A stretch of DNA of 64,000 nucleotides, taken from assembly GCA_002269645.1 (NCBI GenBank), contig NIVC01000007.1:106129-170128 (forward strand), given 5' to 3'. The notes below the pieces were generated by a model that saw only the letters and a program-made list of their open reading frames with translations, had not been told where the DNA came from and did not search any database. Position 1 is the stretch's first letter. Each line of letters opens with the position of its first letter. Both the position numbers and the translations under genes were made by a program. Below, piece after piece: positions 1 through 64,000 of the stretch. This DNA is from Macrostomum lignano. Its lineage: Eukaryota.

Positions 1-570
1 ATTGGCGCCCCCCAGTTGCCCTCCCCCAGTTGGCTCCCCAGTTCACTCCATGCGGAGATCTGCATATCAGCGCCACGTGATGCTCAATAGACACATGAGT
101 TAAACAGAAAGCAAAAGAATTCCAACAAATTGACCAGAAAATGAGAGGTGATGAAAAACACAAAAATCTTTAAGCGCTATTCGGCATCGTTGCGCAATCG
201 CTATTAGCAAGGACATGCAGTTAGTCGGCTTGTTTTAAACAAAAGTCGTCACTTTCCAAATTTCTATTTTGACCGTTCGCGTGCGAGCATCCCATTAAAT
301 GGCGCATGCGTGCGAGGGCAGAGGTGAGATAAAAAGCATTAAATATCTGCATGCCTGATTTGTGCGCCAGCCAAAGTGTGGCAGGCGGGAGGCTCAGATG
401 CTGCAGTGAGGCTGGGGTTTATAAGTGTCGCACAATGACGCAATAATTAAGTGAGTAATGAAAGAACTGGTCCCTGTCAAGTCAAAGGGGTGTTGATCCT
501 GCATGCAGTCCGCTTCACCGAATCAGTTTGCGTGCCGGCAAATTTAACAGCGGTTAAAACAGAACTGCAT

Positions 571-1165
571 AACAGGATTCTAGTCTATCTAACAGGATTC
601 TAGTCTATCTAACAGGATTCTAATCTATCTAACAGGATTCTAATCTATCTAACAGGATTCTAATCTATCTAACAGGATTCTAATCTATCTAACAGGATTC
701 TAATCTATCTAACAGGATTCTAATCTATCTAACAGGATTCTAATCTATCTAACAGGATTCTAATCTATCTTAACAGGACTCTAATGTATCTAACATGATT
801 CTAATCTATCTAACAGGATTCTAATCTATCTACAGGATTCTGATCTATCTACAGGATTCTAATCTATCTAACAGGATTCTAATCTATCTAACAGGATTCT
901 AATCTATCTACAGGATTCTAACCTATCTAACAGGAGTCTAATCTATCTTACAGGAGTCTAATCTATCTAACAGGAGTCTAATCTACCTAACAGGATTCTA
1001 ACCTATCTAACAGGATTCTAATCTATCTAACAGGATTCTAATCTATCTACAGGATTCTAACCTATCTAACAGGAGTCTAATCTATCTTACAGGAGTCTAA
1101 TCTATCTAACAGGATTCTAATCTATCTAACAGGATTCTAACCTATCTAACAGGATTCTAACCTAT
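571..1165. repeat. 20-bp tandem array (AACAGGATTCTAATCTATCT), about 30 copies, ending about 40 bp upstream of the neurogenin ATG
   Basis: Unit read directly from the sequence; near-perfect copies with occasional 1-bp indels. Confidence 0.97.
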
Positions 1166-1203
1166 ACCCCAATCTCCATCAATCCTCAGACAGCAGCTCA
1201 ACA

Positions 1204-1743
1204 ATGAACTCGGAAGCCGCGATGTCGTGCAGTTCGTCGCCTGCTCCACAGTCTCATGACCGCCGACCAAAGCCGCAGCCGCAGCCGCAGCAGCAGAGGC
1301 TGAAGCACCTCCGCAGGATGAAGGCGAACGATCGCGAGCGCAACCGGATGCACGGCCTGAACGACGCCCTGGAGACGCTGCGGCAAGTCCTGCCCAGCAT
1401 GGGCCAGCACGAGACCCGCCTGACCAAGATCGAGACCCTGCGCACCGCCTACGAGTACATCGCCTGGCTGTCCGACACTTTGAGGCGCCTGGACGCCGCC
1501 CAAGCTGCCCAGCCTCCCCCGGCTGCATCTGCAACTTGTTGCAATTTTATTGAGAGCATCTGCTATTGCCAGTCTTGTTGCTTTCAGCAACAGCAACAAC
1601 AGCAAGAAGTTAGCTATAGCAACTGGAATTTGCAGCAGCAGCAGCAGCAGCAGCACCAACCAACTTTTCAAGCATCCACACCGGAGGAAGCTTCAACTAT
1701 GCACGGACAGTTTTACGACATCAATCGGCCGTATTCGTTTTAA
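1204..1743 (+). CDS. ngn: Neurogenin-family (atonal superfamily) proneural bHLH transcription factor, single exon, 179 aa, poly-Gln tail
   Basis: b[31 protein letters not shown]...[19 protein letters not shown] matches the neurogenin signature [17 protein letters not shown]...LTKIETLR; AATAAA near 1980 and 2027. Confidence 0.9.
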
Positions 1744-2050
1744 TTCTTTTCCTAAATTATAAAATTGGTCAACACATGCGCGTGTTTGATACTGATAGTA
1801 GTGCAGCGTGAGACCGAATAATTTTATACATTTCTCTTTTAATTGCTCAAATAATTGCGTAATGATTTAACTGCTTGCTATTTAAGTAGTACGAATAGTG
1901 TAAAAAATTTACCTGTAATATTACTATTTTCACCTGCCTACGCAGCTGTAGTTCTGCCATCAGCTAAATAAATTTTCAATAAAATTATTGGTACAAATAT
2001 TTGTACCTCTGAAAATATTTTGACTTAATAAAACATTAGCATTTTCTAAT

Positions 2051-2266
2051 GAGAGATTATCAAGGGAGAGATTATCAAGGGAGAGATTATCAAGAGAGAG
2101 ATTATCAAGGGAGAGATTATCAAGAGAGAGATTATCAAGAGAGAGATTATCAAGGGAGAGATTATCAAGGGAGAGATTATCAAGAGAGAGATTATCAAGG
2201 GAGAGATTATCAAGAGAGAGATTATCAAGGGAGAGATTATCAAGGGAGAGATTATCAAGGGAGAGA
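2051..2266. repeat. 15-bp tandem array (GAGAGATTATCAAGG), about 14 copies; related degenerate GGGTGAGATTATCAA copies at about 3160-3360
   Basis: Direct reading; source of the spurious RDYQG/PLIIS ORFs. Confidence 0.95.
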
Positions 2267-3809
2267 CCAAGGGATTCAATTTTTAGCGGCAGTTGAAGCC
2301 CAAACGGCCTACTTTAAATTTTCAAATAAACAAATATAAGTGTTGAAAGACTGGAGTTATGATAACAAAGATATTCAGTATGAGACGCGTGAGCATTAAG
2401 TTGGCTACTATATTTGATACGTTCCACTGTACGCAGTTCTCAACATCTCAGCGTGCGCGTGTACTACTTCTACTTGTGACAGTAGTAAGATTTAATTTTT
2501 AATCAGCGGGTTGCGGGTTGCAAAAAAGGTAAAAATTACCTTCAACTATAACGGTGAAATCAGCTAGATTGAATAATTTTACGCGTGGCGATTCTGTCGC
2601 GTAAAATCTTGTGCGTAACTGTCGGAAAAATGCTTACTATTTACTGACAGAATCGGTCGCAAGTAGTCTAAAAGCATGTTTATTTATTGTATATTTATTA
2701 TTGCAAAAATACTTTATAGTCTAAATTGAGTAAAGGTTTGAACAATATTTTGGAAAAAAATAGTTAAATAATTAGTAACATAAGTGTCACAATGGTCATG
2801 CAATTTGATTTATGATTGTGTATGACTAATTCTATATTATAGGCTGGGTCATTCTGTGGGTCAAGCGCTGATGCATATTGCAGAATTTATTTTACAAATT
2901 CGCAGATTCAGTCGCTAAAGAGGAGAGAAGTTTGTACAAATCTTATGATCAAACTATGATAAAATTTCATGTCTATAAAAACGAAGTTGTTCGATGGTGA
3001 TGGTACATTACCAAATCTCGTGCAGAAAAATATAACTACATTCAAACGAAGCATTTCATAGAAAATTTATTGAAAAAAAACACTTAAAGAACAGCAAGTC
3101 TGTAACACCAATCAGTGTTTGTATCTGTGAAGAGGATTAATACATTCAATACTTGTCTAGGGGTGAGATTATCAAATAGAGATTTGATAACTTTAGGGGT
3201 GAGATTATCAATAAGAGATTTGATCTCTCCGGGGTGAGATTATCAATGAGAGCTTTTATATCTCCGAGATGAGGTTGTCTATAAGAGATTTGATATGTCT
3301 AGGGGTGAGATTATCAATAAAAGAGATCGATGATTCTACATGGAGATTAATAATGAGAATCAAGGTAAGTGAGATTCACAATGCTATTCTATGTTAAGAG
3401 TTCACTATAAAATATTGCACTAGAACAAAATCTAAGCTTGCTTGACCTCTCTTGTCAAATTAGCATCGACATGTTACAATGAATTACAGAACAAAAACGT
3501 AAAAATTCAAGTAATTTTCAATACCTCAGTTTGTGCTCAGAGAATTCAATTAGCAATCATAAATCGGATTGACCAATTTGTAAACATATTGTTTAGCGAA
3601 TCATTGAGTTCGCTCAGTTGGTTAACTTATCCACCAACTGATTTGATCAATTGAGCAATCTATCACTCAATTAATCAGCTGACTAATTGAGCAAAAAATT
3701 ACCCAATCAACAAAAAAGTCAGTAAACTATTTAATTGATAAATCAAATCAACTTGCCAATCGATGAGACAACACCAAGTATTCCTTCCACGAATTGGTCT
3801 ATCAGTGAG

Positions 3810-3921
3810 TCATCAATCAACCAACAAAACAATCAATCAATCATTCAATCATTCAATCAATCAACCAACCAATAAATCAATCAATCAATCAATCAATCAA
3901 TCGATCAATCAATCAATCAAC

Positions 3922-3954
<33 letters not shown>

Positions 3955-4166
3955 GATCAATCAATCAATCAACCAACCAATCAATCAATCAATCAACCAA
4001 CCAACCAACCAATCAATCAATTAATAAATTAATCAATAAATCAACCAATCAATCAATCAACCAACCAATCAATCAATCAATCAATTAATCAATCAACCAA
4101 CCAAAAAATCAATCAATCAATCAACCAAAAAATCAATCAATCAATCAATTAACAAATTAATCAGTC

Positions 4167-4232
<66 letters not shown>

Positions 4233-4300
4233 CCAATCAATCAACCAATCAATCAATCAACCAATCAATCGATCAATCAGTCAATTAACCAATCAAGCTA
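3810..4300. repeat. (CAAT/CAAC)n microsatellite just downstream of the SLC4 stop codon
   Basis: Direct reading. Confidence 0.95.
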
Positions 4301-4312
4301 TCAATCAAATCC

Positions 4313-29443
<25,131 letters not shown>

Positions 29444-31661
29444 TTTGTCGTCCTCAGTGACTTGTAAAGCAAATTCCTATGCATGAATATTAAAGACTTA
29501 ACTTCAGGCCTTGCTTTACTTTTTGGAGGAAAGTTTTAATAAAATATACTTTTGAATATTCTCTTAATTAAAATAAAATTGTTTAACTTAGTTCCATCTT
29601 TTTACCATAATTTTATTAAAAAACGAACTGTTGAATCACACAAAAATTTTCCAAATAAATGTAAATAAAATTTTATTCATCTATACCTACTTATTTTTAT
29701 ACATAGTTAGCACAAAGTAATATTTGTAAATGCATATACATATAATAACAGCATTTTAATAACTGTCCATTTAAAATGAAAGTAAAAATATCAATTTAAT
29801 TGATGCTAGAAAATAAATTCCATTTTGATATAATATTATTTTCTCGGTACATATATATTTAAATATTCTAATTAAATTAGACCTATAATATTTTCATTAA
29901 TACATATTGTAGCCTTAGAACAGTTCTAAATGTTATATAATTACATGCACCTAAATCTTGAAAATATGTACACATTATGTTTTTAATTAGAGCTGTAAAT
30001 TTTTGCTATTATAAAGTAGCACTCTATAGAAAGTCAACACCAAAATAAGTTATTAATTATTTAGGTATTCTCTTAGATGGAATGTACACAAATATTGATT
30101 AAACATAAAGCATAATTATTAAAAAAGTATTTTACGAGCTTCTACATGTAGAATTAAAACGTGATAATACAGGATAGAAGCGAGTATTTATAAAATTATA
30201 AAATCTACAATACGTGTGCGTCTTAATGCATGACACGCTGCGCAAGCTGAATTCTTACTAGCGTATTTCTAGCTTTTTAAAAAGTTCGAATCTCAGATGC
30301 GCGATATCTAGACATTATAACAAATTACAACTTTCTGCTAATAAAACCCGCTCACAAAAATGTAGAAAGATTGATTTTAACGCATTTCATTAAATCAGTT
30401 CGATGCTTTATCAATATTTTACAAAGCTACGAACATGTATTTGAATAATGCTCGTACCAGAGCGTTTTTTGCTACATGGTAGTCGCTTACGCTAGCTCAC
30501 AACTCACAATAAATGTAATATTTCAAGCTTGTGAAAGCGACCCAGTAAAAATCTGTCTGGCGATAATCAATAATTCGCAGCATTCCTTTTTTACTGCACA
30601 TTGACTTGGAGGTTGCACACAATTCTTACAACCTAAAGTTAGTAGTTATTAAAGAAATGTATGTAGCTAAGACTTTTGTATCAGAGGAATTGAATTTTCA
30701 ATTGATTCGATCATTAATGACCTTTTAATGCATGAAAATAACGAATAAATAAAGGAACACAACAAAATATCGGCATTAGTTATAAACTTCACAGAAGGGC
30801 AACAGAACTACCAAAACTATGCTTGTACTTTAACAAGTTCGAAAGTATATTTTTATTAGCAAAAAAACAGCGATTGATATTCAAGTTTGTAAATATTTGT
30901 CAAAGCAGGTTTAAAAATAAATGACTTATTTAATAAATAACAAAAGCTACTGCAAGAGTGTGGGAAAAGCTGGAAGGCTAAGAGGTTAAAGAAGCTTAAA
31001 GGCAAAAAACAGGTTCAATCCAAACAAACATGCAAAATTCTAAAAAGTATGCGGTTCATGCAAAAAATTAACAAATACAAAATGTTTGCAAATACGATTG
31101 ACATTAAAAATAGTATAAATAAATTGGTTCACGAGCAATATCTAATGTCATATTAGGTGACAATACAAAAATTTTTATTTGCATTTATAATATAGTGAAG
31201 CAGCTTTAATATAATAGTTAGTCAAAAACGCATTGAACTTAGCACTGGCCAATTTGTCAACTTTATGAGTGCAGACACGAGCGTGAATACAGATAAGGTA
31301 CAAGCAAAGGCAACAAGCACTTAGAATAATACTGCTTCGAAAATTTCAATCAAATTAGTCTAGCATGCGATCAATGCAATAATAATTTGCATACAAGTAC
31401 ATTAAGGCTTTGTTTTAAAGGGAAGTTTCAAACTCGACTTCCATTTTAGTTTAGTCGTTAAGTTAGTTAAGAGCAAATAAGGCCTGACATAAGACATGCC
31501 AAGAGCACTCCGCCCTCTTTAAAACATCTCTTAAAAATCCACACGGGTTGCGCAACAGTCCGCACATTCAAACAGGCAACTCAGGCTTCAGACACGAACC
31601 CCCCATCGAGCACGCCTGGGACTTGGGTAAAGCGAAGTCAGAAGTCTTCAACCAATCAAAT

Positions 31662-34600
31662 CTATTCATTGGAGTCCAGACTGCAAGGCCGGCGAAACTC
31701 TTGATCCCGCTCGTGGAACCACTTGTTCATGACCCACTTGGAGCCATGCAGCACGGGGCAGGCCGCGTGTCTGGTGAGCATCTCACCTTCGCCACTGCGT
31801 TTCAGGTTAAACCAGAACGCTGCAGAGCCTCTCGTAGGCAGCAGGCGGACACCCAAATCGGTGAACACGGTGGCTCCACCAGCTGGCACATCCGACAGGT
31901 AATAGAGCAGAGTTGCTATGCGGTTGCCCTGGGCCCGTTCGAACGAGTTCACCTCGCGTCTGTGCGCAAAATCGTAATGCGGCTCGTAGTGGCCGCCCAG
32001 GCCGTAGTTAACCACCTGTAAAAATAGGTTGGACTCGGAGTAAATGCTTTTGTTTAATTGTTTTGTGCAAACTAATGGTGGTCCCTTCAAAACTAGTAGA
32101 GGACTTTAAAGTGGTCCTTTTTCAGCTGAAGGACCCAAAAGTGGTTTTTAAGGTTAGAGGCCCAGAAGTGGTCTTTTCAACTAGAGGACCTAAAATTAGA
32201 CATTTTAGCTGATGATCTAAAAGTGGTACTTTTATTTATCATTAGAGGACCTAAAAGTGGTCCTCTTAGTTAGAGGTCCTTAAAATGATCATTTTAGCTG
32301 GAGGTCCTAGAAGCGGTCCTTTTGGCTAGAGGTCCTAAAACTGGTCCTTTTAGATAGAGGTCCTAAAACTGGTCCTTTTAGATAGAGGTCCTAAAACTGG
32401 TCCTTTTAGATAAAGGTTCTAAAACTGGTCCTTTTAGATAGAGGTCCTAAAACTGGTCCTTTTAGATAGAGGTCTTAAAACTGGTTCTTTTAGATGGAGG
32501 TTCTAAAACTGGTTCTTTTAGATAGAGGTCCTAAAACTGGTCCTTTTAGATAAAGGTCCTAAAACTGGTCCTTTTAGATAGAGGTCCTAAAACTGGTCCT
32601 TTTAGATAGAGGTCCTAAAACTGGTCCTTTTAGATAGAGGTCCTAAAACTGGTCCTTTTAGATAGAGGTCCTAAAACTGGTCCTTTTAGATAGAGGTCCT
32701 AAAACTGGTCTTTTTAGATAGAGGTCCTAAAACTGGTCCTTTTAGATAGAGGTCCTAAAACTGGTCCTTTTAGATAGAGGTTCTTAAAGTGGCTCTTTTA
32801 GCGACGAAATCAAGGGGCCGCTTTCTACAGATCATTCTACGTACCAAACAGTATATTTATTACAAAGAACCGTCACAGACAGACAACTCCAACCTGCAAT
32901 TCCTCGGCAGACGCCACACTCAGTCCAGTCAGCAGCTCGATGCGCCGATCCAGATTTTCAATAGCCGGGTGCAGAACGGATTGCAGCCAGGCGCTTTTGC
33001 TGATCCGATAACGGGCAGTCACCAGGCGGCCAGTTGCGGGGTCCTGCACGGTGGCTCGGCGCAGCCGGGGCTCCGCCAGCTGACGAATAGTGGCCGTCTC
33101 CGCTGTCCCGATGATGCCATGCCATAACACTATGAGGGGCCGCCAGTGCGCAATCTGGAGATCCATTTTATTTGGTTGCTTTTCTAAGAAAACTTGGTTC
33201 AAATAGTCGGAAAAGGATCCCCAGATTCCTGATCCCGAGTGAATCATCTTAACTTAACAATCCCAATAAATCATCTCAGAAATCAAAACTTTAACATTCA
33301 TGGATTCTAATTGGACCCAGATTCCAAATCCCAAATGATCCCCAGATTCCAAATCCGAACTGATCCCAGATTCCAAATCCCAATTCATACCAGATTCCAA
33401 CTCCGAAATGATCCCAGATTCCAAATCCGAACTGATCCCAGATTCCAAATCCCAATTCATCCCAGATTCCAAATTTCAAATGATCCCAGATTCCAAATCC
33501 GAAATGATCCCAGATTCCAAATCCCAAATGATCCCAGATTCCAAATCCCAATTCATTCCAGATTCCAAATCCGAACTGATCCCAGATTCTAAAATCCCAA
33601 ATGATCCCAAATTCTAAAATCCCAAATGATCCGAGATTCCTAAATCCTAACTGATCCCAGATTCCAAAATCCCAAATGATCCGAGATTCCTAAATCCTAA
33701 CTGATCCCAGATTCCAAAATCCCAAATGATCCGAGATTCCTAAATCCTAACTGATCCCAGATTCCAAAATCGCAAATGATCCCAGATTCCAAAATCCCAA
33801 ATGATCCCAGATTCCAAAATCCCAAATGATCCGAGATTCCTAAATCCTAACTGATCCCAGATTCCAAAATCCTAATTGATCCCACATTCCAAAATCCCAA
33901 CTGATCCCAGATTCCAAAATCCCAACTGATCTCAGACTACAAAATCCCAATGATCCCAGATTCCAAAATCCCAACTGATCTCAGACTACAAAATCCCAAC
34001 TGATCCCAGATTCCAAAATCCCAACTGATCTCAGATTACAAAATCCCAACTGATCCCAGATTCAAAAATCCCAACCAATCCCAGATTTTAAAACCCATTG
34101 ATCCTGGATTCCATTTTTGCTGTCAAAGCTTAGAAATGTAACAATGATCTTTTCGAGAATAGTTATCAATAAGACTACAAACAAACAAAAACCCTGACCT
34201 CTTCCTTAACCGGAGCCAAATAGAAATAGGCATGCGGCCGATGGTACCGACACACCAGCGGCTTATTGGAAGCCACCGATTCGAAGTCACCAGGCAGCAG
34301 TTGGCCTCGGCACAGCCGTTTGTAGCGCTGGAACTCGGCGCTGGCGTACCAGCCCTCCCGGTGCGGCGCATTGTGCCGGATGGCCTCCTCGTCCTCGGCT
34401 GACCCTGTGTCGCCTTTGCGGCGTGGCCCACCAGCGGCCAGCTCGTTGGCCAATTGCCGTTCGAAATGCGCCCGATTGTTGAGCGCCCGTTCGTGACCGG
34501 GCTCTAGCACTAGCAACTCGTTGGTCAGCGCCAGCGCCTCCTGTAGGTGGCCTTGCTGCAGACAGTAAATTAAAAAAAGGTAAAAGGCAGGAGTAACTAT

Positions 34601-37600
34601 CTATAGTTTATAATACAAACATGCTTCGTCAGCTTAGTAGCATAAATTAGCGTGTTGATACCTTGTAGAGAACATACGCCAAGTAGTCCAAAATCCTGCT
34701 GCGCTTAAGGCCCTGGCTGCTAATAGTTCGATCACCCATTTGGCCAAGGGCCACAGAGAACCAGTCTTTGGCATGGTATAGATCTCCTTTGGTGTACGCA
34801 AAGAGTGCAATGGCAAAGCACTCATCCGCTAAAATGCAGTAGAAATATATTTTATTGATGTATAACTTTAGCAAAAACTGAAATAAAAGGAACATCCGAT
34901 TTTATTCACTTAAAACGTTATATATAACTTTACTTAAAATAAATGATAATTTATAGAAATGAAAGCTTATAGCTTTGGCATAGCAAAAATATTTTTGGGG
35001 GGTGGGCAATACCTTATAGTGATAAAACAATGCAAAAACTTAATGGAAAAATAGTAAAAAAGTTCAATTTTATAGACCTAGACACCCAACTCTAATACTC
35101 CTACTCTTCCTTAGCTATGTGAGATAGCTTCACATATAATAATGTTCAGCAAATTTGATTTCCTGCCAAAAGCTCTTAAAAATTTGTTTGAATACAAAAA
35201 AACAATTGTTTTATTATGCGCTATTTTGTTAAACTGTAAAAGAATCAATTGGAAAACATCCCAAAATGATGTAGATATACAGGAGCTAAAGAAGAAAGTT
35301 GTAACCTTAACTTTTTTCAACCTGTTTTGCTCTTACAAACAATTATAGTGCCCACTTAAGCTATTTTGAGAAGTAGTTTTTGCCAATTATGCATGGCAGT
35401 GTTTGCTACTAGAGTAATGGTTGCAGACCAAGAGTGTTCAAGTTGCATTGCCCAATGCCAGGTATAAAGTGGATGAGTCCCTATGAATTAAAGCATGTTG
35501 CAAAGTGAGAGTGAAAGTTGCATTGCCCAATGCTAGGTATAGAGATAGATAAGTCCCTAGGAATTAAAGCATGTTGCAAAGTGAGAGTGAAAGTTGCATT
35601 GCCCAATGCTAGGTATAGAGATAGATAAGTCCCTAGGAATTAAAGTCAAGTCACGAGTTTGCAACTTTGGGCTTATGAAATAAAGTAAAAACAATATGAA
35701 AATTAAAACTTCATTACATAGCTATATGAAAATATAATAGAGTAACATGTTGTGCATGGTAAATTAAAAGAATGGTAGTCTTCACTGCCCCAGATCAAAT
35801 ACAATCACAGATTTTGTGACGAAAAACAGATTTTTTCCTATCTTCGCAGTGTATTTTTTCCAGGAAATCGTGGCCTCCAAAAAATTGCACGATCTTTGAG
35901 TTTTACATCCTGTTAGTCTAGAGGTCCTTGATTAAAGCATATTGCAGAGTGAGAGTGAAAGTTGCATTGCCCAATGCTAGGTATAGAGATAGATAAGTCC
36001 CTAGGAATTAAAGCATGTTGCTAGTCTGAAGTGTAATGTACCAGTGAGTCCTGATTAGTAAATCCATGAAGGAAGCTGGAAAACCCTCAATCACTGGTAA
36101 CACCACTTTGGACTTGTTAGGATTAATAATAGTCAACAATGTCTTGCCACTTGGGCACTGAAGCCACCAAGGGCACCTTGTACTAATGATAAACTCACAG
36201 AGTTTAATAATAGTAAGCATCAAGGATATTAGCAATAAAGTAAGGACTTTGAAACACTAGCTAAACTCCATGAGACTCCATGCATTGCTACATACAGTAG
36301 GCCATTTGAGGTTGCACATTGTCCCATTGTCAAAGAATATCCAACAGGTGAATTGGCTTTGACCTGAGAATATGCCAAACGTCTTCTATGTGCTAAATAA
36401 ATTCAAAGATGCCATTAGTCATTTGTATCAATAGTTTGCTTTATATAAATTCAATGGATCCAATGCAGCACTTGTTTGGAGTGAAAGCAACCAATAGCAT
36501 TATCTTTGCATTATTAATAGAGCACTTGACAACATAAAATCAATTAGCCCCTTGGCCAAGCCAGCACTTATTGTTTTGCTTTGTGTCAATATTTTTCAGG
36601 TATACCCATGTCTTATCTTTTACCATATACTTGTTGCAATTGATATTAGTAGTATTGTTCTCCTTGGAAAGAGCAAGTGGAACCCAAATAGCAAAAAAAT
36701 TTTGAGGGGGAAATCCTTAGTCAAAATTTCATGCATTGTTTTTCTAACTACCACAAAATAAATGAAATAGTACAATAGGTCTCATTTAATTCTATTGTCC
36801 TTATTGACTATTGTTGACCAGTCCAAGGAGCTAAGACACTAGGCATACATGCCCAATCTCAAAATTTCACCCATTTAGTGCAATTTAGTTTTGTCCAGAT
36901 TTGCAACTTAGTTCCTCTCAATTGCAACTTAGTTCCCCTGATTACAACTTAATTTTCACTTTTTATATGACTTTTCTTGCCTTGCCTTTTTTCTCTTTCC
37001 CTCTCCTCTTTCCTTTTTCTTTCTTCTTCTTCCTTTCTTTTCCTTTCTTTTCTTTATTCCTCCAATTTTTTTATTTTTTGCATTTTCATTTTTGCAACTT
37101 ACATTGGCCAGTGGCCATTTCCAGTGTTGGGCAAGTTACTCAAAAAAAGTAACTTGCGTTATTGTAACTTAAGTTACCAATTTTTAAAAAGTAACTTATG
37201 TTAGCCTAGTAACTTTAGACAAAAACCTAGTACTTTTAGGTTACTATCCATTACTCACTTCCATTACCCATGCTCTTAACAAAAATTTTCAGCTTTTTTC
37301 ACATTGTTGTTACTGAAATTTGCCATTGGGCATTGGGATTAACCAATTAACAGACAGAGACAGGAATTGGCAACACAATGTGAGGCAAGTAGAAGGACCA
37401 ATTGGCAATGGCAATCAATAATTTAAATTATAAATGATAAAATAAACAAATATCAATAATTCAATAGAGTAAAAAAAATAGAACTGTATAAAATGGTGTA
37501 GTGTACTGCAGTGCCAGTGGAGGGACTTGTAGAGGCTACAGATGAATTTCTTTCTTTGGTTGTTTGTTTGAATTAAACTTGAAAATTTTTAGTAACGAAA

Positions 37601-40600
37601 ATGAAAGGCAAAAATATTTTACTGAAATTAACAAAGTAAAACATGTTTCAAGTATTTCTTCATTAATTAAGAGCAATACCATATGATACTATTCACTTAA
37701 TTTTGAATTTAGGAATGAAAAATGCAAAAATATGTGACAACCAGCATATTAGCTAAGCATTTAAGTTTTAAATTTAAATATTGTGATTGTTGCAGTAACT
37801 GTAACAGACTTCCGAAATTTGAGTAACTTACCGTTACTCCCAGTGCTGCCACTCTATATAGTAAAAAAATTAATGCACAAGGGAAAAAACACATTCTAAA
37901 ATTATGATTGTTTTTACCTCCTGTCACTAAAAGATATTTGAAGGTAGAAATTTTTAACGCTAAATTCAAATTTTATATTTAATTTTTTTCCTTGATTCCA
38001 GATAGGCAACATAACAAACAAAACACACAACACAGTGCAGCAGAATAATGAACTGTAAAAAATAGCTGTAATGAATTGACTTAAATAAAAAATTGATTGC
38101 TAAAAAGTTGCTTGTACTTAAAGAACAATGTGAAAGTTTATCTGTCATAGACAGTCAGATCAATTTATTGTACTACATTGTCAATGGTCACAGGGCTTCT
38201 TGCTGGTGGAAGCTTCTCCATTGGCATCGGCAATGGATTATTGGTCCACATTGGCTTGACTAGAGGACTTGCGCTTCGTAGCTACGCCTCCATCAAAAGC
38301 ACATTGGTCTAGCATTTGGCGGTTTTTTTCCACAGCCATTTTGGCTTTCCGGGCAGCCTCCCGCTCACGCTGCGCTTGCTTTAGGTGCTCAGCAACCTTC
38401 TGCAGCGCCAACTCTGCTTTGGTGACCTTTCGATTGGCTTCCTGCTCGAGGTCATGAGCAGCTTTCTCTCGCTGGCGAATCTTTGTTGCTTGCTCTAGGC
38501 GCTGCATTTTGCGCTTTGCTGTCTCAGCATCCTTGGCCGCTTGCACTGCAGCAGCCACCTGAGCCTTTTCAAGCTACTAAGAAAAAGCCTTACGCTTTTT
38601 CTTTTCTGCCTGGTGGGCAAAATACTTGGCTCGTGCTTTGATCCCGAGATCAATCAGGTTCCGACTGATGTTTGCATAGATGCACAGTTGCTGAGTTGAG
38701 CAAAGGAAGCTACAAACTCGAAGATGAGCTAGACGAGTGGTGTCAGCCATTGCGTTTCGCTTTGAATTATCATTGATGTCACTTGACTTCCCTATAGCAC
38801 ATTCTGGATTGGCATTGGCGTGGAAGAAGGTCATGACTGCTTGCGCTAACTTAGTCATCAAGGGGAACACTAGCTTGTCAAAGATGTTCTTATTATTGGC
38901 GACCTGATGCCAGAAAAGTGCTGGTGCTGGGTAGCTTTCGACAAGATGCCCTTGAAGACGCAGCTGCTGAACTTCTTGACGAAGAGAGTCAAGTTCCTTC
39001 TGGCATATTACTGTTGGCAGCTGCTTGGCCAGCGCAACAGCAAGGTCAGGACTCTCTTTGTCAAGCAGTTTGCCTGGATTGAGAACTTGCAGGTGTCGTA
39101 GAATGAACTTCCTAAATGGAAGTTCAGTTGCTAGGTAGCAGCAAGGTCTTGATAGAATGCACGAACCTTAAGAAAGAATAGTGCATTTTGAGATTCTCGT
39201 CTTCCTGGGTCGCGGAGTAGAATTAAGTCTCCTCGCCGACTCCTAGCTGGCTGTCATCGACTTGGCCGTTTCTTCGCTGGGCTTGTTTATTTATAATCAT
39301 GAAAAAGGATGGGTATGGTGTAGATAATAAGAAAAAATGCAGATATTACGCCTGGTGAAAAAATTATCGCATAATGCAGAGCCAGAGCTAAAAAAACGCA
39401 GCTGCGTTAAAAATGCAGGTAATAGCAGCACTGGTTACTCCGTTACTAAAATAAAAAAGTAACTTGTGTAAGGAACACTTTACAAACAAGTAACTTGCAT
39501 TACCATTTGCAAGTTACTCGGTAATGGAAGTGCCCAACACTGGCCATTTCACCTGTCCAGTTCAGACAGGTTAGATGGGTGTTGGGCATGTATGATACCA
39601 GGGGAAATACTTTATCATAAAACTTTGAGTACTATCTATAAACTATTGATTTATCTCTATAAACTTTAAATAGCTTTTCATGATAACTAATAATATAGAT
39701 TCTAAGGTAATATTTAGCAATAGCTAACCCCCTCTCTTGCATCACTTATGCTACCATACTGCCAAGATAGAATTCATTCCAAAAACAAAAAAATGTGTTT
39801 TGCATAGAAAGTAAAAAAATGTACATGCAATATTAAATGCATATTATAATATTAAATGTCAAAATTTTTTCAGATCTAAAGGAGCTTTAATAAATTAATA
39901 TTGGTGCCAGTATTACTATAGCTATATTTAAATCAAACAATATGCATAGACGGCCTACTCTTCTGGCTGGCAAAAAATCCACTGTTCTACACACTTGATA
40001 TATGAAATATACTCTTGCCACAATGACCTAAAAGTTTTATATGCCATTGCATTGGTGATTCACAGGGGCGTAGCGAGGGGGGTATCGGTATATCGGCCGA
40101 TACCCCCAAATTTCCAAAGCAACATTTTTTTCCTTTTTTCAGTTGCAATTGTGACCATTAAGGAAGAAAAAGGTATCCAAATCGAAAGAATAACAATTAA
40201 CAAACAAATAGAGTAATTATATGTATCATGCACTAGAAATACATTAAGGGGATATGTGGATCTCAAGCCCTTGCTTTCTGATAACAGCTAACCAATACCC
40301 CAAAAAAAAATCCTGGCTACACCCCTGGTGATTCACTAATTCAGAAATATATGAAGGCTATTGCCACTAGACATCAATGCAAAGTGCTGCATAAAGGACT
40401 ATAGGATATTGTGTAGTATAATTTGCATATTTAGTTTACAACTAGCAATCTACGCCCCCCCGTTGGGGAGCCAAAGAAATGCTATACACGTTTTTTAATA
40501 AGCTACATGTATCCTTGAAATCTTAAAAAATCTCCTGTCAAACCTTGTAAGCCTTGACATGTCAGTAATTCCCCCCCCCCCAGCTTTAACATATCAACTT

Positions 40601-43600
40601 CCCCCTTGACATCTCAGCAATGCCCCCAATAAGCCTTGGAAATCTAAAAATATCTGTCAACCTTCTAACCCTAACCCTAACCCTAACCCTAACCCTAACC
40701 TAACCCTAAAGCATTGAAATTTCAGTAATTCTCTCTAAGAGTCATAATAGCACTACTACAGCATTATAGCGATAAGCTTCTTTTATTTTTTACATAACGC
40801 TTTTTTTATCAGCGATCCCTCGCCTGAGGAGGCATCAAATAATGTAATAAAAAGTTTTCAATAAACTACATGTAGCTTCTGACTTTAGCCTTGAAATCTC
40901 ATTTATACCCCCGTGAGCCTTGACATCTCAGCTATTCCCCCCCGTAAGCCTTGACATGTCAGCGATGGCCCCCATAAACCTTGAAATCTAAAAAATCCAC
41001 TGTTAACCTTGAAACCCGATAAAATATAACCCTCAACCCACACCTGACCTAAACCTAACTTTAACCCAACCTAAAGCCTTGAAATCTCAGCAATTCTTCT
41101 CCCCTAAGCCTTGACATTTTAGTGATTCCTTCTTTAAGAATCACAGCACTATAACGATTTCCACCAAGCTTTGACATCGTAGCAATTCCCAAATGAATCT
41201 TTTAACTTCGACATGACTTTTCTTTTATGTATACATAGTGCTACTTTTATTTTTTACATGACTCTTCTTCTATCAGCACCCCCCCATGGCGAGCCAACAA
41301 AGAATGCAATAAAAATTGAGTAAAGTACATGAACTTTGAAGTAGCTTCTGACTTTTGCTTTGAGATCCCAGAAACAACCCCCCCCCTCGTAATCTCAGTT
41401 ATTCTCTGAGAGCCTTTACGTCTCAGTTTTTCTTCCCAGCACAGCATTATAGCTGCATTTTATTTTTACATGACACCCTTCATGTCTGACATGACGCTTC
41501 TTTTGATTTTTACATTACACTTCTTTTATTCTTCCATGATGCTTCTTAATTTTTTAAATGACGCTTTCATTAGTTTTTAAATGAGGCTTCTATGATTTTT
41601 TCATGACGCTTCTATGATTGTTTACATGACGCTTCTATGCTTTTTACATGACGCTTCTATGCTTTTTACATGACGCTTCTATGATTATTTCATGACGCTT
41701 CTATGATTGTTTACATGACGCTTCTATGATTATTTACATGATGCTTCTACGATTTCTGCAGGACGCTTCTATGATTTTTACATGATGCTTCTATGATTTT
41801 TTCATGACGCTTCTATGATTTTTTCATGACGCTTCCATGATTTTTTACATGACACTTCTATGATTTTTACATGACGCTTCCATGATTTTTTCATGACGCT
41901 TCTGTGATTGTTTATATGACGCTTTTATGCTTTTTATATGACGCTTCTATGATTTTTACATGACGCTTCTATGATTTTTACATGACGCTACTATGATTTT
42001 TACATGACGCTTCCATGATTTTTTACATGACGCTTCTATGATTTTTACATGACGCTTCTATGATTATTTCATGACGCTTCTACGATATCTGCAGGACGCT
42101 TCTATGATTTTTTACATGACGCTTCTATGATTTTTACATGACGCTTCCATGATTTTTTACATGACGCTTCTATGCTTTTTATATGACGATTCTATGATTT
42201 TTACATGACGTTTCTATGATTTTTACATGACGTTTCTATGATTTTTTCATGACGCTCCAATGTTTTTTTCATGACGCTTCTATGATTTTTTCATGACGCT
42301 TCTATGATTTTTACATGACGCTACTATGATTTTTACATGACGCTTCCATGATTTTTTACATGACGCTTCTATGATTTTTACATGACGCTTCTATGATTAT
42401 TTCATGACGCTTCTACGATATCTGCAGGACGCTTCTATGATTTTTTACATGACGCTTCTATGATTTTTACATGACGCTTCCATGATTTTTTACATGACGC
42501 TTCTATGCTTTTTATATGACGATTCTATGATTTTTACATGACGTTTCTATGATTTTTTCATGACGCTCCAATGTTTTTTTCATGACGCTTCTATGATTTT
42601 TTTCATGACGCTTCTATGATTTTTACATGACGCTACTATGATTTTTACATGACGCTTCCATGATTTTTTACATGACGCTTCTATGATTTTTACATGACGC
42701 TTCTATGATTATTTCATGACGCTTCTACGATATCTGCAGGACGCTTCTATGATTTTTTACATGACGCTTCTATGATTTTTTACATGACGCTTCTATGATT
42801 GTTTACATGACGCTTCTATGATTGTTTACATGACGCTTCTATGATTTTTTACATGACGCTTCTATGATTGTTTACATGACGCTTCTATGATTTTTTACAT
42901 GACGCTTCTATGATTGTTTACATGACGCTTCTATGATTTTTTACATGACGCTTCTATGATTTTTTACATGACGCTTCTATGATTGTTTACATGACGCTTC
43001 TATGATTTTTTACATGACGCTTCTATGATATTTTCATGACGCTTCTATGATTTTTTACATGACGCTTCTATGATTTTTTACATGACGCTTCTATGATTTT
43101 TTAGTTTTCTTCTTGGTGTTAAAAAGCTTTAATTAAAAAAATTCCACTCTCTAAAAATTCGAACCATCGTCCCTGCATTTAGCAGTCAGTCTGTTTACCT
43201 CTAGGCTAGCTCTCATCGTTTTGATAATATGAATTTTAGCACTTATAATTATAAGTTTCAAAACTCCAAGCATAGAGTAAATCACACGAGGCAGTTATGA
43301 CATAATCAATTTCTCAGTCAGTCAGTATCAGTTAACAATATGGTTACGCAATTTAAATCAAGTCTGGTGCTACGCTTCCACACTGCATTTTCAATTCAAG
43401 TCAGAGTTACAATTCAGTTATGATGCAATCTATTTCAGAATCAGAATTCAACCAGTCAGTTTTTTCTCTAGCATTCTTACAATGCATTTCAAGTCGAAAA
43501 GATTGCTTGACCTTTGCAAAAAAGCATGTTTTTCGAACATTTAATCCCTTTAACATGGAGCAATTTCTTAGCCAAGATGCATGTACCGTCACGGGAAAAT

Positions 43601-44807
43601 TTCTGATCGAACAGTGCAAGTCTCATGAAAATCGGTTAAGCCATTTTTTCTCTAATCGATTACAAGCAAGCAAGCAAGCAAGATTTTCATTTTTAGTATA
43701 TAGGATAGTCCAAGCAGCGAGACTAATGCTGCACTCTACATAAGGGCATACCTGATATGGCCTTTTGACCTATTGCGCAAGCAATGACTTTGATTGGTTG
43801 GCCATGTCATCTGGTTAGAGCAGAGGCCCATTATCCTAAGCTGCTACATAAGATACTACTGCCCAAACTGCAGGGACTAAATAGACAAAGCCAATGATAA
43901 ACAATGAGATATCCTGACAGGCTTTTGACTGATACTGGTGCCCTACTAGACCAAGCTAGGGATGTGACTTTCTGAGGGTTAGGCCTATGGCCTAAATACA
44001 CACTCTAACTTCTTCTCCCTTTTTGGCCACTGCATAGCTGGCAAATGAAGTACTTTGTTTGTTGCTATTGTTATTGTTGTTGCACATTTAAACATAAACA
44101 AGTCATCAAGTCTCTCTAAAGTTCAAACATAAACCAACCTAAAATATGATAATATTTAGGCCTATACTATTAGTATTAATAATGCAATTGTTGCCAGGCT
44201 ACTTAGCCCTAGGCCTGGCCTATGGATATGCTTTATTATTTGATTAAATTATTAAATGAATTTAAAGCATTTAGTTGCTAAATTGAAAAGTGACAAAAAA
44301 CTTACCAGTCATAATGCTTTTAGAAAAATTGAACTCATGAGAAACTTTGCCAGTAGAAAGCATCCTTGCAGGAAGAGCATATGTATCTTGCAATCTAACA
44401 ATAGCATCCATAGCACCATCAACATCTTCTATGCCTGGTAGGGAAAGGTTTTGAATTCTAGATTCAAACGAGTTTTTCAACTCCTCTTTCTTCCCTTTCA
44501 CATGTTCTTGCCAGTCTACGCCAAGGCGTTTAAGCATTAGATAGGCATAAACTGGATGAGTTAAGTCGGTTGAGTTAGTGTCATCCGTTTTAACTCTGGA
44601 TTTCAGTGTCTCAGCAAATCGCTTCACGGAAGAAAGTCGCACCATTTCTTGCGATACATAATCTTCAAGAGCCACAGCAAGATCTTGCTCCTGCTGCAGT
44701 GATTTTTGAATGTCAATTACAGCAGTGAATAATTCGCATGAGCAATGGTCCGCCCATAAAGAAACGACACAAATCACGAGCAACAGCAAATTGCACTTTA
44801 AATTCAT
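31662..44807 (-). CDS. P4HA: Collagen prolyl 4-hydroxylase alpha subunit, 5 exons, 546 aa
   Basis: Exons 44807-44306, 34828-34662, 34555-34199, 33154-32894, 32015-31662 (1641 nt, phases consistent). Signal peptide MNLKCNLLLLVICVVSLW then ELFTA; THPVYAYLMLKRL; AIVRLQDTY; TPR segment; RISKSAWL; EELQVVNYGLGGHYEPHYDF (HxD); GNRIATLLYYLSDV; TRHAACPVLHGSKWVMNKWFHE (second His and Lys of the 2OG-Fe(II) site). Confidence 0.95.
32090..32790. repeat. 28-bp tandem array (GATAGAGGTCCTAAAACTGGTCCTTTTA), P4HA intron 4
   Basis: Direct reading; the array degenerates toward the 3' splice site. Confidence 0.95.
33310..34110. repeat. 24-25-bp tandem array (GATCCCAGATTCCAAATCCCAAAT), P4HA intron 3
   Basis: Direct reading. 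Confidence 0.95.
35430..36015. repeat. About 78-bp repeat (GTGAGAGTGAAAGTTGCATTGCCCAATGCTAGGTATAGAGATAGATAAGTCCCTAGGAATTAAAGCATG...), about 3 tandem copies plus one displaced copy
   Basis: Direct reading at about 35430-35645 and 35930-36015. Confidence 0.8.
37122..39542 (-). mobile_element. hAT DNA transposon deletion derivative (2421 bp) retaining the transposase C-terminus, in P4HA intron 1
   Basis: 12-bp TIR CAGTGTTGGGCA / TGCCCAACACTG; perfect 8-bp TSD GCCATTTC (37114-37121, 39543-39550); subterminal GTAACT/AGTTAC repeats. Minus-strand frame about 39130-38577: LPFRKFILRHLQVLNP...FWHQV...VFPLMTKLAQAVMTFFHANANPE (resembles the hAT dimerization domain). Confidence 0.9.
40063..40327. mobile_element. 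hAT-type MITE, 265 bp
   Basis: TIR CAGGGGCGTAGC / GCTACACCCCTG (11 of 12 match); perfect 8-bp TSD GTGATTCA (40055-40062, 40328-40335). Confidence 0.9.
40442..41130 (-). mobile_element. Helitron-like non-autonomous element (3' part) with a (CCCTAA)n tract and internally duplicated modules
   Basis: A-CTAG-CAATCTACGCCCCCCCGTTGGGGAGCC at 40441-40472 is the inverted equivalent of 23199-23228; (CCCTAA)n at about 40667-40708; AGCCTTGACAT/CTACATGTAG modules recur out to about 41130. Confidence 0.6.
41480..43100. repeat. About 22-23-bp tandem array (CATGACGCTTCTATGATTTTTTA), about 70 copies with higher-order blocks, P4HA intron 1
   Basis: Direct reading; the variant CGATATCTGCAGGACG recurs at about 42085, 42420 and 42730. 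Confidence 0.96.
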
Positions 44808-47800
44808 ATTTATAGACTGTAGCAAAAGCTCAATTAAAATAAGACTTCGCGATAGCAATGAAAGGCAATAAACTAAAGGAAAAGTCAAGATGACGCGATG
44901 ATGACGATTTACTGGGCTAGTGAGATTGAGATCTTCTGGGTCGTTCGCAAATTCTAGGAGGAGCAAAAATTTTAACAATTTTCCGAACATTTACTATTGT
45001 TACTGCCATATTGAAAATAATAGGACACTTTTATCTGTGAATAAAGATAATTTTTGGGTTAAACTTTATCATGCAAAAGTGTTTTTTAATCATCTGGCGG
45101 TATTAAGCGATAATTAGCGATGAAAAAATTCAAATTCAATCATTTCACCGATGTTAATTTTTGGTACTACAAGATGTCTGTAGCTAAAAAAAAGTTGTTG
45201 TTGTGTTGAAACCTTGCTATATTACATTTAAAATTAAAGCTTATATAAATTTAATTTAAGATTTTTTTAAAGCTCAATAAACTGCACTATAAATGATTTT
45301 ATAGACGCTTAAATGTACGCCTAGCATTTCCGGTGGGATAGCCTCTTTGCGTCTCACAAAATGTATTTTTTCAGCTGACGTCTAGAATGTGCGCTTAAAA
45401 TGATACATTTTGATGCAGATAATTAGAAAAACATGTCTTTTTATCTTTTTGTAAAAATTGTTATGAAATAGAGCACTATTGTTGATAAAAATAATTAAAA
45501 GCAACCATGCATCGCAATAAACTCCTACTTTGAAGCACAAAATAAATATCCTGTAACCACACTAGCATTCTCCATGGAGCACCTTTTGAGCTGAAATTTT
45601 ACACAGATATCCAGTAAAGTAAACTGAGCAAATGATTTTTTTTGTTTTTGAAAATACTTCAATTTGGCTATGTATCAGTTAGTACATTGGACATATTTAT
45701 TATATTTTTATTAAAATCCTTGTAACCAAGCTACAGAGAAACATGTGCAAAACTGGACCTTGAAATTTGACCTGAATGATCAGCAAATGTGTATCTCGAA
45801 ATGATTTTTTTTGTTTTCATCAAGTCATTCTATGCTAATTTTTTCTGAAGGTAAAGATACCATATATTTAGAGTCAATAGGGGAAGCATTTAGACTTATT
45901 CAATAGTCATTAAAATTGCAACTATATTATTATAATATAGTAATAATATTATACATGTATTATATAGTAATATTAACTTCTAAGATGCCCTTATAAATTT
46001 AAGTAAAGACAACAGGCCTTAATTAATTAATCAGCATTTTGAAAAAACTGACCTTATACAGATGGGCCCCAAGCTAAGAAATGAATGTAGAGCTTATTTC
46101 GTGTAAGGTATAAAAATCAATTTATTAAAATATTAAATACTTCTAATAAATTGGTTAAATTAGTTATTTACCTTGAATTAATTTAATTTTAATAATTAAA
46201 TATATAAATTTGTTTCACTTCTTACTGCATTTAAATAGAGTACCTCTCTACTATACTATAGAAGTATAGTAAAAGTACATGGTAAAAAAGTATAGTAAAA
46301 AATTTTCTTTGGTTTAATCCCAGCTTGCCTCAGTTTTTTAGTCTTAATACGAGCTAGATAGTAAGTGTTGATTAATTTGCTCCATCACCTTTTGCCACGG
46401 AAACAGCACATGTCGGACATGCAACACTCTTCCTGATCCCTGGATTCAAGATGACTGCTTCTGCTTCTTCAATGCTTGAAAACTGAGCTCATGGAGCTTT
46501 AGGTTATGCTGTCAGAGTGCTGCTGCCGGTGCTGTGTGTGTATGTGTGTGTCTTCTGCGGGTAGGTTCCATGTCCCTCAGTTTAGCCACTGTTGTGGGCT
46601 AACTGGAGGAATTGCCGTTGTCGGTGCTGCAGGTGGCACTGCATGGTAGTATTGACGCTGTCAGTGACGCTGGCAAAGGCTTGGACGAAGCTAGGTGCCG
46701 TCATTGTCAGAAGGACATGCGTGTGCTGCTTAGACCAGTGCGCACATTCGACTGGACTCGTATCTGGTGCAGTCTGGTGTATTCACTGAGATTGTGTGGA
46801 TCTGCCTCCTCGCATCACCTCAACCAGGCTCAATTTCTTTTGTAGAATTTTCGTGCGCTGCTTAACTGCATCTTGTGCCTGCTGAGTGATGCCAAGAATT
46901 GTGCCACACAATAATTTGGCCCATAAACTACTCGTATATTATACATATGTATGCACAGCACACACACACGCAGTTCATTCATATTAAATGTACTAGTTAA
47001 TGGAATTCTCATCTCATGAGCTCTAGTCTATGGACAAACCTGAAATTACTAGAATATCTAGATAGATCTAAACTTCTTTGAGCAGCGCGTTGCGCTGCGA
47101 GCAAAATACATGTAGATTCCTTAGCGCAACTAATTAATAGTGTAGTACAGTCTACAGCCTGAAGTAGCCTGTGTAAGATGCGGAGGGATGATTTTTGCAT
47201 AGGAAGCCACTACGGTAAGGTTGATGGAACTATGGGGAGGTGAGAGATTCAAAGCGAGGGACGGAAGCCATGCATAGTTCGATCATAAGTTTGATTATTC
47301 CATGAGTCTGGGGATGCATTAACGAGAGGCGGACGAGAGCATAGAAATAAAGCGGGCTAAATATATTACTACACAAAATTACATGTACTAGCTAGTAATT
47401 TCAGAATGGTCAGCGACTCCTCCGATTTGTATCCGCGACCGCGTGCCCACAAATCCCCCGGCAGACCCTGTCGCAGTTGGTGGTTGTGCACAGAATACAA
47501 TGTTAATTTTCGAGCTTCTCTGCAAAAAATGCGTGATGCACTCAAGATGCGTGCTATAGTCTACTTCTTTGATTGATGGCTGGGTTTTGCCTTTTCGCTT
47601 GTGATCATCAAAAGCTTGGGCGTCATTGCTACTGGTGTTTCAGTGTGCGCATTATGTCTGGTTATCATATTATGTGTATGTGCAGTGTCTTTTACCTACA
47701 TTTTTGTTTGTCTCTGTTTCCTGCATGCTCTTTCGCATTTTTACACCTCGCACACCCTCATTTTTCTCAATTAACAAGTGAAATCTTTTTTTAAAGACTA

Positions 47801-49215
47801 ACTGCTATTTTAGTTAAGCTAGTAGGTTTTTGGTAATTAAATAATTCAATTTTGTCTATTTTCCAAAAAGTTTCAAAAAATGAATTGATTAAAATAAATT
47901 TGAATTATTTTAAGTTAATTGGAGTAAAATGTCTAATAAGTAACTATAATTTTTTATTTTAAGTACATGCAGCTTTGGTATAAGTATTAATGTAATAAGT
48001 ACTTAAAGTAAAATCAAGCAAGTTATAGTTTTCAGAAATTATGCTACAAATAATCAAATATATACTAGAATCCGAATTCCTTTATTAAGGAACATGCAGT
48101 TGATATTAAATCCACAATGTGCTTTTTGGTGTTCAAGGATAGTTCCCTGACTTTTTCTATTATTAGTTAGATTTTATTATATTTAATGTAAAAATGAACA
48201 ATTCTATTCACCGTAAAAATGAACATTCTTTATTTGTCGAATCATCTTGACTTTGAAAAGATACATAGTGAAAACTTGATTTTTAATTCAACTTTTCAAG
48301 ACTTATTTAGACTTCTTAATTCAGTGATTAGTTAAACTGATCGAAGTCCTTTCGAGTGCATGCTATAATAATTTCGCACTTTTTCGCACACGATAATTTT
48401 AAATGTCTGGGATTTAGAGCAGAGTAACAAAATGCTGTGCTCAAAAACATTTCCTTTGTCAATTTCTTGTTCTTTTATTTTTGCAAAAGAAATTTAACTG
48501 CATATTTAAAATAAAAATAGAAGAAAATTTTATTTTCTCTTTAATATTTTTGTCGTTTATTTTCCGCAACAAAGAATAACAAATAGCCTTGATTTCTTCT
48601 CAATTTCAAGTTTTCTTGTGGTTTTAGTAGCAGCTTCTTACAGAAATTGTCGAAATAATTTTTTTTGTACGATTATTGGTCGATGTATAAACTTTTTTTG
48701 CAATAACAAAAAGTTGTGACCTAGCTTTGAGAACGACCCTTCTCATGGAAAGTTTAAAGATATCGCGATGATAAAGGTTTAAAAAGAAACAAAACTACAA
48801 GTTTAAATAAAAATACTGCTGCTACCTAAAACTTTCAGTTCATTGCCTTGCAAAAGAATCAATGCATGAATTTTAAATGTGTGCTAAAAATATGAAATCT
48901 AAAAGAGATTGATTTTTTTTACGTTTTAAAATGTGCTTTCTGAGAACTCGTAAAATTACTAAAAATCATCACATCTTGCAGTGTGAATTGCGCGAATGTG
49001 CGATTCCCATTGCGAATGCGAATAGCCCATTTTTATCTCTTTCACCGTGTGGTCCACTCGGTGGGATTTTTTAGCGTTTAATTGTGCTCTTTTCGGTAGT
49101 TATTGGAGCACACCACTCTGGGTCTACTAGCCGATGGCATGGCCCCGCCTATATTGGCCTATTTGGAAATTGTAAATTGCAGTTCTAGGCCTATAAACAT
49201 TGACTACAGGACAGC

Positions 49216-49952
49216 CGGGTCTATGAGAATTTCCCGCAGGAATTTTTCCCGCCGAGCTTTCCCCGCACGAGATTTTCCCGCAGCGAGTTTTTCCCGCGAC
49301 GAAAATTTGCCGCAGGAGCTTTCCCCGCACGGCCGCACGAGATTCTCCGGCAGCGAGTTTTTACCGCAGCGAGAGTTTCCCGTAGGAAATTTCCCCGTCG
49401 AGATTTTCCTGCCGAGCTTTTACCGCCGAGATTTTCCCGCACGAATTTTCCCGGCACAGACTTTTTCCAGCAGAAAGATTTTCCCACAAGAAATTTCTTG
49501 TGATTGCCTGTTTACCTTAAGAAAGAAATTATAAAAAGGAAAGCTATTAGCAGAGACGCGATTTTCTTTGATAAATTCGACACAGGCAGCCAGCCAGGCA
49601 GACAGACAGACAGACAGACAGACAGGTAGGAAGGTAGGAAGGTAAACAGGCAATCATGACACAAGAAATTTCTTGCGGGAAAATCTTTCTGCTGGAAAAA
49701 GTCTATGTGGGGAAAATTTGTGCAGGAAAATCTTGGCGGTAAAAGCTTGGCAGGAAAATCTCGACAGGAAATTTCTTGCAGGAAACTCTCGCTGCAGTAA
49801 AAACTTGCTGCGGGAGAATCTCGTGTGGGAAAAGCTCCTGCGGCAAATTTTTGTTGCGGGAAAAACTCGCTGCGGCAAAATCTCGTGCAGGAAAAACTTG
49901 TGCGGGGAAAGCTTGGTGGGAAAAATTCCTGCGGGAAATTCTCGTGCTCCCA
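49216..49952. mobile_element. Foldback-type non-autonomous element with about 280-bp imperfect, internally repetitive inverted arms
   Basis: 49225-49500 (GAGAATTTCCCGCAGGAATTTTTCCC...) is mirrored by about 49660-49943 (...GGAAAAATTCCTGCGGGAAATTCTC); spacer contains (GACA)n; GACAGC direct repeat at 49210-49215 and 49953-49958 is a possible TSD. Confidence 0.75.
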
Positions 49953-51189
49953 GACAGCTGCTATTTGGTCAGTAAGTCAATTGGTCTCGACTCTCTTCTA
50001 GTTCTAGGATCTGGACTAGCTGTTGATCAGGTTCATGCAATGGAACCATTACTTCCCCTTTTTTATGCTATATAATAAACATTGTGGTATATAGTAGGTC
50101 TTATATAGGTGGATGGATAATGCTGCTTTATTTATAATTTACTTAAAACATTTAGAACAAGGAAGCTTTAGCCTGTCCTGTCAGCTGTCTACAAAATCCC
50201 AGCCTGGGTTTTTTGCCTAAGACAAGGTGCAAAATCACACCCTATGCAAAATCATACCCTAACCTAGATTCTCAGCCAAATAATCAAATCTAAGAGATAT
50301 TTCAAAGCTATAAATATAATTGTTATATATTTAGCCTAATATAAATTTATATCTGTTGCTATCTGGTTCTATAAAGCCAAACAGTTCTTTAAGGTTTAAT
50401 TTGCCTTAGATAATAATAACAATTAGAGAAACTTAATTTCAACTGTTATACTTTTTTAGACCTAGCTCTAAGAAATTACTGGTCTTGATTCTTTATATCT
50501 AGTAAAGATGATAGTGGCAGCTTCACACTACTCATAGTAGATAAGTAGAATAATTGATAGTTAAACATCTTATCATATACTCATGCAATAGTTTGTGGCC
50601 ACTATGCCCAAATGCCGACTCTCTCATCCCTCCCTAATATATAAAGTGCCCTAGCTTTATAATCTTGTTACAAGCCTTGCTATCACTTATGAAGTCTTAA
50701 AGCCAAATAAACAAGCAAAGCAAGATACAATCTTTGTTATTCATCAAGCACTAGAATTGTCATTTGAGCATCACACATCTGATATATTCAACTTCAAGTT
50801 AGGATTATATACTTATATCCCCAATTTTATGTCTTGGTGCTACTATTAACCTAAAGCAATAGGTTTTTTAAGTCAGTACCATTGTATATCTTTGTTGTCA
50901 AATCTAAATATACTAAATCTCTAAGGTTTGTTTGTATGCTTGCTTGTCCATAATAAGTTCACTATTTTTCTTGCATTGCTATGACAAACATCAGTCCTAG
51001 TTCAATGCTACTCAACAGACAGGTAAATTAGTATATTGAATGGTTATGTATCAAATTTTAAGTCATTTTTATTAAGCTAAACTGTTCTATGCATTGGCAA
51101 AATCTTTGTGTATTACCACATTTCTCTTAGCCTAATTCCATACAACACAACAACAAAAATACATTGTCAATCAGTTAGTAGACAACATC

Positions 51190-52620
51190 ACAAGGCACAT
51201 TTCAAGGCCTGGGTATGAACATAGGCTGCTCCACTAGCAGTGTCTGGGGCGCTGGCATCAGCCAGCAGGCAGTCAACAAAATGCCAAGTACACGCCTGCC
51301 CCTGCCGGTAGGGTGCCTGTAGTGTCAGCAGCAGCACCTCCTGCATCAGCTGTGGGCAGTACAACTTGGCTCAGATGAAACGGCCTGCTAGCTGGATTTG
51401 CTGATGGCGCAACAGTTCTCTGGTACGAGACAGGCCAGTGCGGCAATAGAGTGCCGCATTGGTGACTCACTTGTAACCGATCTTGAAGGCAGTGCGCAGC
51501 AGGCCAGCGTGGGCTGCATCGACCAGCTGTTTTTGTGAGTCCGTCAGCATCCAGGTCTTGGCGTTGTACAACAGGATGGTCTCGATTACCACCTGGAACA
51601 ATGCCCTCTAACAGTCAGGCAGGGCCTCGGACTGCAGGACAACCCTCATGGAATGCAGCTCAGTCAAGTCCACGGCGACGTCGCAGGTCCTCGCTAACGT
51701 CAGGCACCAGACCGCCGAGGTAGACGAACTGCTGACAGCACGAAAGCTTCGTCGCCTGTCCGTCGGCGCCTCGGCAGAAAATTGTAGCCCCGATGTCGTC
51801 CGGCACGCAGAGCACGACGGTCTTCTGCGTGTTGACCACCAGGCCGACGCTCGCCGCAACGCTCACCAGCCGGTCCAGCTGGCGTTGGGCGCCCTCGACG
51901 GTCGAGGACAGCAGGGCGAGATCATCGGCGTAGCCCAGAACGCTAAGCTGCCTTTCCGGTTGGCGTCGACCCACGCGTCGCTGCAACAGGAAGCCGTCGT
52001 GGACGTGGTTAGAAGGGAGAGCAGTCCGCAGCACCCAGTCAAGCACCAGGACGAACAGGAACGGCGCAAGCGTATCTCCCTGAACACCCCAGTGGATGTC
52101 TCAAAGAAATTTGACAGGCCGTCCGGTGTCAGCACAGCAGCATTCGTGCCATGATGTCTGGTGCAACTGGCCGTCATGTGCCGCGGTGGGGCCGGAAGCC
52201 GTTCTGTTTAGGACGCAGGTACGGATCCAGCACGGGCTGCAACCGCGATAACAGCATCCGGTTGAACAGCTTCGCAGCGCAGGACTGCAGGCAGATACCT
52301 CGGTGCTCCTCAAGCCGCGTGGTGCACGGCTTCTTCGGAATAGCGACGATGTGCACCGTGGTCCATTCGTTGGGTGCCGTCTCACCGAAAAGCACGCGGT
52401 TCATCACACTGGCGACCTCGCTGGCCACCCAGTGGAGTCGCAGCGCCTCGATGGGCACCTCGTCCGGGCCCAGCGCTTTCCCGTCCGGTGACTGTTGGGC
52501 GAGCCTCACAACTTCGGCTGTGCTGACTGGGGCTACATTAAAACTCTCCTCTGCCGGCAACGGCGTCTCCGGCGGCAGCCTCAGACTCAGATCGTTTGGC
52601 AGCGGGGGCATCGGCCTTGG
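51190..52620 (-). mobile_element. Decayed, 5'-truncated non-LTR retrotransposon (RTE-like reverse transcriptase)
   Basis: GKALGPDEVP, IVAIPKK, HRGICLQSCAAKLFNRMLLSRL, QNGFRP, GDTLAPFLF, GYADDLALL, GLVVNTQKT, FVYLG. Frameshifts, stops, and loss of the segment normally between GFR and the QG motif. Confidence 0.9.
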
Positions 52621-52983
52621 TCACAATTTCATCATATGTGGAAAGAATTGTGACCAAGGCTTGTCAACCCGTCGTGTAACTTCACATTATTAAAATGATT
52701 TAAAATTTGATAACACAACTGCCCAAGAGATGAGTGTGTCTGCATATTCAAGGGATTAGTCATATGACATGGTTGAGTCATATGAGCACAGGAGATGCAG
52801 TGAACTTGGCCTACTGTAGTGACTCAAAAGAAAGGTATAAGATAGTGCTGGCTCTGACAACCTGCTGCTTTGGTTTAGTAGCAGTGCTAAGGCAGTGTTA
52901 ACCGTGCTGCATTCCAGTTTCTCATCCGCCAGCTGCTCACCCGCGAGGCCCTGTGCCTCAGTCACAGCCGTGACCTGACCAGC

Positions 52984-54606
52984 ATGGCTGGCGGCAAGAT
53001 CAAACGGTTCTACAAGCAGGCCCACGTGACCAAATCCGGCCCCGGGGCCTACGAGGTCAACTTGGATCAGCGCAGACTGCGGACACCGGGCGGACAGCCG
53101 TTTGTTGTGCCGCACGAAGGTCTAGCATTGGCTGTGGTTCAGGAATGGAATTCTCAGGTTAATCATATTGACAGGTGAGGGCTGTTAATGGGCTAATGAC
53201 TCTAGCAGTTTCTACATATTTTTAGTGAGCGTTGATTGAAGTGTTGAGGTTCAAAAACGCTCGTAATCCCCAAGTTTGAGCACCTAAATTTCCCAAAATA
53301 TCTTCCCGTTTGAGCATCTAAATTCCCCAAAATATCCCCACGTTTGAGCACCACCTAACTTCCCCAGTGTTTGAGCTCATTAATCACCCGTCTCCCCGCA
53401 GGACCCGCATGCACCTGACCAGCCTGTGCAACTCGGCCATAGACAATCCGCTGGGACTGAGCCGCGACCAGCAGGCCGCCGCGATACTGGAGTACTTGGA
53501 AACTGACACCCTGCTGTTCTGGAGCACCGAGCCTGAAGATCTGCACCAGCTGCAGCGGCAGCGGTGGCAGCCTGTGCTTGACAACGTCAACCAGCAGTAC
53601 AGCCTGCGGCTGGCGCCAACTCTCACGCTGCAGCCGCCGCAGATTGACGGCGAAGCGTTGAAAAAGTTCAGAGCCAGACTGGCGTCGCTGAACTCTTGGG
53701 GCGTCTCCGGGGTCCGGTTCGCTGCCGAGAGTCTCAAGTCATGTCTGCTGGCTGTGTGTCTGCTTGACAGGTTGGTCTGACCTTCGTTGTCTTCAGCTTT
53801 GTGATGGATTCCAGGACTCCCAGATCCTCAGTTGCTGGGCCAGCCTCCCAGATCCTCAGTTGCTGGGCCAGCCTCCCAGAGTGTCAGTTGCTGGGCCAGC
53901 CTCCCAGATGCTCAGTTGCTGGGCCAGCCTCCCAGATCTTCAGTTGCTGGGCCAGCCTCCCAGAGTGTCAGTTGCTGGGCCAGCCTCCCAGAGTGTCAGT
54001 TGCTGGGCCAGCCTCCCAGAGTGTCAGTTTCTGGGCCAGCCTCCCAGATCCTCAGTTGCTAGGCCAGCCTCCCAGATCTTCAGTTGCTGGGCCAGCCTCC
54101 CAGATCCTCAGCTGCTGGGCCAGCCTCCCAGATCCTCAGTTGCTGGGCCAGCCTCCCAGATGCTCAGTTGCTGGGCCAGCCTCCCAGATCCTCAGTTGCT
54201 GGGCCAGCCTCGGAGATCCTCAGTTGCTGGGCCAGCCTCCCAGATCCTCAGTTGCTGGGCCAGCCTCCCAGATCCTCAGCTGCTGGGCCAGCCTCCCAGA
54301 TTCTCAGTTGCTGGGCCAGCCTCCCAGATGCTCAGTTGCTGGGCCATTGCCAACTTCATAAATCAATTTACACACGCACTGGCCCGCAGACGCCTCCCAG
54401 TCTCCGAGGCCTGCTCCCTCAGCCGGCTGGAGTCGCAGTTCCAGGCGGACAAGTGGGGCCAAGTGGAGTGGCACCATGGCGTTGATGCCACCGAGCTGGA
54501 GTGCCGCGTCTCTGCCGGCACACTGATGGCGCTTGTCAGCCACGAGTGGCGCGAAGTGCAGCTGGCTGGTGCGGCCGCCACCGCCGCCTCAAGGCAGGGG
54601 AAATAG
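52984..54606 (+). CDS. ATPAF2: ATP12/ATPAF2 mitochondrial F1-ATPase assembly factor, 3 exons; the true N-terminus probably extends in frame to 52918
   Basis: Exons 52984(52918)-53174, 53402-53770, 54390-54606, phases consistent. KRFYK...YEVNLDQRRLRTP...LALAVVQEWNSQ, MHLTSLCNSAIDNP, YLETDTLLF, SRLESQFQADKWGQVEWHH. Confidence 0.92.
53790..54350. repeat. 28-bp tandem array (CAGATCCTCAGTTGCTGGGCCAGCCTCC), about 20 copies, ATPAF2 intron 2
   Basis: Direct reading; lies between donor 53771 and acceptor 54389. Confidence 0.95.
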
Positions 54607-54624
54607 ATCACCAGTGCAGATGGG

Positions 54625-55520
54625 ATAGAGATTGGTAAAGTAGATCCCACAATATAGTTGGCAATGAGATTGGTGAAGTAGATCCCACAATATAGTTGGC
54701 AATGAGATTGGTAAAGTAGATCCCACAATATAGTTGGCAATGAGATTGGTGAAGTAGATCCCACAATATAGTTGGCAATAAGATTGGTAAAGTAGATCCC
54801 ACAATATAGTTGGCAATAAGATTGGTAAAGTAGATCCCACAATATAGTTGGCAATAAGATTGGTAAAGTAGATCCCACAATATAGTTGGCAATAAGATTG
54901 GTGAAGTAGATCCCACAATATAGTTGGCAATGAGATTGGTGAGGTAGATCCCACAATATAGTTGGCAATAAGATTGGTGAAGTAGATCCCACAATATAGT
55001 TGGCAATGAGATTAGTAAAGTAGATCCCACAATATAGTTGGCAATAAGATTGGTGAAGTAGATCCCACAATATAGTTGGCAATAAGATTGGTAAAGTAGA
55101 TCCCACAATATAGTTGGCAATGAGATTGGTGAGGTAGATCCCACAATATAGTTGGCAATAAGATTGGTAAAGTAGATCCCACAATATAGTTGGCAATGAG
55201 ATTAGTAAAGTAGATCCCACAATATAGTTGGCAATAAGATTGGTAAAGTAGATCCCACAATATAGTTGGCAATGAGATTAGTAAAGTAGATCCCACAATA
55301 TAGTTGGCAATAAGATTGGTGAAGTATATCCCACAATATAGTTGGCAATAAGATTGGTAAAGTAGATCCCACAATATAGTTGGCAATGAGATTGGTGAGG
55401 TAGATCCCACAATATAGTTGGCAATAAGATTGGTAAAGTAGATCCCACAATATAGTTGGCAATGAGATTAGTAAAGTAGATCCCACAATAATATTTGGAA
55501 GAGTTTGTTAAAGTAGATCC
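54625..55520. repeat. 38-bp tandem array (GATTGGTAAAGTAGATCCCACAATATAGTTGGCAATAA), about 23 copies, between ATPAF2 and MPDU1
   Basis: Direct reading; no unique spacers. Confidence 0.96.
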
Positions 55521-55829
55521 CGCATTGTCATACTGGCTGTTCTGCAAAATGTTGGGCCAGACCGAAAATGTGCACCAAAATTGTCAACGCATTTCTGATT
55601 GCCTTATTTGCTTGATGGTTTGCTGTCAATGCCGTCTTTGGTGTACCAGTGCTGCTGATCGGTAGCAATTATAATATAAAATAAAACATTTTTACTGAAT
55701 AAATGCTTTCTCAGCTACTATGAACTTCCAGTTGATTTGATTTTAAATTTCTTTTATTCTATTTTTTCTAATTTGAGACTAATCTGACTTTTAATGACTT
55801 TAGGTATTAACAATAGTGTAAAACAGGCA

Positions 55830-55861
55830 AGATAGACGGACAGACTGACAGACAGACAGAC

Positions 55862-55943
<82 letters not shown>

Positions 55944-55990
55944 GCAGACAGACAGACAAACAGGCAGACAGACAGACAGACAGACAGACA
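55830..55990. repeat. (GACA)n microsatellite immediately upstream of the MPDU1 coding exon
   Basis: Direct reading. Confidence 0.93.
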
Positions 55991-56018
55991 GCAAACAGAC
56001 GCTGCCAACCCGCCGCAG

Positions 56019-56660
56019 GCAGCCGCCGTAGCAGCCAAGGCACTGGGCTACTCAGTGATAGCTGGCTCAGCCAGCGTGAAGCTGCCGCAGCTCTTGAAGG
56101 TGTTCAACAGCGGCAGCAGCCGCGGCCTGTCCCCGGTGACCACAGCCTGCGAACTGGCGGCCTCCACTGTAGGCTTTCTGTACGGCCTTCGCCGGGGATT
56201 CCCGCTGAGCGCCTACGGCGAGGGCTTCCTACTGGCCGGCCAGACAATCGCCATCGCCGCCCTGTCCATCTACTACGCTAGAGGCCGGTCGCTGGGGCTC
56301 GCGTTGACCTTCTGCGCGATATTCGCTGGCTTGGTGGCCCTGCTGGCAGCGCCCAGTCTGGTGCCACTGGCTGTCATTGCGGCTGGCCAGGCGTGCACCC
56401 TGCCGCTGGTGCTGGCTGGCAAAGCTGCTCAGGCTTGGCGGAACTTCAGCTCGAGTAGCACCGGCCAGGTGTCGCTGATCACCTATTCGATGCTGCTGTT
56501 GGGCAGCCTGGCTCGAGTGTTCACCTCGGTGCAGGAGACTGCGGACCCAATGCTGGTTCTGCTGTACCTGGGGGCCAGCGCCGGCAATGCCGTCATTGTG
56601 GCTCAGATCCTCTACTATGGCGGCGCTGACAAGGGCAGAAGGAAGGAGAAGTCCGGATGA
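56019..56660 (+). CDS. MPDU1: Mannose-P-dolichol utilization defect 1 protein (PQ-loop family); main coding exon, start codon not identified
   Basis: After CAG (56016-56018): AAAVAAKALGYSVIAGSASVKLPQLLKVFNSGSSRGLS...GFPLSAYGE...QAWRNFSSSSTGQVSLIT...GSLARVFTSVQETADP, matching the two-PQ-repeat layout and the MPDU1 motifs VKLPQ, STGQLS and ARIFTSIQET. Confidence 0.9.
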   Translation, partial: AAAVAAKALGYSVIAGSASVKLPQLLKVFNSGSSRGLSPVTTACELAASTVGFLYGLRRGFPLSAYGEGFLLAGQTIAIAALSIYYARGRSLGLALTFCAIFAGLVALLAAPSLVPLAVIAAGQACTLPLVLAGKAAQAWRNFSSSSTGQVSLITYSMLLLGSLARVFTSVQETADPMLVLLYLGASAGNAVIVAQILYYGGADKGRRKEKSG

Positions 56661-56748
56661 CTTTTTACTTTTCCTTTTTTAACTGGACTTGGCGAGTTCA
56701 AATTTCAACTTGCTGCGTGCGTGTGAATTGATTTACTAAGCTGTAAAA

Positions 56749-57023
56749 CAGGGGTAGGCGAACTGCGGCCCGCTAAGCCTCTCTTTGGCCTCGGGTCCTT
56801 TGATACTTCACAATAATAATCCGGCTTGCTCAGAGTCTCTTCCTCTCTCTGTTCTCTGTTCTCTCCTCTCCTCTCGCCTCGCCTGGCCTGTCGCCCCTCG
56901 CCTCTCCATTTTCCTACGAGTGTCTCTCATCTCTCATCTTTATTCTCTCTCCCCTCTAGCCCACAGTCATGCGCTGGGTTCTCTGTCTGGCCCTTTGAGA
57001 TAAAAAACATTTTGTCGACCCTG
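56749..57023. mobile_element. Old hAT (Charlie-like) MITE
   Basis: Begins CAGGGGTAGGCGAACTGCGGCCCGC and ends TTTGTCGACCCTG; internal GGCCC motifs; the TSD is not cleanly preserved (CTGTAAAA vs ACCTAAAA). Confidence 0.5.
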
Positions 57024-57599
57024 ACCTAAAATATCAAGTTTAAAGTTTTATATTTGAATTGAAGTTCAGATTTAATGCAGTCTTTCTAAAAAAATTTTCC
57101 GCATAATATTCCTTTATATAGCTTTAATTTGCTTAATTTATCTGATCTGTACTTAGTAGTATATAGCGCGTTTTAAAAATTAACTTTTGCAATATTTCTA
57201 TTCCATAAAATTATGTCCTAATTGCTTTAGCTATTGGCATTTTGATTTTTTAAACAATTGTTTGTTTTATCAGACTTCATAAAGATTTATCAAGAAAAAT
57301 AATTGTTTAGCTTTCTCCTGGTTGAATTAATCGTAACTTGTGTTTACGATTCAGTGACAGATTTATTGAATAAGTACGAAATTGTTCTGTTAGATACAGA
57401 GGAAAATGATTAAATGATAAAATTAAAAAAAGTTTCTCGTATCTTACTGAAATCAATTTGCAAATACTGGTACTGATATCTTTCGTCTAGCGTCAACAAT
57501 TCAAGTATCAGATGGCAGCCATCGCAACCACTCGTGACTGTGATCATTATCCAAGTCTGAAACCATAGACTTAATCTACCATTAAAGCAGCAATTAGCT

Positions 57600-57870
57600 T
57601 CATGGAGCTAAAAATAGCAAAAGTGAAAACATAAGAAGTGAGGGTTTACCAGCGGAGCTAATAATAGCCACAATGTACATAAGGAGTAAGGATTCTCTAG
57701 CAGAGCTAAAAATAGCAACAATGTAACATAAGGAGTGAGGATTCTCTAGCAGAGCTAAAAATAGCACCAATGTACATAAGGAGTGAGGGTTCACTAGCGG
57801 AGCTAAAAATAGCAACAATGTACATAAGATTAAGGTTCACCCGCAGAGCTAAAAAAGCAACAATGTACAT
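57600..57870. repeat. About 53-bp degenerate tandem repeat (GGAGCTAAAAATAGCAACAATGTACATAAGGAGTGAGG...), about 5 copies, in the EAAT 3' region
   Basis: Direct reading. Confidence 0.8.
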
Positions 57871-57910
57871 CAAGTGTCAACCCCCCCCCCCGAGGTAAAA
57901 CGTAAAGCGC

Positions 57911-58139
57911 CTAGATATTGCTGCTGCTGTTGTCGCCGATTGCTTCTAGAAGAGGTTCGGTATCAACAGACTTTAAACGCGATCTTGACTGTCGACGCTG
58001 CTGCAGTAGGGGTTCCGCGGACTGCGGCGTCTCCTCTGAGCTTGTACTGCTAGCAAAGAGATCGCGTCTGCTCAGGTGTTCCACAATGCCAGCTCCAAAA
58101 CAGTCGCCTAGCACATTGATCATGGTTCTGAAGCGGTCC
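57911..58139 (-). CDS. SLC1A: Last coding exon of an SLC1/EAAT glutamate/neutral amino-acid transporter; upstream exons lie beyond the window
   Basis: Acceptor CCCGCAG|G GAC CGC TTC AGA ACC ATG gives [24 protein letters not shown], the TM8 signature (DRxRTxxNVxGDxxGAGIV) of SLC1 transporters. Confidence 0.88.
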
Positions 58140-59241
58140 CTGCGGGTTTAATGATGAATATAACTTTTTAATTGAAGTGCTGATTTTCAGTGAATATGTA
58201 TCCCCTGCCACATAAATTTGGGTTGTCGTGCAGCATTCACGCCCTAGGGACCCATAATGGGTAAATAATGCATTTTTACTGGCCATTATAATGACATTGA
58301 ATGCCACTTAATGGCATTATAATTGCCACTTAATGGCATTATAATTGCCATTATAATGCAAATTCTATATATATAAAATGCATTTATAATGTGGTTGCAA
58401 TTAATTAGAAATAATGCATTTTTAGTCATCTTGCGAGCCATATATACTCGTATATATATGAATACATTGCACTTCGTACCTTCGTTTAAATCGGCTCATT
58501 AAAACCGTACTTAGTTCTATTCTGGTTTGTCTTACCAAACCATGGGCGATGTACACACAATAAGACACACTCAAAATAACACAATTGGTTAGTTTTATGT
58601 ATAAGACAGGTCTCAACTAAGTGAGTGAGCCGAAAATGTAATATTTATTACCAAACAAAGAAGCCAAATGTAAAAAAAAAATTTGTGTCCCCGGAGTTTT
58701 ACGTAAAAGCAATTAAACATAAAAAACTGCAAAAATGTGACAAAGAATTAGGTGTATCTAAACAAAGCGCACGGCATATGAGAGAAAACGTAAAACATAA
58801 CATGTAGGATAAATATAGCTGAGCATTAGGCGCGCATGTTTTGTGAAAAAGGGCTTTTTAGTTTAGAAAAACTAACAAGAAACAAAGCTTGCTTAAGTAC
58901 AAGTACTAGATGGTACTGGGTCTACGATGTTAGCCAGCCGGCGTTTGCTAGCCGAAAGTTTGCCAGTTAGTGTCTCTTTCTTGGTCCCGTCTAATTCCCC
59001 AGTCATATTTTCTTCCTGTGTCCTAGCAATAGAGCTTTTAGAATAAGCCTAGCACACACACATCGGCTGGCTAACATCGACAAAAGCTACACAACAATAG
59101 CTACCCAGCAGATAAATCAGGAATACGTACCAGAAAAAATTTCATGCAATGATTACATTGACAACCAGGACTACTTACAGAATAGAAAACGAGACAAGAC
59201 AATGACCCTGAAAAACTGACGCGCGTTTGAAGTTATCTGAG

Positions 59242-61638
59242 CTAATCGTGCTCACACTCTTCCAACAGGGGTACCAGACAAAAACTGCCTGATGGCAAGT
59301 TCGGAAAGTTGACATCGACTCGAATGCACCTCGCAGCCACATCAGTGAGACGTATGCAATTGTAATTTTCCCGAGTGGGTTCCTGACTCGTAAAGATAAG
59401 CATATTTCGGAGTGGAACATCAGATGTAAAAAAAGCAAGAAAGATTGCTTGTTCAGATGCACTAGCACCAATATTGGTAAAATCCGGAACAGCATTGAAC
59501 AGTAAGTCGATTAAACGACATTGTGGAGTCAGAAAAGAGCCAAAGATTTTGCTATCGGCAAAATGATTAATAGCAAAATATGAATTTGATACATCCAGGA
59601 CATACGAACTACATGTTTTTAAAGTGCAATCCGCAGAAGTGGTTGTTAAAATTTTACCCCCAGAAGCGCCTAGAGTTCGATTTTCGCGCTCAGGAGGATT
59701 GCAGTAGTGCTTAGCGATGACAAGGAGTGCATCAGAAATTGAGGGATTGGAGCCTGCAGCAGGTTGCAGTGAATACAATAGCACTTTTAGCCAGAAAAAC
59801 TTTTCGGAAATTTGCTTTCCATGAAATCGACTGCCAAAATGAAGCATATTAAAGCCATGCATAGCTGACTCAAAGGGAAACATTGATGCACAATACAGAG
59901 GACCAAATCGTTCATACTGGTCGGGTAGATGATAGAGAAGATGAAAATTAAGAAGCATAACACGTTCGCCAAAAAACTCAGGACACAGGTTAAGAAACAT
60001 ATTGCACAGACGTTTTAAAGTTGAAACACAAGAATTTTGCGAGTACAGCAAGTTATAAATAGAATTAAGAAGAAGGAGCAGGCCCCTAAGTTCGGGATTT
60101 TCGATTCGTGGAAGCAGAATTGATGGAAACAGATACAGAGCAAAAATCTTGTATGTTTTCGCTTTCCAAAGTGAGAGCTGACTAATTGGAGGAACATTGC
60201 TAATACCTTGGGGAAGTTTCAGTTGCATAATCTGAGAGTCGATTACATTGACAGATGCTGAGCCTAGCACACGGTAATGATTGGGATTGCAGCTTTTAGT
60301 CTTAGAATCAGTCAAGAAGGCTAGAATGTGTTTTACTTGACCTTCCCAGAGACAATGCATAGAATCAACAATGAAATTTTCTGGAAAACGAATGATTTTG
60401 AGAAGAGCAGTTTCGCGTTTGATTCCAAAATAATCCTTAAGCCCTTGAGCCTTGAGAACTGTGAGATGCTGCGCATGCATGGCATTAGTTCGAAGCGGAA
60501 TTCCATGGACAGCGGGGAAGACACGAACTTGGCCTTTTTCTGACACCTTTAGAGACTTGCCAGGTAGGATGCATCTGGGACAAGCAAATTGTCCGTTGAA
60601 TTGCTTGATTCCAAAAAGGTGAGATAAAGCGGGCAAATCGCAGGTAAAAAACGAGAAGTGAAGAAAAAACGTCACATTCCTTACTTTTACACACGAAGGC
60701 AAGCGATTTAAAATAGTAGGCAAAAACTTTTCAAAATTCGGCTTTCCTCGATTGGTAAACAAAGCGATTGTGATAATGTTGACAAACTTCTGGCGTAATC
60801 TAACAGGCAAATTGAGGCACAGTGCACAGAAAGGCCACACAGACATTTCAGAAACTTTAAAGAAGTTTGCTCCGTCAGCCGAAAGAAGAAAATACAAGTG
60901 AAAAATGTCAGGAGATGAGCCGGTTTCTAGTTCATTGCTAACAGCAGAGTTCAGAATGTCAGTTTGAAATCCTCGCCTTAGCTCACGCTGGTAAGATAAA
61001 ATATCATTTAAATGCCTTTCAACTGTAAGCTCCACCTGATGGTTTACATTTAAGAGCCATAGTCCCTCGAAAGAGTCGACTGGATGTTCACTACAGTTTA
61101 TAAGTAGACACGCTAAACAAACTTTCACAACGAAGTCCGGTTTTAAAATGAATGAACGAAGCAGAACCGCTTCCATTGCTTTGTAAGATGTAGGTAAAGC
61201 AGCGCGAGGAGACAGAATGGAAATGAGGCGAAGCATGTTTTTAACAGCTTTCTTGGAAACGTTCGACAAGATCATCCACAACATTAGAAGGGCACATTTG
61301 ACCTCCATAGAGATACCTTGGATACAAAAGACAGAAAGAAGGTTACTATCCTCATCCGCAGAAAATATTTCAGGGTGCTCGATATCAGATGGACCAGCTG
61401 CCTGCACTTCATTCTCGTCATCAGCAGGAATTGCAATAGTCGGTTGCTCGCCGACGTTTGCTTGAATTGCAGCGGAAGAGCTCGAATCGCTGTATTCACC
61501 CATGGATGTGTCAATCGAATGTGTACTTGAATCAACCGACATCGAGACATATGACGACCCAGAGGACAGACTTTCCGACGACCCAGAGGACAGACTTTCC
61601 GACGACCCAGAGGACAGACTTTCCGACGACGAACTCAT
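59242..61638 (-). CDS. Intact EnSpm/CACTA-type DDE transposase, 798 aa
   Basis: Uninterrupted ORF with LSADGANFF...SVWPF...NLPVRLR, TCDLPA...KQFNGQFACPRC, IVDSMHCLWEGQVK, WKAKTYKIF, NFHLLYHLPDQYERFGPLYCASMFPFES; these motifs are typical of animal EnSpm transposases. Confidence 0.88.
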   Translation of the reverse strand: MSSSSESLSSGSSESLSSGSSESLSSGSSYVSMSVDSSTHSIDTSMGEYSDSSSSAAIQANVGEQPTIAIPADDENEVQAAGPSDIEHPEIFSADEDSNLLSVFCIQGISMEVKCALLMLWMILSNVSKKAVKNMLRLISILSPRAALPTSYKAMEAVLLRSFILKPDFVVKVCLACLLINCSEHPVDSFEGLWLLNVNHQVELTVERHLNDILSYQRELRRGFQTDILNSAVSNELETGSSPDIFHLYFLLSADGANFFKVSEMSVWPFCALCLNLPVRLRQKFVNIITIALFTNRGKPNFEKFLPTILNRLPSCVKVRNVTFFLHFSFFTCDLPALSHLFGIKQFNGQFACPRCILPGKSLKVSEKGQVRVFPAVHGIPLRTNAMHAQHLTVLKAQGLKDYFGIKRETALLKIIRFPENFIVDSMHCLWEGQVKHILAFLTDSKTKSCNPNHYRVLGSASVNVIDSQIMQLKLPQGISNVPPISQLSLWKAKTYKIFALYLFPSILLPRIENPELRGLLLLLNSIYNLLYSQNSCVSTLKRLCNMFLNLCPEFFGERVMLLNFHLLYHLPDQYERFGPLYCASMFPFESAMHGFNMLHFGSRFHGKQISEKFFWLKVLLYSLQPAAGSNPSISDALLVIAKHYCNPPERENRTLGASGGKILTTTSADCTLKTCSSYVLDVSNSYFAINHFADSKIFGSFLTPQCRLIDLLFNAVPDFTNIGASASEQAIFLAFFTSDVPLRNMLIFTSQEPTRENYNCIRLTDVAARCIRVDVNFPNLPSGSFCLVPLLEECEHD

Positions 61639-62098
61639 AATTTCAACTTCAGTTCTACGAGTGTTAGGATAGACTGAAAAGTTTGGAGAAAATTACGTAC
61701 CCGTGCCATCGAAATAAGAATGTGCACCATCATCTATCGATAAATATGAAATGAAGTGGAATAAATTAGCTCGGTGGCGTTAAAGTTGAAGGAGTTTAGA
61801 TTCTTCCACATATATACATTTTGAACGACTACGGAAATCATTAAGGGTATCCTAACTACCCATACAAAGAGTGCCAACACTTTTCAAACGCAACAGTTAT
61901 TATTCTAAAAAAATAATTAAGGTAGTCGCTTCATTTTATATTAAAAAAACACTACAGAGTAAGAGTTTGACTTTAGCGCAGATAACGTAAAATAGGGATC
62001 GATTCAGTTCAAAAACGTTATAGTTTGTTACATGTCGAATGGCAGTTGGGTGATTGCATCTTCAGTTAAAATATTGCGACACACGTTTAGCCGTCAGT

Positions 62099-63642
62099 CT
62101 AATCACCGGCCTTTCGCTTGCGGAAGGTTGACTCTGGACCAAGTCGATTCAGAGAGTCTTTGACGGCTGTCCACGCAGAAACCGTTTGATCCCTCGGGAT
62201 ATTGAAGGCCTTGTTCAGAATGCCTAGTTTTTTTTAAGAAAGATTTTATAGTAGCAGCAAATTCACACAAACATTTTCCAACAATGGAATGGCTACAGTG
62301 AGCCAGTTTGAATTTTTAGCTTTAAAAGACTATATAGAATGACCTGCATCCATCTAATGCCCACAATACTAAGTCAGTTGCCAAAAAACATTCAGTTGCA
62401 AAGAAATTGTATCGCTTACTCTTAAGATGGTCTTGCACTTCTCCTGGAGCCTTTGGCCTTTGTGTCGTGCCTTTGTACTCTCCGAAAACATGCGATTGCA
62501 CATACTCGACGCCATACCTCGCAGAAGCATATGCCCTGATGAACTTCGACGTCGTTGTACGAGGCAGATCTGAGAAATTGCAAACTCGCCCATCGTGGCC
62601 TTCAAATTCCTACGAAAAAGTACAAAGAAAATTGGTACTCAGGACCGATTGTTTGGATTATGTCATGATAAATGTCAGTGAAATGTGAAAACGTCAAGCC
62701 ACATGAAGAAGAGCGAAAAATAAGAAAAACAGTAAAGTAAAATGGCAAAGTAAAGCATATAATAATTTTATAGTAAATGGTTAGTAAAGAAAGTAAATTA
62801 ATTTGCACAGAAACTGAGAAACCTACCTCCTTAAGGAAATCAGCTGATACCATTTGATGCAAGCTGGATGATGAAGTGCGAATCTTCCTCAGTTTGTGAG
62901 CGATGAACCGCTTCAAACTGTCTGAAACATTTGGTGTTTCACATTTGTACTATACTGATAGTGATTACATAAGCAGCACGAAATGCAGGATTTGTGAGTA
63001 AAAAAGTTGTATTACACTGAGATAATGAGAATAAAGCATAAAAACAAAAGCACAAGAAAGAAATAATTAAACCTTACCCATTCCTTCCTGAAATTCAGCC
63101 AGTGTGAGAGGCTTGGAATTTGTGGGATCGTTTGCACTTGCTGCCTTTGCTGATTCATGAGCCTGAAGAACTTGAGGAAGTAGTTCCGGTGGTAAGGCAC
63201 GCTGTTCCTCACTTGCAATTAAAGCCAATGATGCCTCAGAATTTTGGTGTCTGTCTTCAACATGAGTACCAGCTGTCCTTGGCCGCTTGTTTGCTAGACT
63301 GCCTTGAGATTGCTTCCTAGCACGAGAATGAGCAGCTGTAGGTGTCGAAACTGGACTTGGGCTTACAAAAGAAACCTGAGTAGGAGGCGGAGTAGGCTGC
63401 CAGGTCTCATCATCATCCGAATCGTCAATATCACCTGCATCTTCATCACTTGAGTCTTCTTGTTGTCTCATGAAGACTTTCATATGAGACTGGACATGAT
63501 CAGAGAGCTCGGAGTTCTCCTTGTTTTCAGTTATGAATGCATCAAGCTCCTTCTCAAGGTAGATCATTTTTGACCATGGTTCAGCTGCAATGAACATGCC
63601 ATTGAAAATGCCATCCTTGAGAGCAAGTGGGTAGTCCTCACC
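62099..63642 (-). CDS. Spliced companion gene (4 or more exons, 5' end outside the window or unresolved): acidic/low-complexity middle and a putative BEN-like C-terminal domain
   Basis: Exons 63642-63078, 62921-62827, 62609-62420, 62223-62099, all GT-AG with matching phases (1, 0, 1), ending in TAG. Joined C-terminus: ...DLPRTTTSKFIRAYASARYGVEYVQSHVFGEYKGTTQRPKAPGEVQDHLKSILNKAFNIPRDQTVSAWTAVKDSLNRLGPESTFRKRKAGD. Confidence 0.75.
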
Positions 63643-64000
63643 CTAAAATAAAAATGTGATTCATTATTAGATTTTGAGCTAATATTAGACCAAATTAATT
63701 TTTTAATTAAGAATTATAAACAAACTAAATAGAAAATTCTTTTTAGAATAGTTAACAAAATAGATATAGCCTATTAGAAAGTTAGACAAACTAAACAAAA
63801 GAGTCCTTTAGAAAGATAGACAAGCTAAAGAGAATAAATCCATTGGAAAAATAGACAAACTTAACTAAAATAAAACTTTAGATAGCTTAATAGAGTTGGC
63901 AAATATAGCCTATTAAAATACTAGGAAAACTAAAAGTATAAGAAATATTAAAATAGAAAACTAAAGCACTGGACAATAGTTCAAATAGTAAACTTGCTAT

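What the first reader, a model, noticed from the sequence alone, without database searches (positions are those of the whole stretch)
52911..53000. ATPAF2 mitochondrial presequence lacks its own ATG; a trans-spliced leader could supply it
Seen: an in-frame TAA (52888-52890) is followed by CATTCCAG| and then 22 open codons FLIRQLLTREALCLSHSRDLTS before Met 52984, in phase 0. Starting at 52984 gives 258 aa with almost no targeting peptide; adding M plus these 22 residues gives an Arg/Leu/Ser-rich presequence and 281 aa, close to typical ATP12 length. Established: flatworm spliced leaders end in AUG, which can serve as the initiator. Inference (depends on this being a flatworm): the leader AUG completes the protein and is needed for mitochondrial import; unspliced or alternative use of Met 52984 could give a differently localised isoform.
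Basis: partly seen in the sequence, partly recalled or inferred. Interest (0 to 1): 0.7.

Follow-up and report, generated by a model that had tools for sequence, protein, structure and literature searches.

The report
Spliced-leader AUG starts flatworm ATPAF2
This Macrostomum lignano (flatworm) gene for the mitochondrial ATP-synthase assembly factor ATPAF2 has no start codon of its own for its N-terminal extension and almost certainly borrows the AUG at the end of the trans-spliced leader; this trick is already well known in flatworms, so the case is correct but ordinary.

Summary
TAA lies at 52888-90 and CATTCCAG at 52910-17. Twenty-two open codons (FLIRQLLTREALCLSHSRDLTS) follow in phase 0, then ATG at 52984, giving 258 aa or 281 aa.

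The window is Macrostomum lignano (assembly Mlig_3_7, NIVC01000007.1). Its single 35-nt spliced leader ends in ATG. The published trans-acceptor motif [T/C]TNCAG matches TTCCAG|TTT here.

GenBank protein PAA94538.1 is marked "partial" and starts exactly at FLIRQ (52918). That annotation pipeline cuts transcripts at peaks of leader-bearing reads.

A diverged second copy (L001) has Ile instead of Met 52984, is otherwise intact, and shows pN/pS of 0.33 in its mature part. It cannot make a full ATP12 domain without an upstream AUG. With the leader Met, the N-terminal extension is 29 aa, against 24-46 aa in orthologs; from Met 52984 it is only 6 aa.

Two parts remain untested: that the extension is needed for import, and that a second isoform exists. 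Crude metrics make it only a mediocre presequence (net charge +1, two acidic residues).

Leader-AUG initiation is established in flatworms (Cheng et al. 2006), so this is a new member of a known kind.

Side finding: L001 reads ATG exactly where the window reads CAG. This is probably an imprint of RNA-seq polishing.

The parts
52888..52890 (+). In-frame TAA that closes the ATPAF2 frame upstream. No genome-encoded in-frame ATG lies between it and 52984.
52898..52902 (+). TTAAC, a branch-point-like motif 16-20 nt upstream of the AG (inferred). It is retained in all three copies. The 507-bp insertion in L001 lies just 5' of this block.
   Evidence: sequence; its function is inferred
52910..52917 (+). 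Trans-splice acceptor CATTCCAG. TTCCAG at 52912-17 matches the published M. lignano SL-acceptor motif [T/C]TNCAG.
   Evidence: The GenBank CDS starts at the next base.
52918..52983 (+). Twenty-two codons, FLIRQLLTREALCLSHSRDLTS. They form the N-terminal extension (putative mitochondrial presequence), readable only if an AUG is supplied 5' of 52918.
52984..52986 (+). Internal ATG (Met 23 of the long form) in a strong Kozak-type context (A at -3, G at +4). It is ATA (Ile) in the diverged copy L001.
52918..53174 (+). ATPAF2 exon 1 (donor GTGAGG at 53175)
   Evidence: 100% match to PAA94538.1; Pfam ATP12 E = 3e-38
53402..53770 (+). ATPAF2 exon 2
53817..54346 (.). 28-bp x 19 minisatellite inside intron 2 (intron 53771-54389)
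54390..54606 (+). ATPAF2 exon 3, ending in stop TAG at 54604-54606
54629..55521 (.). 38-bp x 23.5 minisatellite in the 3'UTR or intergenic region. AATAAA signals follow at 55680 and 55698.
56019..56660 (+). Downstream same-strand PQ-loop/MPDU1 homolog, a single exon that also has no genomic start codon. The acceptor-like CCGCAG|GCA at 56013-18|56019 would put the leader AUG in frame. This makes a probable two-gene operon with ATPAF2.
52617..52660 (+). Perfect 14-bp inverted repeat whose loop holds ATG at 52636-38. L001 has CAG there. It may be a second, upstream trans-splice site imprinted by RNA-seq polishing, or a real substitution.
52174..52611 (-). Antisense fragment of a non-LTR retrotransposon reverse transcriptase, immediately upstream of the gene
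   Evidence: RVT_1 E = 2e-4, below Pfam's cut-off

Best explanation
The pre-mRNA of this M. lignano ATPAF2 (ATP12) gene is trans-spliced at the acceptor TTCCAG|TTT (52917|52918) to the 35-nt spliced leader, whose last three bases are AUG. The mature mRNA then reads ...UUAUUGCAUG|UUU CUC AUC..., and the leader AUG, the first AUG on the mRNA, is in frame. It opens a 281-aa protein, M-FLIRQLLTREALCLSHSRDLTS-MAGGKIKRFYK..., whose first roughly 29 residues form the N-terminal extension that precedes the conserved ATP12 domain in orthologs and most likely acts as the matrix-targeting presequence.

Shown: the organism; the leader sequence (from the literature); the frame; the exact coincidence with the start of the annotated 5'-partial CDS; the loss of the internal Met in a constrained second copy.

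Inferred: that ribosomes start at the leader AUG on this particular mRNA; that the extension directs import. Leaky scanning to Met 52984 (strong context, against the leader AUG's weak one) could give a minor short form from this copy only.
For: - Organism and gene: the best hit is 100% identical to M. lignano PAA94538.1, and Pfam ATP12 scores E = 3e-38.
- Leader: it ends in ATG, and the acceptor motif [T/C]TNCAG sits at SL junctions. All flatworm leaders end in AUG, which can serve as the initiator. It is in frame in 28% of S. mansoni trans-spliced mRNAs and required by more than 40 cDNAs, and this usage is conserved in cestodes. In the genus Macrostomum the final ATG is regarded as the start codon.
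- Annotation: PAA94538.1 and PAA94620.1 are 'partial', are 280 aa long and start at FLIRQ, the first base after the AG, in two loci. Mlig_3_7 gene 5' ends were cut at peaks of leader-containing reads and ORFs were called with TransDecoder. The transcript model's 5' end therefore lies within 52916-52918.
- Second copy: L001 has ATA (Ile) instead of ATG 52984, no other in-frame Met before residue 89, an intact ORF, and pN/pS of 0.33 in the mature part.
- Orthologs: they carry 24-46 residues before the K/R-R-F-Y motif. The long form has 29 and the short form 6. MAFFT places the leader Met in the same column as the initiator Met of the Echinococcus and Schistocephalus orthologs.
- L001 reads ATG exactly where the leader AUG would sit. 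Whether this is real or an RNA-seq polishing imprint, it points to an AUG at that position in the mRNA.
Against: - No read or cDNA with the leader joined to TTTCTCATCC was seen. The collections reachable here hold no M. lignano transcript for this gene (all 7 cluster members are genome-derived).
- A leader AUG is in frame about one time in three by chance.
- By crude measures the extension is a mediocre presequence. Net charge is +1, there are two acidic residues (E11, D20), and the maximum hydrophobic moment is 0.40. Orthologs show +2 to +6, 0-1 acidic residues and 0.36-0.97.
- Substitutions in the 23 N-terminal codons between the copies are 3 non-synonymous to 1 synonymous. That shows no detectable constraint, although the counts are tiny.
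- The leader AUG has a weak context (U at -3, U at +4), while Met 52984 has an optimal one.
Confidence: 0.8

Rival explanations
1. The leader is added at 52918, but the 66 nt after it are functionally 5'UTR. Translation of the working protein starts at Met 52984, and import relies on the very basic start of the ATP12 domain (MAGGKIKRFYKQAHVTK).
For: Met 52984 has an optimal context (A at -3, G at +4), while the leader AUG has a weak one. The short form's first 25 residues have net charge +4 and a hydrophobic moment of 0.64, more presequence-like on these crude measures than the long form. There is no detectable constraint on the 22 codons. In-frame leader AUGs occur at about the chance rate.
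Against: The leader AUG is the first AUG and is in frame with no stop, so any initiation there gives the long form. The constrained second copy has Ile at this position and no other usable Met. Orthologs all carry 24-46 residues before KRFY, apart from two unidentified sequences with 6-7.
Confidence: 0.12
2. A cis-spliced upstream exon supplies the ATG, for example ATGAGCACAGGAGATGCA|GTGAAC at 52782-52799 joined to 52918, and the gene is not trans-spliced at this site.
For: That exon would be in phase, giving MSTGDA-FLIRQ.... The upstream region is conserved between copies at the general 95% level.
Against: The RNA-seq-based GenBank models in two loci stop at 52918 and are flagged partial; a cis ATG exon would have given a complete CDS. 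The donor GCA|GTGAAC matches only 4 of 9 consensus positions. Seventy-eight in-phase ATG...GT candidates exist by chance within 2 kb. In L001 a 507-bp insertion separates this candidate from the acceptor.
Confidence: 0.04
3. The two copy types differ for real. The window type obtains its AUG from the leader through a CAG acceptor. The L001 type has lost the acceptor and gained a genome-encoded ATG at the identical position, so it uses cis initiation.
For: The L001 assembly reads CATTCATG|TTTCTC where the window and L003 read CATTCCAG|TTTCTC. L001 has also lost the internal Met.
Against: - Mlig_3_7 was polished with RNA-seq reads, and the leader ends in CATG, exactly the L001 string.
- The ML2-derived UniRef protein with L001-type residues starts FQFLIRQ, which implies TTCCAG.
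- GenBank still annotates L001 as 5'-partial from FLIRQ.
- A second CAG/ATG swap sits 280 nt upstream, in the opposite direction. Most of the other 13 adjacent double substitutions (14 counted in 7.4 kb, which includes the 52915-17 swap) are the CpG type, CA<->TG.
Confidence: 0.25

Closest known systems
[quoted passage not shown]
   Same: The leader ends in AUG, the acceptor places it in frame with the main ORF, and there is no genome-encoded AUG for the conserved N-terminus. The leader Met is needed to match ortholog N-termini, as described for more than 40 S. mansoni cDNAs and for E. granulosus transcripts.
   Different: This is a free-living macrostomid rather than a parasitic neodermatan. 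No paper found here counts leader-AUG use in M. lignano, and this gene is not mentioned by ID. A downstream in-frame Met exists in one copy type but not the other.
ATP12 / ATPAF2, the mitochondrial F1-ATPase alpha-subunit assembly chaperone (Pfam PF07542)
   Same: A full-length ATP12 domain (E = 3e-38), 39-44% identity to metazoan ATPAF2, the same length class (281 aa against 265-299 aa), and conserved KRFYK, LRTP and NP motifs.
   Different: The N-terminal extension is less basic and carries two acidic residues. The start codon is not in the gene.
SL-resolved operons of M. lignano (Ustyantsev & Berezikov 2021, PMC8629364)
   Same: Two same-strand genes, ATPAF2 then the MPDU1 homolog. The repeat-adjusted gap between the poly(A) signal and the next acceptor is well under 1 kb, and the order is kept in all three copies.
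   Different: Operon status is inferred from spacing only. The MPDU1 acceptor was not pinned down, because the annotated partial starts differ among copies.

Membership tests
Leader-AUG-initiated ORF (flatworm SL initiator methionine) | The organism trans-splices a leader whose 3' end is AUG | tested here: met
   The window is M. lignano. The 35-nt leader ...TTATTGCATG is given in PMC8629364.
Leader-AUG-initiated ORF (flatworm SL initiator methionine) | The leader is actually joined at this acceptor in mature mRNA | tested here: inconclusive
   The evidence is indirect. The 5'-partial GenBank CDS starts at the first base after the AG in two loci, and it comes from a pipeline that cuts at leader-read peaks. 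The YTNCAG motif is present. No junction read was seen.
Leader-AUG-initiated ORF (flatworm SL initiator methionine) | The leader AUG is in frame with the main ORF, with no intervening stop | tested here: met
   Phase 0; 22 sense codons up to Met 52984
Leader-AUG-initiated ORF (flatworm SL initiator methionine) | The leader Met is required to reproduce the conserved N-terminus or a functional protein | tested here: met
   Ortholog extensions are 24-46 aa, against 29 (long form) and 6 (short form) here. Copy L001 has Ile instead of the internal Met and is under purifying selection.
Leader-AUG-initiated ORF (flatworm SL initiator methionine) | Translation initiation at the leader AUG is demonstrated | not testable with these tools
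   This needs ribosome profiling, proteomics or reporter assays.
ATP12/ATPAF2 | An ATP12 domain above Pfam's gathering score, and orthology to metazoan ATPAF2 | tested here: met
   PF07542 scores 131 bits against a cut-off of 27. The best non-self hits are annotated ATPAF2 from echinoderms and cestodes at 39-44% identity.
Cleavable mitochondrial matrix presequence | 15-50 N-terminal residues, net positive charge, few acidic residues, an amphipathic helix, and an R-2/R-3 processing motif | tested here: inconclusive
   The length fits. Net charge is only +1, with E11 and D20, and the maximum hydrophobic moment of 0.40 is at the low end of the orthologs' range. R-D-L|T-S could be an R-3 site (my reading). 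No dedicated predictor was available.
M. lignano SL-resolved operon | Adjacent same-strand genes less than 1 kb apart after subtracting repeats, with the downstream gene trans-spliced | tested here: inconclusive
   The spacing criterion is met: AATAAA at 55680/55698, an acceptor near 56018, and 171 nt of the gap made of (AGAC)n. Trans-splicing of MPDU1 is inferred from its missing ATG.

The most novel reading that the evidence does not exclude
The homeologous ATPAF2 copies of this hidden polyploid may really differ in how they get their start codon. One copy type would use a CAG acceptor and borrow the leader AUG, keeping a second internal Met. The other would have converted that very CAG into a genome-encoded ATG and lost the internal Met. 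That would be a caught-in-the-act interconversion between trans-supplied and cis-encoded initiation. The mirror-image CAG/ATG swap 280 nt upstream would move the trans-splice site, so that only the window-type copy could make a short, possibly non-mitochondrial isoform.
Probability: 0.15. Interest if true: 0.55.

Novelty: new member of a known kind. Interest (0 to 1): 0.25.

Why it matters
For the biology, it matters little. It adds one clear example, probably two with the neighbouring MPDU1 homolog, in a free-living model flatworm of a mechanism known since 2006.

In practice, it explains why GenBank lists these proteins as 'partial'. Such M. lignano models should be completed by adding the leader Met, which changes predictions of localisation.

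The side observation could matter more for users of the reference genome. Mlig_3_7 was polished with RNA-seq reads. If leader-bearing reads overwrote CAG acceptors with ATG, the assembly contains false start codons and destroyed splice sites at highly expressed trans-spliced genes. A genome-wide check would be simple.

Tried and rejected
- SL RNA gene in the window: no match to the leader with up to 3 mismatches and no Rfam family at gathering score. This was expected and is uninformative.
- Direct transcript evidence: the 90% identity cluster of the protein has 7 members, all from genome annotations and none starting with M or with leader-derived residues. No transcript was reachable.
- Gene IDs Mlig007483 and Mlig018211 occur in no paper text, nor in the held supplements of PMC5816591 or PMC5730564. 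PMC8629364 has no held supplements.
- I recalled the S. mansoni phytochelatin synthase as a possible precedent for a leader-dependent mitochondrial isoform. The paper says it is not trans-spliced, so I rejected it.
- My first alignment of the two copies suggested that homology ends 25 nt upstream of the acceptor. BLAST showed this is a 507-bp insertion in L001 and that the upstream homology resumes, so I dropped the idea of unrelated promoters. The tRNA-like stretch in that insertion is not called as a tRNA.
- The annotated partial starts of the MPDU1 homolog differ among identical copies, so they cannot be used to fix its acceptor.

Full report
**1. Observation**

- TAA lies at 52888-52890, in the frame of the ATP12 ORF.
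- CATTCCAG lies at 52910-52917.
- From 52918 there are 22 sense codons, FLIRQLLTREALCLSHSRDLTS, and then ATG at 52984.
- With exons 52984-53174, 53402-53770 and 54390-54606 the protein is 258 aa. With M plus the 22 codons it is 281 aa.
- Pfam ATP12 (PF07542) matches residues 7-126 of the short form at E = 3e-38.

**2. What and whose gene it is**

The protein search returned a 100% identical, 280-aa entry, 'hypothetical protein BOX15_Mlig007483g1, partial [Macrostomum lignano]' (PAA94538.1). The next hits are ATPAF2 of echinoderms, cestodes and other invertebrates at 39-44% identity.

The encoding contig is NIVC01000007.1 of GCA_002269645.1 (Mlig_3_7). Locus L002 is base-for-base the window.

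**3. The leader and the acceptor**

M. lignano has a single 35-nt spliced leader, CGGTCTCTTACTGCGAAGACTCAATTTATTGCATG, on about 30% of its genes. The top motif at its trans-splice acceptors is [T/C]TNCAG, located right at the junction (PMC8629364). The window has TTCCAG|TTT at 52912-17|52918, which matches. The motif alone would occur about once per 500 nt.

All described flatworm leaders end in AUG, which can act as the initiator. In S. mansoni it is in frame in 28% of trans-spliced mRNAs, and more than 40 cDNAs need it (Cheng et al. 2006, as reported in PMC12582326 and PMC9851317). In E. granulosus the usage is conserved with schistosomes (PMC3510090). For the genus Macrostomum the terminal ATG is described as the translation start codon (PMC10468722).

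**4. Independent support for the junction**

The GenBank protein starts FLIRQ..., the first base after the AG, and is flagged partial. The same holds for the second copy, PAA94620.1, on NIVC01000006.1 (L001).

The Mlig_3_7 annotation was built in three steps: leader-trimmed reads were mapped, transcriptional units were cut at the resulting peaks (TBONE), and ORFs were called with TransDecoder (PMC5730564).

The frame stays open for nine more codons upstream (GSVNRAAFQ). A 5'-partial ORF that begins at TTT therefore means the transcript model's 5' end is within 52916-52918, which is the proposed trans-splice site. This is indirect evidence. I could not see a junction read.

**5. The second copy needs an upstream AUG**

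L001 differs from the window by about 4-5%. Its N-terminus reads FLIRQLLTCEALCLSHSRGLTS-I-AGGKIKRFYK, with ATA where the window has ATG 52984.

Its ORF is otherwise intact. Between the copies the mature part has 7 synonymous and 7 non-synonymous differences (pN/pS 0.33), consistent with purifying selection on both. The next in-frame Met is at about residue 89, inside the ATP12 domain.

That copy can only make a functional protein from an AUG placed 5' of FLIRQ. A third copy (L003, NIVC01000166.1) is about 99% identical to the window and has the same CAG and ATG.

**6. N-terminal length and nature of the extension**

Full-length orthologs have 24-46 residues before the conserved K/R-R-F-Y motif. 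The leader-initiated form has 29 and the Met 52984 form has 6. In a MAFFT alignment the leader Met falls in the column of the initiator Met of the Echinococcus and Schistocephalus proteins.

As a presequence it is only fair:

| Measure (first 25 residues) | Long form here | Orthologs |
|---|---|---|
| Net charge | +1 | +2 to +6 |
| Acidic residues | 2 | 0-1 |
| Maximum hydrophobic moment | 0.40 | 0.36-0.97 |

Between the two copies the 23 N-terminal codons carry 3 non-synonymous changes and 1 synonymous change. That fits a fast-evolving presequence but does not prove coding. 'Completes the protein' is therefore well supported, while 'needed for import' remains an inference.

**7. A possible second isoform**

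The leader AUG has U at -3 and U at +4. Met 52984 has A at -3 and G at +4. Leaky scanning could therefore yield some short form from the window-type copies. The Ile in L001 shows that such a form is not required from every copy.

**8. An oddity that bears on the question**

Where the window and L003 read CATTCCAG|TTTCTC, L001 reads CATTCATG|TTTCTC. That is a genomic ATG at the exact place of the leader AUG, with no AG.

A mirror-image swap lies 280 nt upstream. The window and L003 have ATG at 52636-38 and L001 has CAG (tttcatcatCAG|tggaaag). The substitution count covered 7.4 kb of clean alignment but omitted the block that holds 52636. It found 14 adjacent double substitutions. One of them is the CA-to-AT swap at 52915-17, and most of the others are the CpG type, CA<->TG.

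Mlig_3_7 was polished with Pilon using RNA-seq as well as DNA reads, and the leader ends in CATG. A UniRef protein from the older ML2 assembly carries L001-type residues yet starts FQFLIRQ, which implies TTCCAG.

I therefore think both ATGs are most likely imprints of leader-bearing reads. If so, they are accidental RNA evidence for a leader junction at 52918, and perhaps for another at 52639. The alternative is a real conversion of acceptor to cis ATG. Either way an AUG sits immediately 5' of UUUCUC in the mRNA.

**9. Rivals**

A cis ATG exon such as 52782-52799 is possible on paper. Against it:
- its donor matches only 4 of 9 consensus positions;
- 78 such in-phase candidates exist by chance in 2 kb;
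- the RNA-based models do not contain it.

Initiation only at Met 52984 conflicts with the Ile-bearing copy and with the ortholog N-terminal lengths.

**10. Surroundings**

- Upstream lies an antisense LINE reverse-transcriptase fragment at 52174-52611.
- In L001 a 507-bp insertion sits 22 nt upstream of the acceptor, just 5' of a TTAAC branch-point-like motif. It leaves the 25-nt acceptor unit untouched.
- Downstream come a 38-bp minisatellite and AATAAA at 55680 and 55698.
- Next is a single-exon PQ-loop/MPDU1 homolog at 56019-56660. It also lacks any in-frame genomic ATG before about residue 160. Its first PQ-loop starts at residue 7, and CCGCAG|GCA would put the leader AUG in frame.
- The pair looks like a two-gene operon by the published spacing criterion. 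The order is the same in all three copies.

**11. Verdict**

It is an instance of a mechanism established in flatworms in 2006, and the public annotation already reflects it implicitly by calling the CDS 'partial'. The novelty class is new member of a known kind, and interest is low to moderate. What remains open is direct junction or initiation evidence, the import role, and whether the CAG/ATG swaps are assembly artefacts.

Noticed in passing
window 56013-56660 (+); L001 12540-13242; L003 9990-10636: The next gene downstream, a single-exon PQ-loop/MPDU1 homolog, also has no genome-encoded start codon. Its first in-frame ATG is at about residue 160, and its PQ-loop domain begins at residue 7. 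The acceptor-like CCGCAG|GCA would place the leader AUG in frame (M-AAAVAAKALGYS...). An older UniRef model fuses it to ATPAF2 as a 490-aa protein.
   Followed up: partly
window 52915-52917 vs L001 9998-10000; window 52636-52638 vs L001 about 9231-9233: There are two CAG<->ATG double substitutions between gene copies, in opposite directions, both at or near the ATPAF2 5' end. The assembly was polished with RNA-seq reads and the leader ends in CATG, so these may be leader imprints in the reference genome, which would mean false ATGs and destroyed acceptors.
   Followed up: partly
L001 9469-9975: A 507-bp insertion, present only in the diverged copy, lies 22 nt upstream of the trans-splice acceptor. 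It contains a tRNA-T-arm-like stretch (GGGAATCGAACCAGGGTCC), but ARAGORN calls no tRNA. It is possibly a SINE-type element.
   Followed up: partly
window 52617-52660: A perfect 14-bp inverted repeat, CCTTGGTCACAATT...AATTGTGACCAAGG, with a 16-nt loop, lies between the antisense LINE fragment and the ATPAF2 acceptor. It is conserved in all three copies except for the ATG/CAG in the loop.
   Followed up: no
window 1-64000, e.g. 18197-20356, 41489-43103, 53817-54346, 54629-55521: Minisatellite density is extreme: about 35 distinct arrays with periods of 4-91 bp (50 overlapping TRF rows). They include a 2.2-kb CCCTCTCCCCTTCT array (GC skew -0.92), a 28-bp array inside ATPAF2 intron 2 and a 38-bp array in its 3' region. 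Copy numbers differ between the gene copies.
   Followed up: no
L003 6994-8654 (NIVC01000166.1): A third ATPAF2 copy, with exons 100% identical to the window, has no called gene in the collection, although its MPDU1 neighbour does. This looks like an annotation gap in a near-identical duplicate.
   Followed up: no
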